In this document: positions 1 to 64,000 of the stretch, one piece after another
Layout: each line of letters opens with the position of its first letter
Numbering within the stretch: the stretch's first letter is position 1
Source: Candidatus Marinacidobacterales bacterium
GTDB taxonomy: Bacteria > Acidobacteriota > Vicinamibacteria > Marinacidobacterales > SMYC01
DNA length: 64,000 bases
Direction: 5' to 3'
Assembly: GCA_965237955.1 (NCBI GenBank)
Contig: OZ250169.1
Location: 3,520,001 to 3,584,000, forward strand
Position numbers and translations under genes: made by a program
The notes under the pieces: model-generated
Told to the model about the DNA's origin: nothing
Databases searched by the model: none
What the model saw: only the letters and a program-made list of their open reading frames with translations

Positions 1-2
1 CC

Positions 3-110
3 GTGTGCTTCTCGACGCGGCTGGGTCTCAATCCGAGCACGCTCAGGTCTCGAATGGAGAATCTCGGGCTCAAGAAGCCCAATCGAGCCTGCCGAAAAAC
101 GTCTTCCTAA
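3..110 (+). CDS. 3' end of a Fis-type HTH protein (probably a sigma-54 activator), cut by the window edge
   Basis: Manual translation ...RLGLNPSTLRSRMENLGLKK* resembles the NtrC-family C-terminal HTH, and the end of the convergent gene at 590 (LGINASTLRSRL). Confidence 0.6.
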   Translation: MCFSTRLGLNPSTLRSRMENLGLKKPNRACRKTSS

Positions 111-135
111 CTTGCGGTGTCCCCCGGCTTTTTTT

Positions 136-603
136 CTAGCAGTGCGGTGCACTCTCGTAGCAAAACCCCCCGGGCAAAACCCCCCGGGCAATGGATGGCG
201 GGGCGCTAAAGCCCGGGATGCCGGGTTCAGTAAGGATTGGATGATTGGAGCTTACCCCTCCGAGCGAACCGGTGGGTGCCCCGATCACGACGCGCTCGAT
301 CGAAACGCGACGAATTGCGTAAGAGCAGAGAACGCACGGCTCCACGCTCGTGTACAACGTGCATCCACTCAGATCGAGCACGCCCTCGGCGCGTGACGCC
401 CGGCGGATGGCGACGACCTCCGCGTGCGCGGTCACGTCCAGAGTGGCGTTCACCTCTTCGCCGGCTTGGGCCACGACTCGAGAGTCACGTACGACGATAG
501 CGCCGACCGGCGCTTCACCCGCTCGAGCCGCGGTACGGCCGATCTCGATACATTGCCGTATGTAACTCTCGTCGAGCTCGGTTGCGCGATCACCGGCCAT
601 CAT
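136..603 (-). CDS. Zn-dependent nucleoside/tRNA adenosine deaminase-family protein (TadA-like)
   Basis: PVGAIVV, TAHAE and LYTSVEPCVLC deaminase motifs. A 14-bp tandem duplication at ~160-190 may have altered the C-terminus. Confidence 0.85.
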   Translation of the reverse strand: MMAGDRATELDESYIRQCIEIGRTAARAGEAPVGAIVVRDSRVVAQAGEEVNATLDVTAHAEVVAIRRASRAEGVLDLSGCTLYTSVEPCVLCSYAIRRVSIERVVIGAPTGSLGGVSSNHPILTEPGIPGFSAPPSIARGVLPGGFCYESAPHC

Positions 604-2015
604 CAGGCTCCTTGGAGTAGGCCGACCGGCGTGCGGCCTCGATTCCCATGGCTTTGAGGCGGGACCTCAGCGTCGACGCGTTGATGCCGAGGAGCTCCGC
701 TGCGCCACCAGCACCGGAGATTCTCCACTGGGTCTGCTGCAAGGCTGCGATCAGATTCTCGCGTTCGATGCGTTTCAGTTGCTCGTACTCGAGGATTTCC
801 TTCCTTTGGTCGGGAGCAACCGAGGACGAGGGCGACTCACGACGCCGCGCTTTCGGCAAATCAAGCTGGAGCACGCCCGAGCGCGCCGTTATCACCGCCC
901 GCTCGATAACGTTCTGCAGTTCACGAACGTTTCCAGGCCAATCGTAGTTCTGCAACATCGCCACGTGACGCCGAGTGAGCTTGGAGGTGGGTACGCCCAA
1001 CCGATGGCAAGAAGTGTCGATACAGTTCGCCGCAAGCGCCGGGATGTCTTCCGTGCGCTCGCGGAGCGGGGCAATGGTGATCGGAAAGACGTTCAACCGG
1101 TAGTAAAGGTCTTCGCGAAAATGGCCACTCGAAACTCGCTCCTTCAAGTCTTGGTTCGTTGCCGCGATCGTGCGCACGTCCACTTTGCGAGTTTGCGTTT
1201 CTCCAACGCGCTCGAACGTTCCTTCCTGTAAAACCCGTAGCAGTTTGCTCTGGAGCTCCAATGGAATCTCCGCAACTTCATCGAGAAACAGGTAGCCCGG
1301 TCAGCGAGTTGGAAACGGCCAACGCGATCCTTGACCGCACCGGTAAACGCGCCCTTCACATGGCCGAAGAATTCGCTCTCGAACAATTCTCGTGGGATCG
1401 CCCCGCAGTTCACTTTGACCATGGGGCGTTTTCTCCGCGCGCTTCGCTCGTGTATGGCCCGGGCGAGCAACTCTTTTCCGGTCCCCGACTCCCCGGAAAG
1501 CAGAACGGAGCTGTCGGTAGGAGCGACGAGCTCGATTTGTTCGAGAACCCGCTCGAGCGCCAAGCTCTTGCCCACGATGCCACCGAAGCCGTGCGCGGTC
1601 CGGACTTCCTCCTGAAGATACTCGTTCTCGAGCTCGACCTGCTGCTTCAACCTCTCGATCTCTTCGAACGCGCGCGCGTTCGCGATGGCCGCTGCGGCGT
1701 GGTCGGCGAAGGCGCGTAACCACATGAACTCCTGCTCATCGATGAACGCCCGTCGGAAAACGCCCAGGACACCGAGGGTCTCGTTTCTGAACGTCAACGG
1801 GTGACCGGCGAAGCTCTTGATCCTTTCCTTTTTCAGCCAGTCCCCGCGTGCAAACCATTCACGATCGTCGGCGGTTTCGTGCAAGAGCTGTGAGTCTCCC
1901 GAGGCGCCGATGGAGCCGATGTGCCGAATCCCCAGGGGGAATCTTCGATACGACCCATCGGTTCTGAACCAGTCGGTGCCACTGTCCGGATCGACGGAGC
2001 TCGCCGCGCTCGCGA
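590..2015 (-). pseudogene. GAF + sigma-54-interaction + HTH activator (FhlA/HyfR-like), 5'-truncated by IS5 and frameshifted
   Basis: GESGTGKE, ESEFFGHVKGAFTGA, DLYYRLNV and WPGNVREL motifs are split over ORFs 1144-2028 and 590-1261. One base is missing near 1291 in the expected TLFLDE motif. Confidence 0.9.
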
Positions 2016-3102
2016 TGCCTTGGTGCACAACTCCGATAGAGGCCGAGAGCTCGCTTGGCCCCGACTCCCATCATCCGATCATCTCGCTATCAGGCATCCC
2101 GAGCGCCGTCATCGTGTTGAGAATCTTGCACCCGATCCTTGCCTCGACTCTCTGTGCCGCCAACCCTCTCGCTCGCATCGCTGAGCCCACGATAGCCTTG
2201 TAGCGATGGAACGTTGTCTCGACTTTGCTCCGTTTGCTGTAGCCCGATTCTGTGTGCCACTTTCGTTTGCCGAGCCGAGCTTGTGCTGCAATGTTGCGAT
2301 TGCGCTGTCGGCTGCTCGCCGGCCCCGATGCGAGCTGGGCGCCCTTGCGCGGCGGTATCAGCACCCTCGGCGAGCAATGAGCGCTGTGATTCTCGATTGC
2401 CTCATAGACGCCGCCGGCGTCGTATGCGGTGTCAGCTCTGGCCGATGAGATGGGACTGTCGATCTGTCCGACAAGCGATGCAACCCGCGATGAATCGCGG
2501 GCTCTTTTGTTCGTCAGCTCGCCGGCGACGACTTCGCCACTCTGCTCGTCGACACACAGATGGAGCTTGCGATAGTCCCTGCTCTTTGGTGCTCTGCGCA
2601 GCTGGCCGGCGTGGACAGCGAGACCGCTGCTGTCGATCAAGATGTGCAACGGCGTCTTCTGCTTGTCTTGGTAGAAGGGGACCTTACCCAGCTTCGCCTT
2701 GCGCCTCGAGATCGTGGTGTGATCGGGCACATCATTGTCTAGCTTCATCAGAGCGAACAACGATCGCAGCAATCCCTCGCTCTGCCTAGATGACAGATGA
2801 AACACCATGCCCAGGGTGACAGCCGTCTCGATGGCGTGGTTCGAGTACTTGCGTTGACGGCCCGGTTTCCTCCTCCTCGGCCGGGGCGCGTCCCAGTTCA
2901 CAAGCTTGCCGGCGGTGAGCGAGATCCAGACGGTCAGGCTCCCACGGTTGCGTAGACCCGCCTCATATTCACGCCAATTCCTCACGCGATAGGCCTTCTT
3001 CACATACTTCCGCTGAGTGCGTTTGAAAATGCTCATGGGGAACCTCGAATCCGTGAGTAAAGGATAATTGTGGACCGAGATCGCGAGTTGTGCACCAAGG
3101 CA
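2016..3102 (-). mobile_element. IS5-family (IS903-like) element, copy 1, 1087 bp; transposase 2071-3036
   Basis: Perfect 18-bp TIR TGCCTTGGTGCACAACTC. YRVRNWREYEAGLRNRGSLTVW N-terminus and DDE motifs (IDSSG, ADTAYD, YSKRSKVET). Near-identical copies elsewhere in the window. Confidence 0.95.
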
Positions 3103-3955
3103 TCGGCGCGCCGCCGAGGAGGATCATATCGAGGCTGCTGGTGTCGTAGGAGCCGACGTCCGGGAAGTTCGTCAGAAAGTTGATCATGGTTGGCACGAGA
3201 ATCGTCTTGGTCACTCGGTGCGTTTGAATCGCCTCGAGCGTCCCCGCGGGCGTGAACTGGCCGAGAAAGACGTGCGTCCCCCCGACCATTGTGACCGAGT
3301 AGCAAGCCCACGCGTCCGCCAGGTGGAACATGGGAGCAGCGTGAAGCCAGACATCGCGCTCTCGGAAGCCGGCGGTCATGACTACGTGCTGCGCATTGGA
3401 GACGACGTTTCTCTGGCTGAGCATCACGCCTTTCGGGAGACCGGTGGTGCCGCCCGTATAGCAGAGGTTCAGCATCTCGTTCTCGTCCCAGCTGCGAACG
3501 GAAGTTGAGAGTGGCTCGCTACCGGCGATGAGCTCCTCGTAGTTGACCATCCCGTCGACCCGCGCGTCATCGAGAAGAACGACATGCTCGATTCTCGGCG
3601 TCTTCTCGTGGAACTGCCGGTAGAGCTCGACGTACTCAGCCCCGACCAGGATTGCTTTGACGTCGCTATCGTTGAGGATGAACTCGAGCTCGTTTGCGGC
3701 TAGGCGGATGTTCAATGGTGCCAGTGGCATTCCAGCGATGTCCGCCACGAAATACGTTTCCCAGTAGCGGTGAGAGTTGTTCGCGAGGATGGCAATGTGA
3801 TCGCCGGGCTTCAACCCGAGCGAGAGCAGACCCGAAGCCAGACGGTGAACTCGCTCGTGTGCTTGCGCGTAGGTGAGCTCTAGATCTCCATCAACGAGCG
3901 CAGTCTTGGTGGGGTAGAGCTTGACCGCGTGACTCAGAATATCGCGTATCAGCAC
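3103..3955 (-). pseudogene. Long-chain acyl-CoA ligase (AMP-binding), N-terminal part truncated by IS5
   Basis: YTGGTTGLPKG AMP-binding motif, PMFH, GGAPM then IS sequence. GTG start after GAGGAG. Confidence 0.9.
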
Positions 3956-4159
3956 GGCCCTCCTCTTCGCGCCAGTGCGCCAGAACTTCACGACAGAAGC
4001 TATCACACACCGGTAGACCTATGGCTCCTCGTGGCGGTATTCGAAGTCCTGCCCGTGATAGGGCGCGGTTTTGCTGAAAATCAGCACGGAAAGATTGTCG
4101 GCTTGCGGCGCGAGCATGCGCAGAGCAGGAAACAAAGCATGGGTGTATCATAAGAGAAC

Positions 4160-6004
4160 ATGCGTCGCGGCTGCTGGTGGATCCTTTTCGCGCTCGTAGC
4201 GTGCGAGTCGAAGGAGATGGCGACGCTCTCCAAAGACGCGAAAGTGGACTCCCACCGGGCCCTGGTCGAAGATCTCGCCGCGCCGCGGCATCCATCCGAC
4301 GGCGGCGGTCGCGCTTGGCTCGAGCCCCAACCGAGCGAGCCCATCGTCATCACGGTCGGAAGCTTCAACCGATTCGAAGTGGTTTACGAGGCGGGCCCGC
4401 TCGGTGTCGCCGAGGGCGGCGTCGTGTTCTTGCAGCCGTCGCCATTTTGGGGATGGGATCCACCCCAGAATGCAATCGAGGAAGGCCCAGGGTACACCGA
4501 AGTAACGACCGAAGCTGCTGGAGTCGAGCTCGGGGTGACCACGCCTGGAGGGCTTCTCGCCGTCGAGATTCGCGGTCGGGCGCTCGAGGAAGGAGAGCGC
4601 CTCCGCTTCATCTATGGCGCGGGGACGCGCGGCGTTCGTGTCGATCGCTACGCGGAATCGAAGGCTCGCATTTGGGTTGCCGTGGACGGCGACGGCGACG
4701 GCGTCCGTACATTATTAAGAGATGTTCCCACCGTTGACATCGCTGCTGCACCGCCATCGCAGCTCGTGGTGACCGTGCCGAGCACGGCCAGGCCTGGTGA
4801 GAGGATCCTGGTGACGATCGCGGCGCTGGATGCGTTGGGAAACGCCGGCTCGCGCCTGACGACGCCGATCCAGATTGATGCTCCCGCCGGCCTCGAGCTT
4901 CCGGAAGAGCTCACCCTCTCAGAGCGAGGAGTTGCGCACGTCGACGCCGTCGTCGACGAGCCCGGCATCTATCGCGTGCACGCCACCGCCGGCAGCTTCG
5001 CGGCTTCCAGCAACCCGCTCGTCGTGCGCGAGGGGATTCCCCGAATCGTTTGGGGCGACCTCCATGGTCACTCGCAACTGTCGGACGGGACCGGTACCCC
5101 GGACGACTATTTTTGGTACGCGCGCGATGTCGCGGCGCTCGACATCATCTCGCTCACCGATCACGACCATTGGGGGATGCGTTTTCTCGACCAAAGTCCG
5201 GATTCGTGGGAAGCCATCCTCGACGCAGCACGCCGTTTCCACGAGGCGGGGCGTTTCGTCACGCTTCCCGGTTACGAGTGGACGAACTGGCTGCACGGCC
5301 ACCGTCACGTCTTGTATTTCGGCGACCACGCGGAGATTTTGAGCTCTCTCGACCCGGCCTACGAAACGCCTGCCAAGCTTTGGGAGGCACTTCGCGATCG
5401 AAGCGCGCTTACGCTTGCGCACCATTCGGCGGGCGGGCCAGTGTCCACGAACTGGGACTTCGTGCCGGACCCCGCGATCGAGCCGGTAACCGAGATCGTA
5501 TCGGTTCATGGGAGCAGCGAAGCAGCGGATTCGCCGGGGGCGATCTACAACGCCGTGCCCGGCAATTTCGTCCGCGACGTCCTCGACCGCGGACTGCAAT
5601 TCGGATTCATCGGAAGCGGAGACAGCCACGACGGCCATCCCGGTCTCGCACACCTCGGCGGGCCGAGCGGCGGTCTCGCGGCGATTTTCTCGGAGCATCT
5701 CACCCGCGAGGGTGTTCTCGAAGCGCTCAGAGCGCGCCGTGTTTACGCAACGAACGGCCCCCGCATCTGGTTGCGCGTCTGGCTCGAAGACGAGCTTCGC
5801 TTTGCGGTAGCGGGTACCGCACCCATCGAGCGTGTCGATGTCATCCGCAGCGGAAGGATGATCGAAAGCCTACGTGCGGAAGGGCGGCGCGAGTGGTCCG
5901 AGACATTGCCGTTCACTCCACTCGCGAGCGGCGAGTACGTCTACGTGCGCGTCGTCCAGATAGATGGCGGTGCTGCGTGGTCCAGTCCCTTCTTCGGGAA
6001 GTAG
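4160..6004 (+). CDS. Exported PHP-fold metallohydrolase (DUF3604/CehA-McbA-like), probable lipoprotein
   Basis: GDLHGHS, TDHD, GYEW, AHH and GSGDSH metal motifs; LVAC lipobox-like N-terminus. Confidence 0.8.
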   Translation: MRRGCWWILFALVACESKEMATLSKDAKVDSHRALVEDLAAPRHPSDGGGRAWLEPQPSEPIVITVGSFNRFEVVYEAGPLGVAEGGVVFLQPSPFWGWDPPQNAIEEGPGYTEVTTEAAGVELGVTTPGGLLAVEIRGRALEEGERLRFIYGAGTRGVRVDRYAESKARIWVAVDGDGDGVRTLLRDVPTVDIAAAPPSQLVVTVPSTARPGERILVTIAALDALGNAGSRLTTPIQIDAPAGLELPEELTLSERGVAHVDAVVDEPGIYRVHATAGSFAASSNPLVVREGIPRIVWGDLHGHSQLSDGTGTPDDYFWYARDVAALDIISLTDHDHWGMRFLDQSPDSWEAILDAARRFHEAGRFVTLPGYEWTNWLHGHRHVLYFGDHAEILSSLDPAYETPAKLWEALRDRSALTLAHHSAGGPVSTNWDFVPDPAIEPVTEIVSVHGSSEAADSPGAIYNAVPGNFVRDVLDRGLQFGFIGSGDSHDGHPGLAHLGGPSGGLAAIFSEHLTREGVLEALRARRVYATNGPRIWLRVWLEDELRFAVAGTAPIERVDVIRSGRMIESLRAEGRREWSETLPFTPLASGEYVYVRVVQIDGGAAWSSPFFGK

Positions 6005-6183
6005 ATTGGCCACCGAGCCACAGCGCAGCAAAGCCGCTACTAAGAATCCTTTTCTTTTCCAGAAAAGAAGCTTTTGCATCCTAGTAGTACAGAGGTTCGG
6101 ACGCACCGCTGGTAGCGCAGCAGTCCGCGCTATGGTGGTTCAAATTTGCTTCCGTGATTATTCTGTTAGTATCCATCGTCGTT

Positions 6184-7497
6184 ATGCACACGTATTTTTC
6201 GATTTTGGCTGTCTTCGCGATTGCGGGAACGGCTTCCGCCCAGACCTCGTATCTACACCGCGTGGTCCGGGTGAGCCCGAGTGACGCGGCCTCGCCGGCG
6301 GAAGTGTCGGTCGCGATCAACCCCGCGCGACCCGAAAACATCATCGCGGTGTCGCTACAAGCGATGGGTCCAGGGACGGATTTCGCCTACGTCAGCTTCG
6401 ACGGCGGCACCACCTGGGCTAGTGTCCAGGGTCCGAATCCCCATGGGCGCACACAGGGTGACGACGCCGTGGTTTTCGATGACGACGGCCGGCCGTTCTG
6501 GTCCTACATCTCATATTCTGGTCTCCGCGTCGACAAACCCGATGACGCTGCCAACGGGATCTTCGTCAATCGATCGGACGATGGGGGCCGCACCTGGAGC
6601 GAGCCGGCTACCGTTGTCGACCACCTCAACACGGTAGAGCCGTTCGAAGACAAACCGTTCCTCACCACCGGACCCGACGGCCGTGTCTACGTGGCGTGGA
6701 CGCGCTTCACGAAGTACGGAACGCCCGATCCGGCCGAGACCAGCCATATCATTTTTTCGCTTTCGGAGGACGCCGGTGAAAGCTTCGCGATGCCGTTCCG
6801 GGTCTCGGAAGAGCCGGGCGACGCGGTCGATAGCGACGGCACGCTCGAAGGGGTCGTGCCGGTGGTGGGTGTCGAGGGTGAGGTGTATCTCGTTTGGTCC
6901 GGACCGAAAGGACTCGTGCTCGACAAGTCGACGGACGGAGGCTGGACGTTCGGTGACGATCGCGTCATCGGCCCGCATCCGGGTGGCTGGGACCTCGAGA
7001 TCGACGGGCTCGCCCGAACCAACGGGTTTCCGGTGACTGGAGTGGATCAGAGCGGTGGGCCTTTTCGCGGCGCGCTCTACGTGAACTGGGTCGACGACCG
7101 GCATGGCGATCCCGACGTGTTCGTCCTGCGCTTGGACGATGGCGGTGATAGTTGGACGTCACCGGTGCGCGTGAACTCGGACGCGGGAAGCCGCGCCGTG
7201 CAGTTTTTCACGTGGATGGCGGTCGACTCGGTCGACGGTTCGGTGAACATCGCATACTACGATCGCAGCGGGCTCGAAGGGACGCAGACAGGCGTGACGT
7301 TCGCACGGAGCACCGATGGCGGCTCACATTTCGAGACCGTACCCATCGCCATCGATGCGTTCGAGACCTCTCCCGACGTTTTCTTCGGTGATTACCTTGG
7401 TATCGATGCGTATGGCGGCAGGGCCGTCGTCGTCTTCCAGCATTTCACGAGCTCGTCAACGCTGGCTCTTTCTGCAGCACTCTTCCGTTTCCAATAG
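6184..7497 (+). CDS. Secreted sialidase-like beta-propeller with BNR/Asp-box repeats
   Basis: Signal peptide and six Asp-boxes (SFDGGTTW, SDDGGRTW, SEDAGESF, STDGGWTF, LDDGGDSW, STDGGSHF). Start may be 6154 or 6184. Confidence 0.85.
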   Translation: MHTYFSILAVFAIAGTASAQTSYLHRVVRVSPSDAASPAEVSVAINPARPENIIAVSLQAMGPGTDFAYVSFDGGTTWASVQGPNPHGRTQGDDAVVFDDDGRPFWSYISYSGLRVDKPDDAANGIFVNRSDDGGRTWSEPATVVDHLNTVEPFEDKPFLTTGPDGRVYVAWTRFTKYGTPDPAETSHIIFSLSEDAGESFAMPFRVSEEPGDAVDSDGTLEGVVPVVGVEGEVYLVWSGPKGLVLDKSTDGGWTFGDDRVIGPHPGGWDLEIDGLARTNGFPVTGVDQSGGPFRGALYVNWVDDRHGDPDVFVLRLDDGGDSWTSPVRVNSDAGSRAVQFFTWMAVDSVDGSVNIAYYDRSGLEGTQTGVTFARSTDGGSHFETVPIAIDAFETSPDVFFGDYLGIDAYGGRAVVVFQHFTSSSTLALSAALFRFQ

Positions 7498-7526
7498 ACG
7501 CGCGGATTTCGAACGAGGAGGCGATC

Positions 7527-7664
7527 ATGCGATGGACGAGGCGGGGACGAAACGCCAATCTCGAGGATCGGCGCGGACGGCGAGTGTCCCGAGGTCGTAC
7601 CGTGAACAGTCGTCATCATGTCGTTGAAACAGCAAGGGGTTCAAAAGATCCGAGAGCTTCGTGA
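7527..7664 (+). pseudogene. N-terminal remnant of a YpfJ-like neutral zinc metallopeptidase
   Basis: GAGGAGG RBS, then MRWTRRGRNANLEDRRG typical of that family's start; similarity is lost after ~20 codons. Confidence 0.5.
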
Positions 7665-7824
7665 GGCAGGTGTTGACCGAACCTGCGGAACTCAGCTCGG
7701 TGGAACGATTGCTTCTCGAGGCGGCTTTTTTCCTTGGCGCGGTTCCCGCGGAACCTCCGGCGGCGGAGGATCTCGAGTGAGCCGCGTCGTATGCCTGACC
7801 CTTCACATGTGGTAGTTAGTAACA

Positions 7825-8685
7825 ATGATGCGTTCTCTATTTCTATTGCTGTTCACGTTGTGTTGTGTTCTCCCGGCCTCAGCGCAGGAAGCTGAGGACG
7901 AGGAGGAAGAGAAAAAACTCGGATGGTCGAACGTCGCCGACGTGGGCTTGGTGGTGACGGCCGGGAACTCCTCGACCTCGACGTTCTCCTTCGATGACAA
8001 ACTCACCTATGCGTGGGAGGGTGCTGATTTCATCTTTCGTGCCGGGGCGCTGCGAGTACGAACGACGGATGACCCGTTTGCCGTGGGGACTCCTGAGGAT
8101 TTCGAGGTCATCGAGGATCTCACCCGCGAGCTGGACACGGAGCACTACTACTTCAACGGCAACTACCAAAAAAACATCACCGACCGTTTTTTCTGGCTCG
8201 CCGGCGGCGGATGGGACAAGGACACGAACGCGGGCATCGAGAACCGTACCGTAATCTTCGGAGGTATCGGTAACACCTGGAAGGACACGGAGCGTACGCT
8301 GTTCAAAACCGACTACACGGTTACGTTCACGCGCCGTATCGACGAAATCCCGGATCCCGAGCGCGATGAAAGATTCTCCGAGCTGCGCCTCGGATGGGAC
8401 TACCGGCAGCAGCTCGCCGCCCACACCAAGTTCGACAGCGATTTGGTCTTTTTCGCCACGATCTCGGATTTCAGCGACAACCGGTTCGTGACCATTAACT
8501 CCGTGACCACCAATATGACGGACAGGTTCGCCTTGAGATTCAGCCTGAAGCTCCGCTATCAGAATATCCCGGCCTTCGAGGAGATCGATCTCGAGACACC
8601 CGAGGGGCTTCCGATTGGCGAGGTCGTGATCCGCAAGAAGAAGCTCGACACCGTGGTGAAGTTCTCTTTCGTGGTCACTCTATGA
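7825..8685 (+). CDS. DUF481 (YdiY-like) outer-membrane beta-barrel protein
   Basis: Signal peptide, GWS...GLVVTAGNSST start, alternating beta-strand pattern. Confidence 0.75.
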   Translation: MMRSLFLLLFTLCCVLPASAQEAEDEEEEKKLGWSNVADVGLVVTAGNSSTSTFSFDDKLTYAWEGADFIFRAGALRVRTTDDPFAVGTPEDFEVIEDLTRELDTEHYYFNGNYQKNITDRFFWLAGGGWDKDTNAGIENRTVIFGGIGNTWKDTERTLFKTDYTVTFTRRIDEIPDPERDERFSELRLGWDYRQQLAAHTKFDSDLVFFATISDFSDNRFVTINSVTTNMTDRFALRFSLKLRYQNIPAFEEIDLETPEGLPIGEVVIRKKKLDTVVKFSFVVTL

Positions 8686-8959
8686 AAAAAATAGCGTGCG
8701 CTTCAGTTCCCCGGCGCCCACGGAGGAGGGCGTCTCCTGGCGGTGGCAAGAGGCCTCGTTGAAGACTGTATTCTTTTCGTTTTTACGGCATACGGTTGGT
8801 TCGCGTTGAGCGCGAGGTTCACCGCACCCAAACGAAGGAGCGCGTCGACGGTGGCGTCGAGAGAGGGTTCACGGCCACAGCCGAAGCTGAGCGTGACGAT
8901 ACCGAGAATGGAACCGATCGTGCGTCTAGCCATGGCGGGGACGGTATCACTAGAGGACG

Positions 8960-9037
8960 CCGTGCCCGTGCCCGATCAAAACCAGTTGACGAAGATGGTG
9001 GGCCCGCGAGACGGACCGGGCTCGGGCTCGGGCACGG
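8960..9037. repeat. REP-like inverted repeat built of GTGCCC hexamers, just downstream of the kinase stop
   Basis: CCGTGCCCGTGCCCGA (8960-8975) pairs with TCGGGCTCGGGCACGG (9022-9037), 15/16. Confidence 0.55.
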
Positions 9038-9044
9038 GGCTTGT

Positions 9045-11722
9045 TCAACTCTCCTGCGAGGCGCTGACGCCCTCGAGGACGGTGGCGATTTTTCCCAGCA
9101 GGGTGCGCGCCCGATACGGTTTTTGCAAGAACGCGACCCCTTCCATTGCTTTCAACTCAGCGACGGTATCTTGGCCGTCGTACCCGCTCGTCAAGATGAC
9201 ACGGGCATCGCCATCGATAGCTCGAATCTCGCGGAGCGCCTCGGCGCCGCTCATTCCCGGCATGGTCATATCGAGGATGATGACAACGATGTCAGTGCCG
9301 TCCGAGCGATAGAGCTCGACCGCCTCCACACCGGTGGACGCCTCGACCACGGAGAATCCTGCAGTTTCGAGGAGATCCCTTGCCATGGTGCGCACCATGG
9401 GCTCATCGTCGACCACGAGAATGTTGCCGCCTCCTTTGACTGCTTCCTCCGTCAGGACGGTGGCGTTTTCGACGGGCGTCTCTTGCCCGGCTGGAAATCG
9501 CACTTCGAAAATCGACCCTTCGCCTCGTGCGCTGGTGACCGTAAGCTCGCCCTCTGCGCTTCCGACGATGCCCTGCACCGCCGCGAGCCCCAGCCCACGC
9601 CCCGGTCCCTTCGTCGAGAAGAACGGATCGAAAATACGCTCTCGTGTCTTTTCGTCCATGCCGACCCCGCTATCCGACACGACGAGCCACACCGTGGCCG
9701 GCGAGTCACTTCGATTCGTCCGCACGATAACCGAGCCCGGTCGTTCACCGACGGCCTCGGCGGCGTTCGTCGCGAGGTTCATGACGAGCTGGCTTATCTG
9801 GGTTCGATTGGCTTGGATGAAAGTGGGTCGAGGCGTCAGCTCCAAGCAAAAGTCGATCTTTTTCGGAATCGACGCACGCACCAGCTCCGTCATTTCTTGA
9901 ACGACCGCGTTGAGGTCGAGGACCTCTTGGTGAAAGCTCGCCTTGCCGGCGTAGGCGAGCATTTGATGGGTGAGATTCGACGCCTGCTGGGTGGCGGTCA
10001 CCACTTTCTCGAGATAGGGTCTTGCTCGCGAGCCGCCCGCCGTGAACTTCATCGCGAGCTCGGTGTTGCCAAGGAGGCTCGTCAAGATGTTGTTGAAATC
10101 GTGCGCGATCCCGCCCGCTATGAGCCCGAGGCTTTCGAGCTTTTGTGCGTGCTGCACCTGCGCTTCAAGATGTTGATGGGCCTCTTGTGCCCGTTTCACG
10201 TCCGTCAGGTCCGTTCCCACCACGCCGATACCGTAAGGCTCGTCGGGCTTCGCGCCTAGAGGAAACGCGACCAGGAAGTACGTCTTGTGACCGGTGTCGA
10301 TGGCAAACGTCAGCTCGCGCTCGACGACTCGGCGTTCCGCCCACGCGGTTCTCGTCGTTTCCAGATACGCTTCCGCGACATCCGTCGGAAGCAGCGTCCG
10401 AGGCGATTGGCCGAGAGCCTCCGCTTGCGGGACTCCGAGCACATGTTCGAAGCTTTTGTTGAGAAGAAGATACCGATCCTCCGGATCCGTCACCGCGATG
10501 AGTGTCGTCGAGTTGTCGATGATGGCCTGGAGAAGATTCTGGCTCTTCTCGAGTGCTACGACACTTCGACTCGTCGTTTCTACGTGCTCGTTGAGATCGG
10601 CGTAGAGGTGGCGCAGCCGTGTAGTCATGTCGTTGAACGCGGTCGCGAGCAGCCCCACCTCGTCCGACGTCAGTACGGGAGCGACGGTGGTGAAGTCTCC
10701 ATCAGCGACCGCCGTCGCGGCCTTGGTAATCTCGAGGACGGGACGCGCAATTTGACGAGCGATGAAGTAGACCCCTCCCGCGAGCATGAGCGCTGAGAAC
10801 AGGCCGATTCCGAGGATGGACACGACCAGCCGGCGTGCGGGCGCAAACGCCTCCGCCTGTCCCATTTCTACGAGAAGCGCGAGCTCCCGCGCGGCGTTCC
10901 ACCGGTAAGCGCCGATCACCGGGGTCCCGGCGTAGTTTGCGTAGACGCCGACCCCGTGCTCGCCCGAAAGGGCCGCATCGATACCGGCGCTGAACACACC
11001 CCGGCGAAACTCTTCGCGCCCGAAGCGCGCCGAGCTCACGAAGTCGTTGAACAGGCTCACCAGATACGCTTCTCCGGTCTCACCGAGTCGGTCCGCGGTG
11101 AGCCGGTCGATGTAGGCGAGATCGAGATCGCCGGCGACAACCGCGATCGTCCGTCCGGCGTCGTCTTTCACCGGGGTAGCGATAGTAGCGGCGGGTCTTC
11201 CGGTGATAGGCGACATGTAGACGTTCTGTATGAACGTAGCCTTCTTGCCGAGCGTGTAAAAGAGCTCACTGGCGCGGTAACCTCCAAGATGGCTTTCATC
11301 GGTCGAGACCAGGACCTCACCGCCTACTGGCGAGAGCAGGCACAGCGCTTCGAGGTCGGAGCGAGAACCGATGGCCGAGAGCAACAGTGCTCTCCGATAC
11401 GCGCCCTCGCCTCGTGCGACCCGTCCTCGGCGAGGAGCGCAGCGTCATGGCGCATCTGTGGCAGATCGGCAAGAAACACGATGAGCTCTCGCTGTAGGTC
11501 AACCCAGCGATTCAGCTCGCCTTCTTTCTGGAGCGCGACCGTTTCCAGCCGGTCCGCGATGGCTTCACGCAACGCGTGGCGCGCTTCGGAAAAAGCGACG
11601 AGGGCGACGAAAACGACGGTGAGAACCGAGACGGTAAGGAAAGAGCCGACGAGGCGAGCCATGAGACTTCGCTCTGGTCGCAGCGATTCCGGAAGAATCG
11701 AAAGGAGGTTTTTGAGTCTCAT
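9045..11722 (-). CDS. Hybrid sensor histidine kinase (TM-Cache-TM-HAMP-PAS-HisKA-HATPase-REC), frameshifted near 11390
   Basis: GGIAHDFNN H-box, NLATNA, DSGVGM, FFSTK-GRGLGL, VVDDE and LDMTMP receiver motifs. The first TM helix is in ORF 11324-11791. Confidence 0.9.
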
Positions 11723-11729
11723 CAGCCGG

Positions 11730-12894
11730 TCAAGGATCGACAACGCGGAACAGGCTCGTCTCGCCTTCGTGAATTTTGGAGATGACGACACTCCGTGCCG
11801 GATCCCGACTACCGCTGAACCGGATGGTTCCCGTCGCGCCCGTGTACTCGACGGTCTCGGCCAGAGCCGCGCGGATCGAATCTGGGTCTTTGCTCCCGCG
11901 GCTTTCGATGGCCCGAAGGAGAAGGTTGATCGCGTCGAACGTCATCGCGGCCGTGACCTTCGGGACGGTGCCATGCGAGTCACGGTAGAGCTCGACGAAA
12001 CTCCGCGCTTCGGGCGTGTCCATCGCATAGTGCCACTGATGCGCGATGAACGCCCCGTCGCTCTCGGGCATACGTTTGAACGCCTCCATGTCCCACATGT
12101 CGCCGCCTAGAAGGATCGCGTCGATTCCAAGCTCGCTCACCTGGCGGAGTTGGGCGACAACCCTTTCGGTGTCGTTGGGCAGGTAGAGCACGTGGGGATC
12201 GGTCGCGCCGATGCGCGCCAATTGTTCACGGTAGTCGAGTGGCTCGTCGAACGTATACGATTCGAACGCGACGATTTGGCCACCTTCGTCTTCGAATGCG
12301 CGCCGGAAGACGTCTGACAAGCTGCGTCCGTAAGCGGTCGTTTTGTCATAGAGCACTGCGGCGCGACTCGCGCCGAGCTCGTTCGCCGCGAACCGGCCCA
12401 TCACACTACCCTGGAAGTCGTCCAAGAATGCCAGGCGAAACACGAAGTTCTTGCCCTTGGTCGTTGCCGGGTTACTGGACATCGGGCTCAGCATCGGCAT
12501 GCGCGCATTCTCGGCAACGAAGGAGACGGGAATAGCGTGGCGTGAGAATTGCGGGCCGATCAAGGCGTCGATGCGCTCCTGATTGATGAGGGCGCGCGCG
12601 ACGCTCGTCGCTGAGTCGGCCCGGTCCTCGTAGTCTTTGACGACGATCTCGACTCGGTGAGGGTGCCCGTCGACTTCGATACCGCCGCGATCGTTGACGA
12701 TCTTCGCCGCGAGCTCGGAAGCGTTCACGGACGGGAGCCCGGAGGTTTCCTTGGGTTACACCCTGGAGGAGAGCTAGAAGTCCGATGCGGATCTCGCGAG
12801 GCGCGTCCGGCGCGGACCTGCAAGCGGTCACGAATGCGATCAGAGACGCGACTACGAGAAGCCTACTCACTTCCCGACACGTCTGCTTGCGCAT
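11730..12894 (-). CDS. LivJ/LivK-type branched-chain amino acid substrate-binding lipoprotein, frameshifted near 12750
   Basis: VNDRGGI, ALIGPQFS, FVFRLAFLDDFQG and YTGATGTIRF motifs. Lipobox VTAC and EIRIGLL are in the upstream frame. Confidence 0.85.
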
Positions 12895-13037
12895 CCCGTC
12901 TGTCCCCGCACACCGCGCCACCGGGATCATGCCCCGGCGCCGGTCTCACTGCGTCATGAGCCTAACACGACTACAAAGTTACATTCAATAAGGAGTTGCA
13001 GCCACCCCCGTCGTGAACTAATCTTGACGCCCGACCA

Positions 13038-13706
13038 ATGGCAAAGCCGACGTTCATTCCGCTGTCCCAATACCGGGCGTTTCCGGTCGAAGACATGCAG
13101 CAGCGTGCTCGGGAGTTCCACGAGCACCTGAAAACGCGCCGTACGGTGCGGGAGTACTCCGAGCGTGAGGTGCCGCGGGAGATCATCAAGGAGTGCCTTT
13201 TGACCGCAGGCACGGCGCCGAGCGGTGCCAACCAGCAGCCCTGGCATTTCGCGGTCGTGACCGACCCCGCGATCAAGAAGACGATCCGCGAAGCTGCCGA
13301 GGAAGAGGAGCGCGCTTTCTACAGCGGCCGGGCGCCGGACGAGTGGCTCGAGGCTCTCTCACACCTCGGTACGGACGAGCACAAGCCGTTTCTGGAGATC
13401 GCTCCGTATCTCATCGTCGTCTTTTCACAAAACCATGGGGTCAAGTCGGACGGGAGCACACTCAAGCACTATTACGTTGCCGAGTCCGTCGGTCTCGCCA
13501 CGGGAATGCTGATTGCCGCCATCCACAATGCCGGTCTCGTGTCCCTGACGCACACGCCGAGCCCGATGAGGTTTCTGAACGACATCCTCGGCCGACCCTC
13601 GAACGAGCGCCCGTTCCTGATTCTCGTCGTCGGCTACCCCGCCGACGATGTGAAGGTCCCGAAGATAACGAAGAAAACGCTAGACGAGATCGCCAGCTTC
13701 CACTGA
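13038..13706 (+). CDS. Iodotyrosine deiodinase (IYD) subgroup of the FMN nitroreductase family
   Basis: [54 protein letters not shown] and LTHTP match IYD-type signatures. Confidence 0.85.
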
Positions 13707-13903
13707 GCTCGTCGCTCGCGCTCGTGTCCGCCGTCGTCGTGGGGTCTACATCAGCGGAGCTGGTGGTAACGTTGAGATCGACACGCGCTCGTAAGCTCCC
13801 TCGACGTCGGAGGGTGTTTGCGCGAGAGTCGCCAATAGCGCGACGGCCATGATTTGCATGCTCAGACGCCTTCAATAGACTTGGACTAGCCACAGGAGGA
13901 CCG

Positions 13904-14449
13904 ATGGCCTGGATTCACATGATCCCCGAAGACGAAGCTTCCGGGAGGCTCAAAGAGCTCTACGACAAATACACGGAACCTTGGGGCGGCGTCGACAATG
14001 TTCTGAAGATCCACAGTCTCAACCCGCGGTCGATGGAAGCGCATTTCAATTTGTACATCGCCCTCATGCGGGGGCGATCCGAGCTGAGCCGCGAGCAGCG
14101 GGAGATGATTGCCATCGTCGCTTCAGTCGCGAACCAGTGTCACTACTGAATCAAGCATCACGGGGCGGGGCTCCGTAAGCTGACGAACGACGACGCATTG
14201 GTCGAGAAGCTCACGACCGACTGGCGCAATGCCGAGCTGTCCGATGCCGATCGGCGAATGTTGGAGTACACCGAAAAGCTGACGCTCGAGCCGTGGGAGA
14301 TGAACGAATCCGACGTCGTCGCCCTCCGCGACCAGGGTTTCAGTGACAGCGCGATCCTGGACATCAATCAAGTGACAGGCTACTACGCTTTTGCCAACCG
14401 TCTAGCCGAAGGCCTCGGCATCGAGCTAGAAGCGATCCATAAAGAATAA
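13904..14449 (+). CDS. AhpD/carboxymuconolactone decarboxylase-like peroxidase, probable selenoprotein (CHYU), 181 aa with UGA readthrough
   Basis: ORFs 13904-14149 and 14198-14449 are in one frame. TGA 14147-14149 is at the second Cys of the NxCxYCxxHH motif; AGGAGG RBS. Confidence 0.85.
14147..14176 (+). promoter_or_regulatory. Putative bacterial SECIS hairpin
   Basis: UGA, 10 nt, then ACGGGGC-GGG-GCUCCGU (7-bp stem with one G-U pair, G-first loop). Confidence 0.65.
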
Positions 14450-14489
14450 GAGAGCTACCGGTGAGTCTTTCTTCCCGCGGATAAACTCG

Positions 14490-15839
14490 TCACTCGCTTC
14501 CGAGGTTCAATTCGCGCCGACGTTCCTGTTGCCACCGCCTCACGTCCTCTTCCGAGACGTCCGGATAGCTCCCGAGCGCCCAATCGAGACACGCGATGAG
14601 GTCGTCGGCCGCTTCCAGACCTACGCCCAATCGAACGAGTCTGTCGATACCCAGTGCCCGTGCCTCGTCCTCGGTAGCCCAGTACTCCGAAACCGATCGA
14701 TGGTGGTTCACTTTGGTCACGAGTCCGTCGAAGCTCAGGGCGTAGCGCGGGACTCGCGTCATGGCGAGCACGTCACAGAAGTGGCGCGTTGTATCCTCAT
14801 CCGCTCCATCGAGGCGGAAGCTGAGAAGCGAGCCGGGAAGCGAGTACTGGGTGGCGATGACGTCGGCGTCCGGATGCTCGGGAAGGGAAGGGTGGTGGAC
14901 TTCGCTGACCCGCCTGTGCCCCGATAGAAACGAAGCGACTGCGCTGGCGTTCCGACAACGTCTCTCGAAACGAGCCCTCGCTTCATCGAGCGCTGCCACG
15001 ATCGATTGCGAACGACGCCAGTCGAGGATGCCTCCGCGCATCGCCACCAGATCCATGACTTCGTTCATCTCTCGAATCCGATTCGATGCGATATAGCCCC
15101 ACATGTTCCTATCGCGCCCATCCATGGCTTTCGTGCCGCTGGAGATGACGTAGTCGACGCCGAGCTCGAGGAGAGGTGTGTTCGGAGCCCACGGAGTGGC
15201 GATGGTGTTGTCCACGATCGAGACGATGCGCGGACTCCGCTCTCTCGCACGCGATACGATAGCGACGAGCTTTTCGACGTCCACCGCTCGGGTGAGCGGG
15301 TTCGAATACGTCTCCACGAACACGAACCGTGTCGCCTCGGTGATGGCGCTCTCGACGTGCGCGAGCGAGTCCTCGGGTACGAGATCGATGCTGCCACCGA
15401 GACCTTCGGCGAGACGTTTCAGGTACGCCTTGGTTTTGTTGTAGCTCGCTTGCACGACGACGGCGTGCGTTCCCTGCTCGAACAGAACGTCGAAAAGAAG
15501 CGCCGCTGCGCCCATGCCGGAGTCGACTGCGATCGCAGCGGAAGCGTGCTCGAGCTTTTCGATCGCTGAGACAAGCGCCCGCGTCGATTCCGACCCGTAG
15601 CGCGCATAGGTCGTCGGTAGATGCGACCAACAATCTTCGGCGAGGAGGCTGATTCGTGCTTTTTCTTCCTGCCACGCGATCATGCGCGCCGAGCCCAGGA
15701 GGTCGAGCTGGATCGACTGGCCGTCTGGATGGAGAAAGGGTTTGCTGTCGCGGCGTATGGCGTCGTCGACGGCGTCATGAAGCTCGCGTGTGTCCGCACT
15801 CATCTCGGCGCGGGACGGTGGGTGGGTACGGTCGGCCAT
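14490..15839 (-). CDS. PLP-dependent Cys/Met metabolism family enzyme (divergent cystathionine gamma-synthase/lyase-like)
   Basis: YARYG, SGMGA, VETYSNP, VDNTIATP, SGTK (PLP lysine) and LVRLGVGLE motifs. Start uncertain (15854 or 15839); TATAAT at 15855-15860 on the minus strand. Confidence 0.85.
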   Translation of the reverse strand: MADRTHPPSRAEMSADTRELHDAVDDAIRRDSKPFLHPDGQSIQLDLLGSARMIAWQEEKARISLLAEDCWSHLPTTYARYGSESTRALVSAIEKLEHASAAIAVDSGMGAAALLFDVLFEQGTHAVVVQASYNKTKAYLKRLAEGLGGSIDLVPEDSLAHVESAITEATRFVFVETYSNPLTRAVDVEKLVAIVSRARERSPRIVSIVDNTIATPWAPNTPLLELGVDYVISSGTKAMDGRDRNMWGYIASNRIREMNEVMDLVAMRGGILDWRRSQSIVAALDEARARFERRCRNASAVASFLSGHRRVSEVHHPSLPEHPDADVIATQYSLPGSLLSFRLDGADEDTTRHFCDVLAMTRVPRYALSFDGLVTKVNHHRSVSEYWATEDEARALGIDRLVRLGVGLEAADDLIACLDWALGSYPDVSEEDVRRWQQERRRELNLGSE

Positions 15840-15872
15840 CAAGACTCGACGCACATTATAGGCTGGATGCGA

Positions 15873-16541
15873 TCAAACGCGCGCGTTCCGTCGAGAGAAG
15901 CGGTTGAAGAGCGCGTCGAACGCGAGCTGCACGTCTTCTTCCCGAAGAAAGATCGAGAACTCGGTCGCGGTCGACGCGATCTCGATGACGTTGATGTTCT
16001 GGAGCGCAATCTCCTCCATGAGCTGAAACAAAATGCCTTTGACCTTCAGGTAGCGCTCGTCGAACGCGACCCCCACCGCGGCGAGATCGTCGTGGAGGAT
16101 GCGTGGCGGCGAGCTGAGAGCGCTCGTCACCAGTCGCAGGTTCTCGGCTTCGACGATGACGGTCACCTCGCGCATACCTTCCGTCACCGTAATGAAGCCG
16201 TTGCGAGACTGGACGCGGTTGAACACCCGGTTGAGCTCGCGATGGCTCGTCGGTGACTTGGCGACGGTGGCCGCGCACAGGCCAGATTGGATGCTCACCT
16301 TGTCGAGGACGAGCTTGTCGCGGCGCGACTGAGATTGAGGCAGCCGGGCCAGCTTTTTCTGGAGTCTGGAGAGGTTCATCAGGACGGCGGCGTCGGTCAC
16401 TTCTTTTTTCGTCCGCGCCTCGATGCTCGGCCTCAGGAAACGCGCGACTTTCGTGAGGTTCATCAAGTCGTGATAGAAGCCGAATCGAAGCGCTGCGTGC
16501 GTCTCGACGATCTCCTGGACCGCTTCCGAAATCCGTATCAT
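15873..16541 (-). CDS. ACT-domain protein with N-terminal helical (HTH-like) region; probable amino-acid-sensing regulator
   Basis: C-terminal aspartokinase-like ACT (GILFQLMEEIALQNINVIEIASTATEFSIFL) without a kinase domain; N-terminal MNLTKVARFLRP...AVLMNLSRL. Confidence 0.7.
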   Translation of the reverse strand: MIRISEAVQEIVETHAALRFGFYHDLMNLTKVARFLRPSIEARTKKEVTDAAVLMNLSRLQKKLARLPQSQSRRDKLVLDKVSIQSGLCAATVAKSPTSHRELNRVFNRVQSRNGFITVTEGMREVTVIVEAENLRLVTSALSSPPRILHDDLAAVGVAFDERYLKVKGILFQLMEEIALQNINVIEIASTATEFSIFLREEDVQLAFDALFNRFSRRNARV

Positions 16542-16576
16542 GTTATGTATATAACATAATGACGTGTATGTAACAA
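16540..16576. promoter_or_regulatory. Tandem 18-bp operator-like palindromes in the divergent promoter
   Basis: ATGTTAT-GTAT-ATAACAT (16540-16557, perfect 7-4-7) and a 13/18 copy ATGACGT-GTAT-GTAACAA (16559-16576). Confidence 0.6.
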
Positions 16577-16659
16577 ATTCTCTATAGTTTCTTGGTCGTG
16601 GTGGGCCAGCAGTCTAAACTTCCACCTTGTTTGATGACAACCAACAGGAGGACGTGAAC

Positions 16660-16845
16660 ATGATGGCAACCATGACGATGGTGGAATGTCCGGTCTGCGG
16701 TGGTGGAGAAGTCGCTATGTCGCCGGACACCGTCGTGAACGAGCTACTCGATTGTGGCGAATGCGCGAGCGAGCTCGAAGTCGTCTCCCTCGATCCCCCG
16801 AGGCTCGAGGAGGCCCCCGAAGTCGCCGAGGACTGGGGTGAGTAA
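16660..16845 (+). CDS. lysW: Amino-group carrier protein LysW
   Basis: CPVC...CGEC zinc ribbon, acidic, C-terminal EDWGE; AGGAGG RBS. Confidence 0.97.
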   Translation: MMATMTMVECPVCGGGEVAMSPDTVVNELLDCGECASELEVVSLDPPRLEEAPEVAEDWGE

Positions 16846-17707
16846 AACCTCTTTTCGGGTGGCGTTGCTGCACTCGGTCGTGCGGCAGGAAGAAAAGCTC
16901 TTGACGTCCGCGCTCGAAAAGATTCCCGGCGTCGACTGCGTCTTGGTCGATGATCGCAAGCTGAGCGTCGATCCACAACGAGCGCACGCCGACTTCGATG
17001 CGGTGATCGCCCGGAGCGTGAGCAGCTCACGCAACGTGGCCGCACGCCATTTGTTCGAAGCCGCCGGCGTACGGTGTTTCAACCCTGCCTCGGTCGCTGA
17101 GATCTGCAACGACAAGATGCGAACGTCGCTCGCGCTGATCCGAGCGCGCGTGCCACATCCGGAGCTCCGGGTCGCGTTTACGGAAGACTCGGCGCTCGAA
17201 GCCATGGACGAAATGGGCTATCCGGTCGTGCTGAAGCCCGTGGTCGGTTCGTGGGGACGGCTCATCGCGCGCGCAACCGACACCGACAGCGCCCGCAGCC
17301 TTCTCGAACACAAGGCGGCGCTCCCGAGCTTCCAGCACCACATCTATTATCTGCAGCGCTACGTCGAGAAGAACGGCCGCGACATCCGAAGCTTCGTAAT
17401 AGGCGAACAGTGTATCGCGGCGATCGTGCGCGTAAGCTCCGATTGGCGAACGAACACGGCGCGTGGCGCCGTCGCCGCCAACTACCCCGTGACTCCGGAG
17501 CTCGAGGCGGTCTCTCTCTCCGCGGCGCGTGCCGTCGGCGGCGGGATTCTCGCGGTCGATCTGTTCGAGACCGACGAAGGCTTTCTCGTGAACGAAGTCA
17601 ACGACACGATGGAGTTCAAGAACAGCATCGAGCCCACCGGTGTCGATATTCCCGGAGCGGTCGCGCGCTACGTCGTCGACGAGCTGCGAGCGGCCCAAGC
17701 AGCATAA
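16838..17707 (+). CDS. lysX: LysX/ArgX ATP-grasp ligase (LysW-amino acid ligase)
   Basis: YPVVLKPVVGSWGRL, EHK, GRDIR, WRTNTARG and NEVNDTMEFKN motifs; overlaps lysW. Confidence 0.95.
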   Translation: MSKTSFRVALLHSVVRQEEKLLTSALEKIPGVDCVLVDDRKLSVDPQRAHADFDAVIARSVSSSRNVAARHLFEAAGVRCFNPASVAEICNDKMRTSLALIRARVPHPELRVAFTEDSALEAMDEMGYPVVLKPVVGSWGRLIARATDTDSARSLLEHKAALPSFQHHIYYLQRYVEKNGRDIRSFVIGEQCIAAIVRVSSDWRTNTARGAVAANYPVTPELEAVSLSAARAVGGGILAVDLFETDEGFLVNEVNDTMEFKNSIEPTGVDIPGAVARYVVDELRAAQAA

Positions 17708-18744
17708 TGCGAATCAATATCGTCGGAGGATCCGGCTACACCGGTGGTGAGCTGCTACGCTTGCTGTTGTTTCATCCCGACGTCGAGATTCAGGGAACGA
17801 GCTCGGAAAGCCTCGCCGGAAAATCAATAGGTCGAGCGCATCCCAATCTCCGCGGGATGACCGATCTGAAGTTCTCGAAGCTCGACGAGATCGAGCCGGC
17901 CGACCTCGTCTTTCTCTGTCTTCCGCACGGGACGGCGTCGGAGCGGTGGGACGAGCTCTTGGGGCTCGCGCCGCGCATCATCGATTTGAGCGCGGACTTT
18001 CGTCTGCGCGACGACGGAATATACGAAAAGTACTACGGCCGCGAGCACCCGCGACCACCGCTTCTCGAGCGGTTCGTCTATGGTCTTCCCGAGCTGCACC
18101 GAGACGCTATCCGGGTCGCGAATTGGGTAGCGTGCGGGGGCTGCAACGCGACGGCCACAATCCTGGGCCTGTACCCGTTGGCCCGAGCCGGCCTCATGGA
18201 CGCGAACGCTCCCGTGATCGAAGTCAAAGGCGGTTCGAGTGAGGCGGGGCGGAAGGCGTCGGCCACGAGCCATCATTCGGAGCGAAGCGGCTCGGTGCGG
18301 GCGTACGCTCCGACTGGACATCGACACACGGCCGAGATCGCACAGGCGCTCGGGAACGGAACGCCGATGCCGGTGCACCTCACGGTGACGTCGGTGGAAA
18401 TGGTGCGGGGCGCGGTTGCGACGAGTCACGTCTTTTCGAGCGGTGACGTTACCGAGCGCGACGTGTGGCAGATCTATCGTGACGCCTACCGTGACGAGCC
18501 TTTCGTTCGCCTGGTCAAGGAGCGCCGCGGGCCGTACCGCTATCCCGATCCCAAGCTTCTCGCGGGGACGAATTTCTGCGACGTCGGCTTCGAGGTAGAT
18601 GCGGATACTGGCCGCGTCGTCGTAGTGAGCGCTATCGACAACCTGATGAAAGGCGCGGCTGGCCAAGCCGTTCAGTGCATGAACGTGATGAACGACCTGG
18701 ACGAAACCGCCGGCCTGACCTTCCCCGGCCTCCATCCACTCTAA
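17707..18744 (+). CDS. lysY: LysW-gamma-aminoacyl-phosphate reductase (LysY/ArgC family)
   Basis: IVGGSGYTGGELLRLL, DLSADFRL, YGLPEL, GGCNAT and DNLMKGAAGQAVQ motifs; TAATG coupling to lysX. Confidence 0.93.
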   Translation: MRINIVGGSGYTGGELLRLLLFHPDVEIQGTSSESLAGKSIGRAHPNLRGMTDLKFSKLDEIEPADLVFLCLPHGTASERWDELLGLAPRIIDLSADFRLRDDGIYEKYYGREHPRPPLLERFVYGLPELHRDAIRVANWVACGGCNATATILGLYPLARAGLMDANAPVIEVKGGSSEAGRKASATSHHSERSGSVRAYAPTGHRHTAEIAQALGNGTPMPVHLTVTSVEMVRGAVATSHVFSSGDVTERDVWQIYRDAYRDEPFVRLVKERRGPYRYPDPKLLAGTNFCDVGFEVDADTGRVVVVSAIDNLMKGAAGQAVQCMNVMNDLDETAGLTFPGLHPL

Positions 18745-18760
18745 GAGCTCCAAGAACCAC

Positions 18761-19387
18761 ATGTGTCGGTTTCTGATGATGCGGGGGGAGCAGCCGTTCG
18801 CGGCGCTGCCGGTACTCGAGTCGTTTCGAGAGCGGTGTCGTGACAGCCGTGAGTATCAGGGTCACGGCTGGGGAGCGGCGTGGCGGTCCTCGGGTGCGTG
18901 GTCGCGTTATCGTTCTCTGACTCCGATTTGGGACGATGATCCCGAGCTGCCTTCGGAGGTCGACTTTCTCGTGGTGCACGCGCGCAGTGCCTTCCGCGAC
19001 GAAGGCATCGACATCGAGAACAACATGCCCTTCTACCGTGGGGAGTGCGTCTTTGTCTTCAACGGCGAGCTTCAAGGAGTCCGCTTGCAGGTTCCAGGAC
19101 GTATCGGCGCAGAGAAGATCTTCAATCTCATAGAAGGGCGAGACGAGGGGGACCTCGATGTGGCCGTCGCCGCTGCCGACAGCTTGCTCGTCTCGAAGAG
19201 CGCACGTGTGCGCGCGATGAACCTGGCGCTCACCGACGGCGATCGTATCTATACGAGCTGCCGGTTCACGGAATCGCCGGACTACTTCACGCTGCACTAC
19301 CGAGAGGGCGCCCTCGCCGCAGTGTGCTCCGAGCGTCTCGACGACAGTTTCAAGCCGATGGCGAGTGGGGAGCGCCGCGTCATCTGA
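18761..19387 (+). CDS. Stand-alone class II glutamine amidotransferase / Ntn hydrolase (EgtC/Dug3-like)
   Basis: N-terminal MCR (Cys nucleophile), HGWG, HARSA, ENNMPF, FNGEL and VCSE motifs. Confidence 0.85.
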   Translation: MCRFLMMRGEQPFAALPVLESFRERCRDSREYQGHGWGAAWRSSGAWSRYRSLTPIWDDDPELPSEVDFLVVHARSAFRDEGIDIENNMPFYRGECVFVFNGELQGVRLQVPGRIGAEKIFNLIEGRDEGDLDVAVAAADSLLVSKSARVRAMNLALTDGDRIYTSCRFTESPDYFTLHYREGALAAVCSERLDDSFKPMASGERRVI

Positions 19388-20183
19388 CGTGCTGCTCGTA
19401 AAAGTGGGCGGGGGTGCCGCCATCAACCTTGCCGGGATTGCCCGCGATCTCGCGAGCCTCGACGAGCCCGCGATCGTCGTTCATGGTGCGAATGCATGCC
19501 GAGACGATCTCGCGGAGCGTCTCGGTCACCCGACGCGCACGATCACGTCGGCGTCGGGCGTTTCGAGCGTTCTCACCGATGCGGACGCGCTCGACGTTTT
19601 GACGATGGCGTACGCCGGGCTCGTGAACAAGCGGTTCGTTCATCTCTGCCAACAACAAGGCGTCAACGCCATCGGCCTCACCGGACTCGACGGTGCTCTG
19701 GTGCGTGGTCGGCGCAACCCCGGTATTCGAGTTCAGGAGAATGGAAAAAAGCGTCTCGTGCGGGATCACTCGGGAAAACCCGAGACGGTGAACACGTCGC
19801 TTTTGAGGTTGCTCGTCGACCAGGGCTACACGCCGCTTCTCACGGTCCCGATTCTCGACGAGCACGGTCTTCCCGTGAGCACCGAGAACGACAGCGTCGT
19901 CGCTCTGCTACAGAAAAGCTTGGGAGCCCGCCGGGTCGTGCAGTTGCTCGAAGCTCCTGGATTTCTCGAGGACCCGGACGATCCCGCGAGCGTCGTCGAC
20001 GAGATGCGATTTTCGGAGCTCGAGGAGCGGGCGCGCTCGGCGCGCGGGCGTTTCCAGCGAAAGCTCATGGGGCTTTCTGCAATGGCGGCGAGCGGTTGCG
20101 AGGAGATCATTCTCTCGGATGGAAGAAGCGATAGCCCGCTGAGCTCGGCGCTTGCCGGCCGAGGCACGCGGATACGAAGGTGA
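19365..20183 (+). CDS. lysZ: LysW-gamma-aminoacyl kinase (LysZ/ArgB family)
   Basis: VKVGG, VVHGAN, YAGLVNK, GLTGLDG and RDHSGK motifs; start may be GTG 19389. Confidence 0.93.
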   Translation: MGSAASSDVLLVKVGGGAAINLAGIARDLASLDEPAIVVHGANACRDDLAERLGHPTRTITSASGVSSVLTDADALDVLTMAYAGLVNKRFVHLCQQQGVNAIGLTGLDGALVRGRRNPGIRVQENGKKRLVRDHSGKPETVNTSLLRLLVDQGYTPLLTVPILDEHGLPVSTENDSVVALLQKSLGARRVVQLLEAPGFLEDPDDPASVVDEMRFSELEERARSARGRFQRKLMGLSAMAASGCEEIILSDGRSDSPLSSALAGRGTRIRR

Positions 20184-21307
20184 CGAACCCCTACGAGCTC
20201 GACGTCTACGGAAAAAGGGGCATCACGCTGGTGCGCGGGCAGGGGACGCGCCTGTGGGACGACGCGGGCCGCGAATATCTCGATTGCATGAGCTCCCACG
20301 GTGCCGCCATCCTCGGCCACGCGCATCCTGCGATCGTCGAAGCGCTCTCGCGGCAGGCAGCCGAGCTCGTTTCCGCGCCGGGCGCTTTCCATCATCCCCA
20401 AAAGACGCGCTTGATGAAGCGTCTGGTGGAACTGGCACCGCGGGGACTCGCTCGCGTGTTCTTGTGCAACTCCGGAACGGAATCCATCGAGGCGGCCCTC
20501 AAGCTCGCGCGCGCGAGCACGGGGCGGAGCAAGATCGTCGCCGCGAAGCGCGGCTTTCACGGGCGGAGCTTCGGCGCGATGAGCGCCACGTTCAGCCCTA
20601 AACAGCACGCCTTGTTCGCGCCCGTTGTGCCAGATGTCGACTTCATCGCGTACAACAAGACAGAGAGCCTCGACGAGGCCTTGGACGATAACGTTGCCGC
20701 TCTCGTGTTGGAGCTCGTTCAGGGGGAGGGAGGCGTGCACGTTGCCGCGCACGACTTCGTTGCCCGTGCTGCCACGCTGTGTCGAGAGCGCGGAATCCTT
20801 CTCGTCATCGATGAAGTGCAGACCGGCTTCGGGCGCACTGGAAGACTGTTTGCGTGCGAGCACTACGGCCACGACGGCCACGACGTATTGACGCCCGACA
20901 TCTTGTGTCTCGCGAAGGGCATCGCCGCAGGGTTCCCCATGGGCGCCATCGTCGTCCGTGACGGGCTCGAGTTCCCGCCGGGCACGCACGGCTCGACGTT
21001 CGGTGGCAATCCGCTCGCGTGCGCGGTCGCGAACACGGTGCTCGACATCGTGACCGCCGACGGGTTTCTTCGGGAGGTGGAAGCGAACGGCGTCTACTTG
21101 AGAAGCAAGCTCTCCGGGGAAGTCCGCGGCCTCGGTCTCATGGTCGGTATCGAGCTCGGTGAGCGCGCTCGCCCCTATTTGGACCGCTTGGCCGAGCGCG
21201 GTGTTCTTGCGCTGACAGCAGGCAAGAAAGTCCTTCGACTCCTGCCGCCATTGATCATCACCCGCGACGAAATTGAGCGCGCGGCCGAAGCGGTCCGGAC
21301 TCTCTAA
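20180..21307 (+). CDS. lysJ: Class III PLP aminotransferase (LysJ/ArgD family)
   Basis: NSGTESIEAALK, GFHGRS, ELVQGEGG, DEVQTGFGRTG, LAKGIA and HGSTFGGNPLAC motifs; GTGA overlap with lysZ. Confidence 0.93.
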   Translation: MTNPYELDVYGKRGITLVRGQGTRLWDDAGREYLDCMSSHGAAILGHAHPAIVEALSRQAAELVSAPGAFHHPQKTRLMKRLVELAPRGLARVFLCNSGTESIEAALKLARASTGRSKIVAAKRGFHGRSFGAMSATFSPKQHALFAPVVPDVDFIAYNKTESLDEALDDNVAALVLELVQGEGGVHVAAHDFVARAATLCRERGILLVIDEVQTGFGRTGRLFACEHYGHDGHDVLTPDILCLAKGIAAGFPMGAIVVRDGLEFPPGTHGSTFGGNPLACAVANTVLDIVTADGFLREVEANGVYLRSKLSGEVRGLGLMVGIELGERARPYLDRLAERGVLALTAGKKVLRLLPPLIITRDEIERAAEAVRTL

Positions 21308-21579
21308 GTCATCGCGGCGTCCGTGAAGAACTCGCGCAGATATACCATCGGAATCCCGGAGCGCTTCGAGACGGCTAAATGGCCGCTAAGAAACGCTTTT
21401 GCCGCCGTCTCCAGACCATACCGGACGCGTGGGCGCCGCGCCGATAGAGCGAAGGTAACGAGTAGAGCTGGCTGAAGTGGGAGCCTAACCTAACGGGTCC
21501 GAGCGGTCTCGGGGCTACGCCCGTTGCTCGCTCTGTGTAAGTGTCCGCCCGGACACTCGGGCGTCAACAAACGTTGACA

Positions 21580-21891
21580 CTAACACGACCGAGCGCAACC
21601 GTTTCCAAGCTCAGGGCTTGCGGAAAAGCTTAGTAGTTTTTCGGCTCCGCATGCCGAACACTTGAGCCGGGCAAAGCCCGCTTCCTCGGTTCCGCAATCT
21701 AGGTAGCGGGCGACGACGCTGTCCACAAAGCCGCGCCAGTAACCATATTTTTTCTCGAAGCGCTCCTCCCACAGAGCTTTCACATCCTCGTAGTACATCT
21801 CGAGGAGCTGATACAGGGGTGTGGCTCGGACATTGCGGGGACGGTACAGTCGAGGCGTCTCGACAGCAGCGGACGAGATGCCCAGGCCCAT
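21580..21891 (-). pseudogene. IS91-family transposase zinc-binding domain fragment
   Basis: YRPR...TPLYQL...YLDCG...GFARLKCSACG..LLSFS, cut just before the conserved CK. Confidence 0.8.
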
Positions 21892-22468
21892 AGGGCCCGT
21901 TCATCGGCGAAGTCCATGCCATCGCGAGCTCGCCCGTCATTGCCAACTGCAAGCGCACTCCCATCATGGGGTTGAGGCGGATGCGTCTCGACGGGCAGTA
22001 GTGTCCGTCGGATTCTGGAGTACCGGAACAACAACTCTTCGCGACAAAGAGCTCCTCCCAACCCGACCCTCAACCTCCATTGACGCCTACCCGTTAACGA
22101 CACGCTCTTGCTGTGTCTTGAACCTCGTCAACAGGCTTCGATGCCCACGTACAGGCACCGCGTCGAACCTTTTGTCTCTCGCGATGCGTCCGGATGAATT
22201 CTAAACGCCTGCCTCGTGAGGCAATTTCCCCTTCCACGGACTGACCCGCGCGATACAAAGGGCTATCCGTTTCAGCCCGAGCGATTGCGCTGCGCTACGG
22301 ACGGAGCGGCCATTGGCCGGACTCCGATGGCGCACCCGAGCTGCCCGGATTAGACTTCCTCGGCGGTCATCCGGGAGCGAGCCCGGTTGATGGCCGAACG
22401 AGCGCGTGAACGAAGTGTGAGCGCGCGGTGATGGAGTTTCTTACCAACTACGAATTGGAGGCGTTACC

Positions 22469-23417
22469 ATGCCGAATCTTCCCGGACGTCCGTTGGATTA
22501 CGTGGGGGCCGCTCTCGCGATGCTCTCGATCGTCCTGGCCCTGGCAGCGACGACCGCCGCACAAGCTCGACTGGAGGTTTCCCCCGAGCACTATCAGAAT
22601 CTCCGTTACCGCTACATCGGCCCGGTGGGGAACCGGGTGGCCTCCGTGGCGGGTGTACCCGGGGATCCCGCTGACCTATTACGTCGGCGCCGCTTCAGGC
22701 GGCATCTGGAGGTCGAAGGACGGGGGCGAACACTGGCGCCCCGTCTTCGACGACCAGCCCGACCACTCCATCGGGGCGCTCGCGGTGGCGCCGTCGGATC
22801 CTAAGATCGTCTGGGCGGGCACGGGCGAGACGCACATCCGCTCGAACGTCTCCCTCGGCACCGGCGTCTACAAGTCCACCGACGGCGGTGAAACGTGGCA
22901 CCACATGGGTCTCGCCGGGCCGAGTCGCACCTCGCGGATCGTCATCCACCCGAAGAACTCGGACATCGTCTATGTGGCAGCGCTGGGACACTCGCACGGC
23001 CCGCAGGCCGAGCGAGGAGTCTTCCGCACGGAAGGACGGCGGTGAGACCTGGGAGCACGTGCTCTTCGTGGACGAGAACACGGGGGCCTCCAGCCTCGAG
23101 ATGGACTCGAACAACCCTCGTATCCTCTTCGCGGGGATGTGGCAGATCGAGATCCACACCTGGGGTCGCGAGAGCGGTGGAGCGGGCAGCGGGATCCACA
23201 TGTCGCGAGATGGCGGCGACACCTGGACCAAACTCGAGAGGAACGGTTTGCCAAAGCTGCCGGTGGGAAAGGTCGGCATCTGCTTGACTCCCGCGGACTC
23301 GGATCGGGTCTACGCCTTGATTGAGACGGGCGACGGCGTGCCCAGCCATGGACAGGAGACAGAGAGCGGCGAGCTATGGCGCTCGGACGACGGTGGTAAG
23401 AACTGGCAGCTCATAAC
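22469..23417 (+). pseudogene. VPS10/sortilin-like BNR-repeat glycosyl hydrolase, N-terminal part, two frameshifts, truncated by IS5
   Basis: YRYIGP-GNRV, GAASGGIWRSKDGG, VWAGTGE and SRDGGDTW motifs across three frames; paralog of 53508-56642. Confidence 0.85.
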
Positions 23418-24504
23418 TGCCTTGGTGCACAACTCCGATAGAGGCCGAGAGCTCGCTTGGCCCCGACTCCCATCATCCGATCATCTCGCTATCAGGCATC
23501 CCGAGCGCCGTCATCGTGTTGAGAATCTTGCACCCGATCCTTGCCTCGACTCTCTGTGCCGCCAACCCTCTCGCTCGCATCGCTGAGCCCACGATAGCCT
23601 TGTAGCGATGGAACGTTGTCTCGACTTTGATCCGTTTGCTGTAGCCCGATTCTGTGTGCCACTTTCGTTTGCCGAGCCGAGCTTGTGCTGCAATGTTGCG
23701 ATTGCGCTGTCGGCTGCTCGCCGGCCCCGATGCGAGCTGGGCGCCCTTGCGCGGCGGTATCAGCACCCTCGGCGAGCAATGAGCGCTGTGATTCTCGATC
23801 GCCTCATAGACGCCGCTGGCGTCGTATGCGGTGTCAGCTCTGGCCGATGAGATGGGACTGTCGATCTGTCCGACAAGCGATGCAACCCGCGATGAATCGC
23901 GGGCTCTTTTGCTCGTCAGCTCGCCGGCGACGACTTCGCCACGCTGCTCGTCGACACACAGATGGAGCTTGCGATAGTCCCTGCTCTTTGGTGCTCTGCG
24001 CAGCTGGCCGGCGTGGACAGCGAGACCGCTGCTGTCGATCAAGATGTGCAACGGCGTCTTGTGCTTGTCTTGGTAGAAGGGGACCTTACCCAGCTTCGCC
24101 TTGCGCCTCGAGATCGTGGTGTGATCGGGCACATCATTGTCTAGCTTCATCAGAGCGAACAACGATCGCAGCAATCCCTCGCTCTGCCTAGATGACAGAT
24201 GAAACACCATGCCCAGGGTGACAGCCGTCTCGATGGCGTGGTTCGAGTACTTGCGTTGACGGCCCGGTTTCCTCCTCCTCGGCCGGGGCGCGTCCCAGTT
24301 CACAAGCTTGCCGGCGGTGAGCGAGATCCAGACGGTCAGGCTCCCACGGTTGCGTAGACCCGCCTCATATTCACGCCAATTCCTCACGCGATAGGCCTTC
24401 TTCACATACTTCCGCTGAGTGCGTTTGAAAATGCTCATGGGGAACCTCGAATCCGTGAGTAAAGGACAATTGTGGACCGAGATCGCGAGTTGTGCACCAA
24501 GGCA
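23418..24504 (-). mobile_element. IS5-family element, copy 2 (1087 bp; transposase 23473-24438)
   Basis: Same TIRs and near-identical transposase as copy 1. Confidence 0.95.
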
Positions 24505-24858
24505 ACGGTGTGGTGCAACGCAGAATGTTCGTTGCCGTGGCGACGATATCTGTGATCGTCCTGGCATGCATGGGAAGCCCGCCAGATAAGCCAAAAACTC
24601 CGGCCGATGTGTTTATGGAAACGTTTGCGTGGAGGGACATGGAAACGATAGAGGTTTTTCAAGATCGGTTCCCATCAGGAGTGTTTTTCAGGCATGAAAG
24701 CCGTCGAGGGGAGACGCGGGAGTTGAGGGCAAACTTTCCTGGCGGAGGCACAATCGTTTTGTTGGCGCGTCCGTGCAGCCCAATCGCTGGATCAGGACTC
24801 TGTGTCTGGACGGTTGACGTTGAATGAGATGAACCAATCCCAGATCGTCCGGTTGGCC

Positions 24859-24998
24859 CCGTCCTGTGCCAAAACTCGGCCCTATTGAAATAGACCATAA
24901 ATCAGCAGCTTAGTGTCTATGGTGCGCTCCCGTGAACGGCTTGGCGGGTTGCTACGTTTCTACCATCGGGAAGCCGCATGAGTATTTTGACCTCACGG
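24859..24998 (+). mobile_element. 140-bp miniature rve-type IS derivative
   Basis: Left end CCGTCCTGTGCCAAAACT...CAGCTTAG is joined to the last codons of an integrase (RERLGGLLRFYHREAA*) and the end TTTTGACCTCACGG; the same 3' part recurs at 63929-64000. Confidence 0.75.
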
Positions 24999-25006
24999 GG
25001 ACTTAC

Positions 25007-25212
25007 GGGTGCGAAGCTCACTGCCCGCAGCTCGCCCCGCAGCCGATTTGAGCCAGCCGTGCGTACCCCCGGTGGGCCTGTCGCTCGCCACCCGCAGCCC
25101 AGGGGTCGGAAGCCAGCCCTGCGGCGCGAAATACCCTCGATTCTGCGCGGATTCCAACTCATCCAAGCGTAAGTCCTTAATTTCCTGGGCGGAGCAGTTT
25201 TGACGATGCACA
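25007..25212 (-). repeat. Leader of the DUF2924 module, attached to a TGT-type IS end
   Basis: 25007-25158 is near-identical to 38139-38288 and 44788-44939. On the minus strand it is preceded by TGTGCATCGTCAAAACT...AATTAAGGACTTA. Confidence 0.7.
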
Positions 25213-25277
25213 ACATCTCAGCTCACGTCAAGGCTACGATTTAGAGAAAAGGTATATTTTCTATACTATAATAGCTC

Positions 25278-25541
25278 ATGCCATTTGAGTATGATCCCGC
25301 CAAAAGCGCCAGGAACAAGGCCAAGCATGGCATCAACTTTGATGAAGCCCAGGTGCTTTGGAAAGATGATCGGATGCTGGAAGCTCCGGCAAAAACCGAT
25401 GACGAGCCGCGTTTTCTGGTGATCGGAAAGATTGGCGAAAACCACTGGGCCGCCGTCTGCGCTCATCGTGGGGACAATGTGCGGATCATCTCGGTGCGGC
25501 GCGCCAGGAAACAGGAGATCGATCACTATGAAAGCAAATGA
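25278..25541 (+). CDS. brnT: BrnT-family toxin
   Basis: FEYDPAKSARNKAKHGINF, EPRFLVIG and RIISVRRARKQE motifs. Confidence 0.92.
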   Translation: MPFEYDPAKSARNKAKHGINFDEAQVLWKDDRMLEAPAKTDDEPRFLVIGKIGENHWAAVCAHRGDNVRIISVRRARKQEIDHYESK

Positions 25542-25743
25542 GTTCGACCGGAAATTTGATGCAGGAGAGGATGTTAGCGACCATGTCGACTGGTCGAAAG
25601 CAAAGCGCCCGAATGTGCAGGTAAGGCGGGTGAATGTGGACTTCCCGGCATGGGTTGTTGACGGGCTGGACCGTCACGCGCGGCACCTTGGCGTGACCCG
25701 ACAAGCGCTTATCAAGTTGTGGATCGCTGAACGGCTACAGTGA
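25528..25743 (+). CDS. brnA: BrnA/CopG-type antitoxin
   Basis: EFDRKFDAGED...RRVNVDFPAW...GVTRQALIKLWIAERL; overlaps the toxin. Confidence 0.88.
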   Translation: MKANEFDRKFDAGEDVSDHVDWSKAKRPNVQVRRVNVDFPAWVVDGLDRHARHLGVTRQALIKLWIAERLQ

Positions 25744-25920
25744 GGCGACGTCCGAAGCTTTGCCACCAACATACTAGGAAGTCAGCTCACCTGAGTCGGC
25801 TGACTCGTTCGACGCCAACTTGGCAGTACCGGTCGAAGCGTTGCGCGCCGGTCAAGGGACACACATTTCGCTAAGCCACCTGATGAAAGACTTGCCTCGG
25901 CCAGCCTATCTGTCCAGAAT

Positions 25921-27284
25921 GTTGCGCCCCTGATTTCTTGGACAGAACGAGCCCACCATAATCAAGCAGCCGGTTCGAGCGCAAGACGTTCTCGCGCCTG
26001 AATCGGAGATTGAAATCCAAGGCGCTCGATCAACCAGGATCGGTTGTAGAGAGCGCGGAACTCCTGAAGGGCGTGAACCAGTTCCGGTATGGAACGGAAG
26101 TGGCGAACCCAGAGCAATTGTTCCTTGAGCGTTTTGAAAAAACGTTCGATGCAGCCGTTGCCCTCGGGTTCACGGACGAAGGCGGGCGAGAACTCGATCC
26201 CGAGGAACCGGATTTCGTTCTGAAAGTCATCGCTCATGAACTGCGATCCGTGATCGTGGCGAAGCTGGAGTCCTGTCGCGCCATGGGCGTGAAAGCCACC
26301 GAAGTGCTCGTTAACGCCTTGCCGGATCGGGTCCAGGGCCTCAAAACGAGTCGCCCGTTTGACCGCATGGATGCCGACACACTCCGCAGTGCAATGATCG
26401 ACTGCGGCGAACACGGTGACCTGGCCCTCCTCGATCGTCACGGTGGCCGTGGCGTCAATGCCCCACATCTGATTCGGGCGCTCGGTCACGATGGTTCCGG
26501 TATGCACCTTCTCGGCGACGGGCGCCGCTTGCCGCTGGGGCGCCAGCAGCTGCGCGTCCCGCATCAAGCGCAGGACCCGGGCCTTCGAGGTCCGGACACC
26601 CGCGATCCGGAGCCGGGCCCAGAATTTACGATGGCCTTCTCCGGTAAACGGCGAGGCCGCGATCTCCTGCCGGAGCCGTTCGGTCAGTTCCTTGTCGCTG
26701 AACGCGGTCTTCGGTCCGCGCTTGCGTGCCTCGAGCGGATTGTGCCGCCGAGTCCGTTGCCAATAGTACGTCGACCGGGGCACGCCCCAGGCCCCCAAGA
26801 CACGGGCCAGACCATACGGCGTTCCGGTGGAGGGCGACTTGGTCCGGCTCATCTGTTCGACCTCCATCGTAGAAAAGGGTTCTCATCCTCCAGCTGCCGG
26901 ATGCGTTCCTTCAACAGATCGTTGTCCATCACCAGACCGGTCACTGCGGACTTCAGCGTCTTCTTCTCCTCGTCCGCCACCTCCCTCGTCCGGCTCTTCA
27001 GCCCGTCCTCGCCTCCTTGCAGAAACGCATCGCGCCAACTCGTCACCGCGTACTTCCGGCTCGTCGCCTCCAGTTCGACGCCACGCATTAGCTCTAGCAC
27101 CACCGTTACCTTCCGCCGGGCCGACCAACGGACCTTCCCGCGTCGCGCTGAATCCGGGGCCGCTTCGGTCGCCCTACGGGCTCCTTGCGCCGCCCTCGAT
27201 TCTATATTTCTTCCTCTGGACATCGTGATCCTCCTGTTCGGTATTCTCTCAAATCACTGTCCAAAGAAATTGTGGGGCGGGGGA
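25921..27284 (-). mobile_element. IS3-family element: orfA 26849-27223, orfB 25962-26867
   Basis: rve DDE motifs (WGIDAT, RHDHGSQF, GNGCIERFFKTLKE). Imperfect terminal repeats CGCCCC..ATTTCTT(T)GGACAG. CCCTTTT slippery motif at the orfA/orfB overlap suggests a -1 frameshift. Exact ends uncertain by a few bp. Confidence 0.9.
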
Positions 27285-27584
27285 ATGAAGATTACTGTCA
27301 AGGATAACCGGCTCATTAAGTACATTCTGACGCTCGCCGGAGAGGTCGAAGACGAGCTGTTCGTCTCGGAAGTGGTGAACGAGGAACTCTACGATTTGAT
27401 CGAGGACCCCGGCGAGCAGAAGAACTCGCTTCCCGAGAGGACCACCGATATCGGCCCGTTGCGCCGCGATGCCCTCTTTTTACTGGAAACGGCCCGGACC
27501 CTACAGGCCAAGCGACGGGGCCAGGAAGTCGTTCTGGATGAAGGGCTCTCGGAGCGCCTCAAGGCCCTGGGCTATATCAATTAG
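27285..27584 (+). pseudogene. C-terminal fragment of a sulfatase
   Basis: ELYDLIEDPGEQKN...ERLKALGYIN; the 5' part is replaced by the IS3 element. Confidence 0.75.
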
Positions 27585-27730
27585 TCATGCGCGGTCTGCC
27601 GTGACCGGAACGCTTTCCAGCTCTCATCGCTCCCTGAAACGGCGGAGTTTCGTCGAACTGGCCCTTGGATCACGCTGGCTCGGCTCCACGTTCGGCTTCC
27701 ACGAACATACTGCTATGGCCATGGGCGGTA

Positions 27731-27850
27731 GGTTGCTTCCGCCATCAAGTGTTGGTGATATGACGCTAAGACTTTACGGTGCATTAAGTTACAGCCACAA
27801 TATCGCTCGTGACCTTCGCTGCGCGCTAAATGGAGCGTAAGCGCCTCTTT
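27731..27850 (+). mobile_element. MITE type A, truncated left part
   Basis: Homologous to 59740-59850 (TGCTTCCGCCAT.AA.TGTTGGTGA.ATGACGCTAAG...GCTAAATGGAGCG). Confidence 0.65.
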
Positions 27851-27951
27851 GGTGCTTCCGCCATCAAGTGATGGAATGGACTCCTCCGCTGACATAGACG
27901 GCATCGATGTGCCAAAGTCAGTCGAATACGCATCGAAAAGGAGGAGTCCGA

Positions 27952-28984
27952 ATGAAAGATACGACGATCGCTGTGGATCTTGCAAAGAACGTCTTCGAGA
28001 TTGCCATCTCGGGAGAAGCGGGGAAGGTGTCCAAGCAACTCCGTGTGAGTCGACCCAAGTTGGTGTCGTTTTTTTGCCAAACAGAGCGCTGCCACCGTGC
28101 TTCTCGAAGCCTGCGGCTCTGCTCACTTCTGGGCAAGGACGTTCCGAAGGTTGGGACACGACGTCGTCCTGCTCCCACCTCACCTCGTGAGGCCCTATCG
28201 ACGCGGGAGCAAGAACGACCGCGCCGACGCCAAAGCGTTGCTCGAGGCCTACAGGAACGAGGAGATTCTTCCCGTGCCCATCAAGTCCGTGCACCAGCAC
28301 AGCCTCGCCGCGCTCCATCGCCTGCGCTCAGGATGGCTCTCCACACGGACCGCACGCATCAATGCCGTACGCGGGATCCTGCGCGAACTCGGATTCATCA
28401 TCCCAAAGGGCGCTCACTTCGTCGTGCCCGCCCTCTTCGAACTCGTCGAAGACGCTGATTCTGATTTGCCCGACGTGCTCCGTTCGCATCTCCGTGATGC
28501 CTGCTCCGAGATTCGAGAACTCAAGGACAAGTGCGCTGGCATCGAGCACGAGCTCAAGGCGCTCACCAAGCAGCTTCCTGAAGTCCAACGACTTCTCGCC
28601 ATTCCCGGCATCGGACTTCTGACCGCGACCGCCATCGTGGGCTTCGTCGGCGATCTTCGCCGCTTCCCATCGGGGCGCCGCTTCTCGAGCTACCTCGGCC
28701 TGGTTCCCAAGGAAAACTCCAGTGGCGACATTCGCCGCTTCGGACGCATCACCAAGCGTGGCGACTCCTACGTCCGTATGCTCCTCACCCAGGGCGGGCG
28801 CGCCGTGCTCCGCGCGGCGAACGTCAGTAAGAGCCCGCCCGACAAGCTCCGCGCCTGGGCTCGGAAGGTCCACCGCTCGCGGGGACACAACAAGGCCGTG
28901 ATTGCTGTCGCCAACAAACTCGCCCGGATCGTCTGGGCCGTCTCCACCCGCGAGAGTGAATTCCAGTCGCCCGTGGCCGCTTAG
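27952..28984 (+). CDS. IS110 DEDD recombinase; one extra T in a T7 run at 28069-28075
   Basis: IAVDLAKNVF, LEAC, KNDRADA, IPGIG, YLGLVPKENSSG, ITKRGD and AVANKLAR motifs. Confidence 0.92.
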
Positions 28985-29029
28985 ACTTAGAGGCTCCACT
29001 TTCGTGTTTTCCTTTTTCCCTTCCAAAAG

Positions 29030-29215
29030 AGGCTGCGACGATACCCATCCAACTGATGGCGTACCGGTCGGACCGGCGCGGGGTCAAGCCGATAGCAACA
29101 CTGGCCCTAAGAGGTCGTTCAAAGTGATTGGCTCCTCGCGCGCGGATTTTCCATCATGGCCCGGAGCACCCAAGACGCTCCTCACTGAGGCCGAAGATAC
29201 GTTTGCAGTCTGACC
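29030..29215 (+). ncRNA. Putative bridge/seek RNA of the IS1111 element
   Basis: ATAGCAACACT (29092-29102) is the reverse complement of target AGTGTTGCTAT. TTCCATCAT (29149-29157) is the reverse complement of donor junction ATGATGGAA. Partner segments are TCAAAGTG and AGATACG. RNA boundaries are approximate. Confidence 0.8.
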
Positions 29216-29321
29216 CATTCGTCACGACGCGATGGATACGCAGCTTCGATGGAAGATTTATTAAGAAAGGGGCTTGACTAGAGGAGTCCAGATATGTTGC
29301 TATGCCGTGTTTGAATGCTAG

Positions 29322-29446
29322 TCCCCTGTATCAGAACAAACTAGATAAAGCAGAGCTTGCCGAAACCATTCTAAGTGCATGAATCTTATGAATCTTATGG
29401 GCTGGCGAAAAGCCTAACTTTGTATAGTAATCAAAGATCCAGGGGA
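29322..29446. mobile_element. 125-bp MITE with CTAG target duplication
   Basis: CTAG-TCCCCTGTATC...GATCCAGGGGA-CTAG; the empty site GAATGCTAGTGTCAG is present in the neighbouring type B copy. Confidence 0.8.
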
Positions 29447-29650
29447 CTAGTGTCAGCTGGTCTGCCTGTGTCGGCGAACGCCATTAATTAAGGATGTCGG
29501 CGTGCACACGAAGGTGTCCCTGAACGTCAGGCACCGTGTGGTCAGCCCAGCCCGCATCGCCGAAAGAACTGCGTCTCTCGAAATCAGGCTCAAACTCTAG
29601 CACACGAGCGGGTTACGCGGCAGCCACCAACACTTGATTGCGGAAGCACC

Positions 29651-29889
29651 TCAAGTGTTGCTACCCCGCTAGAGGCATTTGAATGCTAGTGTCAGTTGGT
29701 CTGCGTGTGCTGGCGAACGCCATTAATTAAGGATGTCGGCGTGCACGCGAAGTTGTCTCTGAAAGTCAGGCACCGCGTGGTCAGCCCAGCCTGCATCGCC
29801 GAAAGAACTGCGTCTCTCGAGATCAGGCTCAAACTCTAGCACGCGAGCGGGTTACGCGGCTGCCGCCAACACTTGATTGCGGAACTACC
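29651..29889 (+). mobile_element. MITE type B copy 2, tandem, left TIR shortened
   Basis: About 200 bp closely repeats 29447-29650 and ends CAACACTTGATTGCGGAACTACC. Confidence 0.75.
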
Positions 29890-29930
29890 GGCACAGGACG
29901 AGGTCGCACGACCGACACTGATGTACGTGC

Positions 29931-32035
29931 TCAACGCCGGGATTTGCTGACGTCAACGACGCAGACCGATATTTTCAACCTTTGCTGATCCGAGAGCATT
30001 TCCTTCAGCTTGCACTCCAGCTCCCGAGCGCCCGGTGGGGTCCAGCCTTCCAATGCGGTCGGACGACAAGCGCTGGCATCGCCGAACCAGAAGACGAGGT
30101 AGATCCCGAAACCCTCCGCTCCCGGATCGCGCGTGTACTTGCTCACGAGCTGGTCCCTGATGGCGGACCACAGGTCTCGATGGCAGCTTCGCTTGATCTC
30201 CACCGGAACGTTAAAGCCACCGTACTCCACCCGAATGTCCGACCTCTTGTCATCGGCGTACGTACCCTCGGGTTGGACATCGACATCCAACCGGTTGAGC
30301 TTCGACTGCAACGCAAACAGAATCGCGTCGCGGCAGGAGTCTTCCGGCCTCGGGTCGGTGGCGCGGTTGTGATGGTCAACATTCCAATAGTGCCTCCAGT
30401 GCGAAGCGCTACCGTCTCGGATCTGTTCCGACAGCTCATTGAGAACCGCAACCACCAAGGCCGCGAGATCTCCCGCGTTGGCCGGCCGGCCGTTATCCAG
30501 TGTCCGCGCGACCTGATCCATCTCGCAGTATTCGAACTCGGCCTCGCGTCGCCCAGCCGCCTGACGTTCCATCGCGTCTGCTACGTCCGGAAGCCATAGG
30601 GCGAAGCGGGGAGCACCGAATAGATATTCGAGCGTTTCTGTAGCCGCCGCAGTCGGAAGCGATGAAAACACCTGAATTAGGTGGGACATGAGCCCCCACG
30701 AGTCCTCGCTCAATTCCCGCCGGTTCAGTGCTGCCCTCGTCAGTACGATCAGCAGTCGAAGGTACTTGGCATCGAACCGGCGGACGAGATCGAGCGGATA
30801 ACCCCCCTTGCACAGGAGGTCCAAGAGACCGCCCAAGTCGTCGATTTCATTGCCGAGCTCCATCAAGGCTTGGTCGTACCGATGCGGAGCAATCAGGAAT
30901 CCCGAAGCGACCCAGTAGATCCGCTGCGCCTTGGGCAGTTGTGCGTTCTTGAGCTTCGTTTGGATTACCTGCTCAAGCTGACGCCCGTCGCAGTTCACCA
31001 CCGCTGCCTTGAGCAACCAGGCAAGCGTTTCAGGGACCGGTTCCCCGCTCTCCACGGGAAACCCGCGAAGCAGCGGCAGGCAGACCAGTTCGGCGAATTC
31101 GCGGTCATCCCCTGCGCCTGTCAGAGCGCGCAGTTCGGATGCGGGAAGGACTCCCATGACCAGCTTCTCCTCAATGCACCGCCTCAGGACATCCGCGATC
31201 AGCCGAGGACGATCCCGCAATACCTGCAAGAACCAATTGGGCCGGTAGGTTGAACCGGGATGAAGTCGGTCGGGACTCAGTTGGTCTTCGGGAACGGTGT
31301 GCAGAATGGTGACAGCCAGCCGGACCTGGTCGTCGCTCAGCTCGGAAGCCTTCAGGGTTCCGGACCTCTCGAGTTCGTTCAGGGCCGCCATGTATGGAAA
31401 GACCAGCGGCAGCACCCTGTCCGAACCGGACCGGGCGATGACGTCCGAAGGAGACGGCAGGTCGTCCCTAACGAGCGAACCAATTAGACCGGCGCGGAGG
31501 TCTCTGACCAGGTTCGTCCCGCTCCCGACAAGTCGCCCAAGCCGTTCGTTCGGAGATTGCCCAGGAACATCGTCGTGGTTGCCGAGGTAGGCTTCGGCTA
31601 CCCGCTGAAGAAGCTCGGGGTTCCCATGCCCTGCCAGCAAGCTTGGTCGCTCTCCCAGAACCTCGCGCTGGCACGCCAGCTGCGCCTCAGTGTCAGAGGA
31701 CCCGCTGGCGCGGAGGACGATTGCCGAGTCAGAATGCGGATCTCCCGCCTGCTCGGTCCTTTCGTCGAAGAGTTCGATCAGCACGGGTTGGGAAGCCAAG
31801 CGCAAGCGTGCCGCCTCGGGCGTCAGACCGGCTATGCGTCCTTCCTTCACGAAGCAGTCCGCAAAAAGACAGACGTAGATCGAGGCGGCTCGGTCGGTCG
31901 TAGCCGACAGCGCCCGATCAAGGCACCACGCGCCGTAGTCGAACGGCCTCGCGCCGAACAGGGAGCGCTCCAATAACCGCATGCAGGATGTCATGTCCGC
32001 GGCACATGAGCACTTCTCGACACCGTACGCGATGC
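29931..32035 (-). pseudogene. C-terminal part of a large helical protein ending in a PD-(D/E)xK-like nuclease domain (NACHT/STAND-associated type)
   Basis: PEDSCRD...PEGTYADDKRSDI...VPVEIK...DQLVSKYTRDP...GIYLVFWFG; the N-terminus is missing. Confidence 0.6.
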
Positions 32036-33172
32036 GAAGGCCGAACCCGTCAGCACGTCGCCGCCGCCCAGGCCCATGTCGAGGAATCCGCGGCCGTTCA
32101 GCCCGCCGTCCAACCCGGCCGTAGCGCCCAGCGGCCCCGCCATGGCGCCCATCGGACTTCTGCCGGCCATGTGTCCGCCACCGGCGGCGAGCCCCGGCGT
32201 CCCCTGCGATAGCGCGCCGGCAGCCGGCGCGGACGCCATCGGACCGTGGACCCCGGCGCCGACCGGACGCACGCCGGCCGAGGCCCCGAGCTGGCTGAGG
32301 AAGGTGAGCGCCATCTCGCGCTCCATGCCCCGCCGCAGCTCCCGCCCCGCGAATCGGCCCCGGAAGCCCGGCTCGCGTGGCGCTTGGAGCCGCTCCTCCA
32401 CGTGCTCGACCACGTGCACCGCCGCCGTCCGACCGAACCGCGCCAGCAGCGCCCGCGGCAGCGGGTCCTGGTTCTTGATCGTGCCGGTCGCCTCGCCGTC
32501 CGTCAGCCGGCCGGGCGACGGGTTCGACAGCGTCAGCGTCAGCGTTTCCTCGCCCTCGTCGTGCGCGTCGTCGAGCACCGCCACCTCGATGGTCTTCGAC
32601 GACTCGCCCGCCTGGAACGTCAGCGTGCCGCTCGCCGCCTTGTAGTCCACCCCGGCCTGCGCGCTGCCGTCTGCCGTTGCATAGTCCACCGTCACCGTGC
32701 CCGACGCTGCCCGCTCCAGCGTCACCGCGAAGGCCAGCACCGCGCCGACGGCTTCTTCCACCCGCGCGTCGGCCACCGCGATCCCCACCGGCCCGGCGAT
32801 GGTCGCCGTCACGGCGCTCTCGAGGCCGCGGCCGTCCGGCGGTCTCCACCGACCCGGCCGGCAACGTCACAGTCAACGCCGCGTGCGAGTCCGGCTCGAC
32901 CGTGATCGTCCAGCCCTGATTGCTGCCCTTCGTTTGGCGGCGCGCCCGCGTGACCTGTCCGTTCGTCACCGAGAACGCCGAGTCCCGCAACGTCTTGTAG
33001 CTCAGCCCCGCCACGTGCTCGCTGAACCGCAGCCCGAACGTGAAGCGCTCACCGGTGTGCTCACCCGGCACGCCGCTGAAACTGGCCGTCAGCGGATCGG
33101 ATGGATCTGGCGGATCGGACTGCGGATCCGAATCCTCCGACGGCGGCACGAACACGACGAGCCCCGCGAACC
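32036..33172 (-). pseudogene. Internal fragment of a Calx-beta surface protein (autotransporter-like), frameshifted ~32830
   Basis: VTVDYATADGSAQAGVDYKAASGTLTFQAGESSKTIEVAVLDD..DEGEETLTLTLSN Calx-beta repeat, then LARFGRTAAVHVV; cut by the IS end at 33173. Confidence 0.8.
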
Positions 33173-33227
33173 CCGTCCTGTGCCAAAACTCGCCCCTCTT
33201 GAAATAGACCACAAATCAGCAGCTTAG
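33173..33227 (+). repeat. 55-bp rve-IS terminal repeat fused to the DUF2924 leader
   Basis: CCGTCCTGTGCCAAAACT...AATCAGCAGCTTAG; inverted copies end at 38350 and 45000. Confidence 0.85.
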
Positions 33228-33344
33228 ACGCCCTTGGAATCCGCCGACCCTTGGGCTGCGTGGCGAGCTACGGGCAGTGAACTTCGCACCCGGAAGTCCT
33301 TTATTAGACTGGACTTTATCGAGCACAAGAGCGAACGTTCGGTG

Positions 33345-33782
33345 ATGCCGCAGGATACAGGGGTTGGCCGGAACGTCGTTTTGGACGGTTTGGACTTCGC
33401 CAGCTTACGGCGGGTCTGGGAGCAGGCCTTCGGGGCTGCTCCCCCACGCTCGCTCTCTCGCGTTTTCATGCGCCGCGTTCTCTTGCACAAACGCCAGTGC
33501 CGTACCCATGGCGGGCATTCGGCCACAACCCGGCGCGCTCTGGCTGCCATGGCGAACGGGACGCCAGGCAACGGCGCCGCCGCTCCCGCAGGATCCGTTT
33601 CCCCCGGTACCCATCTCGTCCGCGAGTGGAATGGCCGGACCTACCAGGTCGAGGTAATCGACAACGGCTATCGGTTCGATGGCAAAACCTATCCGTCCCT
33701 CACGGCCATCACAAAGCAAATCACCGGCACCCACTGGTCAGGACCACGCTTTTTCGGTCTGACGCCCAAGCGCAAGGCCTAA
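33345..33782 (+). CDS. DUF2924 domain protein
   Basis: PGTHLVREWNGRTYQV...YPSLTAITKQITGTHWSGPRFFGL. Confidence 0.88.
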   Translation: MPQDTGVGRNVVLDGLDFASLRRVWEQAFGAAPPRSLSRVFMRRVLLHKRQCRTHGGHSATTRRALAAMANGTPGNGAAAPAGSVSPGTHLVREWNGRTYQVEVIDNGYRFDGKTYPSLTAITKQITGTHWSGPRFFGLTPKRKA

Positions 33783-33783
33783 C

Positions 33784-34925
33784 ATGAAGAAAATCCGCTG
33801 TGCCATCTATACGCGAAAGAGCGCGGAAGAAGGTCTCGAGCAGGAGTTCAACTCCCTCGATGCGCAGCGAGAAGCCTGCGCCGCGTATGTCGCGAGCCAC
33901 AAGGCGGAAGGCTGGGTGCTGCTGCCAACCGTCTACGAGGACGCGGGGATCTCGGGAGGAACCCTGGAGCGCCCGGGCCTACAGCGCTTGCTCGCCGACA
34001 TCGATGCCGGTCTCGTCGAGCAGATCGTGGTCTACAAGGTCGACCGGCTGACCCGTTCCCTCTCCGACTTTGCAAAGCTCGTCGAGCGGCTCGAGGCGGC
34101 CGGCGCGGTTTTCGTCTCGGTGACTCAGTCCTTCAACACCGCGACCAGCATGGGACGACTGACGCTGCATATGCTGCTGTCCTTCGCACAATTCGAACGC
34201 GAGGTCACGGCCGAGCGGATCCGCGATAAGGTCGCTGCCTCCAAGCGCAAGGGACTATGGATGGGCGGCCGCGTACCGCTAGGCTATGAGAAGGACGGGC
34301 GCACGCTGCGCATCAACGAGGCTGAGGCCGAAACGGTCCGGACGCTCTATGCGCTGTACCGGAAGCACGGAACGCTCCGGCAGGTGAAGGCCGACGCGGA
34401 CCGTCTGAGACTGCGCACCAAGCGACGCTTCGCCGCGGATGGAACCCGGACAGGCGGGTTGCCGTTCCGTCGCGGACACCTCCACTGCCTGCTGACCAAT
34501 CCTCTCTACGCCGGCCGCATCCGGCACCAGAGGCGTGTCTACGAGGGCCAGCATCCATCGATCATTGCTCCGGAGCTCTGGGACACGGTCCAGGCGCAGC
34601 TGCAGGCAGGGGCTGCCAAACCAAGGAGACGCACGACGAAGGGCCGTGCAGCCCGTTCCCCACTGGCAAGCAAGCTCTTCGACGAGACCCGGGACCGGCT
34701 GACGCCGAGCCACACCAAAAAGAAAAACGGGCAACGGCTCCGCTACTACGTCTCCCGGCGCCTCATCCAGCACAGTGGCCAAAAGGACCTCTCCGGCTGG
34801 CGGCTGCCCGCCCCGATGCTGGAACAGACCGTCGTGCATCTCATCCGACAGCATGTGGATGCCACGACTTTCTCGGCCTCGTTGATCCACACTCCGACGA
34901 TGCAAGAGAGCTTGCCTCGGTGGGT
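33784..34925 (+). pseudogene. Large serine recombinase (resolvase + recombinase domains), 3'-truncated
   Basis: CAIYTRKS, SLDAQRE, SGGTLERPGL, VYKVDRLTRS, SFAQFERE, GGRVPLGY and LLTNPLYAG motifs; runs into IS5. Confidence 0.92.
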
Positions 34926-36012
34926 TGCCTTGGTGCACAACTCCGATAGAGGCCGAGAGCTCGCTTGGCCCCGACTCCCATCATCCGATCATCTCGCTAT
35001 CAGGCATCCCGAGCGCCGTCATCGTGTTGAGAATCTTGCACCCGATCCTTGCCTCGACTCTCTGTGCCGCCAACCCTCTCGCTCGCATCGCTGAGCCCAC
35101 GATAGCCTTGTAGCGATGGAACGTTGTCTCGACTTTGCTCCGTTTGCTGTAGCCCGATTCTGTGTGCCACTTTCGTTTGCCGAGCCGAGCTTGTGCTGCA
35201 ATGTTGCGATTGCGCTGTCGGCTGCTCGCAGGCCCCGATGCGAGCTGGGCGCCCGTGCGCGGCGGTATCAGCACCCTCGGCGAGCGATGAGCGCTGTGAT
35301 TCTCGATCGCCTCATAGACGCCGCTGGCGTCGTATGCGGTGTCAGCTCTGGCAGATGAGATGGGACTGTCAATCTGTCCGACAAGCGATGCAACCCGCGA
35401 TGAATCGCGGGCTCTTTTGCTCGTCAGCTCGCCGGCGACGACTTCGCCACTCTGCTCGTCGACACACAGATGGAGCTTGCGATAGTCCCTGCTCTTTGGT
35501 GCTCTGCGCAGCTGGCCGGCGTGGACAGCGAGACCGCTGCTGTCGATCAAGATGTGCAACGGCGTCTTCTGCTTGTCTTGGTAGAAGGGGACCTTACCCA
35601 GCTTCGCCTTGCGCCTCGAAATCGTGGTGTGATCGGGCACATCATTGTCTAGCTTCATCAGAGCGAACAACGATCGCAGCAATCCCTCGCTCTGCCTAGA
35701 TGACAGATGAAACACCATGCCCAGGGTGACAGCCGTCTCGATGGCGTGGTTCGAGTACTTGCGTTGACGGCCCAGTTTCCTCCTCCTCGGCCGGGGCGCG
35801 TCCCAGTTCACAAGCTTGCCGGCGGTGAGCGAGATCCAGACGGTCAGGCTCCCACGGTTGCGTAGACCCGCCTCATATTCACGCCAATTCCTCACGCGAT
35901 AGGCCTTCTTCACATACTTCCGCTGAGTGCGTTTGAAAATGCTCATGGGGAACCTCGAATCCGTGAGTAAAGGACAATTGTGGACCGAGATCGCGAGTTG
36001 TGCACCAAGGCA
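34926..36012 (-). mobile_element. IS5-family element, copy 3 (1087 bp; transposase 34981-35946)
   Basis: Same TIRs and transposase as copy 1. Confidence 0.95.
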
Positions 36013-36159
36013 CCTGCCGCCCCTTGCTACACAACACGCAGGTAAGATAGGTTCACGTTTTCAATCAGTGGAAAGGAGGTCACCCAACACTTCATCGCTT
36101 CGATGAGCGTTCGGCTTCACCGGATTCGCTGTTCAGCTTGCTCTGGATTCGGCGTTCAC

Positions 36160-36372
36160 GATGGCTGGAATACGCACCATAGAGAGGCAAGCAGCGAACG
36201 CATTGCGGTCGAGCAGGATGGACACAGAGCCGGGGCTGATATCGACCCGCCGGATAAGACGGAGCAGGGGGACTGCCGAGGCACTATCATTATTACTAGC
36301 GGAACACAGCCCGTCTAAAAAGCGACGCACCGAGGCGAGCTCTCGGCTCCGTTCGCATTTTCGGACACGACG
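36160..36372 (-). pseudogene. Possible serine recombinase C-terminal fragment next to an rve type 2 IS end
   Basis: LLRLIRRVDISPGSVSILLD; 36335-36372 is the reverse complement of the end at 62344. Confidence 0.5.
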
Positions 36373-36549
36373 GGCAGCCTGAGTCAGCTTGGTCGCTCGC
36401 GTTAACTCGGCTGGTCGCCGAGAAGTTCGTCCTCAGCACCTTCCCTCGCGCGCTGACCACGCTCTCCAGCATGTGCTCGAGGGCGGTCCGGGCCCTAGAG
36501 TCCAGTCCCGGACTAATAATGATGATGGACAACCCACCCTGGCCTCGAA

Positions 36550-37380
36550 TCAGGCCGCCGTCTCGGGGTCGGGCGCGCTCGCACCGACGAGCGCCCAGCT
36601 AATGCAACGTTCCGCGTCATCAAGACAACTAGCCGCGCCGGAATCCTTAAGGAATGCTACTCCAGGCTTGACCAGACAGCAGGGAAACTCTAGAGCCAGA
36701 TCCGCCGGTAGTGTCGCCGCCAACCAGGCCAAGCCCTTCGTCACGCCCCCGCCCGTCCAGGCGGTCACGCAACGAACCAGGACGCGCCGCTCGGCTCCCT
36801 CGATAAGCCAGCCCACCGCGCCGGTCCAGGTGTTCCTGATGCTGAGCGCGTAATAGGGGAATCCTGGCAATGGCACCGCCTTGCCACCGATGGCTACCTC
36901 GACGGTAGAACGCAATGCGGCCAGCGTCTCGAGTCGTACATCCGAGCGTGGCGTCTTCTCTGTGTGGCAGGTTGATAGGGTGTAGTGGAACATCACCTCA
37001 CCGCCGCTCATTCTGCGGCTTGGCAGCGTCCGGGGCTCGGCAGCGTCCGGCTCAGCAGCCTCCGGCTCAGCAGCCTCCGGCTCGGCAGCGTCCGGCTCGG
37101 CAGCGTCCGGCTCAGCAGCGTCCGGCTCAGCAGCGTCCGGCTCAGCAGCCTCCGGCTCAGCAGCGTCCGGCTCAGCAGCCTCCGGCTCAGCAGCGTCCGG
37201 CTCAGCAGCGTCCGGCTCAGCAGCCTCCGGCTCAGCAGCGTCCGGCTTGGCAGCGTCCGGCTCAGCAGCGTCCGGCTCAGCAAGAACAGCGGTGATTCGT
37301 GGAACTAGCTTATGCAGCAGCTTCTCCACCTGTGCCACCAACTCCGATGTCAGCTCGGCAATCGTTTTATTGTCTTTCAT
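36550..37380 (-). CDS. Hypothetical protein with acidic AEP(D/E)A repeats; possibly two genes, the second starting MFHYTLST at 36993
   Basis: 276-aa ORF with an internal GAGGTG-ATG start; the last repeat unit is out of phase. Confidence 0.55.
   Translation of the reverse strand: MKDNKTIAELTSELVAQVEKLLHKLVPRITAVLAEPDAAEPDAAKPDAAEPEAAEPDAAEPDAAEPEAAEPDAAEPEAAEPDAAEPDAAEPDAAEPDAAEPEAAEPEAAEPDAAEPRTLPSRRMSGGEVMFHYTLSTCHTEKTPRSDVRLETLAALRSTVEVAIGGKAVPLPGFPYYALSIRNTWTGAVGWLIEGAERRVLVRCVTAWTGGGVTKGLAWLAATLPADLALEFPCCLVKPGVAFLKDSGAASCLDDAERCISWALVGASAPDPETAA
37017..37281. repeat. 15-bp tandem repeat (CCGGCTCAGCAGCGT and variants), about 17 units
   Basis: Directly visible array; 16 in-frame pentapeptides plus one shifted unit. 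Confidence 0.95.
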
Positions 37381-37473
37381 TGAAACCTCTCAAATTCCTG
37401 GCATTTCTCAAGCCCGTGGACACGTTGCATCGGTTTCCGGACCCAAGAATCTATCACACGACAGCTTGATTTC

Positions 37474-37586
37474 GGTGCTTCTGCCATCAAGTGTTGCTTC
37501 AGTTGGCCTGCCTGTGCCGGCGAACGCGTCGTGTCCAAAAATACAAACGAACTCAAGATCGGCACGCCGGGACGTTTCGGAATAGA
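37474..37586 (+). mobile_element. MITE type B left end cut by an rve type 2 IS end
   Basis: GGTGCTTCTGCCATCAAGTGTTGCT, then CGTCGTGTCCAAAAATACAAACGAACTCAAGA matching the reverse complement of 63635-63693. Confidence 0.7.
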
Positions 37587-37742
37587 TTGATGACAGCTAG
37601 TGGACCCACTGGTAGTTGATGCGGGCACGAATCAAAGCTGGGGATTATTACAGCGAATTGGAATCCTCGTTCAAGGGGAAACCGTAGTATCCTGGGAGCG
37701 TCTTTCAATACAGAAGGGGGCAACGCCATTTGGAGGAGAACT

Positions 37743-37994
37743 ATGGCAAAAGCGCGAGTGTTGACGCGGTTGGAACTAGCCGAGCATTTGGGTGTCGATA
37801 AACAGATGGTAACGAAATGGGAGCGGTCTGGGATGCCGGTCCACACCAGAGGGCGCGGCGTGGCGTCTCAATTCCGTCTGGGGGAGGTCCGGGCGTGGCT
37901 AAGGGTGCGGGAAGCGAAGGCCAAAGCGGCGGAGAAGGCGAAGGTGCGGGAAGCCAAAGCGTCAGAGAAGGCGAAGAAGACAGCGAAGGGTTAG
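37743..37994 (+). CDS. Phage terminase small subunit (Nu1)-like HTH protein, probably truncated
   Basis: GGAGGAG RBS; ELAEHLGVDKQMVTKWERSGMP...FRLGEVRAWL. Confidence 0.6.
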   Translation: MAKARVLTRLELAEHLGVDKQMVTKWERSGMPVHTRGRGVASQFRLGEVRAWLRVREAKAKAAEKAKVREAKASEKAKKTAKG

Positions 37995-38350
37995 CCCCAA
38001 AGGTTTGCTCCCAGACCCGCCGTAAGCTGGCGAAGTCCAAACCGTCCAAAACGACGTTCCGGCCAATCCCTGTATCCTGCGGCATCACCGAACGTTCGCT
38101 CTTGTGCTCGATAAAGTCCAGTCTAATGAAGGACTTCCGGGTGCGAAGTTCACTGCCCGCAGCTCGCCCCGCAGCCGATTTGAGCCAGCCGTGCGCACCC
38201 CCGGTGGGCCTGTCGCTCGCCACCCGCAGCCCAGGGGTCGGAAGCCAGCCCTGCGGCGCGAAATACCCTCGATTCTGCGCGGATTCCAAGAGCGTCTAAG
38301 CTGCTGATTTGTGGTCTATTTCAAAAGGGCCGAGTTTTGGCACAGGACGG
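37993..38350 (-). mobile_element. rve end + leader + truncated DUF2924 (module copy 2)
   Basis: Inverted near-copy of 33173-33440, with a complete leader. Confidence 0.85.
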
Positions 38351-38627
38351 GGAGCCGAAGGAGGCCGTGCAGCGGCTTTCTTGCTAGCAGGCCTCGAAAG
38401 GATGTCTCTCTTCCTTGGTCCTTCTTTCATATCGAGACACGCTCCACGATGTTGCGAGTGACGTGCTGTCTACGCAGGTCATAGATCGGTGTGGCCCGAG
38501 GGGTTGGAGTGTCCGGCCAGATACTGCACGTCCTCCAGGGGCACGTCCTGGCTGAGTATATCCGTGATCTCCATCACGCGGATGAATAAATAGAAGGCAC
38601 AACCTGGGAAAGTATAATTGAGGTGGC

Positions 38628-40601
38628 ATGGAGAAGCTCACGCTGGCCCTGGCGTACATGTTCGCCGTCGCCCTACCCGCAGCGGCGTCGGTTCAGCAAC
38701 AGGAACGAGAGGACGATCCCGAGGCGCGCTCCAGTCAGGAGGAGCGCGAACCCGAGGTGCCAACGCTCGACGTCACGATAACGGTATCGGCGCGTTCGCT
38801 CTCCTCCACCCCCCAGGTGGTAACCGTCATCGATCGCGACATGATCGATGACTCTGGGGCACGGACCGTAGGCGAGTTGCTCCCCTATGCGCCCGCCCTG
38901 TTCGTTCTTCCGAGCGCCTCACGCGGTGGCTTGACGACGGCTCAGATAAGGGGGGGAGATCCGAATTTTACCCTCGTGCTCCTGGACGGGGTGCCGCTCA
39001 ACGACAGCACCGACCCGTTCGGTGGAGCGGTCAACCTTGAGAGCCTGCCCCTGATCGGCATCGAGCGCATCGAGATTGCCCGCGGTCCGATGTCCTTCTA
39101 CCGGGGCTCCGCGGCTCTGGCCGGCGTGATCAACCTGGTGTCGGAGAGGAGCGAGCGTGACGAAACCGTCGCTCGCGCTGAGATCGAAGCGGGGAACGGG
39201 TCTGCGTTCCGGACCGCGGCATCCTTCTCGGACGGCTTCACCGGCGGCGATTATTTTGTCGCGGTGCAGTGGGAAGAAGAGGCGGGCCGGGTGGCCGAGG
39301 ATCGGTTCCAGCAACTGCACCTTCTCGGGAACCTGAATTTGAATCTGGGCGAAAGCGCGGGGCTCAGCCTGGGCACGCGAGTGGCGAGCTGGGAGAGCGA
39401 CGATTACCCGGAAGCCTCGGGCGGTCCGCTGCTCGGCTCCGGCGAGGTACGGCAATCGGAGCACGAAGAGATGAGTCTGCGTGCGGATCTCCGGCTGGGC
39501 GAGCCCGCGCGCCGGCGCCACAAGCTGAGCGCCAGCCTGTACCGACACGACCTCGACCGCCAGAGCCCCGGCGTCGGATTCCTGGTGCCTCCTTCGATAG
39601 AAAAAACCCGCTACATGCGAACCCGTGCGGAATGGGCAACGGGACTGCTCACGACCCGCCTCCTGCACCTCAACGCTGGCGTCGACCTGGATCACGAGAG
39701 CGCGCGGAACGAGAGCGTGTTCCAGTTGCCGGTGTTTCTGGGCGGCGACTACGACTCGAGCCGCACCACGCCGGGTGCGTTCGCGGAGCTCATCGTGGAG
39801 CCCGGCCATCTGGTCCTGGACGCAGGTGTGCGATTCGATTTTCCCGGGACCGCCGGTGCTGAAGGAAGCCCCCGCCTGGGAATCGCTTACCGCTTCAACG
39901 ACGACGCGACCGTGCTCCGTGGCTCGGTAGCCCGAGCCTTCAAGCTGCCCAGTTTCTTCGCGCTCGCCAGTCCCCCTGCACTGGGAGGGAATCCGGACTT
40001 GAGGCCGGAGACCGCCTGGGGTCTGGATGTCGGTGTCGAACAACAGCTCGTTCAGGGTCTCCGGGCCGGTATCAACTTCTTCTATACTCGTTATCGGGAC
40101 CTGGTCGACTTCGACTTCGAGAGCTTCCAGAATATCAATCGATCGAGCGTAGAATCTCGCGGAGTTGAGCTGGCAGTCACGTGGAAGGCGACCTCGAGCA
40201 TCGATTTCCAGGCGCAGGTCACCTGGAACGAGGTCGAGGACTTGACGACATTGATGCCGCTGCTTCGCCGGCCTCGGTGGCTGGCCAGCGGTCGCCTGCG
40301 GTGGAGGCCGACGAGCCACCTCTCTCTATCGTTCGACGCCCGCACCGTTTCAGAGACGCTCGATCGACAGCTCCCGGTTCCAGAGCTCGAGCGTGTCGCC
40401 GGATACGGTCTCCTCGGCCTTGCCGGCTCCTGGCACTTTGCCGAGCGGTGGGAGGTTCGCGGCCGCATCGACAACTTGACCGACCATGAGCACCAGGTAC
40501 TGATTGGCTTTCCGGGCCCGGGATTGTCGGGGAGGGTCGGCCTGCGCTACACGTTTCAGCGAAGCACAGAGCCGGAGGCAGTTCCGTCGAAAGGCAACTA
40601 G
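38628..40601 (+). CDS. TonB-dependent outer-membrane receptor (BtuB/CirA-like)
   Basis: Signal peptide; plug motifs IRGG..FTLVLLDGVPLN and IERIEIARGPMS; GNPDLRPE and DNLTD; TATAAT 10 nt upstream. Confidence 0.92.
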   Translation: MEKLTLALAYMFAVALPAAASVQQQEREDDPEARSSQEEREPEVPTLDVTITVSARSLSSTPQVVTVIDRDMIDDSGARTVGELLPYAPALFVLPSASRGGLTTAQIRGGDPNFTLVLLDGVPLNDSTDPFGGAVNLESLPLIGIERIEIARGPMSFYRGSAALAGVINLVSERSERDETVARAEIEAGNGSAFRTAASFSDGFTGGDYFVAVQWEEEAGRVAEDRFQQLHLLGNLNLNLGESAGLSLGTRVASWESDDYPEASGGPLLGSGEVRQSEHEEMSLRADLRLGEPARRRHKLSASLYRHDLDRQSPGVGFLVPPSIEKTRYMRTRAEWATGLLTTRLLHLNAGVDLDHESARNESVFQLPVFLGGDYDSSRTTPGAFAELIVEPGHLVLDAGVRFDFPGTAGAEGSPRLGIAYRFNDDATVLRGSVARAFKLPSFFALASPPALGGNPDLRPETAWGLDVGVEQQLVQGLRAGINFFYTRYRDLVDFDFESFQNINRSSVESRGVELAVTWKATSSIDFQAQVTWNEVEDLTTLMPLLRRPRWLASGRLRWRPTSHLSLSFDARTVSETLDRQLPVPELERVAGYGLLGLAGSWHFAERWEVRGRIDNLTDHEHQVLIGFPGPGLSGRVGLRYTFQRSTEPEAVPSKGN

Positions 40602-40979
40602 CTCCCGAAGCCGGTGACAAGCCGCCGGTCGTCCGAATCCCGTCGTGTCCAAAAACACAAACGAATAGCGGCCTGTTGGTCACGCTGGATCCAACCAGGG
40701 ATGGCCCGTCCGTGTCGAACGCGTGGATCTCAACGAGGCCGACGAGATCGTGGCGATCTGCAGCCGCGGACGACAGCTGTAGCTGATCCTCATCCTCAAT
40801 CTCCCGCTACCCTCACCACCACCCGTCGGTTGGGAGTGGATTGAGGCGTATCGCCACTGGGTGCGCGGCGGAAGGTAATCCGCCCCCAGGATACGTCAAT
40901 CAAAACTGTTGCCATCGGCCTCGTCACGAAGGAACGGTCTTCGTCGGACGCTTACGTATCTGCTGTGGGGCAGGCCCAG

Positions 40980-42512
40980 TCACCCGCGAAACAGCTTCCT
41001 CCAGAAACCGCTCTTCGGCTTGTCGTTCACCATACCCAATACGCTCGGCGTGCCGCCGCTCGTCGCTTGCAGGCCTGGGTACTGTGCCTTGTGAATGGCG
41101 AAAGCCTCTTCGGCCTTGGCGCTTAGCAAAGGCATCTTTGGCAGAAGGAACTCGACTATCGCGTCGATGGTAGGCAGCATCTGTTCCCAATCCCAGGATT
41201 CATTGAACCAACCGCGGCTTTCGAACCGACAGAGGACATCCTTGCTGGGCGGCTGTTTGGTCATCTGCTTGAGCGCGTCGCCGTGCTCCACGAGAAACTC
41301 GGACCTTCCGGAGAATCCGAAAGGTGGGCTCTTGAACCGGAAAACCGACTGCTTCTTGGTTACCGCAAGTTCACAGTACAGAATGGGTGCGGGATCATAA
41401 AATTCTGACCATTTGACATAGGCGGCCATCGGAAGAATGTAGCTCCTTCCCTTCGTCTTACCATCCCACGTACGCCAACCACGCTCCTTCAGATGCGGCC
41501 ATAGCACTCCGTGGAGGCGCTCTCGGCTATCTTCTTCTGACCGCGCCTTCTTCATCCGCGCCGTCTTGGATCTGATAGCCGACGCTTTCAGTTTTGACGG
41601 TATGGTGGCTGAGGGCGATCGTTTGGCTTCAAGCTCTTCAGGAGACAACAGACTCTCCCGCAAGCCTGGATCTCGCGCCAAGTCCCACAACCCAAATTTC
41701 AAGTCGTAGCGGCTCAGTACGAAGGCCAGTGCAGCGTCCAGGTCCGCGGCGTTGCCCGCTACTCCATTGTCGAGGAAGTAGGTGACTTTGAAGTCAGCGT
41801 CCACAACAACTGGCTGGTAATCCTTAAACTTCTCCTGGCATAGGCGCAGATCCTCGATAATACTGTCTCGCGCGCGAAGCTCCCGCTCACTAAAGACGCT
41901 CTTCTCTCTATTTGGCCGACCTGTGGCGAACCACGCTCGCAGCTCATCAACGGCAGTTTCCAAGAGCGGCGTGTGCGCCAGGACCATTACGGTGTTCGGC
42001 CATCTTCTAAGGACAGCGTCAAAGGGCGTCTGTTCCTGAGTGTCCCAGGCCGTGGGATGAATACCAAAAAACACGGTAGGTGGGCGAGATGCCTCTATGT
42101 CCTTGTAGCGAAGCGGATGCTCAAGGACGCGGTACCGCGCATTTGTCTTTGACGCATCAATCGTAGAACTGCCGCCAGAATCGTTTCTCCAGAGATCCAT
42201 CAGCAACGCGGCCTCGGGCAGAACGGAGCGCAACCGGACACGCGAGGTGGACCCGTCTTGCTTCAATCGCCGCATCGTCCTAGGAGCCCAAACGAGAGCC
42301 CACGCTCCCTCCCCCTCATCTTGGTCAAGAAGCACGTCAGCTAACGTGCGCGCTGATTCCCACCAACGCTCCGAATACGCCATCGCGGATCGGAGGATAC
42401 AGTCCCACTTGTCGCCAGCGAGGCGCTGCCGTGAGTCAATTCGCTCTCCCGAGTCGAGCGTGGTCATGCCCCCAATCAAGACAATCGTGGGCCCCTCGGC
42501 GGGAGCAGTCAT
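40980..42512 (-). CDS. Hypothetical protein, 510 aa
   Basis: Long uninterrupted ORF with lower GC and a GGAG RBS; no family recognised. Confidence 0.65.
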   Translation of the reverse strand: MTAPAEGPTIVLIGGMTTLDSGERIDSRQRLAGDKWDCILRSAMAYSERWWESARTLADVLLDQDEGEGAWALVWAPRTMRRLKQDGSTSRVRLRSVLPEAALLMDLWRNDSGGSSTIDASKTNARYRVLEHPLRYKDIEASRPPTVFFGIHPTAWDTQEQTPFDAVLRRWPNTVMVLAHTPLLETAVDELRAWFATGRPNREKSVFSERELRARDSIIEDLRLCQEKFKDYQPVVVDADFKVTYFLDNGVAGNAADLDAALAFVLSRYDLKFGLWDLARDPGLRESLLSPEELEAKRSPSATIPSKLKASAIRSKTARMKKARSEEDSRERLHGVLWPHLKERGWRTWDGKTKGRSYILPMAAYVKWSEFYDPAPILYCELAVTKKQSVFRFKSPPFGFSGRSEFLVEHGDALKQMTKQPPSKDVLCRFESRGWFNESWDWEQMLPTIDAIVEFLLPKMPLLSAKAEEAFAIHKAQYPGLQATSGGTPSVLGMVNDKPKSGFWRKLFRG

Positions 42513-42779
42513 AGCTTTGCTCCAACAACCAGGCTCATTGTTGCAGTCGTTAGATCCGGAGGTCGTTCATCGAGAGCAACTTCAAGTCCTACGTTGCGCG
42601 AGCCACATCGTGCCGAGTGGACCCAGACACTCGCGTTTCTCAAGAGAGATCACGTGCGCTGCACATTTCGGTTCGTCGATATTCTATGCTGTGCCACAAC
42701 ACTCCGCCAAACTTCCGAGAGCAACTCTGTCAAACAAACACATCCAGGAAATCCCTGACAGCACGGCGGAGGCGCTGAG

Positions 42780-42950
42780 GGCGTCAGAAGGTCCCGGCGC
42801 TCGACCCATCAAGGCGGCCTGGGTCAGGGATATCCGAGGCCAATGCCGTCGGGAGCGCGTACCCTTCTTCTTCAAGCAATGGCGTGGCGTTCAGAAGAAG
42901 AAGGGTGGCCGGATCCTCGAACGGCAAGACGTGGGATGGAATGCCCAAGG
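42780..42950 (+). pseudogene. DUF5131 (phage Gp37/Gp68) C-terminal fragment
   Basis: GPGARPI..AWVRDIRGQC....VPFFFKQW.G..KKKGGR, then GKTWDGMP in a shifted frame. Confidence 0.75.
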
Positions 42951-43109
42951 GGGCACCAACTGGAACTCGGAGTGCAGTGAGGTCGGCCTCGCGTTCCGTC
43001 CAGTACGGTTTTGCAACTGCGACGGTGCTGGCGCTGTTTACTGTTGGTGATGCGTATGCATCCCGTTGCAAAAGAGGCGCTTACGCTTCATCTGCCGGGC
43101 AGCGAAGGT

Positions 43110-43305
43110 CACGAGCGTCTTGCTTGACCGGAATGCGTTGGAACGCGCTCTCCGCGAATATCGTATTCATTATCTGCGTGAGAGGAATCACCAGGGTCTC
43201 GGCAACCGTTTGCTAGACGATTTTCCCCAGGACGTAGGTGCGCCCAGCGTCGAGTGCCGCGAGCGACTCGGCAGCCTACTTCATTATTATCATGCGGCTG
43301 CCTGA
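43110..43305 (+). pseudogene. rve integrase C-terminal fragment
   Basis: [17 protein letters not shown]...CRERLGSLLHYYHAAA*. Confidence 0.8.
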
Positions 43306-43383
43306 GTAGATACGTTCGAGTGCCGTCCGAGCTGCCCCCTGGGTTTCGTATCGTCGTGGCATTGACCTCCGCCGGCGGCCCAT

Positions 43384-44470
43384 TGCCTTGGTGCACAACT
43401 CCGATAGAGGCCGAGAGCTCGCTTGGCCCCGACTCCCATCATCCGATCATCTCGCTATCAGGCATCCCGAGCGCCGTCATGGTGTTGAGAATCTTGCACC
43501 CGATCCTTGCCTCAACTCTCTGTGCCGCCAACCCTCTCGCTCGCATCGCTGAGCCCACGATGGCCTTGTAGCGATGGAACGTTGTCTCGACTTTGCTCCG
43601 TTTGCTGTAGCCCGATTCTGTGTGCCACTTTCGTTTGCCGAGCCGAGCTTGTGCTGCAATGTTGCGATTGCGCTGTCGGCTGCTCGCCGGCCCCGATGCG
43701 AGCAGGGCGCCCTTGCGCGGCGGTATCAGCACCCTCGGCGAGCGATGAGCGCTGTGATTCTCGATTGCCTCATAGACACCGCCGGCGTCATATGCGGTGT
43801 CAGCTCTGGCCGATGAGATGGGACTGTCGATCTGTCCGACAAGCGATGCAACCCGCGATGAATCGCGGGCTCTTTTGCTCGTCAGCTCGCCGGCAACGAC
43901 TTCGCCACTCTGCTCGTCGACACACAGATGGAGCTTGCGATAGTCCCTGCTCTTTGGTGCTCTGCGCAGCTGGCCGGCGTGGACAGCGAGACCGCTGCTG
44001 TCGATCAAGATGTGCAACGGCGTCTTCTGCTTGTCTTGGTAGAAGGGGACCTTACCCAGCTTCGCCTTTCGCCTCGAAATCGTGGTGTGATCGGGCACAT
44101 CATTGTCTAGCTTCATCAGAGCGAACAACGATCGCAGCAATCCCTCGCTCTGCCTAGATGACAGATGAAACACCATGCCCAGGGTGACAGCCGTCTCGAT
44201 GGCGTGGTTCGAGTACTTGCGTTGACGGCCCGGTTTCCTCCTCCTCGGCCGGGGCGCGTCCCAGTTCACAAGCTTGCCGGCGGTGAGCGAGATCCAGACG
44301 GTCAGGCTCCCGCGGTTGCGTAGACCCGCCTCATATTCACGCCAATTCCTCACGCGATAGGCCTTCTTCACATACTTCCGCTGAGTGCGTTTGAAAATGC
44401 TCATGGGGAACCTCGTATCCGCGAGTACGGGACAATTGTGGACCGAGATCGCGAGTTGTGCACCAAGGCA
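43384..44470 (-). mobile_element. IS5-family element, copy 4 (1087 bp; transposase 43439-44404)
   Basis: Same TIRs and transposase as copy 1. Confidence 0.95.
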
Positions 44471-45000
44471 GATGGGTGCCGGCAGAAACGGACCCTGCGG
44501 GAGCGGCGTTGCCTGGTGTCTCGTTCGCCATAGCGGCCAGAGCGCGCCGGGTTGTAGCCGAAAGCCCGCCATGGGTCCGGCACTGGCGTTCGTGCAAGAG
44601 AACGCGGCGCATGAAGATACGCGAGAGCGAGCTTGGCGGAGCTGCCCCAAAGGTCTGCTCCCAGACCCGCCGCAAGCTGGCGAAGTCCAAACCGTCCAGA
44701 ACGACGTTCCGGCCAACCCCTGTATCCTGCGGCATCACCGAACGTTCGCTCTTCTGCCCGGTAAAGTCCAGTCTAATGAGAGACTTCCGGGTGCGCAGTT
44801 CACTGCCCGTAGCTCGCCCCGCAGCCGATTTGAGCCAGCCGTGCGCACCACCGGTAGGCCTGTCGCTCGCCACCCGCAGCCCAGGGGTCGGAAGTCAGCC
44901 CTGCGGCGCGAAATACCCGCGATTCTGCGCGGATTCCAAGGGCGTCTAAGCTGCTGATTTGTGGTCTATTTCAAAAGGGCTGAGTTTTGGCACAGGACGG
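44471..45000 (-). mobile_element. rve end + leader + DUF2924 truncated by IS5 (module copy 3)
   Basis: Diverged copy of 33173-33615; ends at GTHL where IS5 begins. Confidence 0.85.
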
Positions 45001-45289
45001 GGTAGTGCTGTGTAATCGCGGGCGCGATGCTCAAGAGAGACATGCCTCGCGCACCACATCGAGCTTTGGCGTGGGCCGAAGTGAACGCGGTTCACCTGCT
45101 CCTTCATCGGACATTGGAATGAAGACAGCGTCCTCAATACGACGGTCTTTCACAACGCCGTTGATGCGTTCGAGTGCACAGTTAAATGTCGCACGGTCGC
45201 AAATGGCAATGTGGTAATTAAACGCGCATAGCATCTCGATCGGCAACAGTTCAATGAGCGAGTGATCGACATAAATGCATTTTACTCGT

Positions 45290-45620
45290 TCCGCGTGGTG
45301 GAGGCATCCGATCTATCGGTTCGACAAACGCTTCGTGAAATCGGAATCTGCCGAAGCACCTTCTACGACTGGTACGCTCGATACCTGGAGGATGGCGTCG
45401 ATGGGCTGGCTCCCCGCAAGCGTCGTCGGGCGCGCCAATGGAACGCCGTGCCCGAGAGTGTGCGCGAGGCCGTGGTCCAGCTAGCACTGGAACGGACCGA
45501 GCTGTCACCGCGAGAGCTGGCCTGTCGCTACACCGACGACGAACGCTATTTCGTTTCAGAATCAACGGTTTACCGGATTCTGAAAGCACAGGACTTGATC
45601 ACCAGTCCGGCCTACGTGTT
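45290..45620 (+). pseudogene. IS3/IS481-like transposase N-terminal HTH fragment
   Basis: RQTLREIGICRSTFYDWYARY...ELSPRELA...FVSESTVYRILKAQDLITSPAY. Confidence 0.8.
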
Positions 45621-45680
45621 GCTCCTACGAGACCTGTCCTGGGGCCACTCGTGGAGGGCAGGCGGTATTGTCGCACCCTT

Positions 45681-46526
45681 CTACTTTTTCTTGCGCGTCC
45701 CGGCGCGAGCCGTCGGCTTCCTGAACGAGGTAGAACGCCTACCTGGTTTCCTTCCGGTCTGCCCAGCGCGCCGACTCTTCTTGGCGAGCGGCGCAAGATC
45801 GTCATCAGAGACCCCACCCATATCGATGTCGACGCCGAAGACCGATGACAGCCTGTCGGATTTGAGCACCCTGCCACTCCGGGACTTGTCTCCAGTCGGT
45901 GGCTGGTCGACGGCGGCCTCCACCATCTCGGCTGGGTCGACACCTCGCAAGGTGAACAGCAGCTCCGGCTCGTGGTCGAGGCGTGCGCCTACGCCGTAGA
46001 GCGTCGCCGCCACGTGCTTGCACATGGTCGCCCAGTCGGGGCACGAGCAACTCAGCGAGATCTCCCGAGGGGCAGGAAACAATCCCTCTCCCTTGCAGGT
46101 CACGATCTCCATCACGCCCTTGGAGATGGAGCCCTGCAGCAGCTCGACCAGCGAGTCGATTTTGCCTGCACATTGGCCCTTGATGTTGGTCCAGCGCTTC
46201 TTCGCCAGGCTTTTGATCTGGGTGTCCACCTCATAGATGTCGGAGCCGCTGACGAGAGATCGCACACGCCCCGCCTCGATCTGAAGATCGATCACCGAAC
46301 CGTTGTGCACGTAGGTTCGGCCGCGAGGCAGGCGGTTCGAGTAGTCGCTGTACGACTCGAGGTTCTTGCACCAAGCATCACCCCAGAAGGTGGTTGCGAT
46401 CTTGCGGCCCACGATCTCGATCGGTGAGATCTCGCGTCCGGCTTTTTTCATCTTAGCGACCCTCTTCGCGGCATGACGGCGGCGCGCTGCCACGGAGACG
46501 TAAGGGCGCCACGAGTACCAGCCCAT
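45681..46526 (-). CDS. SWIM zinc finger protein
   Basis: NRLPRGRTY, CSCPDWATMCKH and LLFTLRG motifs. Confidence 0.92.
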   Translation of the reverse strand: MGWYSWRPYVSVAARRRHAAKRVAKMKKAGREISPIEIVGRKIATTFWGDAWCKNLESYSDYSNRLPRGRTYVHNGSVIDLQIEAGRVRSLVSGSDIYEVDTQIKSLAKKRWTNIKGQCAGKIDSLVELLQGSISKGVMEIVTCKGEGLFPAPREISLSCSCPDWATMCKHVAATLYGVGARLDHEPELLFTLRGVDPAEMVEAAVDQPPTGDKSRSGRVLKSDRLSSVFGVDIDMGGVSDDDLAPLAKKSRRAGQTGRKPGRRSTSFRKPTARAGTRKKK

Positions 46527-46571
46527 GAGCTCACCTCACGCTTTCTTGTGACGAGCGCGTTCGTGCATCTT

Positions 46572-49310
46572 CTATTCCTCCAAGGCGCTGCTCAAGTCGA
46601 GGGACACCATAGAGATCAAATCCTCGTTGCTCATCTCCGTCAAGGCCGACTCCGCACCACCTGAAAGGAGCTTGCCTGCGAGCTTCTGCTTCCCGGCGAT
46701 CAGTTCGTCGATGCGTTCCTCCACCGTGCCCCGGCAGATGAACTTGTGAACGAGTACGTTCTTCTTCTGGCCGATGCGAAAGGCGCGGTCCGTGGCCTGG
46801 TTTTCAACCGCCGGGTTCCACCATCGGTCAAAATGGATGACATGGGACGCCGCAGTCAGATTGAGCCCAGTACCGCCAGCCTTTAGAGAAAGGACCATGA
46901 ACGGTACCCGGTCGTCCTCCTGAAACCTGTTTACCAGCCCTTGGCGCTTCTTGACCGGCGTTCCGCCATGCAGCACGAGGCCGCCGTGACCGAAGACCTC
47001 GGTCAGAAAGCGAGACAGCGGCGCCGTCATCTCGCGGAACTGGGTGAAGACCAGCACCTTATCCTGGCGCGCGGAGATGGACTCGCAAAGCTCGCGCAGC
47101 CGGGCAAGCTTGCCGCTGTCTTCGACCGCGTAGCTTCCGTCGCCGAGCCAATGGGACGGGTGATTGCAGATTTGCTTGAAGCGCATCAGAAAGGCCAGGA
47201 CCATACCGCGCCGCTCGATGCCTTCCAGCTCCTCGATGACCCTCTTCATCTCATCGACCGACTGCTTGTACAGGGCGGCCTGGCGCTTGCTCAGCAGGCA
47301 GTAGGCATTGACCTCGGTCTTGTCGGGCAGATCGGCAATGACTCTCTTGTCGGTCTTGAGCCTTCTTAGAATATACGGCTGCACCAGCCTTCGCAGCGGC
47401 GCGTAGCCTCCTTGCTTACCCGACGCCATGGATTTGCACAGGCCATTGAAGGCCTTCGCCGAGCCTAGCAGCCCCGGATTCAGGAAGTCGAAGATCGACC
47501 ACAGGTCGCCGAGGCGATTCTCCACCGGTGTGCCGGTGAGGGCCAGGCGCCACCGCGAGTCCAGTGCTTTGACCACCCTGGTTTGCTTGGCGCTGGGGTT
47601 CTTGATGGCCTGGGCCTCGTCGAGGATTACGTTCCGCCAGGCATGCGACTTCATCCACTCGGTCCGCATGGCGGTGCCGTAGGTGGTGATCACCGCGTCG
47701 TGGGCATCCACCTTCTCCTTTGGCAGCTTCTTGAGCTCGGGCGAGGGGATGCGCGACGGGTGGGCGATGAGAAACTTCATCTGGGGCGCGAAGCGTTCAA
47801 TCTCCAGGCGCCAGTTGTCGACGAGCGAGGCCGGCACGACCAGGAGGTCGGTACCCTTCTCCTTGTTGCGCCGGCTCATGGACAGCACACCGAGCACCTG
47901 GATGGTTTTCCCCAGGCCCATATCGTCGGCAAGGCAGCCGCCGAGCTCCAGGCCGCGCAGGGTCCAGAGCCACTCCACACCGAGCTTCTGGTAGGGACGG
48001 AGCTCGCCCCGCAAGCCCGCGTCCGAGTCGATCTCGGCCCGGAGCTCAGGCGAGCGCAGCGCGTCGAGCCTTGACGAAAGCCATTTTCCTGCGATGACCT
48101 CCGACCATTCCTGTCGAGCGTCCTCGGTGCCGTTCGAGTCGTCGCCATCGAGCTCGGCGCCAGCCAGCATGCGCATGGCCTCGCCGAAGCTGACTCCGCC
48201 GGCCTGGGCCTGCTTTTGCACGTCCCGCCACTGTTCGAGAACCGCGCCGAGCTTGTCCCGGTCCACCTCGACCCACTTCCCCTTGACCAGCACCAGACCC
48301 TCGCTGGCTTCGAGCAGCATCTCGATCTCCCTCGTCGACAGATTCTTGCCGTCGAGGGTCAGCTTGACGTCGAAGTCCAGGAGCGCGTCCATACCCAGCG
48401 TCGACGGCGCCTTGCCGCCCACCAACACGGAGACCTTGGGACGGGGGTGACTCTTGGCTCCCCACCAGTCGGGCATGCGCACAACGAGACCGGCTTGCTC
48501 GTACAGTGCGATCTCGCAGAGGAAGTGATGCGCCTCCGCGGGTCTCCAGGACAGGGGGTGGTAGATGTTGCCGGAGTCGACCAGCTCGCGGATGAACGCG
48601 CTCTGCCCGGCCGCGCGCGACAAGGGAGAGAGCAGCGCGAGTAGTTTCTGTCGGTTCTTCGCCCCGGCGTAGTCCTTGAGCGCTCGCCCGAGGGGCAGGT
48701 GCTGAGGCTTGGCCTCCTTGGAGACCTTGTGAACATAGGTCGCGATGAAGGCGAAGGGATACGAGGGGTCGCGTTTGTTCTCGGCCAGGTGGAAACAGAC
48801 CCGGCCGACCACGTTCCATACCGAGCCCTGCTTCTTCAGGTATCCCTGGACGCCTAGCTCAAACCGTGCTGCTTCGGTGGTCAGGGCCTTCCCGATGTCG
48901 CGCCACAGCTCGCCGAGCATCGAGGGTGTGATCAGCTCGGCGCCCTGCATGGGAGGGGCCGCCTGGGTGAAATCCGAGAGCTCGTCCGGGGCGGGCTCGG
49001 GCACGACCAGAGACGTTGGGTCGGTTGGATCCAACCCGCCACAGACCCTGACCACCAAGGCCTTCCCGATGTCGCGCCAGTACGAAAGTGTAGGGTGAAG
49101 GTCGGTGCTCAGCTCTCCCACTCCCAGATGTAACACCCCATGCCCGCGCCCCACGTTGAACGCATCGATAATGCGCCGTTGCACTGCGGCGGACAGGCCC
49201 GTGCCCTCATCGGGCGAGCCGAGGTGGACGTCAATGCGGCCGCTCGGGGTCAATCCGCAAAGAAGGGTGGCGTTGGCCCCGGTGGCACTATCGTGGAAAA
49301 GCTGCCTCAT
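46572..49310 (-). CDS. SNF2/SWI2-family helicase
   Basis: LRPYQ, LADDMGLGKT, LDEAQ, LTGTPVEN, SGKL, SLKAGGTGLNL and WNPAVENQATDRAFRIGQ motifs. Confidence 0.95.
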   Translation of the reverse strand: MRQLFHDSATGANATLLCGLTPSGRIDVHLGSPDEGTGLSAAVQRRIIDAFNVGRGHGVLHLGVGELSTDLHPTLSYWRDIGKALVVRVCGGLDPTDPTSLVVPEPAPDELSDFTQAAPPMQGAELITPSMLGELWRDIGKALTTEAARFELGVQGYLKKQGSVWNVVGRVCFHLAENKRDPSYPFAFIATYVHKVSKEAKPQHLPLGRALKDYAGAKNRQKLLALLSPLSRAAGQSAFIRELVDSGNIYHPLSWRPAEAHHFLCEIALYEQAGLVVRMPDWWGAKSHPRPKVSVLVGGKAPSTLGMDALLDFDVKLTLDGKNLSTREIEMLLEASEGLVLVKGKWVEVDRDKLGAVLEQWRDVQKQAQAGGVSFGEAMRMLAGAELDGDDSNGTEDARQEWSEVIAGKWLSSRLDALRSPELRAEIDSDAGLRGELRPYQKLGVEWLWTLRGLELGGCLADDMGLGKTIQVLGVLSMSRRNKEKGTDLLVVPASLVDNWRLEIERFAPQMKFLIAHPSRIPSPELKKLPKEKVDAHDAVITTYGTAMRTEWMKSHAWRNVILDEAQAIKNPSAKQTRVVKALDSRWRLALTGTPVENRLGDLWSIFDFLNPGLLGSAKAFNGLCKSMASGKQGGYAPLRRLVQPYILRRLKTDKRVIADLPDKTEVNAYCLLSKRQAALYKQSVDEMKRVIEELEGIERRGMVLAFLMRFKQICNHPSHWLGDGSYAVEDSGKLARLRELCESISARQDKVLVFTQFREMTAPLSRFLTEVFGHGGLVLHGGTPVKKRQGLVNRFQEDDRVPFMVLSLKAGGTGLNLTAASHVIHFDRWWNPAVENQATDRAFRIGQKKNVLVHKFICRGTVEERIDELIAGKQKLAGKLLSGGAESALTEMSNEDLISMVSLDLSSALEE

Positions 49311-49464
49311 TGGGTGTTGACCCGCGAGTGCAGCCGACTCTTGGCAACGTCGGGCAACCCCGCGAGGAAGATGACTTCCGTTCGGTGATTCACGTAGGCC
49401 TGGAACATGAACTCGGTCCAGTAGTCTCTCATCATTATTGATCCGGATTAATCTGGACGGGTAC

Positions 49465-49550
49465 TGAACCGCCCCGGGCTTTCCGGAGACTGTATGAGTT
49501 GAGTCTCGCTATCTGGGGCGAGCCTTCCTGCGACCGATAATAGTTCATCG
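49465..49550 (-). mobile_element. Isolated end of an IS3-family (IS6110-like) element
   Basis: TGAACCGCCCCGGGCTTTCCGGAGACT resembles the IS6110-type TIR as recalled. Confidence 0.65.
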
Positions 49551-49619
49551 CTCAGGGACATTCGAGAGCCGCGGCCGTTTCACCGAACGGCGGAGGACGG
49601 CGAGCTGCTGCCGAAGAGC

Positions 49620-50292
49620 TGCCTTGGTGCACAACTCCGATAGAGGCCGATAGCTCGCTTGGCCCCGACTCCCATCATCCGATCATCTCGCTATCAGGCA
49701 TCCCGAGCGCCGTCATGGTGTTCAGAATCTTGCACCCGATCCTTGCCTCGACTCTCTGTGCCGCCAACCCTCTCGCTCGCATCGCTGAGCCCACGATAGC
49801 CTTGTAGCGATGGAACGTTGTCTCGACTTTGCTCCGTTTGCTGTAGCCCGATTCTGTGTGCCACTTTCGTTTGCCGAGCCGAGCTTGTGCTGCAATGTTG
49901 CGATTGCGCTGTCGGCTGCTCGCCGGCCCCTATGCGAGCTGGGCGCCCTTGCGCGGCGGTATCAGCACCCTCGGCGAGCGATGAGCGCTGTGATTCTCGA
50001 TCGCCTCATAGACGCCGCTGGCGTCGTATGCGGTGTCAGCTCTGGCCGATGAGATGGGACTGTCGATCTGTCCGACAAGCGATGCAACCCGCGATGAATC
50101 GCGGGCTCTTTTGCTCGTCAGCTCGCCGGCGACGACTTCGCCAGTCTGCTCGTCGACACACAGATGGAGCTTGCGATAGTCCCTGCTCTTTGGTGCTCTG
50201 CGCAGCTGGCCGGCGTGGACAGCGAGACCGCTGCTGTCGATCAAGATGTGCAACGGCGTCTTCTGCTTGTCTTGGTAGAAGGGGACCTTACC
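49620..50292 (-). mobile_element. IS5-family element, copy 5, truncated by an rve mini-element
   Basis: One TIR plus the 3' two-thirds of the transposase. Confidence 0.92.
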
Positions 50293-50890
50293 CCGTCCTG
50301 TGCCAAAACTCGGCCCTTTTAAAATAGACCATAAATCAGCAGCTTAGTGTCTGTGTTTGAGGTTCTAGAGTGCGCCCCGCAGGCGCGTATATCCCCCCCA
50401 CGTCGGGTTCTCCTGCGCCACGCGTACAATGAGCTCACGGATGTCCTTCGCCGTCGGAGGTCGGCCTGGGCTCCGGTTCTTGCTGCCATCGTACTTGGCT
50501 GCGATAAGGTAGCGGTACCAGCGCAGAAGCGTAGCGGGTGTGGCAACGGACGCAATCTGGGCCAGCGCCTCGCGGCCCAAAGCCTGGGCCCTTGACGGCG
50601 AGCCTGCGCCGCTCGTCGTCCGAGAGCCTGAGACGCTTGCCCCGAAGCCCGGCTCGGAGCACACGGTTCTCCTCTTGCTGGTAGTCGATCACATCCTGCT
50701 GCTGGCGGTTGACCCAGCCAGCTAGAACGAGCAGTAGGAATTGCACGTGGTACGTCATCATGGATCTGAAGATAACACCCTCGGGCCAGACGATTGTAAA
50801 GCCTACGGCCCTTGGTCCGGTCGCAAACACAGACACTAAGCTGCTGATTTATGGTCTATTTCAAAAGGGCCTAGTTTTGGCACAGGACGG
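50293..50890 (-). mobile_element. 598-bp internally deleted rve-type IS with both ends
   Basis: Inverted CCGTCCTGTGCCAAAACT ends; contains the frameshifted 5' third of the 57015 transposase. Confidence 0.88.
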
Positions 50891-51010
50891 GGTCGAGCAA
50901 GCCATGAACGCCTACGCCGGTCTCGACGTCGTTCACCGTACGGAGAACGAGACCGTCTTCGAGATCGTCGCTTCCGGCGAGCGTCGTTGATCGGTGAAAC
51001 GATTTGTTGC

Positions 51011-51036
51011 AGAAATCTTGCCCGGGCAAGATTTCT
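51011..51036. promoter_or_regulatory. Perfect 26-bp palindrome upstream of the sulfatase
   Basis: AGAAATCTTGCCC|GGGCAAGATTTCT. Confidence 0.45.
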
Positions 51037-51133
51037 TGCCAGATGACGCGTCGCGGATCGAAAAAAGGATTCAAAACGCGGAACTTGATTTCTGCAGTGC
51101 TTTCCGTATTCTGCGCGTGTTGGAGTCATTGTT

Positions 51134-52648
51134 ATGCCGCGACTCACCGCGTTTGGAGTTCTGTTGGCGTGGGCAGCCTGTACGACGTCGCCGCCGGAGG
51201 CGCCTGCCGAGCCCGACCGGCCCAATGTTCTCGTAATCTTCTACGATCAATACCGCCCTGACATCGTCGGGGCCTACGGCGGGAAGAACATCACCACGCC
51301 GAACCTCGATCGCCTCGCCGAAGAAGGCGTGCTGTTCACCAACGCGCTCTCGACAACTCCAGTGTGTACTCCATATCGCGGCATGATCATGACCGGACGT
51401 TACCCGACACACACGGGAATCATGCTGAACTTTCTCGAGGCCAACACATCGCAAACGAATATCGCCGATGTGTTCTCGGCAAGCGGCTATCGCACCGCGT
51501 TCATGGGCAAGTGGCATCTTGCCGCGGGCAGCCACAAGATGGCGTGGGTCGGACAAGAACAAGGCTCGTGGGAGCACGCGCAGCCTTACGTCGATGAGAA
51601 TCCCCACTATAACTTCGTGCCTCCCGGACCCGCCCGACTCGGTTTCGAGGATTGGGCCGCGTTCAACTTCCACGTCGATTTCCTCGCCGCCCCGTACTAC
51701 CGCAACGAGCGTGAGAAGCTCATCATGGACGGCTACGAGTCGGACGCGTTGACCGACATGGCGATCGACTACATGGAGGAAGCACGACTGGCCGACGCAC
51801 CGTTTTTCATCATGGTCGGGCCGCATCCGCCCCACTCGCCCTTCGATCGGCTGCCGGAAGGCTACCTCGAACAGGTGCCCGAGACGCTTCACTGGGACGA
51901 CAACGTGCCGGAGGAAATGCAGACTGGGAAAAACCTAGAGGAAGCCCGCGCGTACTACGCGATGGCGAAAAACGCGGACGACAACATGGGGCGCATGCTC
52001 GACTATCTCGACGAGTCCGGATTGACCGACGACACGGTCATCGTCTTTACGTCCGATCACGGCTCGATGCTGGGAAGCCACGGACGCCGCAACAAGATGG
52101 TCCCTTACGACGAGGCGGTACAGGTGCCGCTTCTCATGCGTTGGCCGGGCCGGTTGACGTCTGGCTCTCGCACCGACACGCTCCAGACGCCTCTCGACCA
52201 CATGCCGACGCTTATCGCGATGGCGGGCCTCGAGGTGCCGGACGGACTGGACGGGATCGACCTCAGCCACGAGCTACTCGACGGGAGCTCCGTCGAGCGC
52301 GAGGCAGTATTAATGAGCAACTACACCGCGCACTTGGACTACTACATGACCGCGACCCAGCCCGGTGGCAACTGGCCGGAGTGGCGCGGAGTGAAGTCGA
52401 AGCAATACACCTACGCGCGATGGATCACGGGCGAGACCGAGCTTTACGACGATCTGGCCGATCCCGAGCAATTGAACGACTTGAGCGACGACCCGGCTCA
52501 CGCGGCCGCCGTGGAAGAGCTGGAGGCGACGCTTCAGAAACTCCTCGCCGAAGCGCACGATGAGTTCTTGCCCGGAAATGCCTTCGTCGATTGGGTTGAT
52601 CGGGAGCGCAACATTATTAAGACAGGCCTCCGACCCGTCGCGCCATAA
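51134..52648 (+). CDS. Formylglycine-dependent (Cys-type) sulfatase, probable lipoprotein
   Basis: RPNVLVIFYDQ, CTPYR (CxPxR), TGRYP, GKWHL, PHPPH and FTSDHG motifs; WAAC lipobox. Confidence 0.95.
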   Translation: MPRLTAFGVLLAWAACTTSPPEAPAEPDRPNVLVIFYDQYRPDIVGAYGGKNITTPNLDRLAEEGVLFTNALSTTPVCTPYRGMIMTGRYPTHTGIMLNFLEANTSQTNIADVFSASGYRTAFMGKWHLAAGSHKMAWVGQEQGSWEHAQPYVDENPHYNFVPPGPARLGFEDWAAFNFHVDFLAAPYYRNEREKLIMDGYESDALTDMAIDYMEEARLADAPFFIMVGPHPPHSPFDRLPEGYLEQVPETLHWDDNVPEEMQTGKNLEEARAYYAMAKNADDNMGRMLDYLDESGLTDDTVIVFTSDHGSMLGSHGRRNKMVPYDEAVQVPLLMRWPGRLTSGSRTDTLQTPLDHMPTLIAMAGLEVPDGLDGIDLSHELLDGSSVEREAVLMSNYTAHLDYYMTATQPGGNWPEWRGVKSKQYTYARWITGETELYDDLADPEQLNDLSDDPAHAAAVEELEATLQKLLAEAHDEFLPGNAFVDWVDRERNIIKTGLRPVAP

Positions 52649-52739
52649 CCGTGGCACTCCCTCGCCTCTGCTCTACGAGAACATTCTGTCTCGTGAAGAG
52701 GCACAGAGGGTATCGCGACCCGTACCGCATTTCGGAGGA

Positions 52740-53395
52740 CTAGTCCGTCTCGCGCGCCAGTCCTGTCCGCAGGATCTCCTCGACCTCGTCGGGATCGAAG
52801 TAGAACGGACCCATCCCACCTTTATAAATGATGCGGCCGTCGGTCCCGACGACGTAGAGTCGCTCCGGCCACGCCGCGTAGCACGCCATCGCTGTGTTGT
52901 TGATGTCGTCGAGCAGCGTTTCCGTCTCTCGACATCCATCTGGTCGACGAAGGCGCGTGCGAGCTCCCTGCGCTCTTCGGTGGTCGTGGGCTGGGTGTAG
53001 ACGACGCCACTCTCCTCGTTGGACTCCATCTGCCACTCGTCGTCGGGATGGGCTTCTTTGATGTACACGATGACGAAGTTCGCGACGTCGCTGTACTTCT
53101 TTTCCAGCTCTTCGATCTGCGCCAGCCTGGCGCGAAATGGTGGTCACGTGTAGCTACCGAACGTCAGCACGAGTGGTTTGTCGGCGTAGAGATCCGAGAT
53201 GCGATGCATCTGCCCACCGTCGGTCGCAAGTAGCTCGACATTTGGGGCCAAATCCCCAACCTGGAGCGACCCCTCGGAACGGATGTCGTACTCGTTGATA
53301 CGGATCCAGGCGCGTTTCTGGGCTTCCATGAAGCCCCAACCGCCAAGAGCCGCGACGATCAGCACCGCCAAAATGGCTCCAATCCACTTCTTCAT
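52740..53395 (-). CDS. Iodothyronine deiodinase-like selenoprotein (FGSYTUPPF), N-terminal TM anchor; 2-nt frameshift at ~52927
   Basis: KPLVLTFGSYT-UGA-PPFR, VYIKEAHPDDEW, YAAWPERLYVV and IIYKGGMGPF motifs reassembled from three ORF fragments. Confidence 0.88.
53119..53146 (-). promoter_or_regulatory. Putative bacterial SECIS hairpin
   Basis: UGA, 10 nt, then GCGCCA-GGC-UGGCGC. Confidence 0.65.
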
Positions 53396-53507
53396 CGCAT
53401 CCTCCTACTGATGGCTAGCGGCCGGCCGAGCGATTTTAAACGAAACGCACAACCAACTCCTCGGCCTCTTCGCTAATGCGTGGTCGCCTGCTTCTATCCT
53501 TGCCTGT

Positions 53508-56642
<3,135 letters not shown>

Positions 56643-56885
56643 GCTATATACCTCCCAAATCGAGGCATCCTACCCGACGTGATATGAGAAGTATATGAAG
56701 CTTCTGCTGCCGCTCCTGATGACGACCAGTCTTGCCGCCCTCGCCCACCTCTGCTATCGTCCCGGAGCTAGGCCCTGGAATGTCTCCGCCTTCATCGGGC
56801 TGTCTTCGGCCTGGGTGGACTGAGCGAAGAGTACCCTGAAGCCCCACCGTGGGCCCTTAGCTACTGAAGCCGATTTCGATGCTCC

Positions 56886-58317
56886 CCGTCCTGTGCCAAA
56901 ACTCGGCCCTTTTGAAATAGGCCATAAATCAACAGCTTAGTGTCTGTGTTTGCGCCGGGGCCAAGGGCCGTAGGCTTTACAATCGTCTGGCCCGAGGGTG
57001 TTATCTTCAGATCCATGATGACGTACCACGTGCAATTCCTACTGCTCGTTCTAGCTGGCTGGGTCAACCGCCAGCAGCAGGATGTGATCGACTACCAGCA
57101 AGAGGAGAACCGTGTGCTCCGAGCTGGGCTTCGGGGCAAGCGTCTCAGTCTCTCGGACGACGAGCGGCGCAGGCTCGCCGTCAAGGCCCAGGCTTTGGGC
57201 CGCGAGGCGCTGGCCCAGATTGCGTCCGTTGCCACACCCGCTACGCTTCTGCGTTGGTACCGCTGCCTCATCGCAGCCAAGTACGATGGCAGCAAGAACC
57301 GGAGCCCAGGCCGACCTCCCACGGCGAAGGACATCCGTGAGTTCATGGTACGCATGGCGCGGGAGAACCCGACGTGGGGATATACGCGCCTGCGAGGCGC
57401 ACTCAAGAACCTAGGACATGAACTCGGACGCAACACTATCAAGAGGCTCCTCGCCGACCACGGTATCGCGCCTGCCCCGGAGCGGGGCAAGAGCATGTCG
57501 TGGAGCACCTTCATCAAGGCTCATTGGGGCGCCATCGCTGCGACAGACCTGTTCACCGTCGAGGTTGTGAACCCGTTCGGGCTCGTCCGCTACCATGTCC
57601 TGTTTGTCATCGATATCGCCACTCGCTGCGTGTGCATCGGTGGGATAACGTCGGACCCCAACGGGGAGTGGATGAAGCAGGTGGCAAGAAACTTCACTGA
57701 CATGTGGAATGGTTTCCTCCTTGGCAAGCGATACCTCATCCACGACCGGGACCCACTATTCACCGAGGCGGTACGTGGGCTGTTGAGAGATTCAGGCGTG
57801 AAGCCCCTGCGCCTTCCCGCCAATAGTCCGAATCTGAACGCATACGCGGAAAGATTCGTTCTCTCCATACGTCGAGAGTGTCTCGACCGCTTCGTACCTC
57901 TCAGTGAGCGACACCTGCGCACAGCGGTAACCGAATACGTAGTGCACTATCACAACAGAACGGAACCACCAAGGTCTCGGCAACGAGCTCCTCACACCTC
58001 TGCCGGCAAGCGCGAATGACGCTGGCCCCATCGTGTCGCGAGAGCGACTTGGGGGCATTCTCAACTACTACTGCCGTGCCGCGTAGATGGTCGCCGGCGA
58101 CGGTAGCCCCTCGGCGGGCTCGACCGGCGTAGCGTGGAAACAGCTTCAGGAACATGCTTCGATATTCGCTCTCGACTAGGTGGTCATCTGCATGGTGACG
58201 ACCCGCCTGCCCAAGACGATTGTAAAGCCCACGGCCCTTGGCCCGGTCGCAAACACAGACACTAAGTTGCTGATTTATGGCCTATTTCAAAAAAGGCCGA
58301 GTTTTGGCACAGGACGG
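56886..58317 (+). mobile_element. Full-length rve-type (IS481/IS3-related) IS, type 1, with ~103-bp TIRs; transposase 57015-58086, frameshifted ~57955
   Basis: ENPTWGY, ATDLFTV, LIHDRD and [18 protein letters not shown] motifs; 56886-56988 is inverted at 58214-58317. Confidence 0.9.
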
Positions 58318-58403
58318 GATGCCAAGGTGGAGCCGATCCGGAGGTTCTGTGTTGGCGTCAGCGGTTTTTCTTTCGAGGTCAACGATCGCGCGTTGAAGCG
58401 TTT

Positions 58404-59291
58404 CTAAGTGATTCTGCCCCGCTTCGATGCGTACGTTTGTAGCCACTTCACAACGCCATCAAAGTCTCGACCGTCGAGACTAGGCTCAGTAAGAATGAAT
58501 TTGGTCGCTGCTGGCGTGAAGCTCGATGTGGTTACAACAATCCCTTTCGTCGCACGAGTCGAACCATGCGTGATGACGCCAAGGAGCGCCCGGGCGATGT
58601 CCGGTCCGACCGGTCGGTCTTGGGCGTAACGCTTGCACTCGAAGGCACATACCATTGAAATCCCATGCACCGTCATAGTTGCGACGACGTCTCGGCCTTC
58701 ATCGCCTGATAGGGGGGTCAGGACAACATTCTCGAACCCAAGCTCATCGACTAGCGCCGCGATGAAACTCTCGAAGTCCCGCGCCTCTAGCGCTCGCATT
58801 GTCTCGGGATCGCGCAGCACCCTGTCAAGCGCACAAATAGGAGCGAATTCCACCTGTTGCAGTCTGTCAAGAGTTTCGGGCGGCACCAATTCGACGAGTT
58901 GACCGTGGATCTGTTTCTCCAAATCCTCATTTGGTTTGTCCTCGTCATACTCGAGGTCTAACTCTCCGACGGTCGAAGCATCCGCAACGGCGTCGCTGAG
59001 TCTGAGGTAGGCGGGTCCAAGATGCTCCCAGTCCGTCGCGGAGAGCGCCGCGCTCAGATCCGGAAGGGCTCGAACGGCATACCCCAGAGCGTGGCTGGTC
59101 GCCCGAAGAGACTGGAGATCAGGTATCGAAGCCTGGAAGGCCTGGTAATGCTCTGCCAGTTCGGCTGCTCGAATTCCGAAGCGGTCGTCGAGAAGCAAGC
59201 GCAGGGTCATATCGCTTTCGATCTGACGGCGGATTGGTTCGAAGCTGTCGAGCATCCGCTGGATTTGTCGAACGGCGTCCAGGTAGTTCAT
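58404..59291 (-). CDS. Mrr-like (type IV) restriction endonuclease domain protein
   Basis: FESFIAAL, SGDEGRDVVA, FECKRY and GIVVTTSSFT Mrr_cat motifs. Confidence 0.85.
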   Translation of the reverse strand: MNYLDAVRQIQRMLDSFEPIRRQIESDMTLRLLLDDRFGIRAAELAEHYQAFQASIPDLQSLRATSHALGYAVRALPDLSAALSATDWEHLGPAYLRLSDAVADASTVGELDLEYDEDKPNEDLEKQIHGQLVELVPPETLDRLQQVEFAPICALDRVLRDPETMRALEARDFESFIAALVDELGFENVVLTPLSGDEGRDVVATMTVHGISMVCAFECKRYAQDRPVGPDIARALLGVITHGSTRATKGIVVTTSSFTPAATKFILTEPSLDGRDFDGVVKWLQTYASKRGRIT

Positions 59292-59739
59292 TCAACACTG
59301 CATGTTAGGTCGTTCCTGCGGCTAGGTCCACTACCCCTCGAACCGTACGGGCTCATCGTCGGCCCGCCGCAACGATCGACACCGTCAGGGACATCGGGCG
59401 CCTCACGTTCTCGCGTAAAGGCGTCCTGTCCAATAACACAAACCAACTCAAGACCGGTGCGCCGGACCGGGAATCGGTTATCAATGACGGTTATCACCCG
59501 TTGAGAGTCTGATTGCCGAAGACCGTCGATTTTCCCCAATAATCGGGTGCTCCAGGCCAATCGTCAACGTCGGAGCGATAACCGAAACGCAGGGGAGAGG
59601 AATTTCGTGATTTTCCTGACACTGATTTAACCGGCGCCGTCATGTGCCGGTCCCCGCATGCCCGTCTGGTCAAAATACTCGAACGCCCAGCGGGTCAGCA
59701 GTTTGCACCTTTCCAAGGACTGCTTGAATCCGTCATGCG

Positions 59740-60004
59740 GGTGCTTCCGCCATTAAATGTTGGTGAGATGACGCTAAGGCTTCACGCTGCATTAAAGTAC
59801 AGCCAGCGCTCTCGACCTTCGCCGCACGCTAAATGGAGCGGAAGCTCTTTTTTGCAAAGGGATACGTACACATCACCAACAGCAAACAGCGCACCGTCTG
59901 GTCAAAAATAGCGCTCTCGACCTTCGCCGCACGCTAAATGGAGCGGAAGCTCTTTTTTGCAAAGGGATACGTACACATCACCAACAGCAAACAGCGCAAG
60001 CACC
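59740..60004 (+). mobile_element. MITE type A, complete, with an internal 89-bp direct duplication
   Basis: Ends GGTGCTTCCGC...TGTTGGTGA / TCACCAACA...GCGCAAGCACC; 59805-59893 is identical to 59910-59998. Confidence 0.7.
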
Positions 60005-60025
60005 CGCGAGATAATAGAATGAGCC

Positions 60026-61483
60026 ATGACACGTATCGCCATAGTCGGAGGCGGCATCAACGGTCTCGTGGCCGCGAACTATCTCGCGCGCGGCGGAGCC
60101 GACGTCACCCTGCACGAACGACGCGCGCACGTCGGCGGCGCGTGCGTTTCCGAAGCGGTCACCGTCGACGGTGTCGACTACGAGTTTCCGCTCGGGGCCA
60201 CCGTGCTCGGGTTCATGCAGGACTTCGTGCTCGAAGAGACCGGCCTTTCGAGTCGGCTCGAGACGTGGGCGCCCCCGCACCCGAAGCTTGTTCACTTCCC
60301 GGGCGTTCCCGAGCCCGTGTACATCCACCGCGACCCCCAAGCACTAGAGCAAGAGCTTCGCGACAAGTGCGGCGAGCAAGGGAACGTCGCCGACTTCCGC
60401 TCGGACGAAGCACGCGTAGTCGCGTTTCTACGAGACGGTTATCGCGCGGCCCGCGCACCGAGCCTTGAAGACGCGCGTCGAGACCTCGGAGAAGAGCTGA
60501 CCGAGCGCTTCATCGAAGGCTCCGCGCGCGCGCTCCTCGATCACTCCTTCACTTCGGATCTCACCAAGTTGTATATGGCGATGACCGTCATCGAGAGCGG
60601 TCCGGTATCGCTGGACGCGCCGTTGTCAGCTTTCAACGTGCCGCTCCTCGATTCGGGCTCGGTGTTCGGTGGCTACTACGGATTCGTCAAGGGTGGCATC
60701 TGGAAGATCACCGAGGAGCTCGCGCGGATCAACGTCGCGCTCGGCGTGAGCATGAAGACGTCGTCACCGATCGCGAGCGTCGATGACTTGGACGCGGACA
60801 TCGTCGTCCTCGCCACCGACCCCGTGACCGCGGCGAAGCTCTGCGGACAGCCGGCGCCCGAGCGGCACTACCTGGGAACATCCGGCAAGCTCACGCTGTT
60901 GTTCCGCGAGCCGGTGCGCTGGAAAGATTCGCCGGAAACGGACACCGCATTCCGCTTCATCTTTTCGAACGATTCGCTCGACTCCATGGAGAACGGCGCG
61001 CAACGCGTCGTAACCGAGTCCGATTTCGAGCCCGGCTACATCCAGCTCTATTGCGATGGCGCTGGCATGCGCCACATGGGAGTCGACGAGCCCTACGAGC
61101 GCGTGATCGCGTTTTTCAAGAACGTGCGCTTCGCCAAGCGCGGAGACGAGTTGCCCGACGTCGCCCACTTCATCCGAGAAACCGTGCTCGCGAATATCGA
61201 CAACTCCGGCGATCTCGCATGGTCACGCATGTTGTCCCCGCTCGATCTCAAAGAGCGGTTCCTGTTCCCCGAAGGAAACATCGATCACACGATGATGACT
61301 GAAGGGCAGAACTTCTGTCACCGGCATTTTTCGACCGATCCGGACGCGAGCTTCTACCGATTCGGCGCGAACGACGACATCTACTATTGTGGCGCTGCGG
61401 GCTACCCCGGAGGCTCGGTAGCGGGGACCACGGGCTACATGTGCGCCCAGCAGATCCTGAGATCGCGTAGTCCGAACAGGTGA
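60026..61483 (+). CDS. FAD-dependent oxidoreductase, phytoene desaturase-like
   Basis: IVGGGINGLVAANYLA, ERRAHVGGAC, VKGG, PEGNIDH and YYCGAAGYPGGSVAG motifs. Confidence 0.88.
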   Translation: MTRIAIVGGGINGLVAANYLARGGADVTLHERRAHVGGACVSEAVTVDGVDYEFPLGATVLGFMQDFVLEETGLSSRLETWAPPHPKLVHFPGVPEPVYIHRDPQALEQELRDKCGEQGNVADFRSDEARVVAFLRDGYRAARAPSLEDARRDLGEELTERFIEGSARALLDHSFTSDLTKLYMAMTVIESGPVSLDAPLSAFNVPLLDSGSVFGGYYGFVKGGIWKITEELARINVALGVSMKTSSPIASVDDLDADIVVLATDPVTAAKLCGQPAPERHYLGTSGKLTLLFREPVRWKDSPETDTAFRFIFSNDSLDSMENGAQRVVTESDFEPGYIQLYCDGAGMRHMGVDEPYERVIAFFKNVRFAKRGDELPDVAHFIRETVLANIDNSGDLAWSRMLSPLDLKERFLFPEGNIDHTMMTEGQNFCHRHFSTDPDASFYRFGANDDIYYCGAAGYPGGSVAGTTGYMCAQQILRSRSPNR

Positions 61484-61583
61484 TGCTCGACGGCTGCCCG
61501 GTCTTCCGGGGTCGCGAAGTAGGCTCCGCTTGACGCATCCGAGGGGCACCGGTAACCTGGCGCCGCCAGACAGGGAGGTTAGA

Positions 61584-61962
61584 ATGAAAAGCTCAACTAC
61601 CGTGCTAGTCTTCGCGCTGGTCGCCGCTTTTTCGCTGGCGGCCGCGGATACCGACCAGATCCCCGCCGAAGGGGGGATGATCGCCATCACCCCTATCACG
61701 CACGGAAGCGTGCAGGTCGAGTTCGGTGGCAAAGTCATCCAGGTCGACCCCTGGAGCGACGGAGACTACAGCGCCGCTAAGAAGGCGGATTTGATCCTGG
61801 TCACGGACATTCATGGCGACCACCTCGATCCAGAAGCGATTACAAACATCAAGAAAGACGGGGCGGCGATCGTCGTGCCCTCCGCCGCAGCGGACAAAGT
61901 CGAAGGCGAGACGATCCTCTCCAACGGGGAAACGAAAGAAGTGGTCGGCGTCCGCATCGACG
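61584..61962 (+). pseudogene. Secreted MBL-fold metallohydrolase, truncated by an rve IS
   Basis: GGAGG RBS, signal peptide, THGSV, VDPW and ILVTDIHGDH motifs. Confidence 0.85.
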
Positions 61963-62343
61963 CCGTCCTGTGCCAAAACTCGGCCCTTTTGAAATAGGCC
62001 ATAAATCAACAGCTTAGTGTCTGTGTTTGCGCCGGGGCCAAGGGCCGTAGGCTTTACAATCGTCTGGCCCGAGGGTGTTATCTTCAGATCCATGATGACG
62101 TACCACGTGCAATTCCTACTGCTCGTTCTAGCTGGCTGGGTCAACCGCCAGCAGCAGGATGTGATCGACTACCTGCAAGAGGAGAACCGTGTGCTCCGAG
62201 CCGGGCTTCGGGGCAAGCGTCTCAGTCTCTCGGACGACGAGCGGCGCAGGCTCGCGGTCAAGGCCCAGGCTTTGGGCCGCGAGGCGCTGGCCCAGATTGC
62301 GTCCGTTGCCACACCCGCTACGCTTCTGCGCTGGTACCGCCAC
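61963..62343 (+). mobile_element. rve type 1 IS, left part only
   Basis: Near-identical to 56886-57262; interrupted by the type 2 element. Confidence 0.9.
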
Positions 62344-63694
62344 CCGTCCTGTCCGAAAATGCGAACGGAGCCGAAAGCTCGAATCCTGGAGACGTTCTCG
62401 AGATTCGCGGAGACCAGCCGACACGGCACTGGCTCTGCGATAGGCACTCCCGAGCAGACCTCTCCCGCAGACCATCCGTTTCGTCCAGCTGGCGCGCCCG
62501 AACTCCTATGCGGCGGCGCGGTGGTAATAACTGAGCAAACCGCCCAATCGCTTACGACATCGCACCTTCCCGTGAGGACTGCCGACGCATTCTTCCGCTT
62601 CGAGCAACGCGTTCCCGAGCCCTTGATGGTTGCGCTCTCCGTGATAATGATGGATGAACTCAGCGACGGCACGGCGCAGCGATTGCTCACTGAAGAAGAT
62701 CATCCGCTCCAAGCACTCGCTCTTGATCGACAAAACAAACCTTTCGACGTAAGCGTTCAGATTCGGCGAACGGTGCGGCAGCCGAATGACGTCCGTTCCG
62801 GCGTGCTTGAGCAAATCGCGAAACTCCGTGGTGAACTTCTTGTCGCGGTCCAGGATGAGGAATCGCTTGCTGCGCAGAAAGCCGTCGAATGGGTAGGTGA
62901 GATTCCGACCGACCTGCATCATGAACGCGCCGTCCGGCCCGGGAGTTATTCCGGCAATGTGTACTTTTCGCGAAGACAGCTCGATGACGACGAGCACATA
63001 GTAGGTCACGAGCCTGCGAACTGTGGCGACCTCGACGGTGAAGAAGTCGGTCGCAGCAACGGTTTCCCAATGGGCGGCGAGAAACGTGCGCCATGGCGTC
63101 CGCTCACTTCGCTCCGGCGCAGGCTCGATGCCATGTTCTCGCAGAATATTGGCGATGGTGCTCCTGGCTACGGTATGGCCGAGATTCGAGAGGGCGCCGC
63201 GAATGCGTGTATACCCCCACCTCGGATTCGACTTCGCCATCCCCTACGACAAGCTTGCTAATCTCGGCCATGACCCGGGGCCGTCCGGGCTGTTTCCGCC
63301 GCTCGCTGTAGTTCCACTTCCGCGCAATCAGCCTTCGGTGCCAAGCCAGCAGGGTTTCCGGTGTGACGATACCGGCGACTTCTGCCAAGAGTTTCCGGCC
63401 AAGCGCCTTACCCTTTACCGCGAGCCGACGTCGCTCATCGTCTGTGAGACGAAGCCTCCTCCCGCAGAGCCGAGCTTTGAGGACTTTGTTCTCCTCGAGC
63501 AAGTAGACGATAGCGGCCTGTTGGTCACGCTGGAGCCAACCAGCGATTGCGACGACCAACAGTGTCAAGGGCTGGACCGGCGTGCTCATGACCGAGGATT
63601 CTAGCTCCCATTGGCCAATCAAGCGTAGATACGTCTATTCCGAAACGTCCCGGCGAGCTGGTCTTGAGTTCGTTTGTGTTTTTGGACAGGACGG
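62344..63694 (-). mobile_element. rve type 2 IS; transposase 62506-63589, frameshifted in a C run at ~63241
   Basis: ~26-bp TIRs CCGTCCTGTCC(G/A)AAAA; [13 protein letters not shown] and NAYVERFV motifs. Confidence 0.88.
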
Positions 63695-63726
63695 GCCCGT
63701 ATACATCTTCAGCGGAGGGAGTTGCG

Positions 63727-64000
63727 ATGGACTGGAAGACCAGGCTGACCTAACATCTCAGGGTCCGTGGATGAGGAGTTGCTCCTGCGCAACGGGTATC
63801 TTGTGGCCGAGAATCGATTTTTCGAAATCAGATCCAAGGGCGCTTGCGCCCGACCGATGGCGAAGGGCGGTCTCTGGCGGAGCTCGGAAAGCGCCTGCAG
63901 CGACCTGTTACATCAGTCCGAGCGCAAGGTGCGCTTCCGTGAACGGCTTGGCGGGTTGCTACGTTTCTACCATCGGGAAGTCGCACGAGTATTTTGACCT
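63727..64000 (+). pseudogene. Degenerate, internally deleted rve type 3 transposase
   Basis: MDWKT...VDEELLLRN.YLVAENR joined to RERLGGLLRFYHRE and the end motif GAGTATTTTGACCT. Confidence 0.7.

Follow-up and report, generated by a model that had tools for sequence, protein, structure and literature searches.

Six genes on the + strand of the window (the whole 64,000-nucleotide stretch of DNA analysed here) form a compact operon, lysW-lysX-lysY-Ntn-lysZ-lysJ, with every gene lying where the initial annotation had placed it (Table 1). The tight packing described there was also found: four of the five junctions overlap, by 8 (lysW/lysX), 1 (lysX/lysY), 23 (Ntn/lysZ) and 4 bases (lysZ/lysJ), and the gap between lysY and the Ntn gene is 16 bases. 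In the profile search lysJ reached neither the TIGR00707 nor the NF042418 cut-off and was therefore named by its context; its position is conserved across related operons.

Table 1. Features of the LysW operon and its upstream region (positions are those of the window)
Feature	Position	Strand	Assignment and evidence
Divergent gene	15873..16541	-	222 aa, C-terminal ACT domain; PF13840 E 5e-4
Promoter match	16559..16588	+	Weak sigma-70-like match upstream of lysW; 9/12 positions match
lysW	16660..16845	+	Amino-group carrier protein, 61 aa; TIGR01206 58.9 bits vs cut-off 53.2; PF21344
lysX	about 16838-17707	+	ATP-grasp ligase; TIGR02144 318.6 vs cut-off 275.6; presumed GTG start at 16838
lysY	17707..18744	+	LysW-aminoadipyl-phosphate reductase, ArgC family; TIGR01850 407 vs cut-off 233.6
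Ntn gene	18761..19387	+	Class II amidotransferase/EgtC-like putative cysteine amidohydrolase, 208 aa, begins Met-Cys-Arg
lysZ	19365..20183	+	LysW-aminoadipate kinase; NF010659 237.5 vs cut-off 223
lysJ	20180..21307	+	Class III aminotransferase; PF00202

The divergent ACT-domain gene likely encodes an amino-acid-sensing regulator of the operon. Its protein cluster was found in 19 of the 80 related loci, head-to-head with lysW, and also adjoins a distant Ntn subfamily. The promoter scan gave 2 matches against 0.8 expected in shuffled sequences, which does not count as functional evidence, and the terminator scan of the locus was at chance level. The genome assembly is one contig and 98% complete. 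A contig of another public run covers 17043-21053 without a gap and with 29 differences, which rules out an assembly artefact as the source of the gene order. Repeated DNA begins at about 21635, and a multi-copy IS occupies 23416-24507. A 163-base copy of the lysJ end is found next to an IS gene at C1:3981354, a site without any M20 match. From one RNA run came 9 short pieces, and most of these do not resemble the window.

The LysW of the window is an acidic zinc-ribbon carrier (pI 4.05) with four cysteines, ending in EDWGE. An aminoadipate-type LysX signature, F-I-T-NS, is given with its spacing in PMC12998189, and the window LysX carries it as F186, I196, T207 and N262-S263, mapped by hand from the GTG at 16838. 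The initial annotation had considered release of either lysine or ornithine; lysine is the most likely product, and ornithine is less likely. Genes for a homocitrate-synthase-like, a homoaconitase-family and a homoisocitrate-dehydrogenase-like protein stand together in an operon at C1:7499226; the synthase and the dehydrogenase score below cut-offs, and the synthase is 60% identical to one located inside related LysW operons. The source genome also has lysA, dapB and dapF, so the LysW operon is not its sole lysine route. Among the 18 other Ntn genomes of the same phylum (91-100% complete), lysA was not seen in 13. Four genomes (G084, G092, G020 and G060) have no PF02784 match, and LysW is thus their only recognisable lysine route. 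Another candidate of this kind, locus L029 of G025, was dropped, because the genome matches PF02784 and lacks a close homocitrate synthase.

An AlphaFold model of the Ntn protein (pLDDT 94.2) predicts the alpha-beta-beta-alpha Ntn fold. Class II amidotransferase-type domains make up its top 11 structural matches (Z 14.6-22.9). EgtC is the best of them (Z 22.9; 22% identity and an rmsd of 2.3 across 195 residues), and GlmS, PurF and AsnB have Z 20.6, 19.7 and 14.6. Matches to sequence families were weak (PF13230, E 0.008; PF13522, E 0.004), and the PF13230 profile search of the genome failed to pick up the Ntn gene itself, which places it far from that curated family. A PDB search with the single sequence gave no match; a profile search with the Ntn family matched 3mdn and EgtC. 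Profile search found no M20 family match.

The cysteine noted initially at position 2, the predicted nucleophile, is indeed present; of the 106 locus proteins 105 keep it, as do 83/83 distant homologues. Arg75, Asn101, Gly102 and Gly116 each occur in 106/106 locus proteins. In class II enzymes the TDSE aspartate binds the alpha-amino group of glutamine. This aspartate is replaced by glycine in all 106 locus proteins and all 83 distant homologues, the Ntn motif GRIGAEK aligning with the G-x-TDSE found in 3mdn and in an unlinked homologue (L210). The Ntn protein has a pI of 5.1 (family median 7.0), with no obvious general basic surface for an acidic carrier; Arg/Lys is conserved in the family at positions 3, 27, 75, 79, 108, 114, 119, 146 and 151.

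EgtC is an Ntn amidohydrolase of the ergothioneine pathway and hydrolyses a gamma-glutamyl amide. It (PDB 4zfj/4zfk/4zfl; TIGR03442) and SPO2029 (3mdn) share with the Ntn protein a stand-alone class II amidotransferase-like fold, the N-terminal Cys, and the DGWG/HGWG, HAR and NG motifs. The Ntn protein differs from EgtC in its TIGR03442 score (40.1 bits, cut-off 218.65), in the glycine in place of the TDSE aspartate, in its proposed protein-linked amide substrate and in its lysine-operon home; its context is lysW-X-Y-Z-J, and no ergothioneine gene context was found. PMC7000685 names the Cys, Asn-Gly and Arg residues of human GFAT-1, to which the oxyanion-hole Asn-Gly and glutamate-pocket Arg present in the Ntn protein were mapped by motif. 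The glutaminase domains of GlmS, PurF and AsnB have the same fold and the same Cys, Asn-Gly and Arg, whereas the 208-aa Ntn protein has no ammonia-accepting synthase domain and its operon, with lysY and lysZ as neighbours, has no ammonia-accepting enzyme.

These likenesses, together with the database name 'glutamine amidotransferase' given to its relatives, would fit an ordinary glutaminase or small-molecule gamma-glutamyl hydrolase of the EgtC, YafJ or Dug3 type, feeding glutamate or ammonia and not touching LysW. We regard this as very improbable. The glycine substitution is invariant, whereas TDSE is retained by three homologues that lie unlinked in lysK genomes (these weak matches, of 41-48 bits and 283-285 aa and away from the operon, were not counted as Ntn family). 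Moreover, we know of no step in the LysW pathway that consumes free ammonia, and such an enzyme would leave the release step without a protein and the Gln-ended carriers described below unexplained.

The Ntn family gave 547 matching stretches in the species-genome collection. All 80 of the nearest genome loci carry at least one lysW/X/Y/Z/J homologue, and 52 carry all five. In the distant Ntn subfamily, 76 of 79 loci lie beside LysW-pathway genes, with lysJ directly upstream, and the remaining three have fewer than 160 bases of upstream sequence. The position directly after lysJ is that of lysK in lysK-type operons, and a LysK query matched none of these 79 loci. In split operons the Ntn gene remains with one or other half. 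Ntn distances follow those of lysY (Spearman 0.83, 64 loci) as lysX distances do (likewise 0.83). Two genomes speak against the general pattern: in G078 no lysW or lysX was found beside its Ntn-lysZ-lysJ genes, and in G106 the Ntn match is shortened and lysJ is no more than a fragment.

As first reported, no M20 peptidase lies in the operon or the window: 0 of the 27 PF01546 matches of the genome fall there. The genome-wide search likewise found no lysK over the TIGR01902 cut-off, the best match (99.4 bits versus 163.1) being at a locus without lys genes. A 342-aa M20 protein at C1:6262956-6263984 was rejected as LysK, as it is under all cut-offs and has no lys genes nearby. None of the 80 Ntn-operon genomes, many of them incomplete, has a lysK over the TIGR01902 cut-off, and their best scores are at most 116 bits, away from the operon. 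The mutual exclusion anticipated in the initial annotation was borne out by 56 genomes for which lysX was the sole criterion of choice: the Ntn gene is present in 30 and lysK in 26, and none has both or neither. Among 301 genomes of the source phylum, 33 have lysX, 18 with Ntn only and 15 with lysK only. In the phylum of G057, all of another 11 lysX genomes have lysK, and in the class of G044 all of another ten have Ntn. The caveat that a lysK might have been lost to the adjacent mobile DNA can be rejected, because none of 53 related loci (those with at least 1.2 kb of sequence after lysJ) has a LysK-like gene within 1.5 kb of lysJ. In a lysX-lysY-lysZ tree of 96 loci, drawn with no outgroup, the lysK/Ntn split is one branch, hence one independent pair, so the genome counts overstate independence; single-gene trees need 1-4 lysK/Ntn changes.

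The two operon types also differ in their carriers. Of 83 Ntn-type LysW carriers 45 end in Gln, against 0 of 27 lysK-type ones; in the distant Ntn subfamily 6 of 20 do so. On the operon tree 13-14 Glu/Gln switches were counted, none in the lysK clade; as this clade holds 7.0 of 23.5 branch-length units, the rough p for its lack of switches is 0.007. A similar double role is known elsewhere: Dop, an enzyme of the glutamine-synthetase fold, both deamidates Pup and removes it. The parallel with the deamidase and release roles proposed here implies no homology, since Dop differs in fold and serves protein degradation. According to PMC2588565, Pup is a small protein conjugated via the gamma-carboxyl of its terminal Glu and encoded with a Glu or Gln end, and it resembles LysW in both respects.

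Gln-ended carriers, common in Ntn operons, would also suit an enzyme that only matures or repairs LysW, turning Gln into Glu or taking misloaded residues off, with a generic ArgE/DapE-type M20 peptidase releasing lysine. Generic M20 genes of this type are present in the source genome and in all five Ntn genomes checked, two of them over the TIGR01910 cut-off, and one such enzyme could perform the release. M20 enzymes can be broad, as Thermus LysK takes acetylated substrates too (PMC12998189). We nevertheless consider maturation or repair alone quite unlikely: 38 operons, that of the window included, keep an intact Ntn gene although their LysW has a terminal Glu already; the low TIGR01902 scores across the 80 Ntn genomes argue against it; and it leaves unexplained why lysK and Ntn never occur together in the 56 lysX genomes and why Ntn stands in the lysK position.

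We conclude that the Ntn protein is most probably a cysteine amidohydrolase acting on LysW, both to free lysine and to deamidate Gln-ended carriers. The initial proposal that it replaces LysK is supported by the lack of a lysK over the cut-off in the genome and of any genome with both genes among the 56 with lysX, and on gene content, fold, conserved residues and distribution this replacement is likely. LysX would load alpha-aminoadipate, supplied by the operon at C1:7499226, onto the gamma-carboxyl of the C-terminal Glu of LysW, and LysZ, LysY and LysJ would turn the loaded carrier into LysW-gamma-lysine. After removal of Met1, Cys2 would attack the gamma-amide carbonyl, with Asn101-Gly102 as the predicted oxyanion hole and Arg75 gripping the free C-terminal carboxylate of LysW; Gly116, in place of the aspartate, may give room for the LysW chain. 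Lysine would then depart, and water would hydrolyse the thioester to regenerate LysW-Glu. The same chemistry would convert a terminal Gln to Glu, which may be why Gln-ended carriers are tolerated in Ntn operons.

LysK, the [LysW]-lysine/ornithine hydrolase of Thermus, Deinococcus, Sulfolobus and Haloferax (an M20 ArgE homologue; TIGR01902, NF003367), matches the Ntn protein in proposed reaction and place in the pathway and, for the distant subfamily, in its place in the operon. It differs in its metal-dependent M20 fold of about 340-400 aa, against a 208-aa sandwich with an N-terminal Cys; the two never share a genome here, and only Ntn-type operons have Gln-ended carriers. Arginine synthesis offers a parallel pair, ArgJ and ArgE, unrelated enzymes (Ntn-type and M20 peptidase) that take off the amino-protecting group. 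ArgJ differs from the Ntn protein in topology and in transferring the acetyl group, which makes a cyclic, ATP-saving route. Ornithine acetyltransferase, the ArgJ enzyme, resembles Ntn hydrolases by convergence, as stated in PMC3249071.

The Ntn protein might, like ArgJ, be a transamidase: the amino group of incoming alpha-aminoadipate would attack the LysW-glutamyl-cysteine thioester, displacing lysine, or the amide where the carrier ends in Gln. The pathway would then be cyclic and save one ATP, LysX would only top it up, and Gln-capped pro-carriers would be genetically encoded. Ntn enzymes pass through an acyl-enzyme intermediate (PMC3249071), a Gln-ended carrier could be loaded directly, and the synteny and exclusion evidence fits equally. 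However, a dispensable lysX should be lost somewhere, and it is retained in essentially every Ntn operon, Gln-ended ones included, sitting in the other half in most split operons. The sole one-contig genome in which lysX was not found (G078; locus L082, with Ntn-lysZ-lysJ) lacks lysW as well, and EgtC, to which the structure is closest, carries the title of hydrolase. A transamidase is thus unlikely, and we favour hydrolytic release.

The literature found on amino-group carrier proteins gives release to LysK alone, and our search of it found no description of an Ntn hydrolase in LysW operons. The genome paper of Caldithrix abyssi reported LysWXZYJ and Hcs in one locus and suspected non-orthologous displacement (PMC5317091). 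If our reading is true, the Ntn protein would be a second, unrelated and metal-free release enzyme, new to the final step of an established pathway and filling the gap seen in C. abyssi, and the family with its 547 matching stretches, now labelled 'glutamine amidotransferase', would gain a function. Gln-ended carriers, which LysX should not load, would be explained, and an Ntn amidase for a protein-linked gamma-glutamyl amide would be a useful isopeptidase. LysW lysine synthesis would extend to many Acidobacteriota, Gammaproteobacteria, Calditrichota, Ignavibacteria and others.

The initial annotation had described a LysW operon with an inserted Ntn hydrolase gene (Ntn gene), and all six genes were present where it had placed them, tightly packed and on the plus strand (table below). 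An independent contig covers 17043-21053 without gaps. At 97.96% completeness and 6.2% contamination, the genome forms a single contig of 8.13 Mb, and the closest relatives of the operon are found in Acidobacteriota.

Features of the LysW operon and its surroundings in the window
Feature	Position	Strand	Remarks
Two short adjoining ORFs, 81 and 83 aa	13904-14449	+	presumably halves of a peroxidase-related AhpD-type protein, by resemblance
TGA between the two ORFs	14147-14149		follows a C-H-Y motif; possibly selenocysteine read-through
Cys/Met-metabolism PLP enzyme gene	14490-15854	-	under all NCBIfam cut-offs; adjoins the ACT gene only here and in locus L014
ACT-domain gene, 222 aa	15873-16541	-	faces lysW head-to-head in many operons of the Ntn type
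lysW	16660-16845	+	passes NCBIfam cut-off
lysX	about 16838-17707	+	passes NCBIfam cut-off
lysY	17707-18744	+	passes NCBIfam cut-off
Ntn gene, 208 aa	18761-19387	+	starts Met-Cys-Arg; family matches weak
lysZ	19365-20183	+	passes NCBIfam cut-off
lysJ	20180-21307	+	class III aminotransferase; slightly below argD cut-off
Dense mobile DNA	22274-27600		downstream of the operon
Repeated stretch	22274-23418
IS, 1.1 kb	23416-24507		genome holds dozens of nearly identical copies
Small gene pair	25278-25743		which we take to resemble a BrnT/BrnA-type toxin-antitoxin pair
IS3-like transposase (presumed)	25962-27223

A 163-base copy of the lysJ 3′ end (97.5% identity), stopping 2 bases past the stop codon, adjoins an IS gene elsewhere in the genome (contig C1, 3981354-3981514), which suggests an IS-linked rearrangement at the end of the operon.

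The absence of an M20 peptidase gene from operon and window was borne out, since none of the 27 M20 matches in the genome falls there. The genome-wide search for LysK/ArgE-type M20 genes found no lysK; the best score against the LysK model TIGR01902 was 99.4 bits versus a cut-off of 163.1, which was passed in 4 of 14 control genomes. The best candidate, a 342-aa M20 protein, was rejected: it is under all ArgE, DapE and LysK cut-offs and has no lys genes nearby.

The 208-aa protein scored 40.1 bits for the EgtC family, versus a cut-off of 218.65. Among 2639 candidates, 2385 were relatives at E ≤0.001, and 307 relatives were found among 50% representatives. Its AlphaFold model (pLDDT 94.2) was compared with 48,161 chains; the top match was EgtC (Z 22.9, rmsd 2.3, 195 residues), followed by GlmS (Z 20.6), PurF (19.7) and SPO2029 (18.7), and a profile built from 83 homologues matches SPO2029 and EgtC at the sequence level. 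Cys2 is kept in 105 of 106 locus proteins, and Arg75, Asn101, Gly102 and Gly116 in all 106. By motif, the Cys, Asn-Gly and Arg of the family match the catalytic and glutamate-pocket residues of GFAT-1 named in PMC7000685. In SPO2029 and an unlinked homologue, the stretch G113-R-I-G116-A-E-K is matched in the alignment by G-x-T-D-S-E, so that glycine stands where these two have the aspartate. The role of this aspartate, in the TDSE motif of class II enzymes, is to bind glutamine by its free alpha-amino group. If that role holds, Gly116 would suit a substrate with its glutamyl nitrogen in a peptide bond and a free alpha-carboxylate, like the last residue of LysW; an ordinary glutaminase conflicts with Gly116 and is very improbable. 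One 4.3-kb contig carries the Ntn gene twice (L271, 604-1266 and 3026-3688), and two longer proteins with partial matches (P0121, 477 aa; P0253, 356 aa) are possible fusions or frameshifted calls.

A scan of species genomes gave 547 stretches with a relative. The best 80 were analysed, and all of these carry LysW-pathway genes (five in 52, four in 7, three in 7, two in 12 and one in 2); they come from Gammaproteobacteria (32), Acidobacteriota (21), Calditrichota (5), Ignavibacteria (3), Thermodesulfobacteriota (3), Phycisphaerae (2) and others, with 11 unassigned. A distant subfamily was traced in metagenomes with 14 of the 83 homologues as query, which gave 254 loci. Among the best 79, which were examined, lysJ lies directly upstream of the Ntn gene in 76, the upstream DNA is too short in the other 3, and a LysK query had no match in these 79. 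As lysK-type operons run W-X-Y-Z-J-K, the distant subfamily occupies the place of lysK; in 5 of 11 lysK operons from the phylum of genome G057, lysK comes after lysZ. Where operons are split, the Ntn gene accompanies lysW-X-Y or lysZ-J, depending on the genome. This context would fit equally well an enzyme that transfers LysW to new aminoadipate by transamidation, but lysX is kept nearly everywhere, and we consider such transfer unlikely. In 18 genomes checked for lysX, it was over the cut-off in 10; several others showed fragments at the ends of contigs, and in 3 no lysX was seen. The one-contig genome G078 has Ntn-lysZ-lysJ (L082, 8001-10573) with neither lysW nor lysX found, representing a remnant, an assembly gap or carrier-free use. 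One Gln-ended operon (L213, G030:C138) has lysY flanked by two lysX copies, both over the cut-off and about 1.9 kb apart, by duplication or misassembly.

No gene passed the TIGR01902 cut-off in 80 Ntn genomes, many of them incomplete. In a further sample, picked by lysX and not by the Ntn gene, 33 of 301 Acidobacteriota genomes had lysX (18 Ntn, 15 lysK), as did 12 of 241 in the phylum of G057 (11 of them lysK; the twelfth, the centre genome, is Ntn) and 11 of 151 in the class of G044 (all Ntn). The mutual exclusion looked for around lysW thus held in all 56 lysX genomes: 30 Ntn (three being centre genomes, Ntn by choice), 26 lysK, none with both and none with neither. Beyond the 33, Acidobacteriota contributed one Ntn genome (G106, a remnant) and two lysK genomes (G239 and G299, operons broken or cut). 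With a broader profile, none of the 17 lysK genomes in this phylum yielded a member of the Ntn family; three weak matches in other lysK genomes were dismissed as TDSE-type proteins away from the operon. Generic ArgE/DapE enzymes are retained in all five Ntn genomes tested. When LysX, LysY and LysZ were concatenated for 96 loci (leaving out loci with missing or short genes and the duplicate L144), a single branch of the resulting tree (SH-aLRT 99) separated the lysK operons from the rest, so that there is one independent lysK/Ntn pair. The pattern is therefore one of two alternatives that have each persisted since one or a few swaps, rather than of swapping many times over.

Among Ntn-type carriers, 45 of 83 LysW proteins end in Gln, versus none of 27 of the lysK type; so do 6 of 20 in the distant subfamily, and the LysW of the window ends in Glu. 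Mapped on the tree, the terminal residue must have changed between Glu and Gln 13-14 times; the lysK clade, with 30% of the branch length, accounts for none of these changes (rough p 0.007). Since LysX requires a gamma-carboxylate, a carrier ending in Gln has to be deamidated first, and deamidation of Gln is a reaction of the class II amidotransferase fold. The Gln-ended carriers are the strongest sign that the enzyme acts on the gamma-amide of the last residue of LysW. In pupylation, Dop is both deamidase and remover of Pup. Like these carriers, Pup occurs with a Glu or Gln end (PMC2588565). A role in maturation only, with a generic M20 enzyme doing the release, would leave both the 38 Glu-ended operons and the exclusion of lysK unexplained and seems quite improbable.

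The product of the operon is most likely lysine. LysX residues F186, I196, T207 and N262-S263, mapped by hand, are spaced as in the F-I-T-NS signature of the aminoadipate type (PMC12998189); a cluster of homocitrate synthase-, homoaconitase- and homoisocitrate dehydrogenase-like genes lies at C1:7499226; and argC and N-acetylornithine carbamoyltransferase have a separate cluster. This arginine cluster (L181, 8506-12794; C1, 3.82 Mb), with the carbamoyltransferase over its cut-off, includes a gene of 364 aa that matched no NCBIfam model at E 1e-25. Of the 83 Ntn-type loci that have lysW, 30 include a close homocitrate synthase. In distant-subfamily loci (L155-L157, L162, L233-L311), lysY and lysZ are separated by a second, divergent homocitrate-synthase-like gene with 24-33% identity to the query. 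As lysA, dapB and dapF are also present, the genome has two lysine routes; lysA was not seen in 13 of 18 other Ntn genomes of the phylum. The 222-aa ACT-domain gene had no match in any lysK-type locus examined, and its product is probably an uncharacterised lysine-sensing regulator.

With good confidence, we predict that the Ntn enzyme would hydrolyse LysW-gamma-Lys through a Cys2 thioester and would also deamidate Gln-ended LysW. PMC12998189 names LysK as the hydrolase, and PMC5317091 gives a Caldithrix locus LysWXZYJ with Hcs and suspects displacement; the main text of GapMind 2026 (bioRxiv 10.1101/2024.10.14.618325) contains none of the terms Ntn, EgtC or amidotransferase. The literature searched, which also included PMC3249071 and PMC9570651 and few of the subscription papers on amino-group carriers, linked no enzyme of this kind to LysW. 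The Ntn-type operon is a variant of LysW lysine synthesis that is real and widespread, and its predicted release enzyme is apparently undescribed so far.

Follow-up and report, generated by a model that had tools for sequence, protein, structure and literature searches.

IS1111 elements probably guided by RNA into one position of an IS1-like and MITE terminal repeat, with tandem duplications anchored at their junctions

In the IS1111 group, a guide RNA encoded at the right end of the element, the order of its guides and a promoter formed at the circle junction are established (passages of PMC11187229). Right-end guide RNAs, their natural reprogramming and the targeting of TIRs are all in print, as far as the passages cited here go (PMC11187229, PMC11208160, PMC11208158, PMC13626964, PMC12288879, PMC13604230, and two bioRxiv preprints). 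Because this type of system has already been published, the core finding of this analysis is a clean natural example of it. The named protein closest to the recombinase studied here is that of ISPa25 (46% identity over 343 amino acids), an element that targets attC (PMC11187229). ISPa25 has the same left-end start, RNA layout, left TG, and target-derived right CG. However, ISPa25, ISKpn4, and ISPst6 have attC targets, whereas our element sits in a linear TIR of an IS1-like element and MITEs, and its target starts with TG. IS4321 and IS5075 also occupy one position in the TIR of another element, that of the Tn21 family (mentioned in PMC11187229). As judged from their descriptions, they differ from our element, whose host is IS1-like with MITEs and whose recombinase is closer to that of ISPa25.

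IS621 shares with our element the DEDD and serine domains and one long and one short guide per loop, and its cut position and C/G preference fit our junctions if the geometry is flipped (as given in PMC11208158). In contrast to IS621, our element has its RNA at the right end, a reversed guide order, long subterminal inverted repeats (IRs), no identical donor and target core, and donor segments that lie in a helix and a multiloop. By-products in which a recombinase repeats or circularizes element sequence are known from CazIS110-1 (tandem cargo repeats) and ISPpu9 (modular minicircles). CazIS110-1 moves by single-strand copy-out, with full-length tandem cargo repeats as a 3% by-product in the portion of the preprint cited (bioRxiv 10.1101/2025.10.25.684509). 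Those by-products use proper ends or end-like boxes, whereas the duplications described below use an arbitrary upstream NG partner and also include host DNA beside the left junction. With a probability of roughly 0.88, we consider that the IS1111 recombinase is steered by a predicted right-end RNA of ~180 nt into a fixed position of the IS1-like/MITE TIR and that tandem duplications at its junctions are likely its by-products.

We analyzed a window of 64,000 nt, which is the whole stretch of DNA under study. The element spans 1426 bp (27869 to 29294, plus strand; 27871 to 29296 is equivalent for the window copy), and deleting these 1426 bp from the sequence restores the empty site, as the sequence-only reading had claimed. 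The sequence contains subterminal IRs at 27877 to 27886 (plus strand) and 29281 to 29290 (minus strand) that pair perfectly over 10 bp and match at 10 of 11 bp. They leave extensions of 7 nt on the left and 3 nt on the right, the same lengths as in the IS1111 rule (stated in PMC11187229). The DEDD recombinase gene (27952 to 28984, plus strand) is frameshifted in the window copy, where a T run at 28069 to 28075 has seven residues instead of the six found in 14 near-identical copies with a 343-amino-acid open reading frame (ORF); the gene had correctly been read as one T too long. The extra T occurs in the window copy only and is also missing from the contigs of public sequencing runs. There are 17 full-length copies in the genome, 16 at the TIR and one 91% paralogue elsewhere; apart from the window copy and the 14 near-identical ones, one is truncated otherwise and the paralogue is intact, for a total of 15 intact copies. 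An intact genomic copy encodes a RuvC-like DEDD domain (D9, E52, D89, and D92) and a C-terminal Tnp domain with the motif GL-P----SG (SG at 257-258), and its protein scored 309 bits against the IS110 profile NF033542 (cutoff, 140). The element belongs to the IS1111 group of the IS110 family, an assignment first made from the letters alone and borne out by this score, the two Pfam domains, and the DEDD and SG motifs. The subterminal repeat recurs at 27940 to 27949, where this second copy overlaps the recombinase ribosome-binding site and could pair in the mRNA with the left repeat (27878 to 27887). A third related element persists in this genome as a fragment (G000:C1:5560833-5561020) that ends inside the first target guide.

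Next, we examined where the copies are inserted. The 20-nt target repeat has 199 matches in the genome, 25 of which bear the left end of the element, always after the same AAG. Whether other copies share the TIR position had been posed as a check, and 25 of 25 left ends lie at the repeat in one position. Right ends joined to TGTTGCTA numbered 18 in the genome. Among 21 perfect AAG/TGTTGCTA sites, 18 were filled and 3 were empty; in contrast, none of the 18 A-type ends that deviate by one or more mismatches was filled (12 single copies and 6 copies of a TTGCTT variant, with one chance match dropped), nor was any of the 117 opposite, B-type ends in the genome, although these occupancy counts are not independent, given shared descent and amplified MITEs. 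In related Acidobacteriota MAGs ("Candidatus Marinacidobacterales"), 56 of 62 left ends were at the same TIR position and 6 were off target; L004 joins a B-type right flank. The site and orientation were fixed and target duplication was absent in the genome copies and in the relatives, in agreement with the absence of target duplication described for the group (PMC11187229).

The sequence-only reading had named a MITE end as the target. The target is indeed a multicopy TIR, but it is not confined to MITEs; the repeat forms the TIR of MITEs of ~240 bp and also that of an autonomous 1197-bp element encoding an IS1-like transposase, one copy of which has IS1111 inserted in its end. This transposase scored 78.8 bits against NF033558 (cutoff, 100; E value, 5e-22), with a weak match to the Zn-finger model and a PF03400 score below the cutoff, and because the score is below the IS1 cutoff, we call the host element IS1-like only. 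Among the facing TIR pairs listed, the flanking duplications were 0 to 3 nt, and a target-site duplication as in the IS1 family was not found. A literature search found no report of an IS1-like TIR as a target. Both of the empty candidate sites predicted near 29653 and 37489 exist. The former is a perfect AAG/TGTTGCTA site, but the outer 13 nt of its TIR are gone; the latter has the mismatch TTGCTT and belongs to the six-copy variant, with none of the six filled in the genome. In two IS1-like ends (G000:C1:3087636 and 7995397, minus strand), the target is missing because 3 nt are deleted at the insertion site; these may be excision scars or escape alleles. A control of breakpoint positions for such deletion-type scars at the TIR was noisy, with no clean peak, and therefore we do not claim lone AAG/other ends as recombinase products.

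The tail between the recombinase stop codon and the element end is 310 nt, and a bridge RNA or long seekRNA is predicted at 29032 to 29209 (plus strand), closed by a stem of 29032 to 29036 with 29205 to 29209. All four guide segments that had been proposed are present. The first target guide (ATAGCAACACT, 29092 to 29102, plus strand) complements the top strand right of the cut, over 10 nt in most sites, and the second (TCAAAGTG, 29119 to 29126, plus strand) matches the AAG left of the cut, the first target base, and an invariant G. The two donor segments lie at 29149 to 29157 and 29195 to 29201. The chance of such a complement in the 286-nt noncoding end is ~1e-4 for an 11-mer and ~2e-3 for a 9-mer. 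The perfect 11-nt target complement reported earlier is present in the window copy, but its 11th match is peculiar to that copy; this position was C in 16, G in 1, and T in 1 of the 18 filled sites. Because T occurs there in only 1 of 18 filled sites, we take the working match to be 10 nt. With a long noncoding region 3' of tnp and a top-strand match that precedes the bottom-strand match, the locus has the IS1111 arrangement.

We then compared guides with flanks among relatives. For the 13 distinct guide sets whose two flanks were both known, the own-target scores added up to 150, compared with a permuted mean of 72.9 (standard deviation, 8.5; maximum, 127 in 100,000 permutations), with a significance inflated by relatedness among the 13 guide sets and with counts subject to the same shared descent and MITE amplification as those for occupancy. 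In 13 of 13 guide sets, the second guide matched 2 to 6 contiguous bases left of the cut. The 91% paralogue, a single intact copy (G000:C1:5245812-5247238, minus strand), has both target guides changed along with its flanks. Guides that stay invariant across relatives with different targets would have spoken against RNA guidance; instead, they track the flanks in the relatives and in the paralogue. Together, the saturated target set, with its filled sites and its mismatched empty ones, and a 91% paralogue with another guide offer a specificity code and a candidate tool.

Folding of the single sequence was uninformative (z = -1.3, guides partly buried). A comparative fold of 29 sequences gave an outer stem, a target arm, and a donor hairpin, with 92.8% of cells paired and a covariation of 0.198, compared with at most 0.068 in slid controls. 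The prediction that the four guides would lie in two internal loops held for the target half, where a single large internal loop contains the two target guides, but the donor segments are in a helix and a multiloop. On the window copy, the comparative structure is less stable than the minimum free energy (MFE) structure (-64 versus -72 kcal/mol, constrained), and the latter pairs much of the first target guide. Read coverage in the RNA runs is not evidence of expression. Among relatives, the first target guide is displaced relative to the cut by 0 to 2 nt, although the loop strand has a constant length of 11 nt; a fixed IS621 geometry does not explain this displacement. Handshake pairing was considered but is not part of the proposed reading; it fits the post-exchange state here (AT and TT following the second guides), yet no covariation was apparent by eye in relatives.

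The donor side is less simple. The first donor segment (TTCCATCAT, 29149 to 29157, plus strand) complements the left end of the element, so the 9-nt complement to the donor junction claimed earlier is real, but it lies within a covarying RNA-RNA helix and not in a free loop. The left-end hexamer recurs upstream (29054 to 29059, plus strand), and this copy pairs with residues 29151 to 29156 of the segment in a helix with 91% of cells paired and two-sided changes in 4 of 6 pairs. The second donor guide (AGATACG, 29195 to 29201, plus strand) matches the right end, with a C that mismatches the T of the window target, and is unpaired in the multiloop of the comparative fold, a location also noted for IS1111 in the text of PMC11208160. 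In the seekRNA model, the target loop is the sole guide, the donor segments serve as scaffold within the RNA, and the protein reads the ends through the subterminal IRs. Among 26 relatives, the first donor segment paired better with the RNA hexamer in 6 and with left-end DNA in 2, with 18 ties; ISPa25 adds a compensatory change on the RNA side of the helix; and an 82-nt, target-only seekRNA of ISEc11 supported movement (reported in PMC11187229), all of which favor that model. It is harder to reconcile with L122, L124, and L093, where the donor segment changes together with the left-end DNA, or with the near-invariant AGATA, which matches the right end and is followed by T as the sixth base in the L031-type variant, which has T as the first base of its target. 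Circle formation by CazIS110-1 also needed the full-length RNA, in the part of the preprint cited (bioRxiv 10.1101/2025.10.25.684509). On balance, guidance by the target loop alone is a serious but doubtful alternative, and the first donor segment probably serves in the helix and as a guide alike. The donor-mimic helix may already be on record in the long-seekRNA folds of the PMC11187229 supplement.

Duplications of 16 to 793 nt that end exactly at element junctions formed 17 types in three genomes, 12 at right ends and 5 on left sides. At the right end in this genome, partial tandem repeats of the tail were found at 4 of 18 filled loci, with 6 junctions of 4 types (292 to 473 nt) that connect AGATA to a site inside the element. 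On the left side, upstream host DNA was repeated at 5 of 25 occupied TIR ends (5 types, 16 to 79 nt, ending at AAG). One left-side array has 7 extra units: at G000:C1:2861986-2862327 (minus strand), seven units of 48 to 62 nt, each ending at the target AAG and with three junction types among them, stand directly before an IS1111 copy. Unoccupied TIR ends had duplications in 0 of 133 cases (117 B-type and 16 empty A-type ends), and tandem repeats near the ends of control elements were found at 0 of 215, 2 of 215, 0 of 281, and 4 of 303. Two other genomes contributed 8 further right-end types (19 to 793 nt). In one of them, L193 (G012:C9:514556-515910) has the element followed by six partial tail repeats (19 to 454 nt) and thus seven right ends in total; this variant has two donor-guide bases changed, and its genome contains 6 off-target left flanks. 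Left-side duplication was not found in the loci of these two genomes, except for repeated empty sites in L050. An independent short-read RNA run contained one more such junction, in which 29294 is linked back to an internal CG at 28762 (one contig, depth of 5).

All 17 junction types join NG; 11 start with TG and 6 with CG, GG, or AG. The probability of G as the second base in 17 of 17 types is 0.28^17, or ~4e-10, if the types are independent. The right-end partners were more similar to the left end (P = 0.002) than to the target (P = 0.08), and arrays combine several unit lengths. The simplest reading of these sequences is that the duplications would arise by an excision-type exchange in which just one junction is guide bound and the partner lies nearby on the same molecule or its sister; misfires of the recombinase at one junction are thus the likely source. 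Host recombination, replication slippage, off-target self-insertion followed by deletion, or an assembly artifact could produce repeats less directly. For these, the TG start in 11 of 17 types is a 2-nt microhomology with the normal junction, and tandem repeats near the ends also occur, in small numbers, in other elements (2 of 215 and 4 of 303). Because one right-end junction is common to two loci and one left-side junction to three, some of the duplications are copies of one event. Yet the 6 types starting with CG, GG, or AG put the break exactly at the cut, without microhomology, and the uniform G, the likeness of the partners to the left end, the occurrence in three genomes and a short-read run, and the mixed unit lengths all speak against such origins, which we regard as unlikely.

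We favor, at somewhat better than even odds, the wider reading of these misfires that IS1111 recombinases can join an RNA-bound junction to almost any NG 16 to 800 nt upstream, repeatedly, and that a conserved 5' donor-mimic helix gates the donor guide. By the same reading, such repeated joining would amplify the guide-RNA gene, to up to seven right ends per locus, and would build arrays of flanking host DNA. A literature search of openly accessible main texts found no partial, junction-anchored duplications reported, and the word "tandem" had no match in the text searched of PMC11208160, PMC13626964, and PMC13604230. We consider the duplications to matter more than the guide RNA. If they are by-products of the recombinase, they are a class of rearrangement that bridge editing should be checked for, and in genomes they contribute gene amplification on a small scale.

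The junction dinucleotides revise one part of the sequence-only reading, which had proposed a TG core. Left junctions are nearly always TG, an invariant element sequence, whereas right junctions open with CG, CC, or TG according to the target, including in ISPa25. Because the left TG is fixed by the element and the right dinucleotide is set by the target, TG on both sides is an accident of the window target. The IS621 combination of two simple internal loops with a 2-nt core that is the same in donor and target was not found here, and the core differs in most relatives. The second base of the junction dinucleotide is C or G, and IS621 has a defined cut position and a C/G preference at core position 8 (given in PMC11208158). 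By analogy, this junction pattern would be expected of an IS621 geometry turned around, in which the bottom-strand cut separates the left flank from the dinucleotide.

From these features, a cycle can be proposed. An intact copy would provide the recombinase, with the window copy served in trans, and the element would be copied out as a circle whose junction builds a promoter. A -35-like TTGACT (29274 to 29279, plus strand) would in the circle stand 18 nt from an extended -10 sequence, TGGAAT (27872 to 27877); we looked for a promoter match in the linear element and found none, and the contigs of four DNA-type and four RNA runs contained no right-end-to-left-end circle joint. To the right of the cut, the target loop would then pair with the top strand over 9 to 10 nt, and to the left of the cut with the bottom strand over at least 3 nt. 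With IS621 geometry and flipped DNA, the bottom strand would be exchanged first, which would leave the element's TG at left junctions and the first two bases of the target at right junctions. A partial tandem duplication would arise when one junction is engaged and its partner is a nearby upstream NG rather than the proper end. How IS1111 differs from IS621 is left open in the cited passages of PMC11187229; the strand-of-origin pattern and the donor-segment helix each yield a testable prediction on this point. That protein or DNA structure picks the target, with copies spread passively in the MITE and guide matches as relics, is highly improbable: a target stem-loop does raise the specificity of ISPpu10 (cited part of bioRxiv 10.64898/2026.03.19.712850) and some copies have common outer flanks, but near-identical insertion sequence (IS) copies fill several MITE subfamilies and the autonomous IS1-like element, the L031-type variant inserts outside any TIR at guide-matching sites (L036 and L037), and guides vary with targets.

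Several distant metagenomic relatives (L050, L055, L087, L090, L091, and L124) flank attC-like hairpins; upstream of L050, its site recurs twice in empty form, an arrangement like that of a cassette array, and the insertion site of the paralogue is possibly attC-like. In a quick tree, the paralogue and the TIR-targeting copies formed one group (SH-aLRT, 95), with L080, whose guide is like that of the paralogue, outside it; the tree did not settle the branching order of the paralogue versus the TIR-targeting pairs. Because of these relatives, the best match to ISPa25, and the tree grouping, the lineage likely, although not provably, arose from attC-targeting ancestors by a change of guide.

Around the insertion, the outer part of the targeted A-type TIR of the IS1-like MITE lies at 27851 to 27868 (plus strand), and its inner part resumes at 29295. 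Two insertions split the host MITE of ~245 bp (27851 to 29650), namely the IS1111 element and an unrelated MITE that has CTAG at either end (29318 to 29450; 118 BLAST matches in the genome). The host MITE has its untargeted B-type TIR at 29628 to 29650 (minus strand). Directly adjacent, at 29651 to 29889, is a second copy of the host MITE with a truncated A end, which holds the perfect empty site at 29653. The untargeted B-type TIR of a further MITE lies at 27732 to 27754 (plus strand), and the empty A-type variant that mismatches the guide lies at 37474 to 37498 (plus strand). Elsewhere in the window, 23418 to 24504 and 34926 to 36012 form a pair of elements with 18-bp TIRs, which we take to be IS5-like, and their end motif has 215 matches in the genome. 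One of them breaks a region (33234 to 35094) with a small ORF and a recombinase-like gene, presumably of the serine type given its N-terminal motif. At 36989 to 37333, a 15-nt tandem repeat codes for AAEPD/E units within an ORF at 36550 to 37380 (minus strand).

Follow-up and report, generated by a model that had tools for sequence, protein, structure and literature searches.

A deiodinase-like selenoprotein gene of an acidobacterial genome, missed by ORF calling, and what its product may do

We asked whether an interrupted reading frame in the genome of a Candidatus Marinacidobacterales bacterium is a single selenoprotein gene related to the animal iodothyronine deiodinases, and what its product would do in a bacterium. 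The frame lies in the window, that is, the whole stretch of 64,000 nucleotides that was analysed. In its accessible part, the founding paper of 2005 (PMC1088965) defines a prokaryotic family by the profile PF00837 together with a bacterial SECIS, describes four Sec and six Cys deiodinase-like sequences with this element and proposes for them a general redox role unrelated to the thyroid. The accessible parts of PMC9312934 and PMC13188914 tabulate the family with the motif UxxC, and the 2026 review of this pair regards them as largely uncharacterised. As the family is defined in the founding paper by PF00837 and SECIS, we take UxxC as the reviews' example motif and not as a defining one. The window gene is a further member of this known, functionally open family, and the gene call itself is ordinary, the family having been predicted since 2005. 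Among the papers listed by literature searches, we found no biochemical study of bacterial members and nothing relevant on dehalogenation or on the NCBI family name in bacteria; the supplements of the catalogue papers may list UxxF members. The practical value of the call is that these genes are stored as fragments in databases while the family is common in the phylum, where it occurs in 62 of 401 sampled genomes (match threshold 1e-15; one genome in the tally is unpublished and supports no sequence claim).

Reading of the in-frame UGA

52740..53395, minus strand: gene of a deiodinase-like selenoprotein; the intact allele has 217 codons, the window allele 2 nt more; intact orthologue L014 in genome G009
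53401..53406, minus strand: Shine-Dalgarno-like AGGAGG, 5 nt before the ATG, from sequence
53144..53146, minus strand: in-frame TGA, inferred Sec84 (U84), aligned with Sec170 of mouse Dio3
53119..53133, minus strand: bacterial SECIS-like hairpin with a 6-bp stem and a GGC loop, starting 10 nt after the TGA

The gene runs on the minus strand from an ATG at 53395 to a TAG at 52742-52740, and the motifs described in the earlier note could all be located. The TGA at 53146-53144 sits in FGSYT*PPF, YIKEAHPDDEW follows in the same frame, which is correct to residue 156, and the frame of YAAWPERLY and YKGGMGP is reached after removal of 2 nt from the GAGAGA run at 52930-52925. The length of about 217 aa, estimated in the same note after this correction, is that of the intact orthologue in G009, a genome of the same family as the window genome but of a different genus: it has 217 codons and 98.5% DNA identity, 4 of the 217 residues differ, and the 2 nt of the GA run are the sole gap. 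ORF calling had indeed missed the gene, returning an 83-aa fragment and pieces with wrong starts. When the TGA was read as U, the T4_deiodinase profile (PF00837), suggested earlier as a check on the readthrough product, matched the N-terminal part with 86.2 bits and the C-terminal part with 40.2 bits (cut-off 27); each half alone exceeds the cut-off, so the match is not due to chance. A promoter and terminator scan of 52500-53700 gave no promoter-like site and one terminator-like site, which is the chance level. Among RNA runs, X18 yielded one 208-nt contig over the TGA and X19 none; as a DNA control is lacking, we do not take this contig as a sign of expression.

The selenocysteine machinery, whose presence the earlier note had proposed to confirm, is complete in the window genome (8.13 Mb, one contig): selA (543.9 bits), selB (365.9) and selD (275) all score above their cut-offs, and the tRNA-Sec (selC) is present. 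The selD gene (L008, G000:C1:4040942-4043190) occupies the C-terminal portion of a longer open frame, about 750 aa in length, with CGGC as its active-site stretch and no TGA; the N-terminal half is, judging from a motif, presumably an FAD-dependent oxidoreductase. In alignments to the orthologue, TGA occupies position 84 in 47 of 47 loci (44 distinct). PF00837 matched in 22 of 61 related genomes, and 26 of the 28 matches carry the TGA, the other two coming from frameshifted copies, of which they are the C-terminal halves. Of these 22 genomes, 20 have selB, and the two misses are drafts that are 91% and 73% complete. Cys homologues, which had also been proposed as a check, turned out to be common. 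Among the 143 cluster representatives that cover the Sec site, the residue is Cys in 127, Trp in 8, Ser in 5 and another one in 3, and Cys is likewise found in 70 of 70 long fusions and in the homologue P0042. Neither of the two observations that the earlier note named as refuting, a genome without Sec machinery or homologues without Cys or Sec at this position, was therefore made. Three proteins (P0197, P0198 and P0202) consist of two deiodinase-like domains in tandem, the catalytic site being Cys in the first domain and Ser or Ala in the second. In G031, a 73% complete genome in which selB was not found, a TGA-containing deiodinase-like domain (L030) with a poor hairpin opens a 694-aa frame that has a further C-terminal domain.

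Could the TGA instead be a real stop, leaving two small genes or a pseudogene, or else be read as Trp? The databases do hold the gene in split form, since C-terminal fragments starting after the TGA make up 119 of the 120 best matches, and Trp is present at the site in the 8 representatives mentioned above. However, in several phyla the TGA is fixed at the position of the catalytic Cys, the Sec machinery is complete and synonymous codons are constrained in the hairpin. Moreover, neighbouring genes end at TGA, so the codon does not mean Trp genome-wide, and the Trp cases probably stem from gene-calling under another code. With 119 of the best 120 matches being fragments, mis-annotation of these genes is general. 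We consider a stop or a Trp codon highly improbable and conclude that the UGA is almost certainly read as selenocysteine, a degree of confidence that applies to the selenoprotein identity alone.

The SECIS-like hairpin is weak when taken alone, as its folding energy is not significant (z -0.23 for 100 nt) and 5.7% of 20,000 random TGAs carry an equally good hairpin by our own rule. Comparison between loci makes a stronger case for this candidate element. We used 21 loci chosen from 47, without duplicates, distant members or the SCTU clade, in which the hairpin lies about 4 nt further downstream. Of the cells in the inner four pairs, 82% are paired, a value as high as this being found in 0 of 500 shuffles, and two of the four pairs show changes on both sides. 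A control slid by -1 gave a higher covariation score (0.34 vs 0.225 for the hairpin), but its pairing reached only 54%. The second Arg of PPFRARLA is encoded by AGG, which forms the loop, in 11 of the 11 close loci that encode PPFRARLA. In the genome as a whole AGG makes up 5.8% of Arg codons, and in the remainder of these genes 13 of 168. Since the sequences are related, the pairing and AGG comparisons are to be read as support and not as p-values.

The two-base insertion and its genomic setting

52925..52930, minus strand: GA run, 6 nt here against 4 nt in the intact allele, causing a +2 frameshift after residue 156
51081..56767, no strand: three-gene block, 97% identical to G009, between IS-like repeats, a likely recent transfer
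51134..52648, plus strand: sulfatase gene, convergent neighbour, not a conserved partner (profile match and neighbourhood comparison)
53508..56642, minus strand: Sortilin-Vps10/BNR repeat protein gene, located upstream in the same orientation, no conserved partner (profile match and neighbourhood comparison)

As assembled, the window allele encodes 156 correct residues followed by 84 unrelated ones. It would thereby lose Cys171, Pro176 and Arg178 and be inactive, in a genome that has a second, intact copy. This paralogue (L001, G000:C1:7474980-7475633) is 79% identical, has the same TGA, hairpin and Cys171, and is a better experimental candidate than the window copy. The earlier note had treated the 2 nt as a slip to be inspected at 52927. 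Eight runs were compared, all as contigs, X2, X3, X18 and X19 being without coverage of the frameshift site. In the four informative runs (X1, X4, X5 and X6, from four studies), all listed bridging contigs are without the 2 nt, so that the intact allele is the common one; one of them, of 961 nt with 3 substitutions, spans the TGA as well. On the other hand, X1, the best-matching run, has a contig with 0 differences over 929 nt that ends at 52928 and another that begins at 52927. These are the edges expected for a bubble between a 4-nt and a 6-nt GA run and suggest both alleles; moreover, about 9 of 46.7 depth units at 52925 come neither from deletion-bearing contigs nor from the one ending there, with 228 pieces of the run outside those listed.

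Both the contig ends and the unaccounted depth in X1 would fit a real loss-of-function variant that segregates with the intact allele in a redundant, recently transferred copy. A similar 2-nt GA-type length difference at 52688 separates strains, an intact paralogue is at hand and the block looks recently transferred. Against this stand the bridging contigs of all four runs, X1 included, and no listed contig carries the window allele. A recurrent long-read error could produce the same bubble, and the mere 4 amino acid differences from the intact orthologue mean that there has been no further decay. We estimate the chances of a real variant and of a read or assembly error as about even; since the frameshift may be real, the assembled strain may have no active product from the window copy. 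The unique alignment of the window assembly to G009, on which a background frameshift rate was attempted, amounts to 19.5 kb, too little for an estimate. Programmed phase variation at the GA run was ruled out, since the run has only 2-3 units and is absent from the paralogue. A second damaged copy occurs in the lineage: the orthologue L021 (G013), at 95% identity, breaks into unrelated sequence after residue 195.

The block at 51081-56767 has likely been transferred recently, judging from its identity to G009 and the flanking IS-like repeats. In a 400-kb sample of G009, 217 kb could be aligned, of which 155 kb are 60-80% identical; 43 kb are at least 90% identical, so such exchange is not special to the deiodinase-like gene. 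Many other blocks of at least 90% identity are common to the two genomes. IS-like genes or fragments lie in the window at 43439-44716, 49810-51074, 56940-58019 and 62017-63997, the first of these elements having about 80 near-full-length genomic copies and that at 56940-58019 about 33. The window also encodes, on the minus strand, a SWIM zinc-finger protein beside an SNF2 helicase (45681-49310), a protein with an Mrr-type restriction endonuclease domain (58404-59291) and a 510-aa ORF for which Pfam gave no match at E 0.01 (40980-42512).

The position between a sulfatase and a VPS10 protein, noted earlier, was borne out, the latter as a Sortilin-Vps10/BNR protein, but neither is a conserved partner. 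Across 95 loci, a close VPS10 orthologue adjoins the gene in just two genomes, G009 and G013, both of one genus, and a close sulfatase orthologue in G009 alone; three other neighbour matches are 27-29% identical members of large families, with about 38 and 16 clusters in the genome. As they are not conserved, these genes carry no functional information, and neighbours were ruled out as a functional clue. A profile scan of 72 of the 95 listed flanking proteins (21 loci) found no recurring pathway or halogen-metabolism family; the only recurrence among them is an adenylosuccinate lyase adjoining three Vicinamibacteria/Acidobacteriota copies. Longer relatives of the protein are fused mostly to EF-hand or TPR domains, and these fusions name no substrate.

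Active site, second cysteine and proposed function

53327..53383, minus strand: hydrophobic helix (residues 5-23 with a mean hydropathy of 2.25), a predicted membrane anchor of likely N-in/C-out topology
52881..52883, minus strand: Cys171 codon, candidate resolving cysteine, located after the frameshift

Recoding, anchor and fold are well supported. The N-terminal membrane anchor claimed earlier corresponds to residues 5-23, as a prediction. Of 21 sequences, 17 have a higher net charge on the N-terminal than on the C-terminal side of the helix, while 3 show a tie and 1 the reverse, and a DsbD membrane domain is encoded in the window genome; from these two points, the catalytic domain likely faces the periplasm. 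The closest PDB sequence matches are mouse Dio3 (6.5e-28) and Dio2 (2.1e-22), the next one being at 1.2e-4. The orthologue as modelled by AlphaFold2 (29 sequences, pLDDT 85.4) combines a thioredoxin core with an N-terminal helix, and in a Foldseek search with this model 4TR3 and 9H48 came out as the top two, followed by ResA-type proteins (ResA, DsbE, CcmG, Bcp).

We compared the active site with that of Dio3, taking residue roles from the accessible parts of PMC7506546 and PMC11592359. The residues kept are Ser167, Thr169, Sec170, Pro171, Pro172, Arg176, Tyr197, Glu200, His202, Trp207, Gln218, Arg225, Glu259 and Arg260. Five of the six members of the proton-relay set (Ser167, Thr169, Tyr197, Glu200, His202 and His219) are thus in place. 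Replaced are Cys168 (Tyr82 here), His219 (Pro136), Cys239 (Thr157), Tyr257-Phe258 (Trp175-Pro176) and Arg275 (Met194). These changes are common to the family: position 136 is Pro in 120 of the 120 best close homologues. The basic residue for the thyronine carboxylate (Arg275 in Dio3, Lys241 in Dio2) is absent: position 194 is Met, Val, Ile or Thr in the same number of best close homologues and Arg or Lys in none, whereas 61 of 143 more distant Cys-type relatives have Arg there. His at the His219 site occurs in 7 of 143 representatives, all with bacterial-type motifs, and no animal deiodinase is recognisable among the best 150 representatives. Neither the proximal Cys168 nor the distal Cys239 has a counterpart, and Cys171 is the only other cysteine. 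By alignment, the catalytic centre is deiodinase-like, with thyronine-binding residues and animal redox cysteines not kept. Of the earlier designation as an iodothyronine deiodinase-like selenoprotein, the deiodinase-like part stands, whereas the protein is very probably not an iodothyronine deiodinase proper because His219, Arg275, Cys168 and Cys239 of Dio3 are not kept.

A second Cys is found in the catalytic domain of 71 of 75 homologues (74 genome loci and P0042, leaving out duplicates, frameshifted, truncated or divergent loci, eight distant loci failing the motif pattern and one unpublished genome). It lies at position 171 in 21 of them, at 149-150 in 23, at 132 in 12, at 82 in 11 and at 87 in 4; the four Sec-type homologues with none are L047, L061, L103 and L104. 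In a tree of 87 rows with a midpoint root, which includes 12 of the 70 long fusions, Cys149-150 marks most groups outside a 46-row clade (support 96/95); 69 of 70 fusions carry it as well, as do 103 of 143 representatives. The 46-row clade includes the anchored forms, is without Cys149-150 and contains three supported subclades, with Cys82 (99/97), Cys132 (97/98) and Cys171 (100/99), the last holding the window gene and having two of its 23 rows without a second Cys. On the midpoint root, this pattern suggests that Cys149-150 was lost and a second Cys then gained three separate times, which in turn suggests that a resolving Cys is usually needed. In open full text, most subscription papers being outside that coverage, we found no paper on clade-specific second cysteines.

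We tentatively propose that the intact allele encodes an anchored selenoenzyme, likely facing the periplasm, that likely dehalogenates an aromatic compound other than thyroxine. What is observed is the position of the TGA, the Sec machinery, the conserved hairpin, the kinship with Dio3 and Dio2 with an agreeing predicted fold, the residue changes and the clade-specific Cys. In the proposed mechanism, SelB would bind the hairpin and allow insertion of Sec84, whose selenolate would attack an aryl iodide or bromide at its halogen; the network of Ser81, Thr83, Tyr111, Glu114 and His116 would meanwhile hold the lid loop and supply a proton. Cys171 could then resolve the oxidised Sec to a selenenyl sulfide, which a DsbD-type relay would re-reduce.

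A halogenated aromatic is only our best guess at the substrate; we favour it because the ResA-type matches lack the Tyr/Glu/His network, which is invariant in the bacterial members (Tyr111, Glu114 and His116 in 75 of 75 and 70 of 70 homologues). However, the accessible part of PMC7506546 describes the Glu200 network as largely a structural anchor, so that the network could be conserved without the chemistry being shared. The reductive dehalogenase profile PF13486 gave three weak partial matches, which are uninformative. Pro176, which aligns with the Pro of GVPE in the thioredoxin-family structure 3kcm and thus occupies the cis-Pro position, fits a thiol-disulfide role and argues against a dehalogenase, and the 4 of 75 homologues without a second Cys argue against Cys171 as the resolving residue. 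The same selenoprotein might therefore be a general thiol-redox enzyme of the envelope which, like ResA/TlpA or an atypical 2-Cys peroxiredoxin, reduces disulfides, sulfenic acids or peroxides, with Cys171 resolving. The ResA, DsbE, CcmG and Bcp matches that follow Dio3 and Dio2, a weak NCBIfam ResA match, Pro at the cis-Pro site in 75 of 75, 70 of 70 and 141 of 143 homologues, the anchor together with DsbD, the EF-hand and TPR fusions and the lack of conserved catabolic neighbours all point that way, as does the redox role proposed in the available text of PMC1088965. It is harder to reconcile with the missing CxxC, with the missing peroxiredoxin Arg and with the near-invariant deiodinase-specific lid loop (Glu-Ala-His, Trp), which implies a specific small-molecule site. 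We hold this general redox role to be a serious possibility, placed narrowly second to aromatic dehalogenation.

If the protein were a true iodothyronine deiodinase, with T4, T3 or close analogues as substrates, this would explain the identity to Dio3, the shared anchor-linker-core layout, the retention of the S-x-T-U-P-P-F, EAH and ER motifs and the occurrence of SCTUPPF, as in Dio3, in a related bacterial clade. We nevertheless judge it very unlikely, given the replacement of the equivalents of His219, Arg275, Tyr257, Phe258, Cys168 and Cys239; furthermore, a family present in 62 of 401 genomes is too widespread for a thyroid-hormone role, an argument also made in the accessible part of PMC1088965. 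Coming back to aromatic dehalogenation, one could imagine a large overlooked class of envelope selenium-dependent aromatic dehalogenases from which animal deiodinases arose, the anchored branch having lost the helix Cys and re-invented a resolving Cys three times, once as the SCTU of Dio3. We regard this wider scenario as rather improbable.

Relation to known systems

As a small single-domain member 38% identical to Dio3, the protein is a tractable route to deiodinase chemistry before thyroid hormones, and the clade-specific second cysteines bear on which Cys recycles Sec in animal deiodinases, a question discussed in the accessible parts of PMC7506546 and PMC11592359. Several known systems can be set beside it. 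With ResA, TlpA, CcmG and Bcp it shares the extended thioredoxin fold, the membrane anchor and Pro at the cis-Pro site; it differs from them by the added deiodinase lid loop and, compared with the CxxC of ResA/TlpA, has UxxF, position 87 being Phe. Peroxiredoxins have Arg at the cis-Pro position according to the accessible part of PMC2757866, whereas the window protein has Pro176. The NCBIfam model NF038285 (deiodinase_rel, 347 positions) is matched over its positions 177-340 (E 6.8e-55), but the score of 186.9 bits is below the cut-off of 250 and the first half of the model has no counterpart in the window protein.

The resemblance to the prokaryotic deiodinase-like selenoproteins of the 2005 family covers PF00837, the UGA at the catalytic position, the SECIS-like hairpin and the existence of Cys homologues. 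The UxxC of the reviews' table is not found in the window gene, which has UxxF with its second Cys at 171. Indeed, Phe stands at +3 from U in 68 of 75 rows, as in the UPPF seen here, and UxxC is confined to 4 of 75 rows, in a distant clade only. That clade of the same family (L027, L028, L029, L032, L033 and L034) has FTUPYC or YTUPYC and no membrane anchor, and G013 and G017 carry both the anchored and the UxxC type. With DIO1-3, finally, the window protein has in common a thioredoxin fold with the deiodinase insertion and an N-terminal membrane helix, in the order anchor, linker and core, as well as S-x-T-U-P-P-F and the Tyr/Glu/His/Trp lid-loop network, at 38% identity to Dio3 (4TR3) and 29% to Dio2 (9H48) over 187 columns. 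It differs from them in that its SECIS-like element lies inside the coding region and its predicted topology is periplasmic.
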